Source: Saprospiraceae bacterium (GTDB lineage Bacteria; Bacteroidota; Bacteroidia; Chitinophagales; Saprospiraceae). From it: a stretch of DNA of 64,000 bases. The stretch covers positions 1,560,868-1,624,867 of the forward strand of contig JADJRO010000001.1 in the NCBI GenBank assembly GCA_016712145.1, written 5' to 3'. Shown one piece after another: positions 1 through 64,000 of this stretch. Positions within the stretch are counted from its first letter, which is position 1. Each line of letters opens with the position of its first letter. A program made the translations under genes and the position numbers. The notes under the pieces were generated by a model. That model was not told the origin of the DNA and made no database searches. It was given only the letters and a program-made list of their open reading frames with translations.

Positions 1-670
1 TGGAAGGCAATAGTTGACCATTCCAATTAATCATATGGGTTATTTGAACAATTTTTGTCTTTGAATTAAACTCCCTGGCGAATGCATTTACAATTTCGTC
101 ATCCTCCTGAATTGGAAAATTAAAATTAACCCACTTTAAACCAATCCCATCCCGATGCGCTCGTTGTTTCCAGGCATTGATCATGTTTGGGTAGTCTTGT
201 TTTGTGAGGACGACTTCATCTCCTGCATTCAATCGCAATCCAAAAATAATTGTTTCCAGAGCTTCCGAACTATTTCGGTTAAAAGCCAATTCATCTGCAT
301 GGCATCCTGCAATTTTGGCCATCTTTTCACGGAGGGGTTCTCTCCCCTGGTCTAAAATTCTCCACATATAATAAGATGGAGCTTCGTTGCTTAATCGGTT
401 GTAAAATTCAACGGCTTCTTGCACGACCCTGGGTTGAGGAGATACGCCCCCATTATTTAAATTTATTATACTTGAAGACACTGAATAGGCCTGTCGGATC
501 TGATGCCAAAAATCTTCCTCGTTTTCACATGGTTTAATCAATTGCTCCATTTGAAATTTGGACTTATCATATGAATTCCCCAGAGCCTTTAAGGTTCCCG
601 AAGGTTGTAATAGGGTTCCGGCTGTTAAGGAGCCAAACCACTGCAGTGCTGATCGTCGATGCATAGTCAT
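1..670 (-). CDS. Class-V PLP-dependent aminotransferase (isopenicillin-N-epimerase-like), N-terminal part; runs off the window start
   Basis: My own minus-strand translation from ATG at 670 (alternative ATG at 664) gives MTMHRRSALQWFGSLTAG (Tat-like RR signal) ...INLNNGGVSPQP...APSYYMWRIL...NSSEALETIIFGLRLNAGDEVVLTKQDYP. The frame stays open to base 1. It is absent from the ORF track because no stop lies in the window. Confidence 0.7.
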   Translation of the reverse strand, partial: MTMHRRSALQWFGSLTAGTLLQPSGTLKALGNSYDKSKFQMEQLIKPCENEEDFWHQIRQAYSVSSSIINLNNGGVSPQPRVVQEAVEFYNRLSNEAPSYYMWRILDQGREPLREKMAKIAGCHADELAFNRNSSEALETIIFGLRLNAGDEVVLTKQDYPNMINAWKQRAHRDGIGLKWVNFNFPIQEDDEIVNAFAREFNSKTKIVQITHMINWNGQLLPS

Positions 671-877
671 GCAAGTTAATATACAATTTTGAAAGCTAAA
701 AACCCCTTAACGCCAAATCGGTCATATTTTTATTGAGTAAGGGATATTTGACAGGGAAGCCTGCTATTTTATAATTGTATTTACTTTACATTAATATGTA
801 TAAGCTTTGTCAACAAATGGTTCCAAAGCAATTTGCATTTGATTGATTCAGGTATTAAATTTGAAGTTCAGCTTAAT

Positions 878-3800
878 ATGAAGAGATTCCTACCAATTCT
901 GATATTCCTCTCCATTCTAAATGGGTCAAACCTATTGGCACAGTGTAACATCAGTGTGGATGCCGGACCTGATTTGAAGGTTTGTAGGCCCGGCGACATG
1001 GTTATGATTAATGGAAAAGTAACTGGCAGTATTCAAGAAATTTTTTGGGAACCGCCCACAGGACTTAGCAATCCGAAATCCCCTGTTACAAAAGCGACCG
1101 TCTCCGGTCCACAAGAATATATTTTAACAGCCCGAGGCTTAAGTACTCAAAATCTAATTATAAATGGAAACTTTGAAGCAGGAAGAACTGGGTTTACAAC
1201 AGATTATATGGTTGGAACCACATCCTGTTATGGATTTGGATATTTAGATTGTGAGGGTACCTATGACGTTATAAATAATCCACAATTGGGACATACTGGA
1301 TTTGCTCCTTGCATGGACCATACTTCCGGCAGTGGGATGATGATGGTAATAAATGGGTCAGCCGCTTTTCAAAATGTTTGGTGTGAAGACATTGTCGTAA
1401 TGCCAGATATGGATTATGTCTTTACAGCATGGATCACCTCGGTGGTGTCTGCTTCTCCCCCTGTATTGCAGTTTTCAATAAATGGGAGCCCAATTGGTCC
1501 AAATTTTTCATCTAGTGGAACGGTTTGCCAATGGGAAAAATATGAAGTAACCTGGAATTCTGGATCCAATACCAATGCAGAAATATGCATATTAAATGAA
1601 AATACAGCAACGGGTGGAAATGACTTTGCTATAGATGATCTTGGTTTTAGAAAAATTTGTGAAGTCAAAGACACCATGAAAATTGAAGTGGAGGAAATTA
1701 TTATTTCAATCGAAGATCCAGAAATTGTTACTTGCGATAAACCCAGTATTCGTTTAAATGCAAAAGCCTCCTCTACTGGAATTGGATGGACCTATCAATG
1801 GACCAGTGCGGATGGAAAAATTATTTCAGGTGGGAATACACTTGAACCTGTAATTAAAGGACCCGGAACTTATTTTCTTACTGTATGCTCTCCAATTCCA
1901 AATTGTTGTAAAACAGAATCTATCCTTGTAAGTGGAAATATAACTCCTCCAGATCTTCAAATTATAACTAAAGATACATTGGGATGTAATCGACTGAGTG
2001 TAACCGTAAATACCAGAAGTACCGTGTTTCCATTAGATTATAAATGGGGTGGTCCCAATGGATTTAATTCATTAGACCCATTTATTGTTGTGACAGAAGC
2101 TGGGAAATATACCATAACGATTACGGATGACTACAATTGTAAAACAATTGACTCGGTTACTATTTTCGAGCGAAGCGACAATCCTAAAATTCAAATTCAA
2201 TCAAATTCAATAAATTGCAAAACAGATACTGCTTACTTAATTGCAAGTTCAACAGTGCCAGGCTCTTTATTTGAATGGATAGGACCTTCTAAGGATACTT
2301 CAACAAAATCTCAATGGAATGTCGTTGATAGTGGTTGGTATTATTTAAAAGTAACTTCTCCAACTGGTTGTATTAAATTTGATTCGGTACGGATATTAAA
2401 GGACAAACAAGCACAGATTCTCAAATACAGTTTTGATACACTCAGTTGCTTGAAAGACTCTATTGATATTTTAGTTACCGGCAATCGAAATGTAAAATCA
2501 GCGTCTTGGCAAAATTTAGGAAATTATAGGTGGCTTGATTCGTTATCGATACGGACCGCCACTGCAGGTAGGCATTCACTTCAAGTGGAATCTGACAACG
2601 GTTGTGTTTCAATATTAAATTTAGACATACCAATAGACACCCTAGCTCCTAACATTCAACTGCTTCCAGATACATTAAATTGCAGTCAAACAACAATAGC
2701 TTTATTTCCTAAAAAAAGTACTTCTAAATTAATATTAAATTGGGGCGGTCCAAACAATTTTAAGTCACAAGCAGATACCGTTTGGGTGGATGTACCTGGT
2801 AACTATTTTTTAAATGCCATCGCTGAAAATGGATGTCAGGATTCTGCAAATGTGTTCATTTCTATTGATACTTTAAGACCATTGCTTACTGGCATGAATG
2901 ATACATTGACTTGTATTAAAACTCAACTTAACTTTCTCATTTCTGACAATGGAACTTCTCAATATAGTTGGCTTGGACCATCAGGATTTAATAGTACATT
3001 AAAAAACCCATTGATCAATTTGGCAGGTGATTATCAAGTAACCGCAAGAAAATCCAATGGGTGCCAATCAAGTTTATTACTTCATATTTATGAAGATATC
3101 ACAAAACCGATTTTACAATTAAGTGATGATACCCTTACTTGCAGTAAGGATAGCATCAAATTAAAAGCAAGTAGTTCTGATCCGACTGCAATTTTTCAAT
3201 GGATTGGTCCGAATGGATTTTCATCTAACCAATTAAATCCCTATATAAAAGAGCCGGGAAGTTATATTTTAAAATCCCAAAGTAAAAATGGTTGTAGCGA
3301 CAGTGCGATCTTGACAATTTTACAAGACATTCGCAAACCAGATCTCCAGACAACTACAGATACACTCAATTGCTTAAAGCGAATTGGAAATTTAACTGCT
3401 AGCTCAACAAGGGATAGCCTGAACTATAGTTGGACCGATGAAGTTGGTAGTTTTATTTCATCTTCAAAAAATATCTCAGTAACAAAGGGAGGTATTTATT
3501 CAATTAAGGTATCTACACCAGAAAATTGTTTCACTATTTTACAAGTCTTTGTGCCCCAGGATACCATTTCTCCTCAATTAATTGTTTTCTCAGATACATT
3601 AAATTGCTTAAAAACACAAACCAGCCTTCGATTTAGTTCAAAGGATCCTATACAATCGTTTGCTTGGAGTGGACCGGGTGGATTTACTTCTTCTTTGCAA
3701 AATCCCATTATTAGCTCCGGTGGAAATTATACTCTAAAACTTACAGGTACAAATTATTGCACAACACTTGATAGTCTGAATATTTTAATAGATACTATTA

Positions 3801-5278
3801 AACCCAGACTTCAATTACAATTTGATTCAATAAATTGTATGAAACGAGAAGTTGACTTGGTTGCTATGGTCATGCCAATTCAATTGGTTGGATCCTGGAC
3901 ACTGAGCAACATGCAAACGGTGAACTCAAATTCTATTAAAACAAAAGAAGGAGGTACTTATAGTTTTAGCGTAACTGCACCCAATTATTGTACAAATTCC
4001 CAAACCATTTTTATAGCTGTTGATACGATTTCACCAGATCTTCAAGTACAAGATGATACCCTGAATTGTATTAAACAACTTGCACAAATCCAGGCAATGT
4101 CTCAAACAAATGGATTGTTGTATGATTGGTCGGGTCCTGGAAATTTTAAATCAAATTCCCGTCAAATAAACACTTCAATTCCTGGAAATTACACAATCAA
4201 TGTAACAGGAAAAAACTTTTGCACTCAAACTTCAAATGTATTTGTTTCCATAGATACCATCCATCCTGAATTAAAAACACAATCAGATACTATAGATTGT
4301 ATTCATACAGAAGCTAACTTGATTGCATCTACAAATATAAATCCGGGTATTTTCAGCTGGAAAGATTCTCAAGGCAATTTGTTAACGAATCAGTTAGTCT
4401 ATAAAACCAAAAAACCTGGTGCTTACCTTTCAGAAATTGTAAATCCTTTAAATGGATGTCGCACTCAAAAAACACAAACCGTTCTTGCTGATAGTTTGAT
4501 TATCACTGATGTGCTCATCCAACCTACTAACCCCACCTGTGGAAATAAAATTGGCTCAGCACAAATTGCCAAAGTAATTGGCGGACATTCAGATCTCAGA
4601 TATTCAATTGATTTCAAAAAAACCTATTCTGGTAATCCCAATCTGAATCAATTGGTCGCAGGGCATTATACATTATTCGTAATTGATAATCAACAATGTG
4701 AATTTCAGAAAGATTTTGATATTATTGAGTTGCCTTACATTGAAACGAATCTCCAACCTGAAATTACCATTAGTTTAGGTGATTCAATTAAACTGGATTT
4801 AAACATCCTGTCAGACAGGGGATTAATTGATTCAATAAGTTGGAGCCCAACGGATGATTTGAGCTGCTCAAATTGCGAAGATCCATTTGCCAATCCATGG
4901 GTAAGTCGTTTTTATACTGTTACAGTCATAGATACCAATGGTTGTGAGTCTACTCAACGAATCCGCATTTTAGTTGAAATACCAAAAGTTTGGGTGCCCA
5001 ATGTATTTAGCCCAAATGGAGATAATATCAATGATTGGTTGACCATATTTGGATCTAAAGCAGAAGTGACTAAAATTAATATTTTCCAGATTTTCGATCG
5101 TTGGGGCAATCGGGTTTTTGAATCAAAAGAATTCCTACCAAATGATTTAATTCATGGTTGGAATGGAAATTACAAAGGTGAAAAATGCAATCCCGGTGTA
5201 TATGTTTATTGGGGAGAAGTAGAATTAATAAACGGACTAAAATGGGTCGTAAAAGGAGATGTAACATTAATTAGATGA
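878..5278 (+). CDS. Giant secreted adhesin-like protein with a T9SS type-B (gliding-motility-associated CHU_C-type) C-terminal sorting domain
   Basis: Signal peptide MKRFLPILIFLSILNGSNLLAQ starts at ATG 878; the track start at 833 is a TTG. The N-terminal ~270-aa jelly-roll-like domain contains NLIINGNFEAG...NDFAIDDLGF. About 12 repeats of ~80 aa follow (DTLNC..W.GPNGF.S...NP.I...G.Y.L.V...NGC), then an SprB-type repeat (TCGNKIGSAQIAKVIGGHSDLRYSID). The C-terminus is VPNVFSPNGDNINDWL...FDRWGNRVFES...GWNG...GVYVY. Confidence 0.85.
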   Translation: MKRFLPILIFLSILNGSNLLAQCNISVDAGPDLKVCRPGDMVMINGKVTGSIQEIFWEPPTGLSNPKSPVTKATVSGPQEYILTARGLSTQNLIINGNFEAGRTGFTTDYMVGTTSCYGFGYLDCEGTYDVINNPQLGHTGFAPCMDHTSGSGMMMVINGSAAFQNVWCEDIVVMPDMDYVFTAWITSVVSASPPVLQFSINGSPIGPNFSSSGTVCQWEKYEVTWNSGSNTNAEICILNENTATGGNDFAIDDLGFRKICEVKDTMKIEVEEIIISIEDPEIVTCDKPSIRLNAKASSTGIGWTYQWTSADGKIISGGNTLEPVIKGPGTYFLTVCSPIPNCCKTESILVSGNITPPDLQIITKDTLGCNRLSVTVNTRSTVFPLDYKWGGPNGFNSLDPFIVVTEAGKYTITITDDYNCKTIDSVTIFERSDNPKIQIQSNSINCKTDTAYLIASSTVPGSLFEWIGPSKDTSTKSQWNVVDSGWYYLKVTSPTGCIKFDSVRILKDKQAQILKYSFDTLSCLKDSIDILVTGNRNVKSASWQNLGNYRWLDSLSIRTATAGRHSLQVESDNGCVSILNLDIPIDTLAPNIQLLPDTLNCSQTTIALFPKKSTSKLILNWGGPNNFKSQADTVWVDVPGNYFLNAIAENGCQDSANVFISIDTLRPLLTGMNDTLTCIKTQLNFLISDNGTSQYSWLGPSGFNSTLKNPLINLAGDYQVTARKSNGCQSSLLLHIYEDITKPILQLSDDTLTCSKDSIKLKASSSDPTAIFQWIGPNGFSSNQLNPYIKEPGSYILKSQSKNGCSDSAILTILQDIRKPDLQTTTDTLNCLKRIGNLTASSTRDSLNYSWTDEVGSFISSSKNISVTKGGIYSIKVSTPENCFTILQVFVPQDTISPQLIVFSDTLNCLKTQTSLRFSSKDPIQSFAWSGPGGFTSSLQNPIISSGGNYTLKLTGTNYCTTLDSLNILIDTIKPRLQLQFDSINCMKREVDLVAMVMPIQLVGSWTLSNMQTVNSNSIKTKEGGTYSFSVTAPNYCTNSQTIFIAVDTISPDLQVQDDTLNCIKQLAQIQAMSQTNGLLYDWSGPGNFKSNSRQINTSIPGNYTINVTGKNFCTQTSNVFVSIDTIHPELKTQSDTIDCIHTEANLIASTNINPGIFSWKDSQGNLLTNQLVYKTKKPGAYLSEIVNPLNGCRTQKTQTVLADSLIITDVLIQPTNPTCGNKIGSAQIAKVIGGHSDLRYSIDFKKTYSGNPNLNQLVAGHYTLFVIDNQQCEFQKDFDIIELPYIETNLQPEITISLGDSIKLDLNILSDRGLIDSISWSPTDDLSCSNCEDPFANPWVSRFYTVTVIDTNGCESTQRIRILVEIPKVWVPNVFSPNGDNINDWLTIFGSKAEVTKINIFQIFDRWGNRVFESKEFLPNDLIHGWNGNYKGEKCNPGVYVYWGEVELINGLKWVVKGDVTLIR

Positions 5279-8200
5279 AAGAAACAAGAAGAATTATAAA
5301 TTTATTGTGCTTGCTTATTCCATGCTTGATCAATAGTCAAGCACAAAACAATTCTCAGCATCATTTTGCTATGCCCAATTCCTGTGGGATTACTGTGAAT
5401 GCTGGACCGGATATCACAATTTGTGCAGGTCAAGGAAAAAATTTATCCGGGACGGTTAGTAATTCAACAAATTACAGTTGGGAACCTCCGGATGGATTGA
5501 GTAATCCAAATGCACTTAATCCTGTTGCAAACCCCAGCATGACTACAACGTATACTTTGACAGCAAGAGCCATGTCAGGAAATTTAATTGCAAATGGTGG
5601 ATTTGAAACAGGTTCTATAAATCCTTCAACCAGTCAATATACTCAGTATAATACCATACCGAATTTAATAGGATCTACTGGTGGTTATATGATAATGTCA
5701 GTTCCACAAATTGCACAAGCATTTGGTTGCAATCCGAATATTGGTAGCTTTACAATGGCCATTACTCCAACTTCATCAAATGTCATGATTTGGTGTCAAC
5801 AAATTAATGTTAGTAAAAATACAGATTATAAAATTGAATATAAAGTATTTGGAATCCCCTATATTTTTGGCCCACCTCCCACAATTGGATTATTAGTAAA
5901 TGGAAGTTTTGTAGGAAGCATAGATGCTATTAGCGGCACCTGTGTTGAAGCAGATGCAAGTTTCATATGGAATTCAGGGAATGCTACAACCGCAAATTTC
6001 TGTTTAGCAAATTATGGTGGAACGGGAGCTGCGAGTATGTGCGCCATTGACGACATTACTGTAAAAGAATGTTGTGAAGAAAAAGATGAGGTTACTGTAA
6101 CAGTTTATGACTTGATTGCAGATGTGAATCCTGTTGATGATATCAATTGTACGAATAGACCACTAACGATAGATGCTTCAGGATCTTCTACCGGTCCAGG
6201 AATTAGCTATGATTGGTCAACAAAAAATGGTCATATTGTAAGTGGAGATAAAACCCTCACACCTGTAATAGATACCCCCGGTACATATACTTTAAAAATA
6301 ACCGGGTTGTATGGGTGTCAAAAGGAAGTTATGGTAATGGTAAACGGCAGCACCACACCTCCAGATATCAAAATAAAAGCTGTCAATATCGATTGCAAAA
6401 ATCCAACCGGAAGTTTGGAAGCCAGTAGCAAATCCAGTTCACCGCAATTTGAATGGAATGGACCCAATGGGTATTATAATACACGTGCCAATATTTATAA
6501 TTTAACTGAAGCTGGGGAATACACAGTAAAAGTTACAGATTCCTATGGATGCGAATCTACCGCAAAAGTAGATCTCAAAGACAACCGAAGTTTTATTGAG
6601 GCTGAAATTATTGGTGATAGCATTACGTGTAATATAGATTCAGCCATTTTAAAGGCAGAATCAATTGGACTAAAACCAATTTATTCTTGGAAAGGACCCT
6701 TAGGATTTAAAAAAGATTCTTCTATAAATGCAATTGTGAAAGATACGGGTTGGTATTATTTAACCACACTCGATAGTTTCGGTTGCCAGGAAATCGACTC
6801 GTTCTATGTAAAAGACTTACAAACTTCACTAGCGATAGCAATTAATGCTGACACCTTAACTTGCGCAATTCAATCCGTACAATTAAAATTGCTTACCGAT
6901 ACCAGTGCAACGATTTTTGGACGGGACCAAATGGATTTAATTCAAATTTAAGGCAACCATTTGTCGTAGATCAAGGTTGGTATGTGGTCCAAATTACAAC
7001 AGGAACTGGCTGCCAGGGAATTGATTCAATTTTTGTTGTCAAATCTTCTGATGTGCCCGATCTTTATATTTCAAATAATGACACCATTACATGTAGCAAA
7101 CCAAGCATCCAAATAAATGGAGGAAGCAATACTACAGGAGCTCAAATAAAATGGATTACACCTGTTGATACCATTTTTAACCAATCAAATATCACAGCCT
7201 CAGATTCTGGAAACTATACCTTAATTGTAACAGGGCCCAATGGATGTAGTGTCAATAAAGGCATCAACATATTTAAAGATGTTACAATCCCAAGTTTATT
7301 CGGATTTCCTGATACCTTAACCTGCACTAAAGATAGCCTGATATTAAAACTTACGAGTTCGTCGGTTGAAACGATTTCCTGGACTGGACCCAATGGATTT
7401 GTCAGTCAACAATTGAATCCTGTTGTAAAAGAAAAAGGAACGTATCAACTAACTGTGACTGGATTTAATGGTTGCACGAATGCCATTGACATTGCGATTG
7501 CTGAAGACAAAGCTTTGCCCTCGCTACAAATTTCATGGGATACCTTAAATTGTATCCGCACGGCTGTTATTCCAAGTGTTACAGTAGATTCCAGTATCTC
7601 CAAATTCAATTGGTCTGGACCCGCAAACTTTACTAGTTCACTAAAATATCCTTTGTTAACCACAGGGGGTAATTATATGCTCCAGATTACTGGATCAAAT
7701 GGATGCACTCAAACTCAAACTATAAATATTATTGAAGATTTTGTAAAACCAAGTGCACAATTGGAAGCTGACACAATACAATGCAAAAGCACTGCATCCA
7801 TCAGAGCACTAAACACGCCAGCCGGACTTCCAATTCTATGGACAGGTCCTAATAATTTTGTTTCAAATCTTGTGAATCCCACCATAACAAAAAGTGGGTT
7901 TTATGTTTTGACAATTATCGGAACGAATGGTTGTGTTTTTACGGATTCAATTTTTGTATTTCAAAAGGATCAACTCCCTGACATATTTGCAAGTGATGAT
8001 ACATTAAGTTGCATTAAACAAAAATTAATAATTCGGGCGGGATCTGCAACACAAGGTGTACTTTTTGAATGGACAGGCCCGAATGGGTTCACTTCAAACA
8101 TGGCACGACCAGAAATACAAGATTCCGGATTGTATACATTGAAAGTAACCGATCCAAATGGTTGTGAGTCGATAAAGCAAATTTTCATTTCAAAATTTGC

Positions 8201-9686
8201 TGATATCCCTGTGCTTAACTTGATAGCCAGTAATAATTTTATCAGTTGTAAAGACAGTACGGTCAATTTAAAAATCCAATCCACAAATCAAACTAAAACA
8301 ATTAGTTGGATTGGACCAAATGGCTTTTCAGCAAATACGGACTCAATAGTGGCAATCGAACCAGGAACTTACAAGGTGGTTCTAACCAGTGATTTCGGTT
8401 GTATTGCTTCAGACAGCGTTTCGATTCAAGATATTCGAAAACTTCCAACTTTTACTGTAGCTAATGATAGTTTAAATTGTAAACGCATTTCAATTAATTT
8501 AACGCTAAATAGCAACGATACCGATTTGAACTTTAATTGGAGTGGGCCGAATAATTTTAATAGTACACTTAAAAATCCTACAATACAGATGGGAGGTACT
8601 TATCTTGTAACGGTGACCAATTCTGCAGATTGTAAATTAATTAAAATGGTTCAAATCAGTATTGATACGATGACACCTGATTTAAGTCTTTCAGCCGATA
8701 CGATCACATGTCTTAGAAACAGTGCGCCGGTTAAAGCTTCTTCCAGTTTGCAAGGATTTACTATGAAATGGACGGGACCAAATGGTTTCAATTATACGCT
8801 TCCTCAATTTGCAACAAAAATTCCAGGTCGTTATTTCTGTACGATAACCAATCCACGAAGCGGTTGCAGCAATTCTAGCTTTATAGATATTCTGGAGGAT
8901 ACCAATAGAATTCAAAACGTTTCAACCCAAAGTGTTTCATCAAGTTGCAATCGAAATAATGGTAAATTGCTTATAAACCAAATTATAGGGGGAAAACTGC
9001 CCTATAAATATTCTCTTGATAATGGCGTTAATTTTATCAATGACATCTCTACAATCGATTTTGCTCCTGGAAATTATAACTTAATTGTAGAAGATGCAAA
9101 TGGTTGTCAATTTAATGTGGCTTTTAACATTATTGAAACAGGCGATGTTAGAATATTGGTTTCACCTAAAATTGAATTGCTCTTTGGATCTAAACAAACA
9201 TTGAATTTAACGATCCTTTCAAATCCTATTGATATCAACAGCATCCTATGGACGCCTTCAGATCAATTATCTTGTTCTAACTGTCCGGATCCAGAGATTA
9301 CAGCAAATCATGACGATTTAATAACTGTTACCGTTATTGATAAAAATGGATGTTCAGCAACAGCAACAATACAGGTAATCGTAAAAAAAGAGAGTAAGGT
9401 TTATTTTCCAAATGCCTTTTCTCCAAATGGTGATAATATCAATGATTATTTTTATCCAATAGGCTTACCTTCAGATTCTCCGATAAATATTTTTAATATT
9501 TACGACCGTTGGAGTAATCTTGTATTTTCAAAAGAAAATTTTGTATTAAATTCAGAAAAAGATGGCTGGGGTGGCACTAGTGGATCACATGAAAAATTAA
9601 ATCCGGGTGTTTTTATTTATATGGTAGAAATTCAAGAAGTGGATGGGCCTAAAATTTATACAGGTGACATCAGCTTAATCCAATAA
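5275..9686 (+). pseudogene. Paralogous T9SS type-B CTD adhesin, split into two ORFs (5275..6951 and 6861..9686) by a 1-nt frameshift in a T5 run
   Basis: ORF1 has the signal peptide, the same N-terminal domain (LIANGGFETG...CAIDDITVKEC) and repeats. ORF2 continues mid-repeat (FWTGPNGFNSNL) and ends in the same CTD (FPNAFSPNGDNINDY...YDRWSNLVFS...GVFIYMV). Reading att-ttt-tgg with T6 instead of T5 at 6914-6918 fuses the frames. The ATGA start/stop overlap with the upstream gene is at 5275-5278. Confidence 0.8.
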
Positions 9687-9727
9687 TAAGCCTGTTAATA
9701 GCCTTATTTGTCTTATAATTTACATTT

Positions 9728-10363
9728 ATGAATCAAAGGGATCTTGAACTTTATTGTGAAAGTCATACCCACCAGCCAGATGCTGTTTTGAATGAATTGG
9801 AACGACAAACCTATTTACAAACCATTGCTCCGCAAATGGTTTCCGGCAAAATGCAAGGTCGCTTACTCAGTCTGATTTCTAAACTAAGTAAACCTCAATA
9901 CATACTTGAAATTGGTACATTTACATCTTACAGTGCATTGTGTTTGGCCGAAGGCTTAATACCAAATGGGGAATTGCATACTATTGAAATTACTGAAGAT
10001 TATAGACATATCGTCACATCATTTGCTTCTAGGTCAAGCTATTTTTCTAAAATTCATTATCATTATGGTGATGCACTGAAGCTAATTCCTAATTTAAATT
10101 ATTCCTGGGATCTCGTATTCCTTGATGCTGCCAAAAACAAATACTTGGAATTCCTTGATATTTTAGAAGAAACACTTAAACCAGGAGCCATTTTAATTGC
10201 AGATAATGTACTTTGGTATGGAAAAGTATTGGATTCTGAAAAAGATGAAGAAACAAACACGCTGGATCTTTTTAATAAACGGTTACGGCAATCCCCTCTT
10301 TGGGAAACACAAATTTTAGCATTACGTGACGGATTAAGTATTTCGATAAAACAAACAGGGTGA
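9728..10363 (+). CDS. Class I SAM-dependent O-methyltransferase (family 3, caffeoyl-CoA OMT/YrrM-like)
   Basis: Diagnostic motifs are ILEIGTFTSYSALCLAEGL, GELHTIEI, FLDAAKNKYLEFLDIL and LKPGAILIADNVLWYGKV. Confidence 0.8.
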   Translation: MNQRDLELYCESHTHQPDAVLNELERQTYLQTIAPQMVSGKMQGRLLSLISKLSKPQYILEIGTFTSYSALCLAEGLIPNGELHTIEITEDYRHIVTSFASRSSYFSKIHYHYGDALKLIPNLNYSWDLVFLDAAKNKYLEFLDILEETLKPGAILIADNVLWYGKVLDSEKDEETNTLDLFNKRLRQSPLWETQILALRDGLSISIKQTG

Positions 10364-11280
10364 GCGCTCAATTTCTTTCAAATAATGAATTGTACCCTGA
10401 ACAGGTTTCAATGAAAATTAGTAACCATGGAAATCTGGTACACCAAGCCTGGTATTTTAAACTGTTAATTAAAAATTGCTATTTAGTTGAACAAAATGGA
10501 TGTATTGTTCTGGTTCCAGTAAAACAAAGTTTCATCGGTATAAATGCATTTTTACCTCCAGGAGTTCAACGGTTGGATCCAATTTATACAAATCATGAAA
10601 ATAATATTGAAAATAAATTATTAGAAATAATTACTTCTAAAATTCCATGTGGAATTATTTCATGGTCTCAAAACATTAATTTATTACCAGCAGGATTTAC
10701 TAAAGTGCAACGAAACAATTATATTCTTTACCTGCAACCTGAATATAAACACATTCGTCAAAATTACTCCTCAGGACTAAAAAACAGTTTGAATAAAAAT
10801 AAGCACAGTGTCCTCTTCAGTATTGATGCATTCCAATTTGCTGAATTTTACTTGAATAACAGCAATAAAACAATCCCGGACGCTTATAAAAACGCGCAAC
10901 TACTTTCAAGCCTCATTTCTACTTGCATTGAAAAACAACATGGATTTATTAAATATGTGATGGATAGTAAACAAAATCCAATTGCAATGGCCTTTTTTAC
11001 CCATTTTAATAATCGGATCGTCTATTTATATTCTTGTTCCACATCGGAGGGTCGATCTGTAGATGCAATGCATGCAATTTTGGATCATACGATACATGCA
11101 TATTCCGGAAAAGATATATACCTTGATTTTGAAGGGAGTATGATTCCAGGAATTGCAAAGTTTATACAAAGCTTTGGAGCTGCAATAGAACACTACTACT
11201 TATATACTTGGAATACGCATTGGATTTGCAAAATCAAACTAGTTTTTAGAAATTGGTTAGGCCAATTTAGAAGAAATTAG
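10360..11280 (+). CDS. Hypothetical protein, possibly a FemAB/BioF2-like GNAT-fold acetyltransferase
   Basis: 306-aa ORF with a 4-nt overlap with the upstream methyltransferase gene. The C-terminal region IVYLYSCSTSEGRSVDAMHAILDHTIHAYSGKDIYLDFEGS resembles the Acetyltransf_6/FemAB-like families. This is a weak assignment from memory. Confidence 0.35.
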   Translation: MSAQFLSNNELYPEQVSMKISNHGNLVHQAWYFKLLIKNCYLVEQNGCIVLVPVKQSFIGINAFLPPGVQRLDPIYTNHENNIENKLLEIITSKIPCGIISWSQNINLLPAGFTKVQRNNYILYLQPEYKHIRQNYSSGLKNSLNKNKHSVLFSIDAFQFAEFYLNNSNKTIPDAYKNAQLLSSLISTCIEKQHGFIKYVMDSKQNPIAMAFFTHFNNRIVYLYSCSTSEGRSVDAMHAILDHTIHAYSGKDIYLDFEGSMIPGIAKFIQSFGAAIEHYYLYTWNTHWICKIKLVFRNWLGQFRRN

Positions 11281-13062
11281 TGTATCCAAAGTGAATTTTT
11301 CCATTTGAAAAGCTAAGTGTCTGATCTTTAGATTGTCCTAATGCATATTGTAAACTAAAATTACCACTTTTAGTTTGAAATTGAATACCCGTTCCAAAAC
11401 CCATATTATAGGTCCACTCAAAAGCAGTTCCAATTGATTGATTTAAATAAGCCATATCAACAAACAAATTAATAAAACTTGCTCGATCAAGGAAAAATCG
11501 ATATTCAAGTGTTTGAATTAAATCATCAGAACTTTTAAAAAAATCTTCATCAAAACCGCGCAAATCTTTAAAGCCTCCAATTCTAAAAAGCTCATTTGAC
11601 ACCAGACTTCCAGATGCTAAAATGCTTTGGAGATTTGTGCTCAACTTGAATGTGTGCCGTCGGCTCAATTTCAAATAGTAATCTAAATTTAATTGAATTA
11701 AAGCCTGATCCTGATTAATATTTAAACTATCGTATTGCTGCTTTACATTCAATGCATCTGAATTATAAGCTAATAAAATGCTACTTTCCTTAATCTTCTT
11801 TTTCCATATTGCAGATTTACACGAAATTGAAATCCCTTAATAGGTAGGTTTATATTATCCAGACTGGTCCAATGATAGCTAAAGCCTCCAGAAAGATACC
11901 GGTAATCTAACTGCTCTGGCAATCGTTTGGTACTAAGCAAACGCAAAGTATCCGGATTTAATAAGCTAGAAGAACGATAATTGAATGTTGCTTTGATTCC
12001 TTGATTGAATGCAATTGGATAGCTAATGCCTGATTGATTATATAAATCAAAGTACTCTTCTCTATACTTGTATAAATTAATTAATTGGCTTACCCCTATC
12101 GGCAAATAGTTCAAATATGGAAATTCAAATCCCAAATTCAGCCGTGGAGATTGATCATTCAAATTTTCATACTTCATAAAAATACGTTCTGTCATACGAA
12201 AAGCATTATGCAATTCAAAACCACCTTCACCTGTGAGTCTGAATTTCCTGGAGCTTAAACCTGTTTCTGGACTAAATCCCAATATAAAGTCAAATCGATT
12301 TAATTTGTTTTTATCCAGATAAAGCCATACGATTCCTTCATCTCCTAAAAATAAAACCCGTGGCTCACTGCTCAAATGCACTGCAGGTATATTCTTAAAT
12401 ACAAATGGGATATTTTCAACCAATTCTTGATTGTAAATTGATGCAGGAAAAATTCTGGTCAACCGATTTAATACAAAATCTCTTAAAGGCTTCTTGTTCC
12501 TTTGTTCTGTTTGCCTAAACTGGATTCTCGGACCCAGGATCTTATTGATTTGATAATGGAGGGTATCATTTAAAACGCGAACGCCTTGCAATTCAATCTT
12601 ACAAAATGGATATCCTAAGTTTGCCTGGTTTCGAACCCATGCATTCATCAAATTGACAAGATCCGCTGGCTGCAACTGAAAAAAACGCTTATTCGAAAAA
12701 TTACCAACTATTGATTCTAAGCTATCCAATTCCGTTAGAGCCATTTTATATTGCGAACCCTTATAAAGTTTAGCATGAATCGGAGGATTTAAAAAAACTG
12801 AATCTTGACTTGCAAGCAAATGACCATCTTGCAATTGCTTGAATATCCAATGTTCAATTTTTAATTTAAGTTCATGAGTATCCTTTACATTTGCAATTAG
12901 AAACGTATTGCTATCTGGTTTTTCCTGATTCGACAAGTTAATATGATCTGTTTGAGAGATCCCAACGGCAATACCCGCATAGATAACCACTAACCAAATT
13001 AATATCTGGATGGGTGAAACCAATAGACCATATCTCAATCCTGCTGGATTATACATACACAT
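11267..13062 (-). pseudogene. BamA/TamA-family (surface antigen D15-type) outer-membrane protein, split into ORFs 11770..13062 and 11267..11752 by a 1-nt frameshift
   Basis: The C-terminal ORF carries the typical barrel end (ELFRIGGFKDLRGFDEDFF...IHFGYTNFF). Upstream of its TTG, the same frame reads KKKIKESSILLAYNSDALNVKQQYD. Changing A5 to A6 on the sense strand (plus-strand T5 at 11799-11803) joins ...VNLQYGKKKIKESS.... The N-terminal start is uncertain because it would overlap the divergent hemW start. Confidence 0.65.
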
Positions 13063-14173
13063 TCCTTATTGTAAACGAAAATGCAGCTATTGTTGTTTTC
13101 ATTTCTCCACGAATTTAAGTACACGAAACGAATTAGTTCAAGCATTGCTTAAAGAAATAAAAATACGGGCTTCTAATCTACCTAATCATACCATCCATAC
13201 CTTGTATTTCGGTGGAGGGACCCCCTCCTTATTTACTGAAACCGAGCTGTATGAAATTTTACACACCATAAAAGGCAATTACCAATTATTACCTGAAGTA
13301 GAAATAAGCATAGAAGCCAATCCAGATGATATTACAAATGCTTATTCAACGAGTTTATTAAATCTGGGCTTCAATAGAATTAGTATCGGCATACAATCCT
13401 TTTTTGAAGAGGACTTGAAGTGGATGAATAGATCACATACTGCCAATCAATCTCGGGATGCTATTGAAACTGTTATAAATGCTGGATTTACAAACCTGAG
13501 TATTGATTTGATGTATGGGCTTCCAAGCACAGACCAAAATAGATGGAAATACAATCTGAATGAACTTATAAAATATAATATACCCCATTTTTCAGCTTAT
13601 TCTTTGACACTGGAAGAACGCACATCGCTGCATCATTTAGTTAATGAAAAAAAAATAACAATTCCACCTGATGAAGAAACGATTCGGCAGATGAATTATT
13701 TATTAGACTTTTGTGAATTAAATAATTATGAAGCTTATGAAATTTCAAACTTTAGCAAAACTGGGTTTCGCTCAAAACATAATAGTTCCTATTGGGAAGG
13801 GATTCCCTATCTTGGATTTGGCCCATCAGCACATTCCTATATACACCCTTATAGAAGTTGGAATGTATCAAATAATAATGCTTATATCAAAGCATTAATC
13901 AGTGAGGAATCGTTTTCTATGCAAGAAAAATTAAATGCTAATGAACTTTACAACGAGTATATGATGCTGCAACTCCGCAGAATAGAAGGACTTGATTTAG
14001 AATATATAGCGAATCATTTTCCAGAGTTTTTAACATATGCAGAAACCGCATTGCAAAAGCAGCTTAATTTAAAAAATATCCAATTCCTGAATGGTCGTTT
14101 TCAATTAACCCGTCAAGGAAAAACGATTGCAGATTCTGTAAGTTCAGATTTGTTTGTAGTTAGAGATAAATAA
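13010..14173 (+). CDS. hemW: Radical SAM family heme chaperone HemW (HemN-like, oxygen-independent coproporphyrinogen oxidase family)
   Basis: Carries LYIHIPYCKRKCSYCCFHF (CxxxCxxC radical SAM motif), YFGGGTPS and ISIGIQSF; 387 aa. Confidence 0.85.
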   Translation: MGETNRPYLNPAGLYIHIPYCKRKCSYCCFHFSTNLSTRNELVQALLKEIKIRASNLPNHTIHTLYFGGGTPSLFTETELYEILHTIKGNYQLLPEVEISIEANPDDITNAYSTSLLNLGFNRISIGIQSFFEEDLKWMNRSHTANQSRDAIETVINAGFTNLSIDLMYGLPSTDQNRWKYNLNELIKYNIPHFSAYSLTLEERTSLHHLVNEKKITIPPDEETIRQMNYLLDFCELNNYEAYEISNFSKTGFRSKHNSSYWEGIPYLGFGPSAHSYIHPYRSWNVSNNNAYIKALISEESFSMQEKLNANELYNEYMMLQLRRIEGLDLEYIANHFPEFLTYAETALQKQLNLKNIQFLNGRFQLTRQGKTIADSVSSDLFVVRDK

Positions 14174-14258
14174 TTACTATAATTTTATTATGTAACTTTA
14201 TGTTGGTCTTATTTAGCAAGTACAATTTCGCAATTATAAATTCGTAATTTAATTATAA

Positions 14259-14804
14259 ATGCCTTCAGCAATCGGTCATGCTATTTTCGCACTTAGTTTG
14301 AGTCCATTCAGACCCTTTAAAAACAAATTATTGCTCAGCCTAATTTTAGCAATGGTTTGTTCAACGATCCCGGATCTGGATGTGATTGGGTTTGAAGCAG
14401 GCATTCGTTATGGTTCGGTGTGGGGTCACAGGGGATTTTCACATTCCATTCTCTTTTCAATCATCACTGGAGTAGCTGTAAGTTATCTATTTTTTAACGA
14501 TGAATGTGAAACTAAAATCGACCGCTTTTTAATAAGTTTTTTCTTTTTTATAATCACCTTAAGTCATGGTTTATTGGATGCGATGACAGATGGAGGATTG
14601 GGAGTTGGTTTTTTTATTCCAGTTTACAACGAACGTTTTTTCTTTCCAATTAGGCCAATACCTGTTTCGTCCATGCATATTGAAGCATTTTTTACAAGTT
14701 TCGGGTTTTCCATATTTAAACAAGAAATGAAGTTTATAGGGTTCGTTTCAGGATTTGTTTTGATTTCCGGATATTATTGGAGGAAATACTTTTTTAATAA
14801 ATAA
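14259..14804 (+). CDS. Membrane-bound metal-dependent hydrolase, YdjM/DUF457 family
   Basis: Multi-TM 181-aa protein with the motifs IPDLDVIG, GHRGFSHSILFS and LSHGLLDAMTDGG. Confidence 0.65.
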   Translation: MPSAIGHAIFALSLSPFRPFKNKLLLSLILAMVCSTIPDLDVIGFEAGIRYGSVWGHRGFSHSILFSIITGVAVSYLFFNDECETKIDRFLISFFFFIITLSHGLLDAMTDGGLGVGFFIPVYNERFFFPIRPIPVSSMHIEAFFTSFGFSIFKQEMKFIGFVSGFVLISGYYWRKYFFNK

Positions 14805-14806
14805 AA

Positions 14807-15832
14807 TCAGGACATTCTGTTTTTTTCCCATTTCCAGGCAGATTCTAGAATCATATCAAGGTTTCTCGTAGGTTTCCAATCTAATAACTGAATAGCTTTT
14901 GTGTTATCCGCATAAATACTTTCAGTATCCCCTGGTCTTCTTGGGCCCATCTGATAATTCAATTTAACACCACTCAACAATTCAAAGGAATGAATCATTT
15001 CCAACACGCTATGACCTTTCCCAATTCCAAGATTAAATGCATCAAAAGGTAAACCATCCGAATGATTCATTAAATAATTCAAGGCTTTAGTATGAGCATT
15101 TGCCAAATCCATTACATGAATATAATCCCGGATACAAGTTCCATCCGGCGTATTATAATTTGTTCCATGAACAATAAATTGATCGCGCTTTCCAATAGCG
15201 GTCTCAGTAATTACCGGTACCAGATTTAAAGCCGGATTTGTTGGTGCTTCTCCAATTAAAGCGGACTCATGAGCTCCAGCTGGATTGAAATACCTAAGTG
15301 AAATCGCTTTTTGATCAGGACCTGTAAACAAATCTTGTAACATCCATTCGCCAATTTGTTTTGTCCTTCCATAGGGTGAAGTTGCTTCACCAAAAGCAGT
15401 CGCTTCTGTAACTGGTAAGTCGTTTGTTTGACCGTACACCGTGCATGATGATGAATAGATTAGATAAGGGATGCCTGCAAATTTCATCCATTTTAAAACT
15501 TCTATCAATCCACCTACATTGTTCTTATAATAAGTCAATGGATGTTGAACGGATTCACCCACTGCTTTTAATGCAGCAAAATGAATGATTCCCTGAATGT
15601 CCTTCTCTTTTGAAACGAACTCGCGCCAGGAATTTTCAACAGACAGGTCAATTCTGTAATTAATAATTCGCTTACCTGTAATTTTTTGAATCCCATCCAA
15701 TACAGCCTCCGAACTATTGGCCAATGAATCAACAGAAATTACATCATATCCGGAATTCAACAGATCAATGATTGCATGACTCCCGATATACCCACATCCA
15801 CCAGTAACCGCTATTTTTATTTTAGTATTCAT
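14807..15832 (-). CDS. galE: UDP-glucose 4-epimerase
   Basis: Carries KIAVTGGCGYIGSHAIIDLL (Rossmann GxxGxxG), SSSCTVYG and YGRTK (YxxxK); 341 aa. Confidence 0.9.
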   Translation of the reverse strand: MNTKIKIAVTGGCGYIGSHAIIDLLNSGYDVISVDSLANSSEAVLDGIQKITGKRIINYRIDLSVENSWREFVSKEKDIQGIIHFAALKAVGESVQHPLTYYKNNVGGLIEVLKWMKFAGIPYLIYSSSCTVYGQTNDLPVTEATAFGEATSPYGRTKQIGEWMLQDLFTGPDQKAISLRYFNPAGAHESALIGEAPTNPALNLVPVITETAIGKRDQFIVHGTNYNTPDGTCIRDYIHVMDLANAHTKALNYLMNHSDGLPFDAFNLGIGKGHSVLEMIHSFELLSGVKLNYQMGPRRPGDTESIYADNTKAIQLLDWKPTRNLDMILESAWKWEKNRMS

Positions 15833-17654
15833 TCCTCATTTTTAAATTCCAAAACAGTTTGGTCAAAATAATCCAACACTTTTTTAGTAATTTCGGGACC
15901 AACCAAATTAAGCAATTCGTCTTTCTCTGCATCCTTCAAACCTTGAATCGAACCAAATTTTGTCAATATTTTTTGTGCTGTTTTGGTACCAACCCCCTTG
16001 ATATTGAGTAATTCTGTTTTTATAAAATTTTTTGAGCGTTGATTTCTATGGAAATTCAGTCCAAATCGATGTGCTTCATTTCTCAATTGCTGGATTAACT
16101 TTAGAGATTCACTTTTTTTATTGATATGTAATGGAATTGGATCGTTTGGAAAATAAATCTCCTCCAATTTTTTTGCAATACCAATAATTGCAAGTTGATT
16201 TTGTAATCCCAATGCCTCAATGGATTTTATAGCTGAGGATAACTGACCTTTTCCGCCATCAATAATGATTAATTGGGGTAAACTTTGTCCTTCATCCTGC
16301 AATCGTTTGTATCGGCGGTAAACAACCTCCTCCATGGATGCAAAATCATTTGGCCCAACCACACTTTTGATATTAAAATGCCTGTAATCCTTTTTGTATG
16401 GTTTCGCATTTCTAAACACTACACAAGCGGCCACTGGATTTGATCCCTGAATATTGGAATTATCAAAACATTCAATATGGATCGGAAGTTCTTTTAATTG
16501 CAATTCTTCCTGCAAGGTCTTCAAAATGCGTTCATAAGGAAGCATTTTGGTGCCATGGTTCATTCGCTCCTTCTTTTTTTGAAGCTGGTAATATTGAATA
16601 TTACTAATTGATAATTCCAATAATTTTTTCTTATCACCTGACTTAGGAACCGTAATTTCTGTTTTGTCATCAGGGATGTATACATGAAACGGAACAATAA
16701 TTTCAGGAGCCTGGCTATCAAATTTATCCCGCAACTCCGGAATAGCTAATGCTAAGATCTGAGCCGGATCCTCATCACAATTTTTGTTGCTTCGAGTGTA
16801 TACGTATGGATTACAGCACCGTCAATTACTTTTAAAAAATGAATATAGGCTTCCTGATCATCATATGCAATAGAAAACACATCCACATCCTTAATTGAAG
16901 TACTTACAACGGTTGACTTTCCCTGATAATCTTCAAATGCATTTAATTTAATTTTACATTGATGTGCTTTTTCAAATTCCATATTCTCTGCAAAGCCATT
17001 CATCTGGGAGAGTAAAAATTCTTTAACTTTTTTCAAGTGCCCCTTGAGTATATTTTTAATCTGGTCAATTTTAAGTTTGTAATCTTCAACAGATTCAAAA
17101 TGTTGGCAAGGGCCATGGCAGTTTTTTATATGGTACTCCAAACAAACTTTATATTGATTTCTGGATAAGGCAACAGGACTTAAATTTAAATTACAAGTTC
17201 GAAGTGGAAAAAGTGTTTTTATCAAATCCAAAATAATTTCAGCTTTATATTTAGATGCATAGGGTCCAAAATAAACAGAACCATCTTTTATCAATCTACG
17301 TGTAAAAAATACTCTTGGAAAATCTTCCTTTTTTATACAAATATAGGTGTAGGTTTTCCCATCCTTGAGCATTACATTATACCGGGGCTGGTGGGTTTTA
17401 ATTAAGGAATTTTCTAATAAAAGCGCATCTTGTTCTGAGTCAGTAATTGTAAATTCAATTGATTTGGCTTTGCGCACCAATGCCTTGGTTTTTGCCAGTA
17501 TGTATTTCTTTTCTCCAAAATAGGTGTTGAGACGATTTCTTAGATTCTTAGCTTTCCCAACATAAAGAATTTCCTCTTTAGCTCCCATAAAGCGATATAC
17601 CCCGGGATCTCTGGGAATGGAATCAAGAATCAATTTAAAGTCATCTAAAGTCAC
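15829..17654 (-). pseudogene. uvrC: Excinuclease ABC subunit C (UvrC), split into 16752..17654 and 15829..16734 by a 1-nt frameshift
   Basis: The N-terminal ORF has the GIY-YIG domain (GVYRFMGAKEEILYVGKAKNLRNRLNTYF). The C-terminal ORF has the RNase H-like and (HhH)2 regions. Upstream of its TTG the frame reads KNCDEDPAQILALAIPELRDKF. Changing sense A5 to A6 (plus-strand T5 at 16781-16785) restores ...LEATKNCDEDPAQIL.... The combined length is about 608 aa. Confidence 0.85.
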
Positions 17655-17721
17655 GAATGCAAAAATAATCCAAAAGCGCAGGCTTTAGAAGCTTTGAATA
17701 TCTTGATACTTAATAACTTAA

Positions 17722-18552
17722 TTAGGCAGTAGCCTCAACGATCGGAACGGTTTCTTTATCTGAGCATAACACCACCATTAGATTACTGACCAGTTTCACT
17801 TTTTCATGATCGTCCATTTTGACAATTCCTTTATCAGACAATTGCTTTAAAGCTCCATCTACCATGCCAATAGCTCCTTCAACTATTTTATATCGAGCCG
17901 ATACAATCGCCTCTGCTTGTTGTCTTTTAAGCATCGCTGCAGCAATTTCCGGAGCATAGGCTAGATAGCCAATTCTGGCTTCTAAAACTTCAATGCCAGC
18001 AATTTCCAGCCTTTCATGAAGTTCTTTTTCCAATACTCTATTCACTTCACTTTCTTCTGATCGTAGGGTAATTTCCTTATGGTCATCAACATGATCGTAG
18101 GAGAAACTTCCTGCAAGTTTCCGAACTGCTGCATCTGTTTGCACTTTCACGAAATGCAAATAATCTTCAACTTCAAATTGTGCTTTAAACGTATTCCTTA
18201 CTTTCCAAACCAGGATAACCCCAATTTGAATGGGATTCCCGCGTTTATCATTCACTTTTAGGCGATCGCTTTCAAAATTCCGAGCACGAAGGGATAGATT
18301 TCTTTTTAGAAAAAACGGATTGGCCCAATAAAATCCATCCTGCTTGATCGAACCAACATATTTTCCAAAAAGTGTCATTACTTTGGAATTGTTTGGGTTT
18401 ACAATTATAAAACCCAGTAAAACCAAGGCAAGGACAAATCCTGAAATAATTTTAAATACAGGATCTTCAACTAGAACAATCAATACTACAATTACCAAGG
18501 CGAACAATAGCATGATCCAACCCGAAATTGGTTTAAACACTTTTTCATCCAT
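17722..18552 (-). CDS. SPFH/Band-7 (stomatin/prohibitin-like) domain membrane protein
   Basis: Two N-terminal TM segments are followed by an SPFH-like core (RARNFESDRLKVNDKRGNPIQIGVILVWKV...EIAAAMLKRQQAEAIV). Confidence 0.7.
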   Translation of the reverse strand: MDEKVFKPISGWIMLLFALVIVVLIVLVEDPVFKIISGFVLALVLLGFIIVNPNNSKVMTLFGKYVGSIKQDGFYWANPFFLKRNLSLRARNFESDRLKVNDKRGNPIQIGVILVWKVRNTFKAQFEVEDYLHFVKVQTDAAVRKLAGSFSYDHVDDHKEITLRSEESEVNRVLEKELHERLEIAGIEVLEARIGYLAYAPEIAAAMLKRQQAEAIVSARYKIVEGAIGMVDGALKQLSDKGIVKMDDHEKVKLVSNLMVVLCSDKETVPIVEATA

Positions 18553-18638
18553 GTGTTTTCGTATTAAACGGTCAATAAATAGTTAAACAAATAAATTCTG
18601 GCTAAATGGCCAGTATACTATTTAACACACTAATAGAA

Positions 18639-19703
18639 TTATTGGTTCCTTTTACCGTTTGATTTAAGTTCTTTGGCTTTCATTTCTTCATATTTAAAGC
18701 CTTTTAAACGATGTAAATCGGCTTCTGCAGCTATGTAAGCCATTTGATTCCAAAACGGACTGCTCTCGATTTTTTCAAGGACACGAATTTGTTTATCCTG
18801 AGTTCCTGCCAATTCCGCTTTAAGAGCGATTGCATATGCTTTAACAGTCCAAGCCAATGCTTCTTCAGAAGTCGTTGGAAGTTGGTCAAGATTTACTAAT
18901 TCCGACTCTTTAATGCTTCCTTTAAGATATAACAATGCATCTAAATAGGGCTTTGTAACAGGCATGATAAACATCTTTGGATCTGCAGATTCTAATATGT
19001 TTTTTGCATCCTGTACTCTGCCAGATCGGCTATAGGCCTGATACTGCCAATAATAAGCCATGCAATACAAATCTGAATTAGTTGAAAAATCACCACAGAC
19101 TTCAAACATTTTTTCAGCGTTTGGAAAATCATTTTGACATTGAAATGCCAATCCCATCCACTTGTAAATTTCATAATGCATGCCTGCATTGATTTTTTTC
19201 TCGATCTCTGTTTTTTCAAGCATCCCTTTCACATCTTTTTGTCCTTCAACCGCTTTTCCTGCTTTCCAAAAATCATTTACGGCAGGACCAAATTGCCTGC
19301 CCTGAACAAAAGCAATGCCTCGATATAAATACAGATCCGCTGTGTTTGAAAATTGTTCAATGCCTTTACTCAAAACCTGAATGGCATTTTCAACATAACC
19401 GCATTTTAAATTTTGGGCACCATAAGAAACATAAGACTTCACATCGTCCAAATGGCCCAGATAAAAATTTCGGCTTGCATCCAATTTTGCGTTGTTCTGT
19501 GTTTTAATGGAATCCGGCTCCGGCAATTCCTTTAATGGTTTTCCATCCAGGGTTACTGCATAGGTTGATCCGGCAAGATTTTCGTCAGCAATTGCCTGGG
19601 CTGTTTGTGCTTGTTCAGGCAACGCTTTTGGTTCAGATTTACAACCAAGTAAATTAAAGAGACTTCCAAATACCATTAAAACTAAAACTGTATTGAATTT
19701 CAT
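18639..19703 (-). CDS. TPR-like repeat lipoprotein, function unknown
   Basis: Lipobox start MKFNTVLVLMVFGSLFNLLGC at ATG 19703; the track start at 19751 is less likely. The body is helical-repeat-like (YLYRGIAFVQ..., YKWMGLAFQ...). Confidence 0.5.
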   Translation of the reverse strand: MKFNTVLVLMVFGSLFNLLGCKSEPKALPEQAQTAQAIADENLAGSTYAVTLDGKPLKELPEPDSIKTQNNAKLDASRNFYLGHLDDVKSYVSYGAQNLKCGYVENAIQVLSKGIEQFSNTADLYLYRGIAFVQGRQFGPAVNDFWKAGKAVEGQKDVKGMLEKTEIEKKINAGMHYEIYKWMGLAFQCQNDFPNAEKMFEVCGDFSTNSDLYCMAYYWQYQAYSRSGRVQDAKNILESADPKMFIMPVTKPYLDALLYLKGSIKESELVNLDQLPTTSEEALAWTVKAYAIALKAELAGTQDKQIRVLEKIESSPFWNQMAYIAAEADLHRLKGFKYEEMKAKELKSNGKRNQ

Positions 19704-19834
19704 CAGACATTTATTTAAGATCACAAAATTCCTAAGTTTTATTAATTTCATTCTTTTCTTTGAGAGCCATTAACAAAACCCCGGTTTTGTATTATAATTC
19801 AATGTAAATCAATCATTTAAATAAATTTTAATTT

Positions 19835-20557
19835 TTGAAATTTCAATTCGTCTGTCTGGATTCTTCACTTTGCCTTATCAATTTGTTATTTCTTGGCCTT
19901 TGGGTATTGATTTTAACAAACTGCAATGTTCCAGAATCTGATTTTGAACCCTGCTCTCGGCATTATGAATTGGAGTCGCTGAGACCAGCTGAAGTTAGCT
20001 TCGATTGGATCCCTTATCATAGCGGTCAAATTTTGATTGCCAGTTCTCAAACTGGAGCAACTTGTCCTTTTAGGGTGGATAGTTTCCCGATAATTTCCAA
20101 AAGTGAACGCTCATTCTTTGAAATTCCTTGTTATGAGGATTCTTCAAAAACAAACCAGGTATTCTATGCAAGCAGGGTATATCAATGTAAATTAATCAAC
20201 CAGACCGCATTGGTAGCAATTCGTGAAATACACATTACATTATATGTCTTCTTAGACGAACTTAACAGCCAATTAGACCAACTCAAAATGGCCGATATTT
20301 TAGAAATAAGCCTTGTTTTAAATAATGGCACGCTGTCTGGGGAAAAAGTGCATACTTTAAAGTTTCCAGTTTTAGACCGAGGAATTTCCAATTTATTTAA
20401 ATCGAATTATGCATTCGATCCTGAATTGATCGTTGCTGGTAAAAAATTACAACAAGTTTATTCAAATTATGAGACCAATGAAAAATACAAAATCTTTTAT
20501 TCAGTTCAGGGACTCCTTGGATTTGAACTTCCAGATGGAAACCAATATCTATTTTAA
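19835..20557 (+). CDS. Hypothetical protein with an N-terminal signal/anchor
   Basis: 240-aa ORF with a hydrophobic N-terminus (LINLLFLGLWVLILTNC). I recognise no family. Confidence 0.4.
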   Translation: MKFQFVCLDSSLCLINLLFLGLWVLILTNCNVPESDFEPCSRHYELESLRPAEVSFDWIPYHSGQILIASSQTGATCPFRVDSFPIISKSERSFFEIPCYEDSSKTNQVFYASRVYQCKLINQTALVAIREIHITLYVFLDELNSQLDQLKMADILEISLVLNNGTLSGEKVHTLKFPVLDRGISNLFKSNYAFDPELIVAGKKLQQVYSNYETNEKYKIFYSVQGLLGFELPDGNQYLF

Positions 20558-20581
20558 TAGTATCCAACGCCTCAATTCAAT

Positions 20582-21742
20582 ATGAAATCGTTAAAGTGGT
20601 ATTTCTTTAGTTTGTTGGCCCTCCTACTGTTTGAATTCTTGCGAGTCTATTTTATAATGCCACTTCCTGGTAGTCAAAAATTTCAAACTGTGGATATTGC
20701 TTATGGATTACATCAAAACAGATGGTTGATTCGAAGTATTTGTTGTTTATTAATTTTACTAAACCTACACTTTGCATATCAGCAGTCCAAAATAAAAAGT
20801 ATGCTATTTCTTGTGTTTGTGATTTTTTCAATTACTTTCATAGAAACTCAAATGATGGCTGACACTATGTTTTATCAACCAAAACAACTCATTTTAAAAA
20901 ATTCTTCAGAAAATAAGATTCCTTTAACCCGTCAAATTATTGGAATCCAACAAGGTCAAGAAGCAAAAGCCTATCCCATTTCATTTCTAACCTACCACCA
21001 TCAGGTTCGTGATCAAATTAATGGGCAGGATGCATTAATTAGTTATTGTTCTGTATGTCGCTCCGGAAGAGTTTTTATACCACAAGTTAATGGGCAAACG
21101 GAAACTTTTCGACTGGTTGGGATGGATCAGTTCAATGCAATGTTTGAAGATTCAAAAACCGGAAGCTGGTGGCGACAAGAAAATGGAGAAGCAATTACCG
21201 GACCCTTGAAAGGCCAAATGCTGGAACTTTTTCCGAGTACACAGCTCAGTTTAGCTCAATGGTTGGCATTATATCCAAACAGTAAAATCATGCAGGCGGA
21301 TCCTGCTTTTAATTCAAGCTATGATAGTCTGGCATTATTTGAACAAGGAAAGTCAAAAGGATCTTTAACAAAGACTGATACAAGCTCATGGGGAGAAAAA
21401 TCCTGGGTCATTGGCATCTCAAAAAATAATGAACATCTAGCAATTGATTGGAATCGTCTGCAACGCGAAAAACAAATTGTGTTTAATTTAGGTGGTCAAA
21501 ATTGCTTTATCACATTGACAACTTCGAATGCAGACTATTTTGCTTTTGAAGTCCCGTTCGAATTTAAAAACATCAACCTTAAACAAGACACCATCTTCCT
21601 GGATCAGTTTCGTTATAGTTTAAATGGAAAGTGTATCGATTGCCCAGAAACTGATGCATCCAAAAATCTCATATCCTTACCGGCATACCAGGAATTTTGG
21701 CATAGCTGGAGAACCTTTCATTCAAATTCTCGAATTTATTAA
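20582..21742 (+). CDS. DUF3179-domain membrane protein
   Basis: N-terminal TM segments are followed by a domain with AKAYPISFLTYHHQVRDQINGQDALISYCSVCRSGRVF and FRLVGMDQFNAMFEDSKTGSWW, which is typical of DUF3179. Confidence 0.6.
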   Translation: MKSLKWYFFSLLALLLFEFLRVYFIMPLPGSQKFQTVDIAYGLHQNRWLIRSICCLLILLNLHFAYQQSKIKSMLFLVFVIFSITFIETQMMADTMFYQPKQLILKNSSENKIPLTRQIIGIQQGQEAKAYPISFLTYHHQVRDQINGQDALISYCSVCRSGRVFIPQVNGQTETFRLVGMDQFNAMFEDSKTGSWWRQENGEAITGPLKGQMLELFPSTQLSLAQWLALYPNSKIMQADPAFNSSYDSLALFEQGKSKGSLTKTDTSSWGEKSWVIGISKNNEHLAIDWNRLQREKQIVFNLGGQNCFITLTTSNADYFAFEVPFEFKNINLKQDTIFLDQFRYSLNGKCIDCPETDASKNLISLPAYQEFWHSWRTFHSNSRIY

Positions 21743-21757
21743 ACAGGTAATTAAATT

Positions 21758-21788
21758 AGAAAGCCCGATAACAATTATCGGGCTTTCT
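21758..21788. terminator. Perfect 14-bp-stem hairpin between convergent genes (probable bidirectional terminator)
   Basis: agaaagcccgataa-caa-ttatcgggctttct lies between the stop of 20582..21742 (+) and the stop of 21807..22427 (-). Confidence 0.55.
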
Positions 21789-21806
21789 ATAAAACCGCAT
21801 TTCAAT

Positions 21807-22427
21807 CTATTCAAATTTTTTACTTCCATCATTTTGGATGACATAGCGAAAACTATAATATCGCGCAGGGTCCCTTTGGGCATTTGGATTTGCCGGAGCA
21901 TCTTTATAAAAACTTAAAATTTCCATTTTAACATATTTGTTATTATTTGTTTTTATTACAAATACTTTACCTGGCTTTGGACTTATAATATAACTTACCG
22001 GATCATAATTGTACCAAGATTTACCGATAGCAAGCTCTGTTGGTGTAAGGTCCTTTTTGAAAACCGAATCTTGTGGAATTACTTTTAAATCAGAAAATAA
22101 ACCATTAAATGTAAATGCTTCAGCTTGACCGGGTCCACTGGATTGACTATTGATTAAAATTGTTGTTGAACGAAATGCAATATCCCATTTTGCAGTAGCG
22201 CTGTCGGAATTCGGTACAATCGTGCTATCTGAAAATCTAAAAAAGGTAAATAAATTTGAAAACCCTGAAGGTGCACCGGTATTCGGATCATAAGATGTGG
22301 CAGGATCTGCAGCCAGATTGTTAATATTTACAGTTTGAATGTTAACTCCTGTAATTGGATCATCATCACTGCATGAAAGTAGGCTGCTTATAATTCCAAC
22401 TCCCAATAATAAATACCATGTTTTCAT
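21807..22427 (-). CDS. HmuY-like (heme-binding) lipoprotein
   Basis: Lipobox LLSCSDD. The motifs KWDIAFRSTTIL and KVFVIKTNNNKYVKMEILSFY parallel HmuY WDMALHRYDV / RVFFVRGADGNIAKVQFTDY. It lies 4 nt downstream of a TonB-dependent receptor gene. Confidence 0.55.
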   Translation of the reverse strand: MKTWYLLLGVGIISSLLSCSDDDPITGVNIQTVNINNLAADPATSYDPNTGAPSGFSNLFTFFRFSDSTIVPNSDSATAKWDIAFRSTTILINSQSSGPGQAEAFTFNGLFSDLKVIPQDSVFKKDLTPTELAIGKSWYNYDPVSYIISPKPGKVFVIKTNNNKYVKMEILSFYKDAPANPNAQRDPARYYSFRYVIQNDGSKKFE

Positions 22428-22431
22428 AATT

Positions 22432-24573
22432 TCAATTTTTTATAAGTTTATAATTAATAGTGATATACAAATTGCGTCCAAATAAATTTGGAATTCGGTC
22501 TGGATCTTTGTAATTAAATAAATTGTCAGCACCAAGCTGGAATTTTAATTTAGAATAAAAAAGTTTTGAAATGGAAATATTGCAGAGAAAATAACCAGAA
22601 ACAAAATGATCAAAGCGATCTAATATTGCATTTGAATTGGCATCTGATGATGGCCTTACATTCCCCTGAACGCTGCCAGCAGTATTTGAAATTCCAAATT
22701 TACTTTTATAGATAAGCCTAAATGAAGCATTCCAATTTGATTTAGAATTTTCGTAAAATAATTTAATCGACTCAGTATGCCGGGAACGATTATACAAACC
22801 GAAATAATCAGATTTTGAAATCTGATAACTTACTTTTGTTACTGGGTCTCTACCGAAAACAAGACCATCTTCAATAGATTTTAAAACTTCCTTGTCTTTA
22901 GCAAATAATACCTGGGAATTTAATTCAGTCTGGATACAATCCTTAATTTTAAATCGAATACTGGCCTCAATTCCATGTGTATATGCTTTTTTTATGTTTG
23001 AGTATGAATAAATTGTCTTGAGATCCTTAGTAATTGCGACTGCCTGTGTTTCTATCAAATTCTTTAAATCGTTTCTAAATAAATTTATTTCAAATTGAGC
23101 TTTAGAATGAAAATCATATTGTGCTCCAAGATTAATAGCAATTGATTTTTCAGGAAAGAGTTTACCAATTAAATTGACATCATAGAGGTATTGCTGAATT
23201 TCACCTTTTTGATCTAATGATTCCAATTCAGATTTTAACTCACTGGTGCCATACACAAAATATCCGGCTGCAGCATTTCTGAAGTTCAGATATAAATATC
23301 TAAAATCAGGTGATTTAAATCCGGTTCCAAAAGAAGTTTTTAGTTTTAATTCAGGAAACACTGCCCATTGAATGGCTGTTTTCGGACTCCATTGATTGCC
23401 ATAAACAGGATTCATATCATAACGAATTCCATTTACCCATTCGACTTTATTGCGCCAACTGAATTCATGTTGTATGTATAAATAATTGGTTAGTTGAATC
23501 CGAAACTTGTCATCATCATAGCGGTTGGTTTTTACACCTTCATATGCCAAACCTGCACCTATTGTATATTTATGTGCAGCATTAAAAAAACAACTTGCCT
23601 GAATTTCCGGTTTAAACAATCGTTGTTCAAAACTATCTGTATAGTATGCAAGCCCACTGACATTTTGATTTAGATAGGTGTATGCTTGATACATGCTTCC
23701 ATAACTTGTAAGGTTTACAAATGCCCGTTCTCCAATTTTCAATTTGTATTGTGGTGAAATACTGTAGTCATTGATTTGCGTTTTCCCAAAGACCCGGATT
23801 GAATCTGATGCATTAACAACCTGGTAGTTGTTTTCCTGATTTTCTCTAAAAGCTTTTGTATTCAACAATAAAAGATGTTTACCATTCCAGTCTTGCTTAA
23901 TCTGAAACTGCAAGGTGGAATTAGAATACGGTGACACCGTTTGTCCATAAATATCAGGGTGAAAATCAAATCCAGCGGTTCTGTAATGATTTCCAAATAG
24001 ACTGACATTTAAATTGGAATGATTCCAATTGGTATTTAAAGATGCATCTACAGTATTGTTTGTGGCATACTTCAAACCCAAATCCAATTGACTTTGTAAG
24101 GGAGATTTTGTAATAATGTTGATAACGCCACCCAAGGCTTCTGAGCCATACAAACTTGAGCTTGGGCCCTTGATAATTTCAATTTTTTTTACATTGGCCA
24201 GTGTGACCCGATTTAATTCAAGATTACCAGTCAGTCTTCCGATAATCGGTTCACCATCCAATAATATCATAGTGTAATCAGGATTTAAACCTTGCATTTG
24301 AATGCCATTCCCAAAACCATTGATTTGAGCAACTACATTTAAACCACTTTGTTCGTTGAGAATATCTTGCAGACGGCTTGATCCACTCAGGTTGATCATT
24401 TTAGCTTTAATAACAGAAACCGGCATCGGGACTGTCCCAATACTCCGTTCTGTTTTAGTAGCAGTAATTATTACTTCATTGAGCTGAATGCTATCCGATT
24501 GGGCTATAAGCTTATTCAATAGGAAAATCAGGCATATAATGGTCAACAATCTCATTCGGACCACAAAAGTCAT
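22432..24573 (-). CDS. TonB-dependent receptor (HmuR/siderophore-type)
   Basis: Plug region NEVIITATKTERSIGTVPMPVSVI, GPSSSLYGSEALGGVINIITK, and a C-terminal barrel ending ...YITINYKLIKN. The start may be the internal MRLLTIICLIF at 24555. Confidence 0.85.
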   Translation of the reverse strand: MTFVVRMRLLTIICLIFLLNKLIAQSDSIQLNEVIITATKTERSIGTVPMPVSVIKAKMINLSGSSRLQDILNEQSGLNVVAQINGFGNGIQMQGLNPDYTMILLDGEPIIGRLTGNLELNRVTLANVKKIEIIKGPSSSLYGSEALGGVINIITKSPLQSQLDLGLKYATNNTVDASLNTNWNHSNLNVSLFGNHYRTAGFDFHPDIYGQTVSPYSNSTLQFQIKQDWNGKHLLLLNTKAFRENQENNYQVVNASDSIRVFGKTQINDYSISPQYKLKIGERAFVNLTSYGSMYQAYTYLNQNVSGLAYYTDSFEQRLFKPEIQASCFFNAAHKYTIGAGLAYEGVKTNRYDDDKFRIQLTNYLYIQHEFSWRNKVEWVNGIRYDMNPVYGNQWSPKTAIQWAVFPELKLKTSFGTGFKSPDFRYLYLNFRNAAAGYFVYGTSELKSELESLDQKGEIQQYLYDVNLIGKLFPEKSIAINLGAQYDFHSKAQFEINLFRNDLKNLIETQAVAITKDLKTIYSYSNIKKAYTHGIEASIRFKIKDCIQTELNSQVLFAKDKEVLKSIEDGLVFGRDPVTKVSYQISKSDYFGLYNRSRHTESIKLFYENSKSNWNASFRLIYKSKFGISNTAGSVQGNVRPSSDANSNAILDRFDHFVSGYFLCNISISKLFYSKLKFQLGADNLFNYKDPDRIPNLFGRNLYITINYKLIKN

Positions 24574-24871
24574 ACAGCAATGAATTTAAAAATAACCCAT
24601 TCAGAATAAAGCCTACCCCAAAACGTTATATCTTGGCGTATGAATTTAGCCATTTTTTTTTTACTTTGATCCTATAATATGGCCAAACAGTCATATTTTA
24701 GCTGATTGCTTGTTTAAAATCCTATCATGCCCAATAAAAAAAATACCCAGATCGGAAATACCAAACCTTGTTTTGATGAACCCGATTTACAACTAGCTGT
24801 AATTGATTTAAATCCTGAATTTCAAATTGAATCGCACCAATTAAGTAAGCTCCGGGTTCATTTTTTTCTGC

Positions 24872-25600
24872 TTGAATACTCCGATTAATTTTAGATTTAG
24901 TCCATTTTATAGCCGCAAACTTGAACCAGAAAAGATTTTCATAATTTACAATCCCGAAAAAGAATTAGAATGTAGTTTTGAATGTGAAACTCCATCATCA
25001 ATTATCTGGTTGCATTTAAGTCTGCAAAAATTACACCAGCTATACAGTCCGGAAACTCAGGCAGCTCCTATTTTTAATCCTTCCTTTATTCATTCTAAAT
25101 CCTACGAAGAAAAAGAAGCACCGGCAGAATTAATGGTTGTACTTAACCAGGTGTTACAAAAAAGTAAGTTGCAAAATTACAGTCGCTTATTTTTTCAAGC
25201 TAAAATACTGGAAATATTCAGTTTACTCTATTCTGAAAAAACACAAACTACAGAAAATTGTCCGTTTCTAAAAAATGAGACTACGGTGCGAAAAATTAAA
25301 GCTGCGAAAGAAATTTTAATAAAAAATTATAGAAAACCTCCAACAATTCCTGAACTTGCAAAGCAAGTTCAGCTAAATGAATTTCAATTAAAAACCGGAT
25401 TTAAAGAAATTTATGGACAAGGCCCTTATCATTTTCTGATGGCTCATAAATTAGAATTAGCGAAACAATTATTAAGCTCCGGCAAGTTTCAGGTTCAAGA
25501 GGCGGCTTTTGAAATTGGGTATAGCAATACAAGCCATTTTATTGAAGCATTTAAAAAACAATTTGGAGTCACGCCGAAAAAGCTAAGCAGCAATTCCTAA
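24872..25600 (+). CDS. AraC-family transcriptional regulator, N-terminus possibly truncated by a frameshift
   Basis: The C-terminal HTH_18/AraC signature reads PTIPELAKQVQLNEFQLKTGFKEIYGQGPYHFL...EIGYSNTSHFIEAFKKQFGVTPKK. An ATG-started frame at 24727 runs into this ORF across a T7 run at 24861-24867. Confidence 0.8.
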   Translation: MNTPINFRFSPFYSRKLEPEKIFIIYNPEKELECSFECETPSSIIWLHLSLQKLHQLYSPETQAAPIFNPSFIHSKSYEEKEAPAELMVVLNQVLQKSKLQNYSRLFFQAKILEIFSLLYSEKTQTTENCPFLKNETTVRKIKAAKEILIKNYRKPPTIPELAKQVQLNEFQLKTGFKEIYGQGPYHFLMAHKLELAKQLLSSGKFQVQEAAFEIGYSNTSHFIEAFKKQFGVTPKKLSSNS

Positions 25601-25603
25601 GAT

Positions 25604-27685
25604 CTAATTTCCTTGTTGTTGTTTCTTTACCATTGTTAAAATAGTAGCTATAGCAACCGTTTCATTTGACTGATCTATTACTTCAACTAACCAGCGGACA
25701 ATTCCACACTTCACTTCTTCTTGAAGTTCTGATTCGTTTTTTGCAGGAATTTTAATTGTATTATCTTGATCTACTTTTTCTTTTACGGTCAACTTTACAC
25801 CAATGGTCATGCCTGGATAAACCGGTTTTGTAAATCGACATTCATCAATTCCGTAATTCAATAATACAGGACCTTTTTTTGCATCGACAAACAAACCGGC
25901 CGCTTTGGATAAAATAAAATACCCATGTGCTACTCTTCCTGTAAATAAAGTTCCTTCCAAAGAGGTTGCATCCATGTGTGCATAAAAGTTATCCCCACTA
26001 ACGTTTGCGAAATTGGTAATGTCGGCTTCTGAAACGGTGTGATTTGCTGTAATCAATTGATCTCCAACTTGCAATTCTTCAAAATATTTTCTAAATAGAT
26101 GGATTGGAGTTTGATTTGCTAAAGCTCCTTGCTGATATACTTGAGTAATCGCAGTTACCATTTCCGGAGAACCTTGCAAGGCCACACGTTGCATGTAATG
26201 CTTTACTCCGCGAATACCACCCATTTCTTCACCTCCACCAGCACGGCCTGGTCCGCCATGCATTAACAAAGGCATTGGGGAACCGTGACCGGTACTCTCT
26301 TTTGCACATCGTTCGTTAAGAATTAAAATTCTGCCATGATGGCTTCCCGCTTGAAGTGCATATTCACTTGCAATTTTAGGATCGTTTGTAACAATGGAAG
26401 AAACTAATGAACCTTTACCCAACTTAGAAATTGCTACCGCCTCTTCTGTTGTATTATATCCTAATATCGTACTCACTGGCCCAAATGCTTCCAGTTCATG
26501 GGATATTAAATTTTTAAATGGAAATTCGTTTAACAAAAGTATGGGAGACATAAATGCACCGGCTTTAGAATCTGTTCCTATAATTTCTGGAAAATCTAAG
26601 GTTCCATAAACTATTTTAGAAAATTCACTCAATTGAGCTACCCGTTCTTTTACTTCATTTAATTGAGTAATTCCAGCCAATGAACCCATGCGCACTGCTT
26701 CTGATTCCGGATTTCCAATAATGGTTTTTTGCAATCTTTGTGACAATACAGCTTGCACCTCAGCAATCCATTGTTGTGGTACAATAATTCGTCGAATGGC
26801 GGTACATTTCTGACCGCACTTTGCAGTCATTTCCCGGTGCACTTCCTTGATAAATAAATCAAAATTTGCGGATCCAGGTGCGACATCTAAACCTAAAATA
26901 CAAGCATTCAATGAATCCGCTTCCATATTAAAAGGGACCGATTCATTTAAAATTTGTGGATGCGATTTAAGCATGCGTCCTGTACTGGCAGACCCAGTAA
27001 AGGTTACAACATCCTGATTGGTAACTGAATCCAAAATTGAATGCGCTGATCCACAAATCAATTGCAAAGCACCAGCTGGTAAGATGCCAGATGCTATGAT
27101 ATCTTTAACAACTGCTTCTGCTAAAAATGTTGTGATGGTTGCTGGTTTCACAACTGCAGGAACTCCTGCCAACAAATTAACAGCAATTTTTTCCAGCATA
27201 CCCCATACCGGAAAGTTAAATGCATTGATATGAATAGCAACCCCTTCTTTAGGCACCATAATGTGTTGTCCAATAAAGCTGCCGTTTTTAGATAAACCGG
27301 CCATTTCACCATCGACATAAAAAGACTGATTGGGAAATTTTCTTCGCAGACTTGAATATGCAAATAAAGTACCGATCCCTCCATCAATATCGATCCAACT
27401 ATCTGTTTTAGTTGCACCCGTTTTATAGCTAAGTGGATAATAATTTAATTTCCGCTCAGAGAGATACAAAGCCAATGCTTTTAACATTCTGCCTCTTTCT
27501 TGAAAACTCATGGCTCGTAATGCAGGACCGCCTTGGGTTCTGGCATAATTGAGCATTGCTGAAAAATCAAGTCCTTTGCTAGATACCGATGCAATGGGTT
27601 CACCATTTACAGCATTCAGTAAAATTTGACCTTCCCCATCGCCTTCAATCCAGGAACCTAATGCAAAACTTTGTAGTTTACTCAT
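25604..27685 (-). CDS. paaZ: Bifunctional PaaZ (oxepin-CoA hydrolase / 3-oxo-5,6-dehydrosuberyl-CoA semialdehyde dehydrogenase)
   Basis: 693 aa. It has an N-terminal aldehyde dehydrogenase domain (MSKLQSFALGSWIEG..., FTGSASTG, GQKCTAIRR) and a C-terminal MaoC hot-dog domain (FANVSGDNFYAHMD...GRVAHGY). Confidence 0.85.
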   Translation of the reverse strand: MSKLQSFALGSWIEGDGEGQILLNAVNGEPIASVSSKGLDFSAMLNYARTQGGPALRAMSFQERGRMLKALALYLSERKLNYYPLSYKTGATKTDSWIDIDGGIGTLFAYSSLRRKFPNQSFYVDGEMAGLSKNGSFIGQHIMVPKEGVAIHINAFNFPVWGMLEKIAVNLLAGVPAVVKPATITTFLAEAVVKDIIASGILPAGALQLICGSAHSILDSVTNQDVVTFTGSASTGRMLKSHPQILNESVPFNMEADSLNACILGLDVAPGSANFDLFIKEVHREMTAKCGQKCTAIRRIIVPQQWIAEVQAVLSQRLQKTIIGNPESEAVRMGSLAGITQLNEVKERVAQLSEFSKIVYGTLDFPEIIGTDSKAGAFMSPILLLNEFPFKNLISHELEAFGPVSTILGYNTTEEAVAISKLGKGSLVSSIVTNDPKIASEYALQAGSHHGRILILNERCAKESTGHGSPMPLLMHGGPGRAGGGEEMGGIRGVKHYMQRVALQGSPEMVTAITQVYQQGALANQTPIHLFRKYFEELQVGDQLITANHTVSEADITNFANVSGDNFYAHMDATSLEGTLFTGRVAHGYFILSKAAGLFVDAKKGPVLLNYGIDECRFTKPVYPGMTIGVKLTVKEKVDQDNTIKIPAKNESELQEEVKCGIVRWLVEVIDQSNETVAIATILTMVKKQQQGN

Positions 27686-27696
27686 AGCTTAATTAG

Positions 27697-28155
27697 TTAT
27701 TGTGTAATGCCAAATTGATTTAAGTGATGCCAGGCATGTTTGTAAAGAAGTCCAACCCAATGTTCGTAATCAAGATCTCCAAAAAAAGGATTTCTTATAA
27801 TACCATGAGGATTTTTTGACCAGGTTTCAAAAAAATGATTTACTTCTGTTTCCAGTTCAGTGATACTTTCCTCCAACAAATGCTTTTCAACTGGGAGTGG
27901 TTCATCTGGAAGTAAAATGTTTTTTGTATTTTCTTTAAAAGGAATATCCGAAATAACAAAAGCCTGTGCTTTTAAAATTCGTTCATCTGGAGTAAGAATG
28001 CTGGTATAGATATCCCTTCCATTTCCCATTCTAAATGCTTGGGTCATGTGTTCTATCATTTGATGCACATTCATCTTTCCCCATTTTCGATTGCTGTCTG
28101 GATTCAAACTGCGAATCAATGGAAGGTATTCATTTTTAAGAAAATTTTCTTTCAT
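27697..28155 (-). CDS. DinB-superfamily / DUF1569-like protein
   Basis: 152 aa with WGKMNVHQMIEHMTQAF and YKHAWHHLNQFG, which fit helical-bundle His motifs. Confidence 0.5.
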   Translation of the reverse strand: MKENFLKNEYLPLIRSLNPDSNRKWGKMNVHQMIEHMTQAFRMGNGRDIYTSILTPDERILKAQAFVISDIPFKENTKNILLPDEPLPVEKHLLEESITELETEVNHFFETWSKNPHGIIRNPFFGDLDYEHWVGLLYKHAWHHLNQFGITQ

Positions 28156-28275
28156 GTCAATTTTTAAAACAAAAACAACGTATTAAAAAAAAAAATTAGT
28201 ATTTCCTAAACAAAGCAATAAATACTAAAATAAGTTCAAAAAATTCGTAGCTCGAAATTCTTAATTCTTAATTAA

Positions 28276-29484
28276 TCAAACTCTTTCCAACACACAAGCA
28301 TATCCTTGTCCAACTCCAATACACATGGTAACCAATGCAAATTTCTTTTGTTGAACATGCAGTTCAATGGCCGCAGAATGTAATAAACGTGTGCCCGACA
28401 TACCCAAAGGATGTCCAAGTGCTATTGCGCCCCCATTTGGGTTTAAGCGAGGATCATTCCATTCGATGTTCCATTCTTTTAGACAAGATAAAACTTGTGC
28501 AGCAAAGGCTTCATTTAATTCAATAAGATCCATATCATCCAACTTTAATCCTGCACGTTTTAGTGCGATTGCTGTTGCAGGCACTGGACCTATTCCCATA
28601 ATAGAAGGTTCGACTCCGCTGACTCCTGAGGAAACAATGCGCACTAATGGTTTCAGTTGATGTTCTTGTATCGCTTTTTCGGATGCCAGCAAGATGGCCG
28701 CGGCACCATCATTTAATCCAGATGCATTTCCAGCAGTTACCGTACCATTCAATTTATCGAATGCCGGTTTTAAATTGGAGAGTGTTTCTATACTTGTAGA
28801 TCCTTTTATAAATTCATCTTTGTCAAATATCGAAACGTTGCCATTTTTTGAATGCAACTCAATTGGATGAATTTCTTTTTCCAAACGACCGGACTGTTGA
28901 GCTGCAAACGCTTTTTGCTGACTGTGAAATGCAAATGCATCTTGAGCCTCTCTCGATATTGAATACTTTCTAGCCAGATTTTCTGCAGTTTCTCCCATCG
29001 CTTCTGTGCCATAAAGCGTTTTCATTTTACCATTAATAAAACGCCAGCCGAAACTGCTGTCAGCCATTTCGGCATCTCTGCCAAAAGGAGTGGATGTTTT
29101 TGAAATAACCCAGGGACCCCGTGTCATGTTTTCGACTCCTCCGGCAATAATCAACTCTGCTTCATGAGATCGTATTGCATGAAAGCCATTAACTGCTGCC
29201 GCCAAACCTGAAGCACACAATCGATTGACAGTTTCTCCAGGAACGCTCCAGGGTAAACCCGCCAATAATAAGGCCATTCGGGCAATGTTCCGGTTATCTT
29301 CACCAGCCTGGTTGGCGCAACCCAATAATACATCATCAACACGCATTGGATCCATGGTTGGATTCAATTCAAGCAACCATTTAAGGGGAAGTGCTGCTAA
29401 ATCATCTGTACGAATGTTTGCCAAACTTCCGCCAAATTTACCAATGGGAGTGCGGATGCCATTGACAAGGTAACATTCGTTCAT
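28276..29484 (-). CDS. paaJ: 3-oxoadipyl-CoA / acetyl-CoA C-acyltransferase (thiolase)
   Basis: Thiolase signatures: VNRLCASGLAA (active-site Cys), NEAFAAQVL, GGAIALGHPLGMSGTR and CIGVGQG; 402 aa. The paaJ name rests on paa-cluster context. Confidence 0.8.
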   Translation of the reverse strand: MNECYLVNGIRTPIGKFGGSLANIRTDDLAALPLKWLLELNPTMDPMRVDDVLLGCANQAGEDNRNIARMALLLAGLPWSVPGETVNRLCASGLAAAVNGFHAIRSHEAELIIAGGVENMTRGPWVISKTSTPFGRDAEMADSSFGWRFINGKMKTLYGTEAMGETAENLARKYSISREAQDAFAFHSQQKAFAAQQSGRLEKEIHPIELHSKNGNVSIFDKDEFIKGSTSIETLSNLKPAFDKLNGTVTAGNASGLNDGAAAILLASEKAIQEHQLKPLVRIVSSGVSGVEPSIMGIGPVPATAIALKRAGLKLDDMDLIELNEAFAAQVLSCLKEWNIEWNDPRLNPNGGAIALGHPLGMSGTRLLHSAAIELHVQQKKFALVTMCIGVGQGYACVLERV

Positions 29485-29628
29485 ATTAAATAATTATATA
29501 ATATATTATAAAAAACCCGAGCAATTGTTAAGCAAAATTAGCTAATTTATGTCAACCAGATTGTCCCGATAGACAGCAAAACAATAAGCTCATTGAAAGG
29601 TTTATGTCGGTCCAATAACAGGTTTAAA

Positions 29629-30666
29629 TTAAGCAAGGGTTCCACCACAGCTGCTGCCAGAACCGGCAGTGCATCCAAAACAATGTTGGTTGACTACGAT
29701 GTTCCGGTGCATCAGTTCATTGATATCAAAATCATCGATGTGCTGACTGTTTGCGTGTACTTTCAAATCCAACATTTGGTTAAAATCACAATCATATATG
29801 AATCCATCCCATCCAATACTCAAGGTATTTCTACACATGACGTTTGAAGCAGCAATTGGATTGTATGATTGAATGAGTTTATTCATATAATTTTCATAAT
29901 TACCACTTACCAATAAATAATCCAGATACCTGCTGATTGGCATATTAGTAATTGTATACAACTGGTTGAAAACAATATTAAAATCCCGCTGTAAACTTTG
30001 TTTAAATTCTTTTTCAAGGATGGATTGATCAGCAGGTAAAAATGCTCCAGATGGATTATAAACTAAATTTAAAATCAGTCCACTGTCTAGCAGTCCGTAA
30101 CCAACTTTATTTAACATTTGTAAAGCTTCAATGGAATCTTCAAAAACCCCATCTCCGCGTTGTTTGTCGGTACGATCTTTAGAATAAAAAGGCAATGAAG
30201 AAATCACTTCCACCTGATTTGATTTATAAAAATCAGGTAAATCATGGTATTTTTTATTGGCACGGATAATGGTTAAATTACATCGAACCATCACATGAAT
30301 TCCAAGCGCTCTGATTTGTTCGACAAACCAACGAAAGTGCGGATTCATTTCAGGAGCTCCACCAGTTAAATCAACTGCAGTAAACAGCTTGTTGGATTGT
30401 AAAATTTTCAAACAAGTTTCCATAGTGTTTTGCGTCATGATCTCTTTACGATCCGGACCTGCATCCACGTGACAATGTTTACAGGTTTGATTACACATTT
30501 TACCAATATTAATCTGAAAGATTTCCAGATTTCTTGGTTGCAATGGATATAGATTAGACTCAATCAATTTTTGTGTGAAGGGAATTAAATTCGCTTCATG
30601 TTCTAATAAATTAATCTGATACCCTGAATCTGCCAATGCATGATGCATTGCTTTTAAACTTTTCAT
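29629..30666 (-). CDS. arsS: Arsenosugar-biosynthesis-type radical SAM protein ArsS (radical SAM/Cys-rich family)
   Basis: Carries CNQTCKHCHVDAGP (CxxxCxxC) and the characteristic Cys-rich C-terminus HCFGCTAGSGSSCGGTLA. It is adjacent to the peroxidase-like partner gene. Confidence 0.7.
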   Translation of the reverse strand: MKSLKAMHHALADSGYQINLLEHEANLIPFTQKLIESNLYPLQPRNLEIFQINIGKMCNQTCKHCHVDAGPDRKEIMTQNTMETCLKILQSNKLFTAVDLTGGAPEMNPHFRWFVEQIRALGIHVMVRCNLTIIRANKKYHDLPDFYKSNQVEVISSLPFYSKDRTDKQRGDGVFEDSIEALQMLNKVGYGLLDSGLILNLVYNPSGAFLPADQSILEKEFKQSLQRDFNIVFNQLYTITNMPISRYLDYLLVSGNYENYMNKLIQSYNPIAASNVMCRNTLSIGWDGFIYDCDFNQMLDLKVHANSQHIDDFDINELMHRNIVVNQHCFGCTAGSGSSCGGTLA

Positions 30667-30685
30667 ACTTTGAATGCCGTACTAA

Positions 30686-31021
30686 TTACATACTGATTTC
30701 CTTCACTTTATTCATCATCTGAACCCCGTGAACCAAAGAAGCACCTCCACGGATAGCGGCAGCAACATGCACGGCCTCCATCCTTTGTGCTTCACTGTAT
30801 CCTTTTTCATAGGCATCAGTACTATATGCATCGATACAATAAGGACATTGGACTGCATGAGCTACAGCCAGTGCAATCAATGATTTTTCGCGAACGGTTA
30901 AAGCCCCTTCATTAAATACATCTCCATACCAGGAAAAAAATTTGTCTGCAAGATCCTTTTTAAATTCTCCTATATTTCCAAATTTGGATAAATCAACTGC
31001 GTTGTAATAGTGATTGCTCAT
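30686..31021 (-). CDS. Arsenosugar-biosynthesis-associated peroxidase-like protein (AhpD/carboxymuconolactone decarboxylase fold)
   Basis: 111 aa with LTVREKSLIALAVAHAVQCPYCIDAY (CxxC of AhpD-like proteins). It lies immediately upstream of arsS on the same strand. Confidence 0.65.
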   Translation of the reverse strand: MSNHYYNAVDLSKFGNIGEFKKDLADKFFSWYGDVFNEGALTVREKSLIALAVAHAVQCPYCIDAYSTDAYEKGYSEAQRMEAVHVAAAIRGGASLVHGVQMMNKVKEISM

Positions 31022-31435
31022 TTAAATTAAGTTTCTGCAAATATAATTGAATCCTACACTATATTCATCAAGGACAAATTAAAGTGCATAGGCTATTAAA
31101 ATACTTGGCTTAGTTAAATTTATAAAATTTGCCAGCTCCTATAATGGAATCGTATCAATTTTATAAATTGAGATCCCGTACCTGGATCCAAAAAAGTTTT
31201 TAAACTAACCAATTCATCCTTGAAAATTCTTGTTTCGAGCGGGTCAGTGAAGCATTTAACATAATAAACTAAACCTTTTAATTTCTTGCCCATTATACCT
31301 GAGTTAATTCGCAGTACATGTTAACTGAATGCTAGTTAAATTGGTGTTAAAAAGAAATCAGTTTATTAAATCGGTTAAACAATTTGAATGAATAATACAT
31401 TTACTTACATTAAATAAAAACTTAAATTAATAGCA

Positions 31436-32026
31436 ATGAAACAAATGATTTTACTATGCTTTTTAGGAACCCTATTTTTGGTTCAATCTGGTTTTAAACC
31501 AGCTGTTGTAGCACATAAAGTGGATTTACAACAATCGTCTGTGTCCTGGACTGGTTATAAAGTTTCGGGAAAACACCAAGGATCCATCCAAATGAAATCC
31601 GGTGAATTGAAATTTGATGCAAACAAACTTGTAGGTGGAAGTTTTGAAATTGACATGACCAGTATTCTCTGCACTGATTTAACCGGTGAATACGCAGATA
31701 AATTAGTCGGTCATTTAAAAAGCGATGACTTTTTTGGGACTGCCAATCATCCAACTGCAAAATTTGTAATTACGCAAGCAATGCACCAAGGGAATGAACT
31801 TTATAAAATATCCGGAAATTTAACCGTTAAAGGAACTGCAAAACCTATTAAATTTTCTGCAACAGTTAAAGAAGAAAATGGCAATAAAATTGCCAATGCA
31901 GAAATAAAAATTGACCGTGCTGATTATAATGTAAAATATGGTTCAGGATCCTTTTTTGAAAACTTGGGCGACAAAACCATTTTTGATGAATTTGATATCA
32001 ATGTAAAGCTTGTAACCAAGAAATAA
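31436..32026 (+). CDS. YceI-family (polyisoprenoid-binding) periplasmic protein
   Basis: Signal peptide, then SSVSWTGYKVSGKHQGSIQMKSGELKF and KFVITQA...ISGNLTVKGTAKPIKF, which are typical YceI motifs. Confidence 0.8.
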   Translation: MKQMILLCFLGTLFLVQSGFKPAVVAHKVDLQQSSVSWTGYKVSGKHQGSIQMKSGELKFDANKLVGGSFEIDMTSILCTDLTGEYADKLVGHLKSDDFFGTANHPTAKFVITQAMHQGNELYKISGNLTVKGTAKPIKFSATVKEENGNKIANAEIKIDRADYNVKYGSGSFFENLGDKTIFDEFDINVKLVTKK

Positions 32027-32051
32027 CAAATTAAATAATTTTATAATATAT

Positions 32052-32083
32052 AAACCGCTGCAATTATTTGCAGCGGTTTTTTT
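32052..32083 (+). terminator. Rho-independent terminator
   Basis: aaaccgctgca-attatt-tgcagcggttt followed by a T-run, 26 nt after the YceI stop. Confidence 0.8.
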
Positions 32084-32164
32084 ATGTTCATACTTGACCT
32101 TCATATCAAACATTTCGTATATTTGAAATGACAAAACGTTTTTTTCAAACAAAACAAAAATTTT

Positions 32165-32578
32165 ATGAACACAAAAACATTGATTTCTGGCCTACTGGGC
32201 GGGGTATGTTATTTCCTGCTGGGTTGGTTGATTTATGGGGTCTTACTGAAAGATGCTATGAACAGCTCCATGGGTTCCGCCACCGGTGTCATGAGAGGGG
32301 AAGCAGATATGCTTCTTTGGGCAATTGCCATTGGCAATATTGCTACGGGTTTAGGGATGGCTTACATTCTTGGTAACTGGGCAGGTGTAACCAGCTGGGC
32401 AGGAGGTGCCAAAGCTGCTGCTACCGTTGGTGCATTGTTTTCTATAGGTTATGACCTCATTATGTATGCAACCAGCAATATGATGGAGCTTAATGGCATC
32501 TTTATGGATGTTCCAATTTCAATTTTTATGTCTGCTTCTGCCGGTGCTGTGATTGGATGGTGGCTTGGCAGATCTTAA
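32165..32578 (+). CDS. Small 4-TM membrane protein (tandem paralog 1)
   Basis: 137 aa with four hydrophobic segments, ending GWWLGRS. It is clearly homologous to the next ORF. Confidence 0.6.
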   Translation: MNTKTLISGLLGGVCYFLLGWLIYGVLLKDAMNSSMGSATGVMRGEADMLLWAIAIGNIATGLGMAYILGNWAGVTSWAGGAKAAATVGALFSIGYDLIMYATSNMMELNGIFMDVPISIFMSASAGAVIGWWLGRS

Positions 32579-32610
32579 TTTCTTAATTTTTTAATTACAA
32601 ACAAACGATT

Positions 32611-33024
32611 ATGAATTCAAAAATTATAATTGCCGCAGTAATTGGCGGTTTATCGTCTTTCCTTTTAGGATGGCTATTTTATGGAATCCTTTTTAAAGAG
32701 GCCTTGGCCGGAATGGCAGGATCAGCAACCAATGTAATGCGTGCAGACAGCGAAATGGTTTGGTGGGCATTGATTATAGGTAATCTAGTCATTGGCTATC
32801 TGGTAGCATTTATGTGGAGCAGTTGGGCAGGAATTACAACTTTTATGGGTGGAGCTAAAGCGGGAGCTATCATTGGCTTTCTTTTTTCATTTGGATGGGA
32901 CATGCTGATGTACGGTACAACCAATTGCATGCAAATGAGTGGCGCCCTTTTAGATGTCATGATTTCTACAATCATGTGGGCCATCTCTGCCGGACTTGTC
33001 GGCTGGTGGTTGGGAAGATCTTAA
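32611..33024 (+). CDS. Small 4-TM membrane protein (tandem paralog 2)
   Basis: 137 aa, the same length as 32165..32578. Shared blocks are LLGWL.YG.L.K.A...M.GSAT.VMR...M..WA..IGN, W.GGAKA... and GWWLGRS. Confidence 0.6.
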   Translation: MNSKIIIAAVIGGLSSFLLGWLFYGILFKEALAGMAGSATNVMRADSEMVWWALIIGNLVIGYLVAFMWSSWAGITTFMGGAKAGAIIGFLFSFGWDMLMYGTTNCMQMSGALLDVMISTIMWAISAGLVGWWLGRS

Positions 33025-33046
33025 TTTAATAAGCTCATTTATTATA

Positions 33047-33077
33047 AACCGTTGGAGTTCGCTTCAACGGTTTTTTT
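33047..33077. terminator. Hairpin terminator with TTCG loop between convergent genes
   Basis: aaccgttggag-ttcg-cttcaacggtt followed by T7. It overlaps the stop codon of the minus-strand paaI. Confidence 0.7.
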
Positions 33078-33513
33078 ATTTCCATTCAGCATCTTTTACA
33101 AAAACAAGGCCTTTAAATAATGCCACAATGACCTCTTTTTGATTGCGGACCACCACGTCGTAGTTTCCTAAGGTCTTGGTTCTGGATATTTCTTTGGCTT
33201 CTGCAGTTAATTCGTCTCCTTCAAAAATAGGCCGCACATGATTTACCGAACACTCTATCGATACCGCATGTTTTCCATGGCTGTTGCAGGCAAATGCAAA
33301 TGCACTGTCTGCTAATGAAAAACTGATCCCACCATGAGCTACCCCAAATCCGTTCAACATTTCTTTACGAACCTTCATCCGAATTTTTGCATACCCCAAG
33401 CCTTCCTCAATTCGTTCAATACCCAACCACAAACTGAAAGGATCGTTAAAATACATTTGATCCACAATTTCCGTTACCCTGGACTTTAAATTCATGCCTT
33501 CAATTTTATTCAA
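33076..33513 (-). CDS. paaI: Hydroxyphenylacetyl-CoA thioesterase PaaI (hot-dog fold)
   Basis: 145 aa with NGFGVAHGGISFSLADSAFAFACNS, the typical PaaI/YdiI motif. Confidence 0.75.
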   Translation of the reverse strand: MNKIEGMNLKSRVTEIVDQMYFNDPFSLWLGIERIEEGLGYAKIRMKVRKEMLNGFGVAHGGISFSLADSAFAFACNSHGKHAVSIECSVNHVRPIFEGDELTAEAKEISRTKTLGNYDVVVRNQKEVIVALFKGLVFVKDAEWK

Positions 33514-33634
33514 AAGTAATCAATGAATGGATCATTTATAAAGTCCAGACCTAAAACCCTTTGAAGTTCTACTACTACACTACCCTAGCATCTATATTTG
33601 CTCAAATACTTGATTCAGATTTAATTGTTTAACT

Positions 33635-34450
33635 TTGATTAATTACTTAACTCACATGAAAAAAACAACTTGCTTTTTACTGTTAACCACCTGCTATTTT
33701 GTGAGTCTTTTTTCTCAAACATCCTTTAGTGGAACGTATTCAGGACAGGTCAATGGAGATCAGGTTAAACTCAATTTGCAACTCGTTTCTGCCAATCAGT
33801 TTCAAGGGACTATGGAAGACAGTCAGCAAAAATTCAACATCAAAGCTGAATTAAAAGAATCCCAATTAGTAGGATTCGCTACCGAGGCATCCATGGGACT
33901 TGATTTTCAATTTACTGCAAAGTTGGAATCACAACAATTAATCGTCTCCTTATTTTTAGCAGAGATTGGAATGACAGAACCTCTGATTTTTAACTTGAAC
34001 CAGGATCAACAAGCATCTGATGCTAAGCCACCTGCTCATTCAAATTCAAGCCCAAGTAACCAGGCCATAAATTTTAAATTTCCAAAAGAGGCTCAACACA
34101 ATCCAGAACTAAGCGGAATTTGGAGAAAAGAAGAACAATACAATTCTGGATTTGGAGATACTTATATGGGTGCGAGTTCAAGTCAAAAATTAATCCTTTA
34201 CAGCAACGGCGCAGTAGCCGATGGAGGATCTCAAACAACCCTCAGCGGATCCAATTATTTAGGACAAAGTGAAGGAGGTTTTCAGGCATTGCCCAATGTA
34301 TTTTGGTACAATGTATCCAATCAACTGTATCTGGTTACTATAGAAGATGGCAAAACCAATACAGTCCATCTGGGAAAATATTATATAGAAAACGGCGCGA
34401 TGCTTATTACCAGTAGCAATGGAATAAAATCACTGTTTTATAAGGAATAA
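33635..34450 (+). CDS. Hypothetical secreted protein
   Basis: 271-aa ORF with a signal peptide (TCFLLLTTCYFVSLFSQ). I recognise no family. Its last ~90 bp are duplicated in degenerate form at 35270-35359. Confidence 0.45.
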   Translation: MINYLTHMKKTTCFLLLTTCYFVSLFSQTSFSGTYSGQVNGDQVKLNLQLVSANQFQGTMEDSQQKFNIKAELKESQLVGFATEASMGLDFQFTAKLESQQLIVSLFLAEIGMTEPLIFNLNQDQQASDAKPPAHSNSSPSNQAINFKFPKEAQHNPELSGIWRKEEQYNSGFGDTYMGASSSQKLILYSNGAVADGGSQTTLSGSNYLGQSEGGFQALPNVFWYNVSNQLYLVTIEDGKTNTVHLGKYYIENGAMLITSSNGIKSLFYKE

Positions 34451-34500
34451 ATGAGAATACCTTTATCAGCAGATAGGTTAAATTTGCTATGAAGGTTGCA

Positions 34501-34800
34501 TTAATTTTTTATTCTAGTTTCAACATCCATGCTCTTATGCAAGATCCTATCGATCCATATTTTTTCATCCTTTATCTGGTATACAATTAGATGCGATTTT
34601 ACTTTTAAAACCTTATGATTTTGTTTGATGTTGGCAATTGACTTTCCAATTGCTGGATTTTTACAGATATCTTCAATTTTTGAGATAATAAACTTATAAT
34701 AACTATTTGCTTGCCTAATGGACCATTCATTTACTGTGTAAATCCAAATCTCTTCTAAATCTGTTTTAGCCAAATTACTTAACTCAAAAAGAAATTTCAT
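34501..34800 (-). CDS. parE: Type II toxin, ParE/RelE family
   Basis: 99 aa with LAKTDLEEIWIYTVNEWS..QAN.Y...I...I..NP.IG and HLIVYQIKDEKIWIDRILHKSMD. It has a 4-nt overlap with the upstream antitoxin gene. Confidence 0.8.
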   Translation of the reverse strand: MKFLFELSNLAKTDLEEIWIYTVNEWSIRQANSYYKFIISKIEDICKNPAIGKSIANIKQNHKVLKVKSHLIVYQIKDEKIWIDRILHKSMDVETRIKN

Positions 34801-35042
34801 TTAGCGTGCTTGTCGTTCAAACTAGCCAGGTGTTTTATTGGATCAAATTTTTTGACATATCCACTTTCTTCTCCTTTTTCAATGGCTTCTTTTAAAAGTT
34901 GAATTTTTGATTCTTCAACTTCAATAAGCCTTAATCCTGCCCTTATTACTTCGCTGGCTGAGGCAAATCTTCCAGATTTAATACCTTTTTCAATTATCTC
35001 CTCAAAATGATCCCCAAGTGAAATCGATGTGTTTTTAGACAT
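34797..35042 (-). CDS. parD: Type II antitoxin, ParD family (COG3609-type RHH)
   Basis: 81 aa with MSKNTSISLGDHFEEIIEKGIKSGRFASASEVIRAGLRLIEVEE. Confidence 0.8.
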   Translation of the reverse strand: MSKNTSISLGDHFEEIIEKGIKSGRFASASEVIRAGLRLIEVEESKIQLLKEAIEKGEESGYVKKFDPIKHLASLNDKHAK

Positions 35043-35060
35043 GCTATTTTTTTACAAAAA

Positions 35061-35075
35061 TACCAATTTTTGGTA
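35061..35075 (-). promoter_or_regulatory. Perfect 6-3-6 palindrome upstream of parD (candidate ParD operator)
   Basis: taccaa-ttt-ttggta lies 19 nt upstream of the parD ATG. Type II TA operons are classically autoregulated at such palindromes. Confidence 0.4.
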
Positions 35076-35376
35076 ATTTTGTCAATAAATAATTAAAACA
35101 AACCAAGTCTTTTTTAGTTAAAAATACCTCTCCGTCAAAATTTAAATTTTCTGATCCTGCTTGTTAGACTCTTGATACAATAATCAATAATTTATAACTT
35201 AAAAGACACCCAGACAATATTTTCAACTTCCTCTGTGAGTATAACCACAATAACTTTGGTAAAGAAAAAAACCTTCCTTCCAGGAAATCAACTTGTCGAA
35301 AACAAAGCAATGTAGATTACCAATAGCAATGGAACAATATCACTGTTTTAAAAGGAATACTAACATTCAGTTAAAA

Positions 35377-36519
35377 TTAATAAACATGATTAGTTAAGCC
35401 TATAGAGACGCGGTATCGCTCTTCCTTATAATTTAAATACAAGCGATTCATGGTATCAATACAATGTTGTTTCCCAATTTCTTCTCCCCAAGACAATAAG
35501 CCTTTTGGATAATTGACACCTTTGGTCATTGCCGCTTCAATATCCTGATAACTTGCCAATTTATAATACAAGGCATCGTACGCTTCATTGATAAGCATTA
35601 CTAAAATCCGCCAGGCTATATTTTTAATTAATTCAGGATCCTTGATATTTGGTCCGGGAAGTTCGTTTGAATAATCATAGTATCCTTTACCAGTTTTTTT
35701 TCCCAGCCAATTCGCTGCTACTAAATTGCGTTGTGTAAACGAGGGTTTGTATCGGCTTTCAAAAAAACAAGATTCCCAAACTGAATGCGTCACTGCGTAA
35801 TTAATATCATTGCCAATAAAATCCATTAAGGCAAAAGGTCCCATTTTAAATCCATACACACTGGTCATAGCATAATCAATGCTTGCAAAATCTGCAAAGC
35901 CTTCTTCGTAGATACGGATCGCTTCTGAATAATACGGACGCGCTATTCGGTTTACAATAAAACCAGGAGTGTCCTTTGCCACAACCGGCCATTTTGACCA
36001 GGACTCCATGAGGGATTGCAATGCATCGACATGAATCCGATTGGTTTGAACAGCCGGAATGATTTCAACCAAAGGCATTAATGGTACCGGGTTAAAAAAA
36101 TGCAGTCCAATAACACGTGATGGATTGTTGCACGCTGCAGCCAATGCTGAAATACTCAATGAAGACGTATTGCTGGCAAGTATGCATTCTGGGGAAACAA
36201 TTGGTTCCAGCTTTGAATATAAACTTTTTTTGATCTGTAAATTTTCAACGATGGCTTCAATTATCAAATGACAGGATTCAAAAGCTTGCAACTGATTGAC
36301 AAAATAAATCCGACCCATGATCGCCACGGCTTCCTGGGCTGTCAATTTGGATTTTTCCACCAGCTTATTACAAACCTCTTGTAATTTTTTTTGTGCAGCT
36401 TGCATGGCTGCTTCCATTTCATCATACAAGATCACTTCATGACCAGATTGTGCTGCAAGTTGTGCAATTCCAATTCCCATGGTACCTGCACCTATGACTC
36501 CTATTTTAAATGTTTTCAT
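35377..36519 (-). CDS. paaH: 3-hydroxyacyl-CoA (3-hydroxyadipyl-CoA) dehydrogenase
   Basis: Carries KIGVIGAGTMGIGIAQLAAQSGHEVILYD (NAD fold), NTSSLSI and GLHFFNPVPLMPLVEII; 380 aa. The paaH name rests on paa-cluster context. Confidence 0.8.
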   Translation of the reverse strand: MKTFKIGVIGAGTMGIGIAQLAAQSGHEVILYDEMEAAMQAAQKKLQEVCNKLVEKSKLTAQEAVAIMGRIYFVNQLQAFESCHLIIEAIVENLQIKKSLYSKLEPIVSPECILASNTSSLSISALAAACNNPSRVIGLHFFNPVPLMPLVEIIPAVQTNRIHVDALQSLMESWSKWPVVAKDTPGFIVNRIARPYYSEAIRIYEEGFADFASIDYAMTSVYGFKMGPFALMDFIGNDINYAVTHSVWESCFFESRYKPSFTQRNLVAANWLGKKTGKGYYDYSNELPGPNIKDPELIKNIAWRILVMLINEAYDALYYKLASYQDIEAAMTKGVNYPKGLLSWGEEIGKQHCIDTMNRLYLNYKEERYRVSIGLTNHVY

Positions 36520-36531
36520 GAATTGATGATC

Positions 36532-37335
36532 TTACTTGCCTTTAAAAACTGGCATCCGTTTTTCTAAAAACGCTTGCGTTCCTTCTTTGTAATCCGCTGT
36601 CTCACCGGCTTCTTTTTGATACTGAAGTTCGGCCTGTAATTGTTCTTCTAAATTATTGCCAAAACTTTGATTCAATAATTTTTTAGTCAAGGCCAATGCT
36701 TTGGTAGGCATTTGTGCAATTCTACATGCCAGCTTATTAAGCTCCTCTTTAAACTCCTCGTCTTTAAACATTTTATAAATCATTCCTGATTGGAAAGCTT
36801 CGCTAGCTGTACATTTATCACCTGTCATTATTAATGCGGATGCTTTATTCCACCCAATCAATCTGGGTAAAAAATAACTGCCACCACTATCTGGTACCAA
36901 TCCAATTTTTGAAAATGCCTGAATGAATGAAGCAGATTCACTGGCAACCACCACATCACATGCCAATGCAATGTTGGCACCTGCTCCTGCAGCAACCCCA
37001 TTTACACCAGCAATAACCGGCTTATCCAAGTTTCTGATTTTTAAGATGATTGGATTGTAATGTTCTTTCAATATTTTTTCCAATCCCGGACCTTCAGGAT
37101 CCATGGCTTCCTGCAAATCTTGTCCGGCGCAAAATGCTTTCCCTGTTCCTGTAATGACTACACATCGAACGGAATCATCTGCCTGAATGGCATCCAATAA
37201 TTGAATTAATTCCATAGCCATTCCCCGATGAAATGAATTAAAAACCTGTGGCCGATTTAAAGTAATCCAGGCTATTGAATCCTCCAATTGATAATTAATA
37301 AATTCCATACTTTCAAATATACGCATTAATGACAT
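36532..37335 (-). CDS. paaG: Enoyl-CoA hydratase/isomerase (crotonase) family, PaaG/PaaF-type
   Basis: Carries VVITGTGKAFCAGQDL, VIAGVNGVAAGAGANIALACD and GLVPDSGGSYFLPRLIG. It sits between paaD and paaH. The choice of G versus F cannot be settled by eye. Confidence 0.65.
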   Translation of the reverse strand: MSLMRIFESMEFINYQLEDSIAWITLNRPQVFNSFHRGMAMELIQLLDAIQADDSVRCVVITGTGKAFCAGQDLQEAMDPEGPGLEKILKEHYNPIILKIRNLDKPVIAGVNGVAAGAGANIALACDVVVASESASFIQAFSKIGLVPDSGGSYFLPRLIGWNKASALIMTGDKCTASEAFQSGMIYKMFKDEEFKEELNKLACRIAQMPTKALALTKKLLNQSFGNNLEEQLQAELQYQKEAGETADYKEGTQAFLEKRMPVFKGK

Positions 37336-37823
37336 TTAAAATAATCGAAGGGCTCTTTGCAGTCCAAACATCGGTAAAGTGCTTTGCATGCTGTCGAACC
37401 AAATTCGCTGATTTTTTCTGTGTGTTCTGATTGGCATCGGGGACAAGCAATCGCAAGTTCTCTTTCAAATAATGCTGGAATACGTCCTGAAAATCCAACA
37501 GGAGCTGCAATGCCGTATTCCTTTAATTTTTGTTTTCCGCTGGCACTCATCCAATCGGTTGTCCAGGCTGGACTTAAAATCGTTTCGATGCTTACTGAAA
37601 TTTTTTCTACATCAAAAGCCGCTTGCAAATTCATTTCAATCAATTTCATTGCAGGGCAACCGGTATAGGTTGGTGTAATTTGAATTTTAACGTGTTCATC
37701 AAGGATTTCTACCTTGCGAATAATTCCCAAATCCACAACACTCAATACGGGAACTTCAGGATCCAATATGGTTTCTAAAATTTCGAAAATATGTTCCCTT
37801 GTGATCATCTTGTTTATTATCAA
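37326..37823 (-). CDS. paaD: 1,2-phenylacetyl-CoA epoxidase subunit PaaD
   Basis: 165 aa with DPEVPVLSVVDLGIIR, TPTYTGCPAM and the C-terminal Cys cluster CPRCQS...CKALYRCLDCKEPF. Confidence 0.85.
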   Translation of the reverse strand: MIINKMITREHIFEILETILDPEVPVLSVVDLGIIRKVEILDEHVKIQITPTYTGCPAMKLIEMNLQAAFDVEKISVSIETILSPAWTTDWMSASGKQKLKEYGIAAPVGFSGRIPALFERELAIACPRCQSEHTEKISEFGSTACKALYRCLDCKEPFDYFKCH

Positions 37824-37856
37824 TAAAAGGCTGGAACTCCATCCATGGGCAATCCC

Positions 37857-38618
37857 TTACCAGGTCAATCCCGGATAGGAGCGTTGCATGTATTGCATAT
37901 CTGCTAATATATAACCCATAGCTTCTGAGTGAATGCCTGTTTTCCCTCCTGATTGCATCCACTGGTTTTGAGGTTGAACCAAAGTGGCTTCAGCAAGTAC
38001 TTGTTGTACCTTCTGATTCCAGCTGTTTTGAATTAAGCTTAAATCCGGTGCTACTTGTTCTTCAAGCATGCTTTGTTCGTATATGGCAGGTGTAAATAAT
38101 TCTCCTGTATAGGACCATAATTCGTCCAAAGCCGTTTGCATTTTTTGATGTGAAACGGAGGTGCCATCACCCAATCGAATGACCCATTCTGCACTCCATT
38201 TTAAATGATAGGCTGTTTCTTTCACCGTTTTTTCTGCGATCGCTGCAAGCTGAGGATCTGCACTGTTTTTTAAAGCAGTATAATAGGGAAAATGAAAAGC
38301 TTCCAATAAAAACTGCCTACCAACAGAATACGCAAAATCAACATTTGGATGTTCGGCCATCAATACATTTTTAAATTCACGCTCATCTCTTAAAAAAGCA
38401 AGCCGATCTTCATCTGTTTCTGTTTCAGAAAGTGTAGCAATGTATTGGTAAAGCAATCTGGAGCGACCTATGTAATCCAAAGAAATATTGGTCATAGCAA
38501 TATCTTGCTCTAAAACCGGTCCATGACCACACCATTCCCCAAGACGTTGACCCAATATCAAAGCAGTATCGGCAAGATAAAGCAGGTAATCAATTTTATG
38601 TTGAGAATTGGTATTCAT
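37857..38618 (-). CDS. paaC: 1,2-phenylacetyl-CoA epoxidase subunit PaaC
   Basis: 253-aa ferritin-like protein (YLLYLADTALILGQRLGEWCGHGPVLEQDIAMTNISLD) located between paaB and paaD. Confidence 0.85.
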   Translation of the reverse strand: MNTNSQHKIDYLLYLADTALILGQRLGEWCGHGPVLEQDIAMTNISLDYIGRSRLLYQYIATLSETETDEDRLAFLRDEREFKNVLMAEHPNVDFAYSVGRQFLLEAFHFPYYTALKNSADPQLAAIAEKTVKETAYHLKWSAEWVIRLGDGTSVSHQKMQTALDELWSYTGELFTPAIYEQSMLEEQVAPDLSLIQNSWNQKVQQVLAEATLVQPQNQWMQSGGKTGIHSEAMGYILADMQYMQRSYPGLTW

Positions 38619-38900
38619 TTACATGTGTTTTACTTCATCCGGCAAATCGTAAAAAGTAGGATGCCTATAAATTTTATCCAAAGCAGGTTCAAAAAAGGGA
38701 TCACTATCCACCGGATCCGAAGCACTTATGTATTTTGATTCTACAACCCAGATACTAATGCCTTCCTGTCTGCGTGTATAAACATCGCGCGCATTTTCAA
38801 TTGCCATTTGTGCATCTGCTGCATGCAAACTTCCAACATGTTTGTGATTCAATCCGGACTTGCTCCGAATAAATATTTCAAATAAGGGCCAGTTTTTCAT
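38619..38900 (-). CDS. paaB: 1,2-phenylacetyl-CoA epoxidase subunit PaaB
   Basis: The 93-aa product from ATG at 38900 reads MKNWPLFEIFIRSKSGLNHKHVGSLHAADAQMAIENARDVYTRR...FYDLP. The longer track ORF (to 39047) reads through the intergenic repeats and overlaps paaA. Confidence 0.85.
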   Translation of the reverse strand: MKNWPLFEIFIRSKSGLNHKHVGSLHAADAQMAIENARDVYTRRQEGISIWVVESKYISASDPVDSDPFFEPALDKIYRHPTFYDLPDEVKHM

Positions 38901-38914
38901 AAGAGGTTTTTTTG

Positions 38915-38954
38915 CTGTTAGACTATTAGACTGTTGGGCTGTTGGGCTGTTAGT
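38915..38954. repeat. Five tandem copies of an 8-bp unit (CTGTTRGR) in the paaA-paaB spacer
   Basis: ctgttaga ctattaga ctgttggg ctgttggg ctgttagt. On the mRNA strand this reads NNNAACAG five times. Confidence 0.8.
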
Positions 38955-38967
38955 AAATAAAATCATT

Positions 38968-38995
38968 GTAATTCGTAATTCGTAATTCGTAATTA
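38968..38995. repeat. Four tandem copies of a 7-bp unit (GTAATTC) overlapping the paaA stop codon
   Basis: gtaattc gtaattc gtaattc gtaatta. On the mRNA strand this is TTACGAA repeats directly after and over the paaA TAA. Confidence 0.8.
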
Positions 38996-39925
38996 ATTTT
39001 TCTCCCTCCTCTTCTCCGCATACGCCACCGCAGCATCCCGAACCCATTCACCATTTTCATAGGCTTGAATTCGATCCTTAAGGCGTTGTTTATTACACGG
39101 ACCATTTCCTTTTACAACATTCCAAAATTCATCCCAATCAATTTTTCCAAAATCGTAGGATTTACGTTCTTCATTCCATTTTAAATCCGGATCTGGAATT
39201 TTTAAACCAATTAATTCAGCTTGTGGAACGGTCATATCAATAAATCGTTGGCGCAATTCATCATTAGAAAAACGCTTTATTTTCCATTTAATACTTTGCG
39301 CTGAATGCGTAGAATCATTATCATTTGGACCAAACATCATGATACTTAGCCACCACCATCGGTTTAAGGCATCTTGTGCCATGTTTTTTTGTTCATCAGA
39401 ACCTTTGGAAAGGGTCAACATGATTTCATAACCTTGTCGTTGATGAAAACTTTCTTCCTTACAAATCCGGATCATGGCTCTTGAATAAGGTCCATAAGAA
39501 GTTCGGCATAAAGGGATTTGATTCATAATAGCCGCTCCATCTACTAACCAGCCAATTGCACCCATATCGGCCCAGGTCAATGCCGGATAATTAAAAATCG
39601 ACGAATATTTTGCTTTGCCTGTATGTAATTCATTTAGTAATTCTTCCCGATCAATCCCCAATGTTTCACACGCACTGTATAAATACAATCCATGACCTGC
39701 TTCATCTTGAATTTTTGCTAACAAAATGGCTTTACGTTTTAAACTGGGTGCTCGGGTAATCCAGTTTCCTTCAGGAAGCATCCCAACGATTTCAGAATGA
39801 GCATGCTGGCTGATTTGTCGAATCAATGTTTTCCGATAAGCCTCAGGCATCCAATCTTTTGCTTCAATCCGATCTTCTTTGTCAATTTTTTCTTGAAAAT
39901 GTCCTTCCAAATCAATGCGCAACAT
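38993..39925 (-). CDS. paaA: 1,2-phenylacetyl-CoA epoxidase catalytic subunit PaaA
   Basis: 310-aa di-iron ferritin-like protein with [22 protein letters not shown] and EESFHQRQG. Confidence 0.9.
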
Positions 39926-39968
39926 AGGCTGTATTATTTACTAATGGGTTCAATTAATTAACTGCTTG

Positions 39969-41032
39969 TTATTTGTCAAAATTAACTTCAATTTTTGATG
40001 ATTTCGGAAAGGATTGACAACTTAAAATATATCCATTTTCAATTTCATCTGCTTCCAATCCATAATTAACCATCATTTCTACATCGCCTTTTACAAGTTT
40101 GGTTTTGCATGTACAACAAACCCCTCCCTTGCATGCATAGGGCAAATTTGCACCTTGCTTTAAAGCTGCATCCAATAAATTATCTGTATTAAAAGGCAAA
40201 CTAAATTCAAAGGTGCGCCCATCCAAAGTCATGCGAACTAAACAGATTTCAGTATCCGATGCATGATTAAAATGTGGTTTTGGTTTTTGGATTTGCACTC
40301 CAAACAATTCCATGTGGATATGGTGAGGATCCACTCCCATGTGCTGAAGTTGTTCACGAAGTTCAAGGATCATGGTTTCTGGCCCGCACATGAAAAACTC
40401 ATCGATGTCTTCAATTTTAAAGATGCTTTGCGTAAATCGCTTTAGTTTCTCTGCATTGATTCGACCGTGAAATAATTCTTCTTCTGTTTCTTCTCTAGAA
40501 AGTAAAAATGAAGTGCCAGGCGTTCTTTATTTAAATTTTTAAGCGCTAATAATTCTTCCAAAAATATAATTTGTTCCGTTCGCTGACTGCCATAAAATAA
40601 TAGTACAGAACTTTCGGGCTCTACCTTTAAAATTTGTTTAATAATTCCCAGAATCGGTGTGATACCACTTCCCGCTGCAAAAACATATCGTTTGGATTGT
40701 TCTGGATTCAGTTTTGTAAAAAATCGTCCTGCTGGTACTTGAACGGAAAGGATATCTCCAATTTTAAGTTGTTGATTTACAAAACAACTAAAAACCCCAT
40801 TGTGCACTTCTTTTACTGCAATGCGCCATTTTTTTTCAAAAGGGGCGGAACACAAGGAATACGATCTGCGTAAAAGTTGACCATTTAGTTCCTTTTCAAG
40901 ACTAATGTATTGGCCCTGTGAATATTGAAAAATATCTTGTAATGAATCCGGAACTGCAAATTCAACACTTACACAATCATCGGTTTCGCGGCTTATATTT
41001 TGTACTTTTAACTCGTACAATTCATGTGACAT
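39969..41032 (-). pseudogene. paaE: Phenylacetyl-CoA epoxidase reductase PaaE (FNR-like + 2Fe-2S), split into 40442..41032 and 39969..40391 by a 1-nt frameshift
   Basis: The N-terminal ORF holds the FAD/NAD domain (RRSYSLCS, VFAAGSGITP). The C-terminal ORF holds the plant-type ferredoxin (PYACKGGVCCTCKTKL). Changing sense T5 to T6 (plus-strand A5 at 40504-40508) gives ...LALHFLLSREETEEELFHGRINAEKLKRF...DEFFMCGPETM, a canonical PaaE segment. The combined length is about 355 aa. Confidence 0.85.
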
Positions 41033-41117
41033 AGCGCAAATTTACCATAATCACAGCAGAGTTCAATACTCAATTATTCAAACAAATTCTTTTTGGAAAA
41101 ATGGAATTTATTAAAAT

Positions 41118-41459
41118 TTAATCCCCATAAACGGAGCCTTTTCCAAATTTTTCTACTAAAAGGTAATAAAATATTGCCCGATATTTATTTCGATTACTGG
41201 AGCCGAACTGGGCAGTAACTTCAGCCAAAGCCTCTTCAATGGCTTGATCATCGGTTATTCCTAGTTTTCCATTTAAAAAACTGGTTTTAACCCGATTCAT
41301 TTCATCTGGATCAGAACTTGACACCAAGGAGGCATCGTCGCTGTATAAGGATGGACCCAATCCTTTTGCAACTTTTGAAAACAAGTCCAGATTTACATTC
41401 AAACCCAGTTTTGTGGCTTCACCAAGCAGAAAATCTAATTTATCATCAAACGCACTCAT
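41118..41459 (-). CDS. DUF2853-family protein
   Basis: From the internal ATG at 41459 it reads MSAFDDKLDFLLGEATKLGLNVNLDLFSKVAKGLGPSLY...NRNKYRAIFYYLLVEKFGK, which is typical of DUF2853. Confidence 0.6.
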   Translation of the reverse strand: MSAFDDKLDFLLGEATKLGLNVNLDLFSKVAKGLGPSLYSDDASLVSSSDPDEMNRVKTSFLNGKLGITDDQAIEEALAEVTAQFGSSNRNKYRAIFYYLLVEKFGKGSVYGD

Positions 41460-41543
41460 AAAATTTTGGTTTATTTGTCCTAAAGTTACTACGAAATCCA
41501 TCTCAGCAGAATACAATTTTAAATAAATCATCCCTTGCTTAAA

Positions 41544-44500
41544 ATGCCATTAATACCTGTCATTTCATCTTCTAACAACCTTCAAACTGCTTTGAACAAA
41601 AGAAACAGAAATCGTAATTGGTCATCCAAGATTTTAATTCAATTCGTAATACTGGTCATTTGTTTAATTTTTGATTGGAGCATTAAAATACAGGCCCAAA
41701 CGCCTTATTTTCAACAACGCTTGGAATACACGATTCAAGTTACATTGGATGATCAAAACCATGCGCTATCTGCTTTTCTCAAATTAAAATATGTAAACAA
41801 CAGTCCGGATTTATTGGATAAAATTGGATTTCATTTATGGCCGAATGCCTATAAAAATCAAAAAACTGAATTTGCCAGGCAGAAAATTCGACAGGGAGAT
41901 CTGAAATTTTATAATGCGAATGAATCGGAAACTGGATCTATAGATAGCCTTCAATTTAAAGTGAACGGTTTAGTTGCTGTCCTCGATCAATCCAATTTGC
42001 CTGTAGATATGGCCTGGCTCCTGTTACCAGAGGTATTACAACCCGGAGACAGTATTTTAATAGAAACCCCTTTTTATGTTAAACTGCCTATTACGGTCAG
42101 TAGAATGGGCCATATTGGACAATCCTACCAAATCAGTCAATGGTTTCCAAAGCCTGCGGTATACGATCGGAAAGGCTGGCACCTAATGCCCTATCTGGAT
42201 CAAGGTGAATTTTATTCAGAATTTGGTCAATTTAATGTACAGATTACGCTTCCTAAAAATTATGTTGTAGCTGCAACCGGAACACTGGAAACTGAAAATG
42301 AACGCGAATTTATTAATCAACGAATCCAATTCACCAAGGATGTTCTTACAAATAAAACGGTAGCAGACAGTCTGTTTTTAGTTGAGTCGGTTATTCAATT
42401 AAAAACACTTCAATTTGTTGCTAAGGACGTTCATGATTTTGCCTGGTTTGCAGACAAATCCTTCTTAATCCAGCAGGATACTGTGCAACTAACAAACGTT
42501 CGTTCGGTATTGTGTCAAAGTTATTTCACTTCTCCAGATCTTTGGGATGAATCCATACAATCCGTTAAAAAGTCGATTCGTTTTTATTCAGAACAACTTG
42601 GAACCTACCCTTATCCTCAAGCAAGTGCTGTTGAAAGCAGTTTGGGTGTAGGTGGCGGCATGGAATACCCCATGATCACCGTGATCGGCCCAAGTTATAG
42701 CAAAACGTATTTAGACGAAGTCATTGCTCATGAAGTTGGTCATAATTGGCTGTATGGAATATTAGCAAGCAATGAGCGTGAGCATCCATTTATGGATGAA
42801 GGGATCAATACATTTTATGAAAACATGTATGTTCGTGGTGCAGAAGCACAGTCAACATATATTGAACTAACAGGTCCGTTAAAAAAGATTACAGGCAATA
42901 CCAATTTTAAACAGTTACAGTATCAATTATTTGCAAAACAGGCCATAGATCAATACCCAAACAAGCATTCAAAAATGTTTAGTGAATTAAACTATGGATT
43001 GGATGTATATTATAAAACGGCCTGGTTTTTTGAATATATAGAACACTATCTTGGTAAGACAAAATTCAATGAAATCATGCAATCCTATTATGAAGCATGG
43101 AAATTTAAACATCCATACCCGGAAGATTTGCAAAACATATTCTTTCAAAAAACTTCCAGCAATTATTCCTGGCTGTTTGATGGCTTGCTTAGTTCGGAAA
43201 GAAAATGTGATTATGCATTGTCTAAAATAAAAACAAAAGGGGATTCTATATCAGTAACCATCTGCAATAAAAAATCAATTGATGCACCGATTCAAATTGG
43301 AATGTTCAAAAATGACAGCGCTGTCTATGTAAAATGGATCGATGGATTTACAGGTTCGAAAACCATACAACTTCCGAAATTAGCTTTTGATTATATCAGC
43401 CTGGACCCCAATCACATTTCGTTTGATTTAAAAGATTACAACAATTACATCCGGCCATCAGGTATATTTAAAAAGACAGAGGCGTTAAAATTTCATTTGT
43501 TTCCATTGATTGATCAAAACCATCAAACAGATATTGGTTTAACACCCTGTCTGGCTTACAATCAATACAATGGACTTCAAATTGGGCTGTTTATTTCAAA
43601 ACCCTGGCTACCCAGTCAAAATTTCAGAATGGATCTAGTGCCTTTTTATAGTTTAAAAAGCAATTCGTTAAGTGGCCAATCCAAACTAAGTTATATCTGG
43701 TATGTGGCGGATCAATCCATTCATTCAATCAAGCTTGGTTTAAATTTAAAAACGTATGCATTTAACGAATTACAAGGAAATACATTAGCATATTACCAAT
43801 TAAGCCCTTACTTAAAATTAGATTTTAGTCATGAAGCCTATTTAAACCGAACTTCAAACATCCAATGGACCAGTTATTTTATCAAGGATGAATACCTTCG
43901 CTTTGATGATAGTTTAACAACCAATGGTACGGTATCTGATTTCTGGCGTTCAGCGCATAAACTAAACTATCAATACAATCAGTTTTCAATTTTAGGAAAT
44001 TCTGAATTGGCTTTACACCTAAACTTCTACAAACATGCTCTGGTTTACGGTGGGACACAATCCCTAGTCAACCTTGAAATGCAATTTCAGAAAGAGTTCC
44101 GTTATCGTAATAAGCGCTATTTTTCAGCCAGGATGTATGTATCATGTTACCCATACAACAGTGAACGACAATCAGATGCTATTTCCAGTCGCTCTAAAAC
44201 GACTTCTTATGTTGGATCAACTGGCTTGGCTTTTCAAAACTATTTAGACGGTGAAAATGAAGCGCTCTTTCTTGGAAGATCGGCAGATCATGGATTAAGC
44301 GCACAACAAATTTTTATTCGCCAGGGTGGATTTAAATTGAATCATGGAGCAAGACAACGCGATAACATTGGCAATAGCAATCGATTTGTGGGCTCATTAA
44401 ATTTAAAAACGGATTTGCCTATCCCAAAAATAGGTACGTTCATTAAACCATATTTAGATTTAGGGTATTACGATCAAAAACAAATAGAAGCAAAAAATAG

Positions 44501-44696
44501 AATTATTTATAGTGGTGGCATCCAGTTGAATTTACTATACGATCGGTTTTGTATTTACTTCCCATTGGTTAATTCAAAGTATATTAATACATTGTACAAT
44601 TCTGTTGAAAACAATTCCTATTGGAACCGGGTTTGCTTTTCAATTAATTTGCAGGTTCCTGAGTTCAGAGAATTGTTAAAACATTTACAGATTTAA
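41544..44696 (+). CDS. M1-family (gluzincin, aminopeptidase-N-like) metallopeptidase with a large C-terminal extension
   Basis: Carries GGGMEYPMITV and VIAHEVGHNWLYGILASNEREHPFMDEGINTF (HExxH...E). A signal/anchor lies near the N-terminus. The ATG at 41544 is preferred over the TTG at 41535. Confidence 0.75.
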   Translation: MPLIPVISSSNNLQTALNKRNRNRNWSSKILIQFVILVICLIFDWSIKIQAQTPYFQQRLEYTIQVTLDDQNHALSAFLKLKYVNNSPDLLDKIGFHLWPNAYKNQKTEFARQKIRQGDLKFYNANESETGSIDSLQFKVNGLVAVLDQSNLPVDMAWLLLPEVLQPGDSILIETPFYVKLPITVSRMGHIGQSYQISQWFPKPAVYDRKGWHLMPYLDQGEFYSEFGQFNVQITLPKNYVVAATGTLETENEREFINQRIQFTKDVLTNKTVADSLFLVESVIQLKTLQFVAKDVHDFAWFADKSFLIQQDTVQLTNVRSVLCQSYFTSPDLWDESIQSVKKSIRFYSEQLGTYPYPQASAVESSLGVGGGMEYPMITVIGPSYSKTYLDEVIAHEVGHNWLYGILASNEREHPFMDEGINTFYENMYVRGAEAQSTYIELTGPLKKITGNTNFKQLQYQLFAKQAIDQYPNKHSKMFSELNYGLDVYYKTAWFFEYIEHYLGKTKFNEIMQSYYEAWKFKHPYPEDLQNIFFQKTSSNYSWLFDGLLSSERKCDYALSKIKTKGDSISVTICNKKSIDAPIQIGMFKNDSAVYVKWIDGFTGSKTIQLPKLAFDYISLDPNHISFDLKDYNNYIRPSGIFKKTEALKFHLFPLIDQNHQTDIGLTPCLAYNQYNGLQIGLFISKPWLPSQNFRMDLVPFYSLKSNSLSGQSKLSYIWYVADQSIHSIKLGLNLKTYAFNELQGNTLAYYQLSPYLKLDFSHEAYLNRTSNIQWTSYFIKDEYLRFDDSLTTNGTVSDFWRSAHKLNYQYNQFSILGNSELALHLNFYKHALVYGGTQSLVNLEMQFQKEFRYRNKRYFSARMYVSCYPYNSERQSDAISSRSKTTSYVGSTGLAFQNYLDGENEALFLGRSADHGLSAQQIFIRQGGFKLNHGARQRDNIGNSNRFVGSLNLKTDLPIPKIGTFIKPYLDLGYYDQKQIEAKNRIIYSGGIQLNLLYDRFCIYFPLVNSKYINTLYNSVENNSYWNRVCFSINLQVPEFRELLKHLQI

Positions 44697-44852
44697 TTAC
44701 AATAAACCTTTGAGGGTTAAATTACTCATTGGAGAATCTAACAGAATATACTTCAACACTGCTTGCAATAACTTGCAGCATGAATTATCCAAACTTAGTA
44801 ATAATACTTAAATTAAATAACCTGGCATCGGGGAGTTTAACCAAATCCACCC

Positions 44853-45525
44853 TTACAGTTTATTAACAATGATGTTATAGCTTGCCTTTGGAGTCTGATT
44901 TACTAAACCTGTAATCAAAATGCTGTATTTCTTATTTGGAAGAATATTTAGGTTTGATATACTAACAACTACGGTCGCACCGGATTTTATGGTCAAGTCG
45001 TGTTTAGCAGGTGTCAAACTTGTAAACAAGGAGGTTGATTTATAATTTACTCCAGAAACCAAATCAGCTCCTGAACTAATGGATGATGATCATTGGATTG
45101 GAATTTGCAGACAAATTGATTAACCGAATATACCCTTTGGTTGTATCTGCAACACTTAAATCATCCTCATTGATTATGAGTTCGGGTGAACTTAGTGTCC
45201 CTATGGCCATCAACGAATAATTTTTAGCAGATCCAATATTAAAATTGGCATTTACAACAAATGCATTCGATATATTATCCCGAATTTTAAAATTCTGATT
45301 CCCACTATTGATTTCCTGATATTGTGTAATTCCACCAAACCCAGCAGTAAGAGCAACAATTACGGAATCTTCTACCAGAACGGTACTTAATTTTCCATCT
45401 AAAATACCATTTATAAACATAAGCTTAGATGGGCCAGAAGGACCATCGTCTGATGAGCTGCAGCCAAAAAATGAACAAACGATGGAAAGGACTACTATTG
45501 CAGTAGTAAAAACTGAATTTTTCAT
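44853..45525 (-). pseudogene. DUF4397-like lipoprotein, apparently split into 45076..45525 and 44853..45062
   Basis: The N-terminal ORF has a lipobox (FFGCSSSDD) and ends ...IRLINLSANSNPMIIIH*. The next frame reads SSSISSGADLVSGVNYKSTS..., continuing a second DUF4397-like repeat. The frame change must lie within 45079-45089 (GATGATGAT/CC), which is not a long homopolymer. Confidence 0.5.
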
Positions 45526-45703
45526 AATACAAATAAATTTAGGTGATCAAAAAGATTTCCCAGAAAATAGGGTTAGTGCTTAATAAGAATATTGAAAGAG
45601 GGCGATTCGTTCTGTAAATATACTACAGAAACAAATTAAACGCAAATATTCATTTTATAGTGCATCAAAAAAAAGCTTTTGTAGATTTGGAAAAAATATA
45701 GAA

Positions 45704-46540
45704 ATGAGTATACTACGAAGGTCCAACGAGCGGAACCCAGTGAGTCAGATGGGATTCGGTAACTCAAGAATTGGAAGCACCCTGATATTGGCTTTAATCA
45801 TTGCAGGTTTTTCGTACTTTAAATACTGTAGCACAAAGACTTACAATGAATATACCGGCAAATATCAACACGTTGGTATCAGTCCTGAACAAGAAATTGC
45901 GCTTGGTTTAAATACGGCTCCAGCAATGATTCAACAACACGGGGGTTTACATCCTGATCAACGAGGACAAGATCTGGTAAAAAGTGTGGGTCGAAAGCTG
46001 GTGCAAAGCACTATAGCTAGTAAAACACCGTATCAATATGATTTTCATTTATTGGCCGATGAGGAAGTTATTAATGCATTTGCGTTGCCGGGAGGACAGG
46101 TATTTATCACCGCCGCATTATTTAATAAATTGAAAAATGAAGATCAGCTGGCAGGGGTTTTTGGTCATGAAATAGGTCACGTCATCGCACGACATGGCGG
46201 CGAACGCATTACACAGACCGAACTTTTTGAAGGCTTATCGGGTGCAGCAACGGTCGCAACAGGAGATTATGCTACCGGACAAGGTGTTTCTGCCTTACTG
46301 AATCAATTTTTTTCTATGCCTTATGGGAGAGATCAGGAACTGCAATCCGATGATATTGGAGTGAAACTCATGATGGATTCTGGTTACAATCCAGAAGAAT
46401 TGATTGGAGTCATGGAAATTTTAAAAGCTGCAAGTGGTCCAAACAGAACCCCGGAGCGATTGAGCACACACCCAGATCCTGAAAATCGGATCGAACGAAT
46501 TCGGGAAGCCATTCAAAAATATAAGAATCAACCAAATTAA
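45704..46540 (+). CDS. M48-family zinc metallopeptidase
   Basis: Carries NAFALPGGQVFIT and LAGVFGHEIGHVIARHG (HExxH), with an N-terminal TM segment; 278 aa. Confidence 0.8.
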   Translation: MSILRRSNERNPVSQMGFGNSRIGSTLILALIIAGFSYFKYCSTKTYNEYTGKYQHVGISPEQEIALGLNTAPAMIQQHGGLHPDQRGQDLVKSVGRKLVQSTIASKTPYQYDFHLLADEEVINAFALPGGQVFITAALFNKLKNEDQLAGVFGHEIGHVIARHGGERITQTELFEGLSGAATVATGDYATGQGVSALLNQFFSMPYGRDQELQSDDIGVKLMMDSGYNPEELIGVMEILKAASGPNRTPERLSTHPDPENRIERIREAIQKYKNQPN

Positions 46541-46630
46541 ATAAATATTATATATATTTATAATTGGTTATTAAAAAATTATATATTATTTTTTAATTTA
46601 ATGTGATTTGAGTTTTAATTTTTCGAATCC

Positions 46631-46660
46631 TTTGAAAACAATAGAATAATTGTAAATTTG
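46631..46660 (+). promoter_or_regulatory. Bacteroidota-type promoter for tRNA-Asp (TTTG -33 / TAnnTTTG -7)
   Basis: tttg at 46631-46634, an 18-nt spacer, then taaatttg at 46653-46660, about 20 nt upstream of the tRNA 5' end. Confidence 0.45.
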
Positions 46661-46679
46661 CACCTCCAATTTCTACTTT

Positions 46680-46753
46680 GGATCGGTAGTTCAGTTGGTT
46701 AGAATGCCGCCCTGTCACGGCGGAGGTCGCGGGTTCGAGTCCCGTCCGGTCCG
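46680..46753 (+). tRNA. tRNA-Asp (anticodon GTC)
   Basis: Hand-folded cloverleaf. Acceptor GGATCGG/CCGGTCC, D-arm GTTC..GAAT, anticodon stem CCGCC/GGCGG with loop CTGTCAC, variable loop AGGTC, T-arm GCGGG-TTCGAGT-CCCGT, discriminator G. It is 74 nt with no encoded CCA. Confidence 0.9.
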
Positions 46754-46755
46754 CA

Positions 46756-46788
46756 AAAGCTTCACTTATTTGGTGGAGCTTTTTTTTT
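46756..46788 (+). terminator. Rho-independent terminator after tRNA-Asp
   Basis: aaagcttcac-ttatttg-gtggagcttt followed by T9. Confidence 0.7.
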
Positions 46789-46792
46789 CTAT

Positions 46793-47064
46793 ATGCCTTT
46801 TTTTGTCTACATCATTGTCAGTTTGCAAAATGGTACTTTTTACAAAGGGTTTTCTCTGAACCCCGTTCTTAGACTTAAGCAACATAATGATGGTCTATCC
46901 AAATATACTTCCAAATTTAAGCCTTGGAAACTGGTTTATGTTGAGCAGTTTTCTTCCAAGTCTGATGCTTTGATTAGGGAAAAAATTTGAAAAAAGCGAC
47001 TAATGAAAGGATCTTGGCTTTGATTGATTCTCCTAAAAATATTGTCAAGACTTTTATTCCTTAA
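46793..47064 (+). pseudogene. GIY-YIG (URI-domain, COG2827-type) small nuclease, copy 1, truncated by a frameshift in an A6 run
   Basis: MPFFVYIIVSLQNGTFYKGFSLNPVLRLKQHNDGLSKYTSKFKPWKLVYVEQFSSKSDALIREK stops at 46990. With A7 (as in copy 2) instead of A6 at 46980-46985 it continues NLKKATNERILALIDSPKNIVKTFIP* to 47064, about 90 aa. Confidence 0.75.
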
Positions 47065-47087
47065 TTTCTAAATTCCTCATTGTTTGT

Positions 47088-47169
47088 ATGCCGCCCTGTC
47101 ATCCCCACAATCCTGTGGGGACGGGTTCGATCCCCACAATGCTATGGGGACTGGTTCCCGTCCGGTCCG
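47088..47169 (+). pseudogene. Partial tRNA-Asp (anticodon stem/loop to 3' end) interrupted by two 20-nt palindromes
   Basis: The layout is atgccgccctgtca (identical to tRNA 46704-46717), then tccccacaatcctgtgggga, then cgggttcga (T-arm core), then tccccacaatgctatgggga, then ctggtt, then cccgtccggtccg (tRNA 3' end). Confidence 0.75.
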
Positions 47170-47171
47170 CA

Positions 47172-47205
47172 AAAGCTTCACTTATTTGGTGGAGCTTTTT
47201 TTTTT
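47172..47205 (+). terminator. Second copy of the tRNA-Asp terminator hairpin
   Basis: Same hairpin as 46756-46788, followed by T10. Confidence 0.6.
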
Positions 47206-47209
47206 CTAT

Positions 47210-47481
47210 ATGCCTTTTTTTGTCTACATCATTGTCAGTTTGCAAAATTGTACTTTTTACAAAGGGTTTTCTCTGAACCCCGTTCTTAGACTTAAGCAAC
47301 ATAATGATGGTCTATCCAAATATACTTCCAAATTAAATCTTGGAAACTGGTTTATGTTGAGCAGTTTTCTTCCAAGTCTGATGCTTTGATTAGGGAAAAA
47401 AATTTGAAAAAAGCGCCTAATGAAAGGATCTTGGCTTTGATTGATTCTCCTAAAAATATTGTCAAGACTTTTATTCCTTAA
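47210..47481 (+). pseudogene. GIY-YIG small nuclease, copy 2, disrupted by a 1-nt deletion
   Basis: MPFFVYIIVSLQNCTFYKGFSLNPVLRLKQHNDGLSKYTSK, then the frame is lost. Near 47333 it reads aaattaaatcttgg where copy 1 has aaatttaagccttgg. The downstream A-run is A7, and the C-terminal coding part to the taa at 47479-47481 is conserved. Confidence 0.7.
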
Positions 47482-47504
47482 ATTCTAAATTCCTCATTGT
47501 TTGT

Positions 47505-47615
47505 ATGCCGCACTGTCATCCCCACAATCCTGTGGGGACGGGTTCGGTCCCCACAATTCTGTGGGGACGAGTTCGATCCCCACAATGCTATGGGGACTCG
47601 CTCCCGTCCGGTCCG
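47505..47615 (+). pseudogene. Partial tRNA-Asp interrupted by three 20-nt palindromes (29-bp unit x3)
   Basis: The layout is atgccgcactgtca, then tccccacaatcctgtgggga-cgggttcgg, then tccccacaattctgtgggga-cgagttcga, then tccccacaatgctatgggga-ctcgct, then cccgtccggtccg. Confidence 0.75.
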
Positions 47616-48180
47616 CAACTCAGGTCCCCACCCTTTTGTGAGGGTATCTGAAATGCAAGCCTAAAACTCCTTTTATTGATTTTAATTTTCCAAACAATCC
47701 ATAAGGAATCGTTTGGAAACTCTTTGGCTTCAGAAATTCATTCATCTCTAAAGTCTTTTTTGAATTTCACAATGATGATACCTGCTGTCTTCAAACACTT
47801 TAAACTGGGTATAAATTTGAATGGATCAAAAATATTTTCAAACCTATCGCTTGTTTCACTTAAGTTTTCTCAAAACGAATTGATAAATCCAGAATTGTCA
47901 GTTGAGTTTGAATTCGATCTGATAGATTCCTACTGCTTATAGCTATTTTATACTAATTCTACTTGATTTCAAAAGGCTTGTGAATCGTTTACTAAAAAAT
48001 TTAGTATAGATAAAGTACATGTAAACTTAAATTAAGAAGCAATCAAAAAAACTTAATACACTTTGAATATTTATACTCCTTGACAGATATCATTCGATCG
48101 TTTGACCCCCGTCATCATTAAATAATTTAATCAAAACTAAAATTGTGAAAAATTAACTATTTAAAATTAAATTATTTAAT

Positions 48181-48957
48181 ATGAAATCGAAGGTATATTT
48201 CTTAATGGCTATAGTAACTACAGCCCTAGTTTATTGGACTTGCACACACGATGATGATAATATCACTCCATCAGGTCCTAAAATAACAAGAGGAACAAAT
48301 GTTCATTTACCTGGAAACCTTACAACAGGAAATCCCAATGAATGGAAATTTGATAAAGTACATTCCAGTGTACTATGGCAAACACGATATGTTGGAGCAT
48401 CTGGTTTGCTGACAGGTAGATTCAATCAATTTGGATTGCATGATGTCATCGATGCAAAGGCTATCAATTACACTGTTACTACACAACCCTTACCAGATTC
48501 TTCCTGGGCATTTTATGAAAATGAACCAGCTAAAAGTTATTTTAACGGATATGTACAGATCAATACCTCTAATACCGGTGAACCTGGTAGAGATGCGGGT
48601 TGCAATGTTGCTGGAATGGGTACTGTAGCGATTGTTACAGGAACACAAAACTTAACTCCACAAAATTTAGCAAAAATTAAAACCAAAGAAATAAAATTTG
48701 ACCCTGCAAGCAATGGGTATATTGTAACGCTTGATTTAACTTATCAGGGAAAATTAACAGCACCCCTTACTAAAACAATCCCTGCAAAACTGAGCTATGT
48801 TCCAAAGCAAACTGTTCAATTTGGAACTGCTGCAGCTTATGATGTATTTGGATTACAATTAAGTTTTCAGTTTAATTGCAGAGATTATGGCATTACCAGC
48901 ACCAGTATTGCAGACATTATAGAAATTCAGTGCAATGCTAACTTTCATAATAAATAA
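48181..48957 (+). CDS. YceI-like domain lipoprotein
   Basis: Lipobox-like N-terminus (ALVYWTCTHDD), then WKFDKVHSSVLWQTRYVGASGLLTGRFNQF, which matches the YceI signature (HS.v.F....g....G.F..f). Confidence 0.55.
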   Translation: MKSKVYFLMAIVTTALVYWTCTHDDDNITPSGPKITRGTNVHLPGNLTTGNPNEWKFDKVHSSVLWQTRYVGASGLLTGRFNQFGLHDVIDAKAINYTVTTQPLPDSSWAFYENEPAKSYFNGYVQINTSNTGEPGRDAGCNVAGMGTVAIVTGTQNLTPQNLAKIKTKEIKFDPASNGYIVTLDLTYQGKLTAPLTKTIPAKLSYVPKQTVQFGTAAAYDVFGLQLSFQFNCRDYGITSTSIADIIEIQCNANFHNK

Positions 48958-48974
48958 ATCCAAAATACAATACA

Positions 48975-49356
48975 ATGAAACCTCAATATAAAAAAACTGG
49001 CTACTATACTTCTTCTTGGTTTTCTGATAATAGGTTGCTATGAAGATGTAATTAGCCCTGAAAGAGACCCGGATGGTCCGCCGCAATCAGTCAGCTTTAA
49101 AAATGATTTGGCCCCACTACTTAATGCAAAGTGCACAGCGGTAGGATGCCATGTAAATGGAGCTCATAAGCCTTATATGGAAGATGTATCACTCTCGTTT
49201 AGAAATATAACAAGCGGTGGATTTGTAAATACTTTGCTACCAAAAGAAAGCATTCTTTACAAGCAGGTAAACGGAGCTATGTCAGAGTTTATTCCATCTA
49301 AAGCAGATAAACAATTGATTTACGATTGGATTCGAAACGGAGCACCAAATAATTGA
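48975..49356 (+). pseudogene. Small lipoprotein (C-x4-CH motif), start separated from body by a frameshift in an A7 run
   Basis: The ATG at 48975 (MKPQYKK...) is in frame +0. The lipoprotein signal KKLATILLLGFLIIGCYED...LLNAKCTAVGCH is in frame +1 and has no canonical start before the TTG at 49108. Changing A7 to A6 at 48990-48996 joins them. Confidence 0.55.
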
Positions 49357-49372
49357 TATTAAAACGAAAATT

Positions 49373-50326
49373 ATGAAAGCAAATAAAATCTCTATTATAA
49401 AACTGGGCATCAGCTTTATATTTTTTCTAACTTGTTTTAGCTGGGTCATGGCACAGGAATTAGAAACAAGCGTGGAAAAAGCTCCACGAAAATATGTAAA
49501 AAACACCTTTGAAAGTGTTTGGCTTATTGACAACCAAACCGTTATGGTCCCTTATAAAGGTACCTTCGAGTTTGACATCGCACACAGGTTTGGAAAAGTA
49601 AACAATGGATTTGAAGATTTGTACGGCCTCTTTGCACCATCAAATATTCGATTTGGTGTAAGTTATGCCCCAATTCAAAACTTAAATGTTGGTTGTGGGT
49701 TGACAAAAGAACGCATGATCTTAGATGGCAGTATAAAATATGCTATTTTGAAACAAACTCAGGATAGTTGGACATTTCCTGTCAGTATAACTTACTATGG
49801 AAATATGTCATACGATCTTAAAGAAGATCCTGATAAGAGCTTGTACAAATATGAAACAGACCGGCTCCGCTTTTTTAATCAATTGATTATTGCCAGAAAG
49901 ATTACTGACAAACTATCGATTCAAGTTGCACCAAGCGTTTCACACCAAAATTTTGTGAACGGCTATTATTTTCAAGTCAATGACTCTACAAAAGAGATTA
50001 GAAATGAAATGAATCACAATCATTTTGCGATCGCATTCTCAGGTAGATACAAATTAACTGAATCCATTTCAATAATGGCTAACTACGATCAGCCCATCAC
50101 GAAGCACACGATTAACAATCCGAATCCTAACCTTTCCTTTGGATTTGAATTCAATACCAGCGGCCACTCATTTCAAATTTTTGCAGGTAATTATGCTTTC
50201 TTAAATCCACAGCGCAACAATATTTTCAATAAAAACAATCCAATAGATTACAAAGATGCCAATAACAATACAGTAAAAGGCGGAACCTTTTTAATTGGAT
50301 TTAACATTACCAGATTGTGGAATTGA
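49373..50326 (+). CDS. Putative outer-membrane beta-barrel protein (DUF5777-like)
   Basis: Signal peptide (FIFFLTCFSWVMAQE), alternating amphipathic strands, and the C-terminal ...FLIGFNITRLWN. The family name is from memory only. Confidence 0.45.
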   Translation: MKANKISIIKLGISFIFFLTCFSWVMAQELETSVEKAPRKYVKNTFESVWLIDNQTVMVPYKGTFEFDIAHRFGKVNNGFEDLYGLFAPSNIRFGVSYAPIQNLNVGCGLTKERMILDGSIKYAILKQTQDSWTFPVSITYYGNMSYDLKEDPDKSLYKYETDRLRFFNQLIIARKITDKLSIQVAPSVSHQNFVNGYYFQVNDSTKEIRNEMNHNHFAIAFSGRYKLTESISIMANYDQPITKHTINNPNPNLSFGFEFNTSGHSFQIFAGNYAFLNPQRNNIFNKNNPIDYKDANNNTVKGGTFLIGFNITRLWN

Positions 50327-50373
50327 ATAGTATTAACTAATTATACCTAATTTTATTCAATTTCAGTATTATA

Positions 50374-50406
50374 AAACCCCGAATACTAAACGATTCGGGG
50401 TTTTTT
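50374..50406 (+). terminator. Rho-independent terminator
   Basis: aaaccccgaat-actaaacg-attcggggttt followed by a T-run. Confidence 0.8.
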
Positions 50407-50428
50407 AATTTATTAATACATTTGTACC

Positions 50429-50941
50429 ATGTACAATAGATTAAACCTATGCTTCACTGTATTACTAATTCTTTCATTGGAGGTATGCTTTCTATTTTCA
50501 TGCAAACAAAAAAGCGAACGATCCGGAATCGAAACAAATACAAATAAACAAGTTAAGCATAAACCCAAATCAAACTATTCAGATAGTTTAGAAATTACAG
50601 GTCCAACAGCTGTCTTTTATTACCCGGATTCCATTCAATTGAAAACGATTCAATCGATTACAGATCCACAAATACTGGATGGTACGTTGCATGAACTTCA
50701 ATTTCAAATAAAATATTCTAAAAAAGTAATTCGATCCAATTGGAGTGAGTTAAATATTGTGGATGCCCAAAATGTTAGATTTCTTGTATTTAAACATGAC
50801 ACCGGTATTCAAAATATAATTGATCTTGATGCCTATGATGATCCCTATGGTTTAATTGTATTTAATGGAAATAAACATCCCGTCTGGATTGATATAACTA
50901 ATTTAGAGCAAGGACTTCATTATTATTTAAAAGTCAAATAA
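50429..50941 (+). CDS. Hypothetical lipoprotein
   Basis: 170-aa ORF with the lipobox LFSCKQK. I recognise no family. Confidence 0.4.
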   Translation: MYNRLNLCFTVLLILSLEVCFLFSCKQKSERSGIETNTNKQVKHKPKSNYSDSLEITGPTAVFYYPDSIQLKTIQSITDPQILDGTLHELQFQIKYSKKVIRSNWSELNIVDAQNVRFLVFKHDTGIQNIIDLDAYDDPYGLIVFNGNKHPVWIDITNLEQGLHYYLKVK

Positions 50942-50983
50942 TGCAACGCACAGACCAACAAATCAGATTAAGAGCCTTAATAT

Positions 50984-53236
50984 ATGGCAACTAAATATAA
51001 GTTTGAAATAAGCCTGATAGCCAGCATGGTGTTGCTCGGCCTTTCGATTTATACTTATAATAATCTAAATTTTGATTTCAATCTGCGTAAATTATTCCCA
51101 TCCACAAGCTCAGATACTAAATTCTACGATGAATTTGTGGAAACATTTGACGCTCATGTTGATGAAAATGCCATGATCATTGTAATTCCTGCAAATGCCG
51201 GCATTTTTAACCAACATTTTTTATATAAACTGGATAGTCTGAGTAGTTTTCTAAGCTCTCAGGAATTTATTTCAAAAGTATATTCCATTACCAATTTAAA
51301 TTGTATCTACTTTACAAATAATGAATTTAATGCAAGATCATTGGTTCGGATTGACAAGCCGGAACTTTATGAACAAGATTCACTTTATATTTTCTCATCC
51401 CCAGAATATTATAAACACTTCTTTTCTAAGAATCACAAAGCGTGTGCACTGACGGTCTTGTTTAAAACACCGCTTATAAGTACCCAATTCAATGTATTTA
51501 ATAATAAGTTGATGCTTGAATTAAATAAATTGAATCTCTCTCAGGTTCATATTCTTTCAGCAAAACTCATCGAACAAGCTTATGTACAACAAATAAAAAA
51601 AGAAGCTATTCGATTTTCAATAATTTCCTTTTTGTTTATCACTATAGGTTGGGTTTTAATATTCAAATCAATAAAACAATTGTTCATTCCAATACTAGCC
51701 CTTTCTATTAGCCTGGTAATTGTATTATCTATCATGGCGTATTCAAACCAAACTATAAATTTACTAAGTAGTTTGTTGCCAATTATTCTTATAACAACTT
51801 GCCTTACCGGAATCATTCATCTGATTTCAATAAACACGGAGCTAGAGACATCGCGTAACCACAACAACCGTTTTTATAATAGCCTTTCAACCGGTGAAAA
51901 GGCTGTTTTAATTTCATCAATAACCAGTGCAATTGGCTTTCTTGCCTTAATTTTTTCGGATATTCAAGCTTTACAAACTTTTGGATTATTTACCGCGCTT
52001 GGAATAATGATTGTGTTTGTAACTAGCCTTTTATTTCTAAAAAGATTCCTTCCCGGATTCCAAAATGTTCGAACTGAACTATCACACAGAACATGGTATC
52101 CTTTTTATACTAGATTTTACAATTTCCTAGTGAAACACTCTGTAAAAATAATAGTCTCTAGTTTTTCTATATTGATCGTTTCAATTTTTTTTATCACTAA
52201 AATTAAGATCAATGGAAGTCATTTAAACGAATTTCCAACAAAGCACCCAATAACGAGCGCTTTGTTGTTTTTTGAAAAAGAATTTGGCGGAAGTTACCCC
52301 ATTGAGATTGTGTTAACCAATACGAAAAAGAATGAAAGCTTTTATGAGTTGTCGCAATTGCAAAAAGTGGATACATTCATACAATTTCTGGAAGATTCCT
52401 GTAATTTACAATTAATCCGATCTCCTGTTTCACTTATTAAAGCAACCAACAAAGCATATAATGGAGGCAATCCAACGGAATATGAATTTCCAAAAGAACA
52501 GTCTCAATTAAATGGGTATCTGCAAAATATAATGCAGACAGAATATGCTGAAGATCTCAGACGCTACCTAACAGAAGATGGTCAACAGTTAAGAATTAGT
52601 GGCACTCGAGCTGATTTACAATTAATAGAAAAGCAAACGTTCGATAAAAAAATCACAGGTTTTTCCAACCAAATGCCGTTCAAAGTCCAGCAAACCGGAG
52701 CTGCATATACAATGGAACTGATTCCCTATTCGCTGATTGAAACAATGTTACCAAGCCTTGTGATTGCACTTTTCATTTTATCAATCCTGATGTGGACCTA
52801 TTTTAACATGGCATGGTTAATTCCCATTGCTCTATTTATCATTCTTTTCCCTATGATTCTATTAGCCGGCTTTATGGGATTAACGGGGATTTATCTAAAA
52901 GCAGATACTGCCATCCTTTTTTCTTTTGCCTTTGTTCTTTCTGTGGACTATACCATTCATTTTTTAAATAGGTTTAAAACTGAGAATTCAAAATCCAAAC
53001 ATTTGGATGATGCCTTACGAGCTACTGGTGTATTAATAGCTAAACCATTAACTATCAAGTCATTAATACTGCTGAGCGGATTTTTAAGTTTATTGATTTC
53101 TGATTTTAAAGGGATTTATACAATGGGCATAATGATTTCAATGAGCATCGTTTTTGTTTGGATATGCCATTTGACTCTCCTGCCTTTTATAATTCGTAAA
53201 TATTTTAACAAGTTTATTGATAACCAATACCACTGA
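50984..53236 (+). CDS. RND-superfamily / MMPL-type (COG1033, sterol-sensing-domain-like) exporter
   Basis: 750 aa with two blocks of ~5-6 TM helices, each preceded by a large soluble loop. Typical segments are LLSSLLPIILITTCLTGIIHL and AILFSFAFVLSVDYTIHFLNRF. Confidence 0.65.
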   Translation: MATKYKFEISLIASMVLLGLSIYTYNNLNFDFNLRKLFPSTSSDTKFYDEFVETFDAHVDENAMIIVIPANAGIFNQHFLYKLDSLSSFLSSQEFISKVYSITNLNCIYFTNNEFNARSLVRIDKPELYEQDSLYIFSSPEYYKHFFSKNHKACALTVLFKTPLISTQFNVFNNKLMLELNKLNLSQVHILSAKLIEQAYVQQIKKEAIRFSIISFLFITIGWVLIFKSIKQLFIPILALSISLVIVLSIMAYSNQTINLLSSLLPIILITTCLTGIIHLISINTELETSRNHNNRFYNSLSTGEKAVLISSITSAIGFLALIFSDIQALQTFGLFTALGIMIVFVTSLLFLKRFLPGFQNVRTELSHRTWYPFYTRFYNFLVKHSVKIIVSSFSILIVSIFFITKIKINGSHLNEFPTKHPITSALLFFEKEFGGSYPIEIVLTNTKKNESFYELSQLQKVDTFIQFLEDSCNLQLIRSPVSLIKATNKAYNGGNPTEYEFPKEQSQLNGYLQNIMQTEYAEDLRRYLTEDGQQLRISGTRADLQLIEKQTFDKKITGFSNQMPFKVQQTGAAYTMELIPYSLIETMLPSLVIALFILSILMWTYFNMAWLIPIALFIILFPMILLAGFMGLTGIYLKADTAILFSFAFVLSVDYTIHFLNRFKTENSKSKHLDDALRATGVLIAKPLTIKSLILLSGFLSLLISDFKGIYTMGIMISMSIVFVWICHLTLLPFIIRKYFNKFIDNQYH

Positions 53237-53336
53237 TAACTATCATAGTAATACATGCTTGGTATCAATAGTCAGTATAACGGAGTATGCTACCTTGCAC
53301 TTATAATGAATTTCGATTCAATTTTCAAAAAATTAA

Positions 53337-53759
53337 ATGTTATCTAAAATGAAAAATTTATTAAAAAAGGCCCTTTATCTCTCGATTCTAACCGGGGTTT
53401 TTATCGTTTATTCTCAAAATTTAATGGCTCAAAATGCCTGGAATGCGCCAGCAAAAGCCATTGGTGTAGCTAATCCTATAAAAAGCAGTCCTGCTTCTAT
53501 AGCAGCTGGTAAATCATTATGGACCAGACATTGCCAGTCTTGTCATGGCAAAACCGGAATGGGGGATGGATCCAAAGCTGCCCAACTTAAAACAGAACCA
53601 GGGGATTTTACAATTGCAAAGTTTCAGGGACAAACTGATGGCTCCATTTTTTATAAAACTTTGGAAGGCAGAGAAGACATGCCAAGTTTCAAAAAGAAAA
53701 TTCCGGATACCGATGATATTTGGAATTTAGTAAATTTCATCAGAACCTTAAAAAAGTAA
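53337..53759 (+). CDS. Monoheme class-I c-type cytochrome
   Basis: Signal peptide, a single CQSCHG heme-binding motif, and a distal Met region (GREDMPSF); 140 aa. Confidence 0.8.
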   Translation: MLSKMKNLLKKALYLSILTGVFIVYSQNLMAQNAWNAPAKAIGVANPIKSSPASIAAGKSLWTRHCQSCHGKTGMGDGSKAAQLKTEPGDFTIAKFQGQTDGSIFYKTLEGREDMPSFKKKIPDTDDIWNLVNFIRTLKK

Positions 53760-53773
53760 GTCTTTTCATATTT

Positions 53774-53797
53774 GCTGCCGGTCATCGTACCGGCAGC
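53774..53797 (+). terminator. GC-rich 9-bp hairpin after the cytochrome c gene (terminator/attenuator candidate, weak T-tract)
   Basis: gctgccggt-catcgt-accggcagc lies 15 nt after the stop and is followed by tcctattattt. Confidence 0.4.
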
Positions 53798-53875
53798 TCC
53801 TATTATTTATAAATACATCATTCTTTAATCCTCGGTATTTTGGATTGAACAGATTTTCTATTAATTTTTTGCAAT

Positions 53876-54106
53876 ATGAATTTATTTAAAACTAACATAT
53901 CAAGAAAAAACTTCGTTGTGTGGATGGGCGGCTTTGCAATTCTTCTTACCGCAATTCGATTTAAACTTTTTACTTCAAAACCAAAAAGCAGTATGAAATT
54001 TCTAACTGAAGATGGTAAATTAGTTGAGGTAGATACAAAACATTTAAATAAGAAGGGAACTAAAATTTACACTTCAGATATCTTTTCCTGGATTAAAAAT
54101 AAATAA
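53876..54106 (+). CDS. Small membrane-anchored protein resembling the leader region of the downstream NrfC-like protein
   Basis: 76 aa. SRKNFVVWMGGFAILL parallels TRRAFLGGGLISALML. MKFLTEDGKLVEVDTKHLNK parallels VKLLSVDGEIIEVDRAFLKP of ORF 54118..55059. It ends 11 nt before that ORF. Confidence 0.5.
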   Translation: MNLFKTNISRKNFVVWMGGFAILLTAIRFKLFTSKPKSSMKFLTEDGKLVEVDTKHLNKKGTKIYTSDIFSWIKNK

Positions 54107-54117
54107 TTAAAATCATC

Positions 54118-55059
54118 GTGAGCATGGACAATAATAAATCACAAACACGAAGAGCTTTTCTTGGAGGAGGCCTGATCTCTGCCTTGATGTTGAATGCGTG
54201 TGATCAAAAACAACATCCATTTATTACGGATGAATCCGGGTTGCCATCCGGAGACATGGTAAAATTATTATCGGTAGATGGAGAGATCATTGAGGTGGAT
54301 CGCGCATTTTTAAAACCAGTTCCAGATTTACCACCAATATCAAATGAAGAAGCAAGAATTGGAATTGAGGGTAAAAAATTTGTAATGGTGATTGATTTGT
54401 CGCGTTGCAAAAATCTTAAAAAATGTCAACAAGCTTGTAATCATGTGCATCATGTTCACCCCGGTCAAAATTGGATTAAAGTATATTCAATGCAGGAAGC
54501 TGAACATACAGCGCCATATTGGCAGCCAACCACTTGCATGCATTGTGACGAACCTCCATGTGTAAAAGTGTGTCCAGTAGATGCAACGTTTAAAAGAAAA
54601 GATGGCATTGTACTAATTGATAGTGATCGTTGTGTGGGCTGTCGTTTTTGTATGGCAGCGTGTCCATATTCAACCAGAGTTTTTAACTGGGAGGAACCAG
54701 ATATCCCATTAGAAATTGCCCAAAAAGCTTATGACTGTGAAAGCAGTACGCCTCAAAAGAAAGGAACAGTTGGCAAATGTGATTTTTGTCCGGATGCTGT
54801 AAGAAAAGGAGAACTACCGCACTGTGTGTCTTCTTGCCCGAATGGCGTTTTCTTTTTTGGGGACCTTATTGAAGATTCTGTAACTAATGGCGCTGAAACG
54901 TTTCGCTTCTCTGAATTAATCAAAGACAAAGCCGGATACCGTTTGATGGAAGATTTAGGTACTAAACCAAGTGTTTATTATTTACCTCCGGTAAGTAGAA
55001 ATTTTCCCTATGAAAGCGGATTAGAAAATCAAGCCCCTGCAAATTCACATTCACATTAA
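54118..55059 (+). CDS. Tat-exported 4Fe-4S ferredoxin-type subunit (NrfC/PsrB/DsrO/ActB-FeS family)
   Basis: Tat signal QTRRAFLGGG. Cys clusters CKNLKKCQQAC, CMHCDEPPCVKVCP, CVGCRFCMAACP and CDFC....LPHCVSSCP. Confidence 0.8.
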   Translation: MSMDNNKSQTRRAFLGGGLISALMLNACDQKQHPFITDESGLPSGDMVKLLSVDGEIIEVDRAFLKPVPDLPPISNEEARIGIEGKKFVMVIDLSRCKNLKKCQQACNHVHHVHPGQNWIKVYSMQEAEHTAPYWQPTTCMHCDEPPCVKVCPVDATFKRKDGIVLIDSDRCVGCRFCMAACPYSTRVFNWEEPDIPLEIAQKAYDCESSTPQKKGTVGKCDFCPDAVRKGELPHCVSSCPNGVFFFGDLIEDSVTNGAETFRFSELIKDKAGYRLMEDLGTKPSVYYLPPVSRNFPYESGLENQAPANSHSH

Positions 55060-55068
55060 ATCCAAGCT

Positions 55069-56391
55069 ATGAATGCCGTTACAATTTCCAAGACAGAACA
55101 AATAATAAAAGATACTCAACCAAGAGCATTTGGAAAAGTGGGAAAAGTGTGGCTTGGTTTTCTAATAGCAATTTGCATCGTCGGATGTTATGCCTATTAT
55201 TGTCAACTTCGCGATGGTTTGGTGGTCACAGCGATGGGGGATTATGTTTCATGGGGTATTTACATTTCCAACTTTGTGTTTTTTGTGGCTATTAGTTTGG
55301 TTGGATCATTAATAACAGCAATATTCCGACTGGCAAACATTCATTGGAGTACGCCCATTACACGAATCGCAGAGATTATTGCAGTAAGTGCTATATTTTT
55401 TGCATCGTTGATTATCATCGTCGATATGGGGCGTCCCGAACGTTTATACAATTTGTTTTTACACCCCAGGCTACAGTCTCCTATCATTTGGGATGTGGTT
55501 GTAATCGGTACCTATTTTATAATCAGTTTGTTACTCTTATATCTCCCATTGCTTCCGGATATAAAAATACTTTTAAAACAAAGTAAAGATATGCCGAAAT
55601 GGATGCGTACATTTTACACTTGGCTTGGATCTTTTTGGACTGGTAGCAAAGTTCAAAAACAACTAAACAATCACAGTATTAAAATATTAAGCATCATGAT
55701 CATTCCGGTGGCCTTCTGCATTCACACCGTTACGTCCTGGTTGTTTGCAACCACCTACAGACCCGGATGGGACAGTACAAATTTTGGTGCCTATTTTGTT
55801 TCAGGAGCATTTCTTGTAGGTGCTGGTGCTGTTGTCATTGCGATGTATGTCTTCCGTCAAATGTATCAATTGAGTGATTATATAACCGAAAAGCATTTTG
55901 ACAGAATGGGAAAAGCGGTGGTTTTATTGGCATTTCTTTATTTATACTTCAATGTCAATGAATACTTAGTCCCTGCATTTAAAATGAAAAAACCGGAAGA
56001 AATTCATCTTACTGAATTATTTTCCGGACATTTTGCACCTATGTTTTGGTTTGCAATCATCGTTGGGATGTTGCTTCCAATAGCAATTCTAATTACAAAA
56101 GCTGGCAGAAAACCCATGTTAGTATTTATTGCAGGCATCATGGTGGTTGTGGGAGCATGGTTTAAGCGCTATCTCATTGTGACCCCTACTTTGTTACACC
56201 CCTTTCTTCCCATGCAAGACGTACCTGAAAAATTCAGAGTCTATTTTCCAAGTTGGCATGAATGGGCTATAGCTTTTGGATCGCTTGCTGGTGCTTTATT
56301 GATCATTACTTTATTCGCTAGAGTATTTCCTGTAATTCCTATTTATGAAACAATAATTGGTGAAGATGAAAACGAAGAGCATCTTATTTAA
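55069..56391 (+). CDS. NrfD/PsrC-family integral membrane quinone-interacting subunit (long ~10-TM type, DsrP/ActC-like)
   Basis: 440 aa and highly hydrophobic with about 10 predicted helices. It lies immediately downstream (9 nt) of the NrfC-like gene. The N-terminal region (WGIYISNFVFFVAISLVGS) is typical of NrfD proteins. Confidence 0.7.
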   Translation: MNAVTISKTEQIIKDTQPRAFGKVGKVWLGFLIAICIVGCYAYYCQLRDGLVVTAMGDYVSWGIYISNFVFFVAISLVGSLITAIFRLANIHWSTPITRIAEIIAVSAIFFASLIIIVDMGRPERLYNLFLHPRLQSPIIWDVVVIGTYFIISLLLLYLPLLPDIKILLKQSKDMPKWMRTFYTWLGSFWTGSKVQKQLNNHSIKILSIMIIPVAFCIHTVTSWLFATTYRPGWDSTNFGAYFVSGAFLVGAGAVVIAMYVFRQMYQLSDYITEKHFDRMGKAVVLLAFLYLYFNVNEYLVPAFKMKKPEEIHLTELFSGHFAPMFWFAIIVGMLLPIAILITKAGRKPMLVFIAGIMVVVGAWFKRYLIVTPTLLHPFLPMQDVPEKFRVYFPSWHEWAIAFGSLAGALLIITLFARVFPVIPIYETIIGEDENEEHLI

Positions 56392-57277
56392 TTTAGCACT
56401 CATCTTGGTTTTTATTACAAGTCAGCTAAACATTATACTTAGTCAGTCTGATACGCTTGTCCCTGTAGTAAAAAAGAAAGCCATCCTTAAACTAAGTTAT
56501 TTTAATTTAGAAAATAAAATTCAGTTTCTTAATTTTCAAGGATTAATAAAATCGAAAGAGCGTCTAGATCCGATTTCATACCGTCCAATTCATATTTATA
56601 TAAATGATGCAGAAGATGAAAAAAATAAAATTGGTGATTTTGTAACCAATGACCAGGGTAGAATTCAAACAGTTATCAGTCCAGTATTTGCTGATCTATG
56701 GAAATCAACCAATCCAAATCTATTTATTGCAAGACTTGATTCTGTAGATGAAATGGGAATACTGGAAACAGAAGTTGAAATTACAAAGGCAAAAATTAAA
56801 TTGGATACGATTCAGGAGGATGGAATAAAAAAGCTACTGGTCCAAGTCTTAAGCCTGGAAGATACCAGTTGGATTCCTGCAGTGGATGTTGAAATAAAAA
56901 TTGGAGTACAACGGTTAGCATCTGTTTTACCCATAAATAAAGAAGCAACAATAACAACAGATTCTACCGGTAGGGGGGTTGCTGATTTTGAATTGGATTC
57001 AATACCTGGAGATCAAACTGGAATGATTCACTTAGTTGCAAAAATTGAAGATCATGAACTCTTTGGAAATCTTGAAACCTCACTTCAAGTACCTTGGGGT
57101 ATACCAAGCCATTTTATTAATACCCATTTTGAAGCGAGAAGTCTGTGGGCGAGGGGGGATAAAGTTCCTGTTTGGTTGGCAGTGTTGGCATACTCCATCA
57201 TTTTTTCAGTTTGGGGTACATTAATTTATTTAATCCTCCAATTTTTTAAAATTAGACGATTGGGTTTACAGAAATAA
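56366..57277 (+). CDS. Hypothetical bitopic protein (signal peptide + C-terminal TM), possibly with prealbumin/CarboxypepD_reg-like beta domains
   Basis: Starts MKTKSILFNLALILVFITSQ at 56366 and overlaps the nrfD-like 3' end. It has two segments resembling IHIYINDAE...FVTNDQGRIQ and VEIKIGVQ...TTDSTGRGVADF, and a C-terminal TM VWLAVLAYSIIFSVWGTLIYLILQFF. Confidence 0.45.
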   Translation: MKTKSILFNLALILVFITSQLNIILSQSDTLVPVVKKKAILKLSYFNLENKIQFLNFQGLIKSKERLDPISYRPIHIYINDAEDEKNKIGDFVTNDQGRIQTVISPVFADLWKSTNPNLFIARLDSVDEMGILETEVEITKAKIKLDTIQEDGIKKLLVQVLSLEDTSWIPAVDVEIKIGVQRLASVLPINKEATITTDSTGRGVADFELDSIPGDQTGMIHLVAKIEDHELFGNLETSLQVPWGIPSHFINTHFEARSLWARGDKVPVWLAVLAYSIIFSVWGTLIYLILQFFKIRRLGLQK

Positions 57278-57627
57278 ATTAAACCAAAAATTTTTTAAAC
57301 AATTCAATTGGCACCTATTTATTAACTGGAAATCAACCGGGCTGTCATTCATAGAAACGAAGCTTTTTAATATCCAAATCAGCCCATAGTCAAGCCATAG
57401 ATGGAGTTTTTAGTATTTCCTCGATACAGCGGTTGGAGTTACAAATTTTGATTTATATTATTATTATTATTAATGTATATAATATTAATTAATAACAATT
57501 TATATTACTTATTAGAAAAAGTAGTCCGATAATAATATTCTCAGCCGACTTTCCTTTAACTTGGCTTTTAAAACGAAACGGATTGATTACGGCTGAAATG
57601 CCATAAAATTTTGATTTTATGATATTT

Positions 57628-58584
57628 ATGGATTTTGAAAAGCCTCTGGAAATACTATTTGGAGATCTGGAAAAGCTACGGAAAATTGCAAAAGATAGCG
57701 ACATTGATATGTCCGAAAAAATAAAAGAACTCGAATTAAAAATTTCGGATAAACGCAAAGAAATCTACAGTAATTTAACTGGTTGGCAGCGGGTAAGTTT
57801 ATCAAGACATCCAAATCGACCTTATACCTTAGACTATATTAAAAACATGTGTTCAAAGTTTATTGAACTTCATGGGGATCGTACCGTAAAGGATGACAAA
57901 GCCATCGTTGGCGGACTTGGTAAAATTGATGGTCAAACTGTAATGATCATTGGTCATCAAAAAGGCAATACCACTAAAATGCGCCAATTAAGAAATTTCG
58001 GAATGGCAAATCCGGAGGGATATCGCAAAGCATTGCGTCTAATGAAAATGGCGCAAAAATTTAAAATCCCAGTGGTCACTTTAATTGATACTCCAGGTGC
58101 TTACCCCGGAATAGAAGCAGAAGAAAGAGGACAAGCGGAAGCCATTGCACGGAATTTATTTGAAATGGCCCAATTGGAAGTTCCGATTGTTTGTTATATC
58201 ATTGGGGAAGGCGCTTCCGGAGGAGCATTAGGTATTGGAGTTGGTGATCGCGTATTTATGCTTGAAAATACATGGTACACAGTAATTTCACCAGAATCTT
58301 GTTCGTCTATTTTATGGCGAAGTTGGAATTTCAAAGAACAAGCTGCTGAAGCATTAAAGTTGACAGCCGATCACATGAAAGATTTTGGATTAATCGATGG
58401 GATTATATACGAACCCATTGGAGGAGCTCATTCAGATCCTGAAACCATGGCGACTATTTTAAAGAATCATTTGCTGAATCAAATTAATGAACTACAACAA
58501 TTACCTGTTGAAACTTTATTAAGCCGACGAATCGATAAATACAGTGCGATGGGTAAATTTATTGAAGAACCCATTAAAACGTAA
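57628..58584 (+). CDS. accA: Acetyl-CoA carboxylase carboxyltransferase subunit alpha
   Basis: [10 protein letters not shown]...[14 protein letters not shown]...FIELHGDR...[37 protein letters not shown]...[10 protein letters not shown]. Confidence 0.9.
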
Positions 58585-58632
58585 TCAAATTTAATTTTTC
58601 TATCTTCGATCTGTTCAGAAACTAAATTTGCA

Positions 58633-59535
58633 ATGAATACCAATTACGACTTTTTACGAGGCACTGGAGTTGCACTGATAACACCATTTACAAAAACTGG
58701 ACATGTAGATTATGATTCACTTAATCTTGTAATTAACCATTGCATACATGGAAGGGTAGATTATTTGGTGAGCATGGGCAGTACCGGAGAAGCAGCGACC
58801 TTAAGTTTTGATGAACGCTTGGAAGTGATCTACCACACGATTAGAATTTGCTATGGCCAGATCCCGATCCTTGCTGGGGTTGGTGGAAATAATACCGCAG
58901 AATTAATCCGGGAATGCAAACTTCTCAATCCTGAAGGACTTTCTGGCATTCTATCTAGCAGTCCAGCCTACAATAAACCAAGCCAGGAAGGGATCTACAG
59001 ACATTATATGGAATTGGCCGAACACTCCAATCTCCCCATTGTAATTTACAATGTTCCCGGACGAACCGCATCAAATATTAGTCCTGAAACCTGCCTCCGA
59101 TTGGCATTTGCTTCAGATAAATTTGCAGCTATCAAAGAAGCTTCCGGCGATTTGACACAAGCAACAAAAATTATAAAAGATAAACCGGCTCATTTTCAAG
59201 TTCTTTCTGGAGATGATCCTTTAGCCTTGGGTTTAATAGGAATTGGTGGAACCGGTGTGATTTCAGTAATCGCCAATATCTATCCTGGCATGTTTTCAAA
59301 TATCATCCGATATGCATTAAATGGTGATTTTACTAAAGCGCAGCAATTGAATTTAAAATTATTTGACTTGCATAAATGGCTTTATATCGATGGGAATCCA
59401 TCAGGAGTCAAGGCTGCCGCTTTCCATTTGGGTTTGTGTGAAAACAATTTGAGATTGCCGCTTGTCCCTATGAGTCAAACTAATTTTAATAAGCTGGTAG
59501 AGGAAATGAATCTAATTGGAACTGATTCCATTTAA
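58633..59535 (+). CDS. dapA: 4-hydroxy-tetrahydrodipicolinate synthase
   Basis: GTGVALITPF, GSTGEAATLS, IVIYNVPGRT and AIKEASGD (active-site Lys); 300 aa. Confidence 0.85.
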   Translation: MNTNYDFLRGTGVALITPFTKTGHVDYDSLNLVINHCIHGRVDYLVSMGSTGEAATLSFDERLEVIYHTIRICYGQIPILAGVGGNNTAELIRECKLLNPEGLSGILSSSPAYNKPSQEGIYRHYMELAEHSNLPIVIYNVPGRTASNISPETCLRLAFASDKFAAIKEASGDLTQATKIIKDKPAHFQVLSGDDPLALGLIGIGGTGVISVIANIYPGMFSNIIRYALNGDFTKAQQLNLKLFDLHKWLYIDGNPSGVKAAAFHLGLCENNLRLPLVPMSQTNFNKLVEEMNLIGTDSI

Positions 59536-59765
59536 TACTTTTTTTTAAGATAGCGGTTCTACGAATACACTTTAGACGAGGACTTTCGTTATTAAAAACT
59601 TCGATTTTACTGCTGTAAATACCTTGCTTAAAAAATGCTTCAAATAGGATTAGGGTTTTGGGCAGATTGCTTAAACTTAATAATTTCATAATTTAGTCTA
59701 AACCTTAGACTTACAATTTGCTGGTAGCTTTACAGGTAGATAGAATACACTAACAACCTGTAAAA

Positions 59766-60062
59766 ATGAAACTCATTGTAGATAGCACCCGTCATCAGGT
59801 AGTTAAGGATGAACAGATTATCCAGGATTTGACCCGAAAGGAATTTCAAATATTGAGTCTTTTGTGCAAAGATCCAGGTCGTGTATATACAAGAGAACAG
59901 ATTTATAAACAAATTTGGGACAACCCATTGGTATCGAATGATCGCACTGTTGATGTACACATAGTACAATTAAGAAAAAAAATAGATAAAAGCTTTATTA
60001 AATCAATTAAAGGAGTTGGATATAAAATTATATTGGAAACTCACGATGTTAATATGATTTGA
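59766..60062 (+). CDS. Stand-alone OmpR/PhoB-type winged-helix DNA-binding domain protein (no receiver domain)
   Basis: 98 aa with LTRKEFQILSLLCKDPGRVYTREQIYKQIWDNPLVSNDRTVDVHIVQLRKKI....IKSIKGVGYKI, which is a complete Trans_reg_C domain. Only 230 bp of stop-ridden sequence lie upstream. Confidence 0.7.
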   Translation: MKLIVDSTRHQVVKDEQIIQDLTRKEFQILSLLCKDPGRVYTREQIYKQIWDNPLVSNDRTVDVHIVQLRKKIDKSFIKSIKGVGYKIILETHDVNMI

Positions 60063-60077
60063 TTCGAATAAAAATTA

Positions 60078-60899
60078 TCAGAGGCTTAAAGACATTACCT
60101 CACTAAATGCTTTTGCTGGAGCTTCCTTAAAAATTAGATGCCGATTTAAATATTGGTATTCCATTTCATCATATTGATAGATTGACCAGGTTCCATCTTT
60201 ATATTCCAAGGCAGTTAAATTTTCCACCCAATCTCCGGAGTTTAAATAAGTTAATTTTCTATTCCCTAAATCAATGCTCTTCATCTTTGGAATATGAATA
60301 TGACCACAGATGACTACATCTGCATTTCTTGAACTAGCATACTGTGCTGCTGCATCCTCAAAATTTTGAATGAAATTTATAGCTTGTTTTAAACTGGATT
60401 TAATTCGATGTGCAAACGATACACGTTCTAATCCAAGTTTAAAACGGATGTTATTTAAAATTGTATTGATCCGAATCAAAGTATCATAACCAATTCCACC
60501 TATTTTAGCCAGAAATGGAGAAAATTGTACTGAAAAATCAAAAGCATCTCCATGAAAAAAGAAATGCCGTTTTCCATCCATTTCTAATAAAAGTTGGTCT
60601 CGAAAATAAATATTTCCGGAATAGAATGGTATAAATTTTCGTATAAACTCATCATGGTTACCAGATAAATAATAAACTTTAGTGCCTTGCATTGCCATTT
60701 TCATTATTTCATAAATAACCTGAATATGAATTGGTGGGAAATATTTTTTATTAAACTGCCAACCGTCAATAATATCACCATTTAAAATCAGTATTTCTGG
60801 CTTAATGGATTGCAAGTAATTTAATAATTCTCTAGCTTGACAACCAAATGTTCCCAGATGTACATCAGAAATTACCACAATACGAAGTGAACGTTCCAT
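60078..60899 (-). CDS. lpxH: UDP-2,3-diacylglucosamine diphosphatase-like metallophosphoesterase
   Basis: VVISDVHLGTFGC, LILNGDIIDGW, LSGNHDEF and ICGHIHIP are calcineurin-like motifs arranged as in LpxH. The lpxH name is tentative. Confidence 0.6.
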   Translation of the reverse strand: MERSLRIVVISDVHLGTFGCQARELLNYLQSIKPEILILNGDIIDGWQFNKKYFPPIHIQVIYEIMKMAMQGTKVYYLSGNHDEFIRKFIPFYSGNIYFRDQLLLEMDGKRHFFFHGDAFDFSVQFSPFLAKIGGIGYDTLIRINTILNNIRFKLGLERVSFAHRIKSSLKQAINFIQNFEDAAAQYASSRNADVVICGHIHIPKMKSIDLGNRKLTYLNSGDWVENLTALEYKDGTWSIYQYDEMEYQYLNRHLIFKEAPAKAFSEVMSLSL

Positions 60900-60918
60900 T
60901 TATTTTACAATATTAATT

Positions 60919-61938
60919 TCATTTCCTTCCATGTAATCCAGAACCGTTCAAGGCGATGTAAGTATCGTTCGTTCTGCTGTTACTTAATCCCATTTCATTT
61001 AACCAGGACCTGCCCTCAATGTTGCAATTACTGCAACTGTATAAATCTTGATTTTCTCTGTATAATAAGTGATCCAAAGAAGTTGCTACAATATCAACTT
61101 GCACCGGGCAGCTTCTGTAATCCTTACTAGTATATGGATTACAAGCATCATTCATGTTTCCACAATCAACAGTTTGAACCTTCACTTTTTTAATTCGATC
61201 GCTATATGCTATCCAAACTAACTGCCTTTCGCTTACAGAAAGTCCACCATGTGAAAACAGGTAACCTCCATGATCTGTAGTCAAAAGAATTAACCAATCC
61301 TCATTTTCATAATTTGGTCTACTATTAATAGCTTCAATAAAAGATCCAACTGCCTTATCAATTCGTTCAACAGCATTTACATAAAATGGATTATTCAAAC
61401 TGAATCCACTTATATGACCTATGCAATCCGCAGCACCTAAATAAATAAAACAAAAATCCAAATCCGTCTGTTTCAACCATTGCGATCCTTCTCGCTGGGT
61501 GCGTCCAGTTCTACCTAATTTGCCTTCAATTAACTCATCCCATTGCAATTGCTTGCATTGATTTGCTAATTTATCCCATTCCATATACATTCCAAATTTC
61601 AAATTTGGATTTATCCGTTTGCCCAAGGTATTGATCATAGGATACTTCGTATAACAAGCTCCATTAAATGAATTATCTAGAACTCCATGCTTGTCATGGT
61701 AAACACCACATAATATACTAGACCAGGATGGGCCAGAAATGGTGATATCCTGATGCCATGAATTATAGGTACCAAAACCATTGTTTGCCAAGTACTTAAT
61801 ATTCGGCGTATTTGCAAGAAATGCTACATCAGAACGAAGGCCATCGATGCCAATAAGCAACACCTTTCGTTCTGCCCCGTATAAACTAAATGTAATACAC
61901 GAGAATACAATTAAAATAATTAAAAATAAGTCACGCAT
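60919..61938 (-). CDS. Alkaline-phosphatase-superfamily nucleotide pyrophosphatase/phosphodiesterase-like protein
   Basis: Signal peptide, then VLLIGIDGLRSD, ISGPSWSSILCG, IGHISGF and LLTTDHGG, which are typical AP-superfamily metal and nucleophile motifs. Confidence 0.6.
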   Translation of the reverse strand: MRDLFLIILIVFSCITFSLYGAERKVLLIGIDGLRSDVAFLANTPNIKYLANNGFGTYNSWHQDITISGPSWSSILCGVYHDKHGVLDNSFNGACYTKYPMINTLGKRINPNLKFGMYMEWDKLANQCKQLQWDELIEGKLGRTGRTQREGSQWLKQTDLDFCFIYLGAADCIGHISGFSLNNPFYVNAVERIDKAVGSFIEAINSRPNYENEDWLILLTTDHGGYLFSHGGLSVSERQLVWIAYSDRIKKVKVQTVDCGNMNDACNPYTSKDYRSCPVQVDIVATSLDHLLYRENQDLYSCSNCNIEGRSWLNEMGLSNSRTNDTYIALNGSGLHGRK

Positions 61939-62176
61939 CGGAATTGGATTATAAGTACAAAATTAGCGTGACTAAAAAGGATTCAGCTAATAACGAGCAT
62001 TATCGAATTATTATTTATACATTAAAATAATATTAAATATGTCATTATGTTTTTTCCTATTGTAAAACTATTATTAAATTAATATTACTAAAATGTAAAC
62101 AAATAGATTCGCTTCATGCTACGCAATGGATTTCAAATCAAGCTTTCTATATTTGAGTTAATATTTCTAATATAAC

Positions 62177-63748
62177 ATGTCGCAAATAAATAGCCAAAAC
62201 GTTTATGTTTCGAATAAGGATTGCAAGCGACTCAAAATAAATCAAGATCAGGGTTTAATTATTTGTAACAAATCAATATCTGAAAAAAATATTAATTGGC
62301 TATTACAGACAATTAAAAGTCAGAACCCTGATCATGATATAAAATTATTTAAAACAACGAATGGTGAACCTGCCGTCGATTCAATTCCTGTTGATTCACT
62401 TTCCTCAAAGCCCATATCCCCAAATCCAACGATTACTGTTCTGCTGCTTGGTACCAATACCAAGGAACAAATCCTTGACTGGCTTAGTATTGTGAATATT
62501 GTAAAATCTGAAAATAACAAATTACAACAACTACTAGAATCTAAACCATCCATCGTTGTTTGCAATTTGATCACAGAAAACTCAAAAGTATTTAAACAAT
62601 TGTTAAAGACTGTGTTTAAATCTAATGAATTTTCAAATCCAAAAGAAACGGATTTTATAAAATATATATTAAGAGTCAGCCATTCAATTCAACATTCCGA
62701 ACTTAAATCTTTTGTTGGTATTTCTCAACTTAAAAGGTATTTAATAAGTAGACTTAAAATCTTGGAAACCGGGTCGAAAGAAAACAAACTGATCCAACTA
62801 AATAAATGGATTACAGGGAACACCATTCCACAAGAAATAATTAGCCCAATACCAACAAACGCATTATCTGATGAAATTAAATCTTTAAAAGTCGAACATT
62901 GTATTGCAAAATGGAATGAATTTGAACTTTACATTATAGATTTCAATAAGGCTCCCAATTGTATGTTAGAAATTGGTAGACTTCGCGAATTGACATTCAG
63001 AAATGCCAAAGAAGGCACTGGATTTGTTGTAGACCTGGATTCATATGATCCAATCTATAAACACTTGTTTGTATGGGATTCGACTAAATTGAAAATTGTC
63101 GGAGGATATCGCTTTGCTGAAGGCCACCAAATTATCCCAAATTTTGGTAAAAAGGGATTCTATATTTCAAGTCTGTTTAAAATTAAAACCGAATTCACTG
63201 AAACCCTTTTGCAAACTGTAGAACTTGGAAGATCTTTTATCATCCCTGAATATCAAAAGTCCAATTTCCTGTTGTTGCTAATGTGGAAAGCACTTTATCA
63301 ATACATTTTCAAAAACCCTAAAAATCGCTATATTATTGGACCAGTAAGCATAAGTCAGGAATATTCAAAAATTAGCCGACTTCTGATCATTGATTATTTA
63401 AGCAAATATTATAAACACACAGAATTCAGCTTGTTCTTTAAACCCCGTAAACCTTTTAAATTTGTAAATATTCGAGGAACTGAGAATATAATTATTCGGA
63501 ATTTTGAACAAGATATTCAAAAATTCGACCAACTTATTTCAGAAATACAAGCAGACGCCATTAAACTTCCCGTCTTGCTGAGGCAGTACCTTAAACAAAA
63601 TGCAAAAGTTCTTGCTTTTAACAAAGATCCTAAGTTTCAAAATGTTTTAGATGCGCTTTTGATATTAGATTATCAGGAGATCAATACTGAATTCAAACAT
63701 ATACTAGACAATACACTACAAACTGAAAACACAAAAAACATTACTTAA
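62177..63748 (+). CDS. GNAT-type N-acyltransferase (OlsB/GlsB 'putative hemolysin' family, aminolipid synthesis) with a ~250-aa N-terminal extension of unknown function
   Basis: The C-terminal half reads LEIGRLRELTFRNAKEGTGFVVDLDSYDPIYKHLFVWDSTKLKIVGGYRF...ELGRSFIIPEYQKS, matching the Acetyltransf_5/OlsB-like pattern. I recognise no motif in the N-terminal half. Confidence 0.55.
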   Translation: MSQINSQNVYVSNKDCKRLKINQDQGLIICNKSISEKNINWLLQTIKSQNPDHDIKLFKTTNGEPAVDSIPVDSLSSKPISPNPTITVLLLGTNTKEQILDWLSIVNIVKSENNKLQQLLESKPSIVVCNLITENSKVFKQLLKTVFKSNEFSNPKETDFIKYILRVSHSIQHSELKSFVGISQLKRYLISRLKILETGSKENKLIQLNKWITGNTIPQEIISPIPTNALSDEIKSLKVEHCIAKWNEFELYIIDFNKAPNCMLEIGRLRELTFRNAKEGTGFVVDLDSYDPIYKHLFVWDSTKLKIVGGYRFAEGHQIIPNFGKKGFYISSLFKIKTEFTETLLQTVELGRSFIIPEYQKSNFLLLLMWKALYQYIFKNPKNRYIIGPVSISQEYSKISRLLIIDYLSKYYKHTEFSLFFKPRKPFKFVNIRGTENIIIRNFEQDIQKFDQLISEIQADAIKLPVLLRQYLKQNAKVLAFNKDPKFQNVLDALLILDYQEINTEFKHILDNTLQTENTKNIT

Positions 63749-64000
63749 AATAACAAACTTCCATCCTAGCTGACAATTTTTTTACAATTTAAACTTGTAG
63801 TGAACGTCAAAAGATAAATTAAGACTTGATTCCACACAAAAAAATCAGGTAGAATCAACGCACTAATTTCGATAGGTACGAAATTCAAAAAGTGTTCAGT
63901 ATTTTAAGTTATTTTGGTTCGCAATAGAATTCCTATGACAATTTCTGATTAAATAGAAAAAAGAGGACCTAGCTATCTAGATCCTCTTTTTATAAAGACT

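Follow-up and report, generated by a model that had tools for sequence, protein, structure and literature searches.

SegB, a free-standing GIY-YIG homing endonuclease encoded within the tRNA gene clusters of T-even phages, cleaves sites with recognisable sequence features and amplifies units composed of a full functional tRNA and segB itself through short homologies between the tRNA and the unit ends; its homologues often lie less than 1 kb from tRNAs (PMC13096335). This phage system is the closest analogue of the bacterial locus described here, in which a GIY-YIG open reading frame (ORF) likewise sits beside a tRNA gene and a tandem unit of a few hundred base pairs, made of tRNA sequence and the nuclease gene, has been amplified. 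Unlike SegB, the cassette resides in chromosomes, has no counterpart among IMG/VR viral contigs, encodes only a 90-aa catalytic core of the Slx1/UPF0213 type, and pairs this core with a hairpin-interrupted, non-functional tRNA copy while a single intact tRNA is kept. Bacterial Slx1-like GIY-YIG domains also occur fused to tRNA methyltransferases, an arrangement that led earlier authors to suggest an RNA role (PMC1564403). For the bacterial stand-alone Slx1-like family, the searchable literature reports no function or genomic rule.

The window, a 64-kb stretch of Saprospiraceae DNA, contains an intact tRNA-Asp(GTC) with two tandem units (416 and 446 bp) behind it. Within each unit, a tRNA 3′ end and a terminator precede the 90-aa GIY-YIG ORF, which is followed by a partial copy of the tRNA; all these features lie on the plus strand. 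The units are 94% identical in a pairwise alignment, differing by 6% and by one 29-nt sub-repeat. ARAGORN (46680-46754) and Rfam (RF00005, 68.1 bits at 46680-46753) agree with the initial annotation in placing an intact tRNA-Asp at 46680; this functional gene marks the left edge of the array, and the same sequence is present in 37 related loci. Its 3′ end, TCCCGTCCGGTCCGCA, and the intrinsic terminator behind it form a 49-nt perfect direct repeat, of which the recurrence of the last 13 nt and the terminator hairpin at 47157 had been recognised: the left copy (46740-46788), which bounds unit 1, is 100% identical to 47156-47204 in a repeat search. A terminator scan finds the same 12-bp stem followed by a T run in both copies, at 46755-46788 (hairpin 46755-46783) and 47171-47204 (hairpin 47171-47199). 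The second tRNA 3′ end, an exact 16-mer at 47156-47171 within the repeat, consists of the T-stem 3′ strand, the acceptor 3′ strand, the discriminator and CA. The third, previously located near 47603, is an exact 16-nt copy at 47602-47617 that forms the right array edge, and the flank beyond it lacks a canonical terminator. This flank holds a degenerate hairpin (47623-47645, GGTCCCCACCCTTTTGTGAGGGT) that the repeat search relates to the cassette hairpin described below and that is better kept in the homologous locus L001 (CCCCCACAGCTTTGTGAGGG). Elsewhere in the 64-kb window there are no further copies of these tRNA fragments or of these GIY-YIG ORFs.

The two near-identical ORFs of about 90 aa reported between these repeats lie at 46793-47064 and 47210-47481 in the ORF list, and are recovered by tblastn and by alignment with each other and, for copy 1, with L001; the repaired ORF matches Pfam PF01541 (E=2e-16, residues 3-72). 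Copy 1 carries A6 (around 46981-46986) where intact relatives carry A7 and therefore reads as 65 aa instead of the repaired 90 aa, while copy 2 lacks one T near 47333 (TTT to TT) and has two substitutions. The lesions are thus present as first described, but the inactivation drawn from them may not be real: both frameshifts fall within homopolymers, and with MAGs as the closest assemblies, errors of sequencing could account for them.

Behind each ORF lies a partial copy of tRNA-Asp. In unit 1, the repeat search places the end of the D loop, the anticodon-stem 5′ strand and the anticodon loop (approximately tRNA positions 20-37) at 47082-47101; the corresponding segment of unit 2 (47499-47518, ATGCCGCACTGTCA) has one mismatch. 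An exact-match search recovers the anticodon stem/loop segment where it had been seen before, with ATGCCGCCCTGTCA at 46704 in the tRNA and at 47088, and a one-mismatch version at 47505. In both partial copies, a perfect 20-nt palindrome, TCCCCACA-N4-TGTGGGGA, stands in place of tRNA positions 38-49, which comprise the anticodon-stem 3′ strand and the variable loop. The palindromes identified by repeat and motif searches are organised in 29-nt sub-repeats, two in unit 1 and three in unit 2. Unit 1 contains hairpin 1a (TCCCCACA-ATCC-TGTGGGGA, 47102-47121); then CGGGTTCGA (47122-47130), which by comparison with tRNA positions 50-58 is the T-stem 5′ strand and T loop; and then, in the T loop, hairpin 1b of the second sub-repeat (47131-47150, TCCCCACAATGCTATGGGGA, one stem mismatch). 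The three sub-repeats of unit 2 (47519-47596), which were also aligned, each join a hairpin to a T-loop-like 9-mer, with perfect hairpins at 47519-47538 and 47548-47567 and one mismatch at 47577-47596. The initial annotation had described the partial copies as plain tRNA 3′ halves, a description that does not hold, given that they reach the D loop and enclose a palindrome. It had overlooked this 20-nt palindrome, which is the key feature of the partial copies.

The hairpin is GC-rich, with the pattern TCYC...GRGA. Its motif returns five matches against zero expected, with no cassette hairpin in the window outside the array, and the same hairpin class recurs in 30 or more other loci. Among 18 distinct stems, 98% of positions are paired, compared with a mean of 77% and a maximum of 88% for shuffled partners, and none of the 2000 shuffles attains 98%. 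Pairing was scored with a base-anchored pair count in Python, which replaced a MAFFT hairpin alignment that lost the stem register. Basal pairs 1-2 (T-A and C-G) are invariant, pairs 3-7 show two to four compensatory pair types each, and stem sequences vary among protein clades with pairing kept. Judged by this covariation, the hairpin is under selection; the symmetry of the palindrome could also mean that a protein dimer binds duplex DNA, rather than that a hairpin forms. Stem plus spacer spans 14 to 27 nt across loci and occupies the anticodon arm, the T loop or the D loop. Most loci linked to tRNA-Asp have the CGGGTTCGA...GCA segment immediately next to the palindrome. The pseudo-tRNA extends 5′ to the D loop, and to position 1 in some genomes, and always matches the local tRNA variant, including lineage-specific ones. 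Hairpin type tracks the clade of the nuclease and not the host family; at L012, where the protein is of the tRNA-Asp clade, the tRNA-Asp-type hairpin lies inside a pseudo-tRNA-Ser. With Rfam 15, only the true tRNA of the window passes, and neither hairpin nor pseudo-tRNA there matches a family.

Several accounts of the hairpin were rejected. Its arms do not repeat the adjoining tRNA sequence in inverted form, contrary to what P-nucleotide-like or fold-back repair scars would leave; its removal leaves 12 nt missing, contrary to a split-tRNA or intron analogy with a break at 37/38; and it occurs nowhere else in the window, contrary to a REP-like dispersed element. The cassette does share with REP/RAYT ‘REPtrons’, IS200/IS605 and integron attC a small gene combined with hairpins of conserved bases and variable stems, in arrays of variable number. 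Unlike these systems, it has no HUH transposase or integron integrase, its hairpins are confined to the adjacent tRNA copies instead of being dispersed, and every cassette carries the same gene.

The protein has the features of a minimal GIY-YIG nuclease. Across 20 sequences that are 59-98% identical to the window protein, Y6, Y17, G19, R27, H31, N32 and E63 never vary; by analogy with characterised GIY-YIG enzymes, we take Y6, Y17, G19, R27, H31 and E63 to be catalytic. The matching PDB sequences are UPF0213 proteins (1ywl, 1.9e-8; 1zg2, 8.7e-6) and SLX1 (about 2e-3). An AlphaFold model (pLDDT 94.8) shows one compact domain over the 90 aa (E3-10, E16-21, H24-32, E45-53, H56-68, H71-78), and neither the model nor Pfam reveals a second or separate DNA-binding domain. 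Foldseek searches with this model return 1zg2, HIGLE and Slx1 at E values of 9e-5 to 1e-3 (Slx1 about 6e-4, rmsd about 2 Å), with UvrC (0.6) and I-TevI (0.8) far weaker, in the range of about 0.6-0.9. In sequence and predicted fold, the protein thus resembles UPF0213 (1ywl, 1zg2) and the eukaryotic Slx1/HIGLE junction nucleases, which are likewise minimal single domains; the more distant plasmid members of UPF0213 differ in not being tRNA-linked. The model points to a catalytic core of the Slx1/UPF0213 type, predicted to be structure-specific, unlike an I-TevI-type homing enzyme with its DNA-binding domain. Free-standing homing endonuclease genes resemble the cassette in placing an ORF beside a conserved gene and in leaving empty sites in relatives; the cassette protein, however, has no separate DNA-binding domain for a long asymmetric site, which makes sequence-specific homing hard to picture. 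The median dN/dS of about 0.15 indicates, at the level of codon comparison, long-term purifying selection on the ORF and a nuclease that is predicted to be functional. No NCBIfam model covers the window protein, and PADLOC and PHROGs contain no profile linking it to defence or phage protein families.

Homologous loci repeat this arrangement. In 45 of the 67 that are evaluable, a same-strand tRNA ends no more than 80 nt (median 36) ahead of the ATG, and in nine more the tRNA lies 84-1207 nt upstream, with ORF-less pseudo-tRNA units in between in several (L008, L026, L043). The initial annotation had held that homologues never adjoining tRNA fragments would argue against tRNA targeting; in most other genomes, the homologous ORFs adjoin a tRNA and a fragment of that same tRNA. 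The linked tRNAs are mostly Asp, with Arg, Ser and Val also represented and one Met locus in which the tRNA lies after the ORF, and downstream of the stop codon the cognate tRNA appears again, as a copy split by a hairpin. Besides many Bacteroidota, the layout occurs in Acidobacteriota, Ignavibacteria and CPR. A second protein clade, of 83 aa, is linked in the same way to tRNA-Arg(TCT), and its gene neighbourhood is conserved in three genomes, which fits long vertical inheritance. An intact tRNA is always kept beside the nuclease ORF, and in some loci it may lie inside the array or after the ORF; in four cassettes the left edge is a tRNA 3′ fragment of only 17-19 nt.

The window protein is 71% identical to that of Mucilaginibacter and 55-56% identical to those of other Saprospiraceae, a comparison made on a short protein with an NJ tree that carries no support values and for which ancient paralogy is possible. 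We found no case of recent horizontal movement across species, IMG/VR viral contigs or plasmids: no near-identical cassettes turned up in different species, IMG/VR yields no relatives, and plasmid homologues are only distant (34-40% identical) and not tRNA-linked, one being wedged between sufB and sufC. A phage or plasmid origin was rejected on these viral and plasmid results.

Cassette number varies. At the same syntenic position, five cassettes are present in each of the two related MAG assemblies from which L001 and L002 come, with flanks about 92% identical to the window, and two JGI contigs have at least two. Tandem arrays are present in at least 22 of 78 loci. An empty tRNA-Asp locus, which the initial annotation had suggested seeking in a relative, exists in three sister-species contigs (L086-L088). 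The anticodon stem differs in empty-site relatives, and the intact tRNA kept beside the ORF has the same sequence in the various carriers; this is only suggestive of an enzyme that cleaves the empty allele and spares the carrier.

The reading that we favour, with roughly even confidence, is that the window locus is a two-copy array of a selfish, recombination-driven nuclease cassette living on tRNA genes, with homing or mobilisation that would be driven by the nuclease. With no evident promoter and a start 5-10 nt past the terminator T run, the ORF probably depends for its expression on transcription that reads through from the strong tRNA promoter. At its left edge, the cassette restores an intact tRNA and terminator, so carrying it would cost the host little. 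The tRNA-derived direct repeats around each unit would permit RecA-type unequal exchange, leading to expansion, contraction or precise deletion, and by the same route the cassette could enter any gene that encodes this tRNA; behind this proposal stand the observed copy-number variation, empty sites and ORF-less repeat arrays. The nuclease may recognise the tRNA gene, or else the base of the hairpin (or cruciform) that accompanies it in the cassette, and the resulting breaks may stimulate recombination, by analogy with the action of phage SegB on tRNA-segB units. A simple model in which the enzyme cuts the empty tRNA allele would leave the carrier cleavable, since an intact identical tRNA always lies beside the nuclease. 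Also weighing against the favoured reading are the single-domain build of the protein, the failure to find near-identical cassettes in different species, and the conserved neighbourhood of the tRNA-Arg clade. Ends-in gap-repair integration of a hairpin-cut circle was rejected as the whole story, as it would refill positions 38-49 at the expense of the hairpin.

The strongest alternative, which we nonetheless consider unlikely, is an RNA-level or host-serving module in which the protein acts on tRNA-Asp, its precursor or the pseudo-tRNA transcript, and the repeats are regulatory, decoy or antitoxin RNAs resembling type III toxin-antitoxin systems. The order of strong tRNA promoter, terminator and small nuclease ORF suits such a module, as do the purifying selection on the ORF and the suggested RNA role of Slx1-like/tRNA methyltransferase fusions (PMC1564403). 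At some loci, the ORF is preceded by 5-9 pseudo-tRNA repeats that lack an ORF and have a terminator each; in L008 and L026 this gives the order of structured repeat array, terminator and small nuclease gene seen in ToxIN. One full-length hairpin copy in Paraflavitalea soli reaches 29.2 bits against the Rfam tRNA model (the remaining copies in this genome reach no Rfam family at gathering score), and a G-T pair in the L049 stem is compatible with G-U pairing. Against this, the nearest folds are DNA-junction nucleases, and to our knowledge the characterised GIY-YIG enzymes are DNases; the type III toxin is an endoRNase of a different fold. The cassette repeats also depart from ToxIN in being tRNA-derived, in having their own terminators and in usually following the ORF, and PADLOC reports no match. 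The acceptor 5′ strand is missing from most pseudo-tRNAs, both of those in the window among them, so that no tRNA-like acceptor helix is possible, and the patchy presence, empty sites and possibly frameshifted copies speak against an essential host role.

A passive history, which we regard as quite unlikely, would have an ancestral tandem tRNA duplication trap a resident small gene, followed by ordinary unequal crossing-over without the nuclease, with hairpins that are terminator-derived or mRNA-stabilising in decaying tRNA copies. True tandem tRNA-Asp pairs do lie upstream of the L069, L071 and L082 cassettes, 49-nt perfect repeats are sufficient substrates for unequal exchange or slippage, the cassette hairpin has look-alikes among tRNA-Asp terminators (L008, GCTCCACAGCAATGTGGGGC), and the tRNA-Arg clade has its conserved neighbourhood. 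Neutral decay, however, does not yield perfect hairpins that sit at equivalent positions of the tRNA in many lineages, keep their basal pairs invariant and change by compensation further in. The architecture also recurs on five tRNA species in four phyla, hairpin type follows nuclease clade instead of host family, and L012 carries its tRNA-Asp-type hairpin within a pseudo-tRNA-Ser.

The hairpin-bearing pseudo-tRNA itself might serve as an adapter, either as folded DNA or as an RNA transcript, that supplies the Slx1-type core, which has no targeting domain of its own, with its target among genes encoding that tRNA, amounting to a minimal, self-retargeting, nucleic-acid-guided homing comparable to TnpB/IscB with omega RNAs. 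We rate this reading as very improbable. The hairpin, constant per nuclease clade, would be scaffold-like and the tRNA flanks, which match the local tRNA (Asp, Arg, Ser, Val, Met), guide-like; L012, with a tRNA-Asp-clade hairpin and protein between tRNA-Ser flanks, fits such an arrangement.

The initial annotation compared the locus to the classical attL/att/attR picture of tandem integration. Like tRNA-integrated islands and prophages, the array has an intact tRNA at one end and a 3′-part direct repeat at the other, with tandem copies possible and breakpoints at the anticodon loop and T loop. The comparison fails on other points: the cassette is 0.4 kb without an integrase, its tRNA copy reaches the D loop or position 1, matches the local tRNA and encloses a covarying hairpin, and the intact tRNA varies in position, with the partial copy on either side of it. 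A Pfam search of the nine neighbouring ORFs found no integrase near the array; the neighbours encode M48 peptidase, YceI, DUF5777, MMPL, cytochrome c, Fe-S and NrfD proteins. The integrase-bearing island that the initial annotation had named as a possible source of the repeats is therefore absent downstream, where there are housekeeping and membrane genes that are also found behind the tRNA in a relative with an empty site. Each unit holds a single ORF, and the earlier view of a real, integrase-free, tRNA-linked cassette is upheld by these neighbours and by the tRNA linkage in relatives. An IS element, transposon or MITE does not fit either: Pfam finds no transposase domain, the unit ends have no terminal inverted repeats, and the ‘duplication’ is tRNA-derived and 16-60 nt long. 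We see only a slim chance that the cassette is a non-autonomous integrative element that depends for its movement on a recombinase gene outside it (for a tyrosine integrase, a serine integrase or Xer), with the hairpin and the adjacent 26-nt tRNA segment as its att site. The succession of intact tRNA, element and partial tRNA in tandem arrays, the palindrome abutting the T-arm segment, and unit-length contigs whose terminal overlaps are compatible with circles agree with such an element. No examined locus contains an integrase, however; a hairpin of such variable length and tRNA position is unlike a fixed recombinase core site, the tRNA fragment always fits the local variant, and the nuclease is the sole conserved gene.

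That assembly falsely duplicated a single cassette has practically no probability: the repeat does lie in a probable MAG, short-read contigs break or collapse here to unit length with exact terminal overlaps and many homologous loci sit at contig ends, but the two units differ by 6% and a sub-repeat, independent assemblies show two to five copies at this locus, and the finished isolate genome of P. soli (CP032157) has four tandem, diverged cassettes.

The initial annotation knew of no description of this organisation, and in the searchable full-text literature we found no account of a tRNA-linked GIY-YIG cassette and only the SegB paper (PMC13096335) and a 2006 GIY-YIG survey were relevant. 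The cassette provides a first genomic rule for part of the large, uncharacterised family of bacterial stand-alone Slx1-like (UPF0213) GIY-YIG nucleases: at least two UPF0213 clades sit directly after tRNA genes, paired with a selected DNA or RNA hairpin. It also accounts for a practical nuisance in this data set, where short-read assemblies of Bacteroidota often fragment or collapse at tRNA-Asp and tRNA-Arg loci and these loci contain pseudo-tRNAs. At only 90 aa and with a short cognate hairpin, the nuclease lends itself readily to biochemical study and might serve as a tool. If the cassette is selfish, it would represent a new, integrase-free way of parasitising tRNA genes and a chromosomal counterpart of SegB amplification in phages.

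The window contains a single tRNA gene, tRNA-Asp(GTC) at 46680–46754 (ARAGORN; Rfam, 68 bits), directly followed on its 3′ side by an intrinsic terminator at 46755–46783 and a T run. Five bases past the T run, at 46793, lies the ATG of the first of two GIY-YIG open reading frames (ORFs), which, once a single homopolymer frameshift is repaired, encodes a 90-residue GIY-YIG domain protein (Pfam PF01541, 2e-16). The stretch 3′ of its stop codon is filled by tRNA-derived pieces that make up a pseudo-tRNA: GTTTGTATGCCGCCCTGTCA, corresponding approximately to tRNA positions 20–37; a perfect 20-nt palindrome, TCCCCACA-ATCC-TGTGGGGA, which replaces tRNA positions 38–49; CGGGTTCGA, comprising the 5′ strand of the T-stem and the T loop; another palindrome, this one slightly imperfect; and TCCCGTCCGGTCCGCA, the tRNA 3′ end, after which the identical terminator recurs. 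The entire unit is repeated, with starts at 46740 and 47156 and 94% identity between units, and unit 2 closes with the tRNA 3′ end once more, its third occurrence, at 47602–47617. Unit 1 has two copies of a 29-nt sub-repeat (the hairpin plus CGGGTTCGA) and unit 2 has three; no hairpin of this type is present anywhere else in the 64-kb window. The initial annotation, which described a tRNA-Asp with two tandem GIY-YIG cassettes, had placed every feature it listed correctly but overlooked the palindrome within the tRNA copy. Both ORF frameshifts are homopolymer length changes (A6 for A7, TT for TTT) and may be sequencing errors, since the nearest assemblies are metagenome-assembled genomes (MAGs). 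Elsewhere in the window, two adjoining 137-residue ORFs (32165–32578 and 32611–33024; 49% identity, E = 1e-47), predicted to be hydrophobic, are unrelated to the cassette.

Scanning one genome per GTDB species with the protein alignment as query returned 79 loci, mostly from Chitinophagaceae, Saprospiraceae, Sphingobacteriales, and Cytophagales. Unit anatomy and a strict link to tRNA genes recur across them. A same-strand tRNA lies within 80 nt before the ATG (median 36 nt) in 45 of the 67 loci with enough upstream sequence (41 Asp, 2 Ser, 1 Val, and 1 Arg), tRNA-Asp lies 84–1207 nt upstream of the ORF in nine further loci, and a copy of the cognate tRNA sits directly past the stop codon in nearly every locus; the proximity to tRNA fragments first noticed in the window thus extends to its homologs. 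The pseudo-tRNA carries the same lineage-specific substitutions as the neighboring true tRNA. Within it, a GC-rich perfect hairpin takes the place of the variable loop and the 3′ strand of the anticodon stem; in certain lineages, it replaces portions of the T arm or D arm instead. The ORF stop in several genomes is the TAG of the pseudo-tRNA 5′ region (U8-A9-G10 or the D arm) or, alternatively, a TGA within its mutated acceptor 5′ strand. Two to five tandem ORFs are present in at least 22 of 78 loci, the true tRNA is located within the array in two (L048 and L060), and four cassettes have a left edge reduced to a 17–19-nt tRNA 3′ fragment plus terminator.

A second clade, with an 83-residue protein and 247 database relatives, is likewise tied to tRNA-Arg(TCT), as seen at the query locus and all three further loci examined (L085, L117, L118, and L119; Chitinophagaceae), where the ORF follows the tRNA. 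A TCCCGA/TCGGGA stem replaces the anticodon stem in the downstream tRNA copy, the loop being retained, and ARAGORN reports some of these copies as tRNAs. The same plan occurs with tRNA-Ser in an acidobacterium, tRNA-Asp in an ignavibacterium, and tRNA-Val and tRNA-Met in CPR bacteria, the order in the Met and ignavibacterial cases being pseudo-tRNA, ORF, true tRNA. A distant homolog with no tRNA link (38% identity; L111, Azospirillum lipoferum 4B plasmid AZO_p3, 255506–255799) lies between sufB and sufC, another small GIY-YIG gene inserted in a conserved operon.

Pseudo-tRNA units lacking an ORF fill the interval between the true tRNA-Asp and the GIY-YIG ORF in L008, L026, and L043. These ORF-less arrays (L026 1219–2460; L008 1643–2460; L043; L007) comprise five to nine units of 115–180 bp, each with a hairpin, T arm, 3′ end, and its own terminator; those in L008 bear additional palindromes within the T loop. 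Such runs of terminator-bearing repeats before the ORF would suit a module that acts at the RNA level or serves the host, including one with a type III toxin–antitoxin-like layout, as would older reports of GIY-YIG–tRNA methyltransferase fusions (PMC1564403). We nevertheless consider this unlikely, as the acceptor helix is absent from most pseudo-tRNAs and the predicted protein fold is that of DNA-junction nucleases.

The AlphaFold model (pLDDT 94.8) superposes on Slx1 at ~2 Å over ~72 residues (E ~6e-4) and also fits the catalytic domain of plant HIGLE (PDB 7wme), with UvrC and I-TevI far weaker structural matches (E 0.6–0.9). By sequence, the protein can be assigned to the stand-alone bacterial UPF0213/Slx1-like group (1ywl, 1zg2), and its nearest characterized relatives cut branched DNA. 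Its fold is a single compact domain, and a DNA-binding module is absent. By analogy with characterized GIY-YIG enzymes, we presume that its invariant Tyr, Arg, His, and Glu residues are catalytic. Comparing cassette ORFs in pairs gives a median dN/dS of 0.15, with 27 of 27 usable pairs below 0.5.

Selection acts on the hairpin and the ORF alike. The basal two pairs are T-A and C-G in all 18 distinct stems, pairs 3–7 show two to four pair types apiece, and the loops vary in length and sequence. Overall, 98% of stem positions are paired, versus a mean of 77% and a maximum of 88% with shuffled partners (0 of 2000 shuffles match the observed value). The loop is present in both orientations, ATCC (window 47102–47121) and GGAT (4312–4331 in L001, an assembly with five cassettes), and the whole palindrome can therefore be flipped. 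Hairpin type tracks nuclease clade, not host family, in a neighbor-joining tree; the window protein clusters with Mucilaginibacter (71% identity), apart from other Saprospiraceae (55–56%, hairpin TCTCTAC). At L012, a tRNA-Asp-clade protein and the TCCCCACA hairpin sit within a pseudo-tRNA-Ser (2766–2852) that equals the cognate tRNA over 44 nt and differs from it at 5 of 9 positions in the acceptor 3′ strand (AGTCTCCGC versus CCTCACCGC). This mismatch is more suggestive of a recombination junction, or of sequence imported from a different tRNA-Ser, than of random decay. The hairpin is a selected feature tied to the nuclease. Palindrome symmetry would equally persist if a protein dimer bound duplex DNA; the variable stem length (14–27 nt) and conserved stem base favor recognition of a folded structure, without proving it. 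A purely passive history of tRNA duplication and unequal crossing-over leaves recurrent, covarying, clade-specific hairpins unexplained and is rather improbable.

Searching metagenomes with the M48 peptidase encoded upstream recovered three contigs (L086–L088; 78–80% protein identity) in which tRNA-Asp follows the peptidase with no GIY-YIG ORF, tRNA fragment, or palindrome; an ordinary terminator comes next in L086. Because L086 shares its downstream genes (YceI, DUF5777) with the window, the window genes at 48–57 kb are ancestral neighbors rather than an island, and no integrase is found among them. Relatives with an empty tRNA-Asp locus, envisaged by the initial annotation, thus exist, and the downstream integrase-bearing island that it had named as the competing explanation does not. 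A non-autonomous element mobilized by a recombinase encoded elsewhere is scarcely credible, given the lack of any candidate recombinase in the loci examined and of a fixed core site. The empty-site tRNA-Asp (L086 4929–5003, L087, L088) differs from that of the window (46680–46754) in the anticodon stem and variable loop (ACGTGC...GCACGGGGTC versus GCCGCC...GGCGGAGGTC), exactly the region replaced by the hairpin in pseudo-tRNAs. This could reflect target resistance or co-conversion; counter to that reading, L050 bears cassettes on the empty-site-type variant.

The tandem array is genuine, and its copy number varies between assemblies. The syntenic locus (M1 peptidase, DUF4397, M48 peptidase, tRNA-Asp) encodes an intact counterpart of the window protein (P0001, 98% identical) and holds five tandem cassettes in each of two Saprospiraceae MAGs and at least two in two JGI contigs. 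Finished genomes carry a tandem run of four diverged cassettes (the isolate Paraflavitalea soli) and one cassette (Mucilaginibacter ginkgonis). Two short-read contigs from metagenomes (539 and 504 bp), whose ends overlap exactly over 127 and 87 nt, respectively, are collapsed repeats of unit length, and an assembly artifact is effectively excluded. Database homologs lie mostly on 500–1500-bp contigs or at contig ends (L003 and L004 among them); the cassettes are thus a systematic cause of broken or collapsed short-read assemblies at tRNA-Asp and tRNA-Arg loci. Between the window (46740–47574) and L001 (2311–4337), cassette DNA is 94–97% identical and the flanking chromosome only 92.4%, which may reflect stronger constraint or more recent cassette exchange. 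Both five-cassette MAGs (L001 4380–4895, and L002) lack ~9.9 kb to the right of the array (window ~47660–57515; YceI, DUF5777, MMPL, cytochrome c, Fe-S, and NrfD genes) and have ~0.5 kb of unrelated sequence in its place. Since the empty-site L086 keeps the window gene order, this gap is a deletion starting at the array edge.

Perfect tRNA-derived direct repeats surround each unit, an intact tRNA and terminator are rebuilt at the cassette left edge, and copy-number variation is accompanied by empty sites and ORF-less repeat arrays. The ORF is probably expressed by read-through of the tRNA terminator, since no promoter is evident and the ATG lies 5–10 nt past the T run. Homologous recombination out of register between the tRNA-derived repeats would expand, contract, or precisely delete cassettes, and it could also let a copy that has been excised, or has arrived from outside, enter any gene encoding the tRNA in question. 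By cutting its cognate hairpin or cruciform at the base, or by cutting within the tRNA gene, the nuclease may stimulate such recombination. That the whole is a selfish, recombination-driven nuclease cassette we regard as an even call. Its weak points are that the nuclease lacks a DNA-binding domain, that an intact, cleavable tRNA stays beside it, that the neighborhood of the tRNA-Arg clade is conserved (UDG, acyltransferase, and LptD_2 in L117–L119), and that no recent horizontal transfer, phage copy, or plasmid copy was seen.

The cassette can be likened to free-standing nuclease cassettes at tRNA genes. Phages carry tRNA-associated GIY-YIG homing genes, integrase-borne islands carry tRNA 3′-end duplications, and the protein family itself is already known. 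Breaks made by phage T6 SegB, a GIY-YIG enzyme located in a tRNA cluster, lead to tandem amplification of a 718-bp tRNA-Tyr–segB unit via short homologies (PMC13096335), the closest documented precedent for nuclease-stimulated cassette recombination. We found no description of the arrangement in searchable full-text literature and no covering model for the cassette in Rfam, NCBIfam, PADLOC, or PHROGs. There is a slim chance that the pseudo-tRNA is a scaffold-plus-guide adapter, which, if true, would be categorically new. What is new is the combination of a domain-less Slx1-type nuclease, a selected hairpin that interrupts a partial copy of the neighboring tRNA, and tandem arrays free of any integrase, a combination that extends over several tRNA species and phyla.
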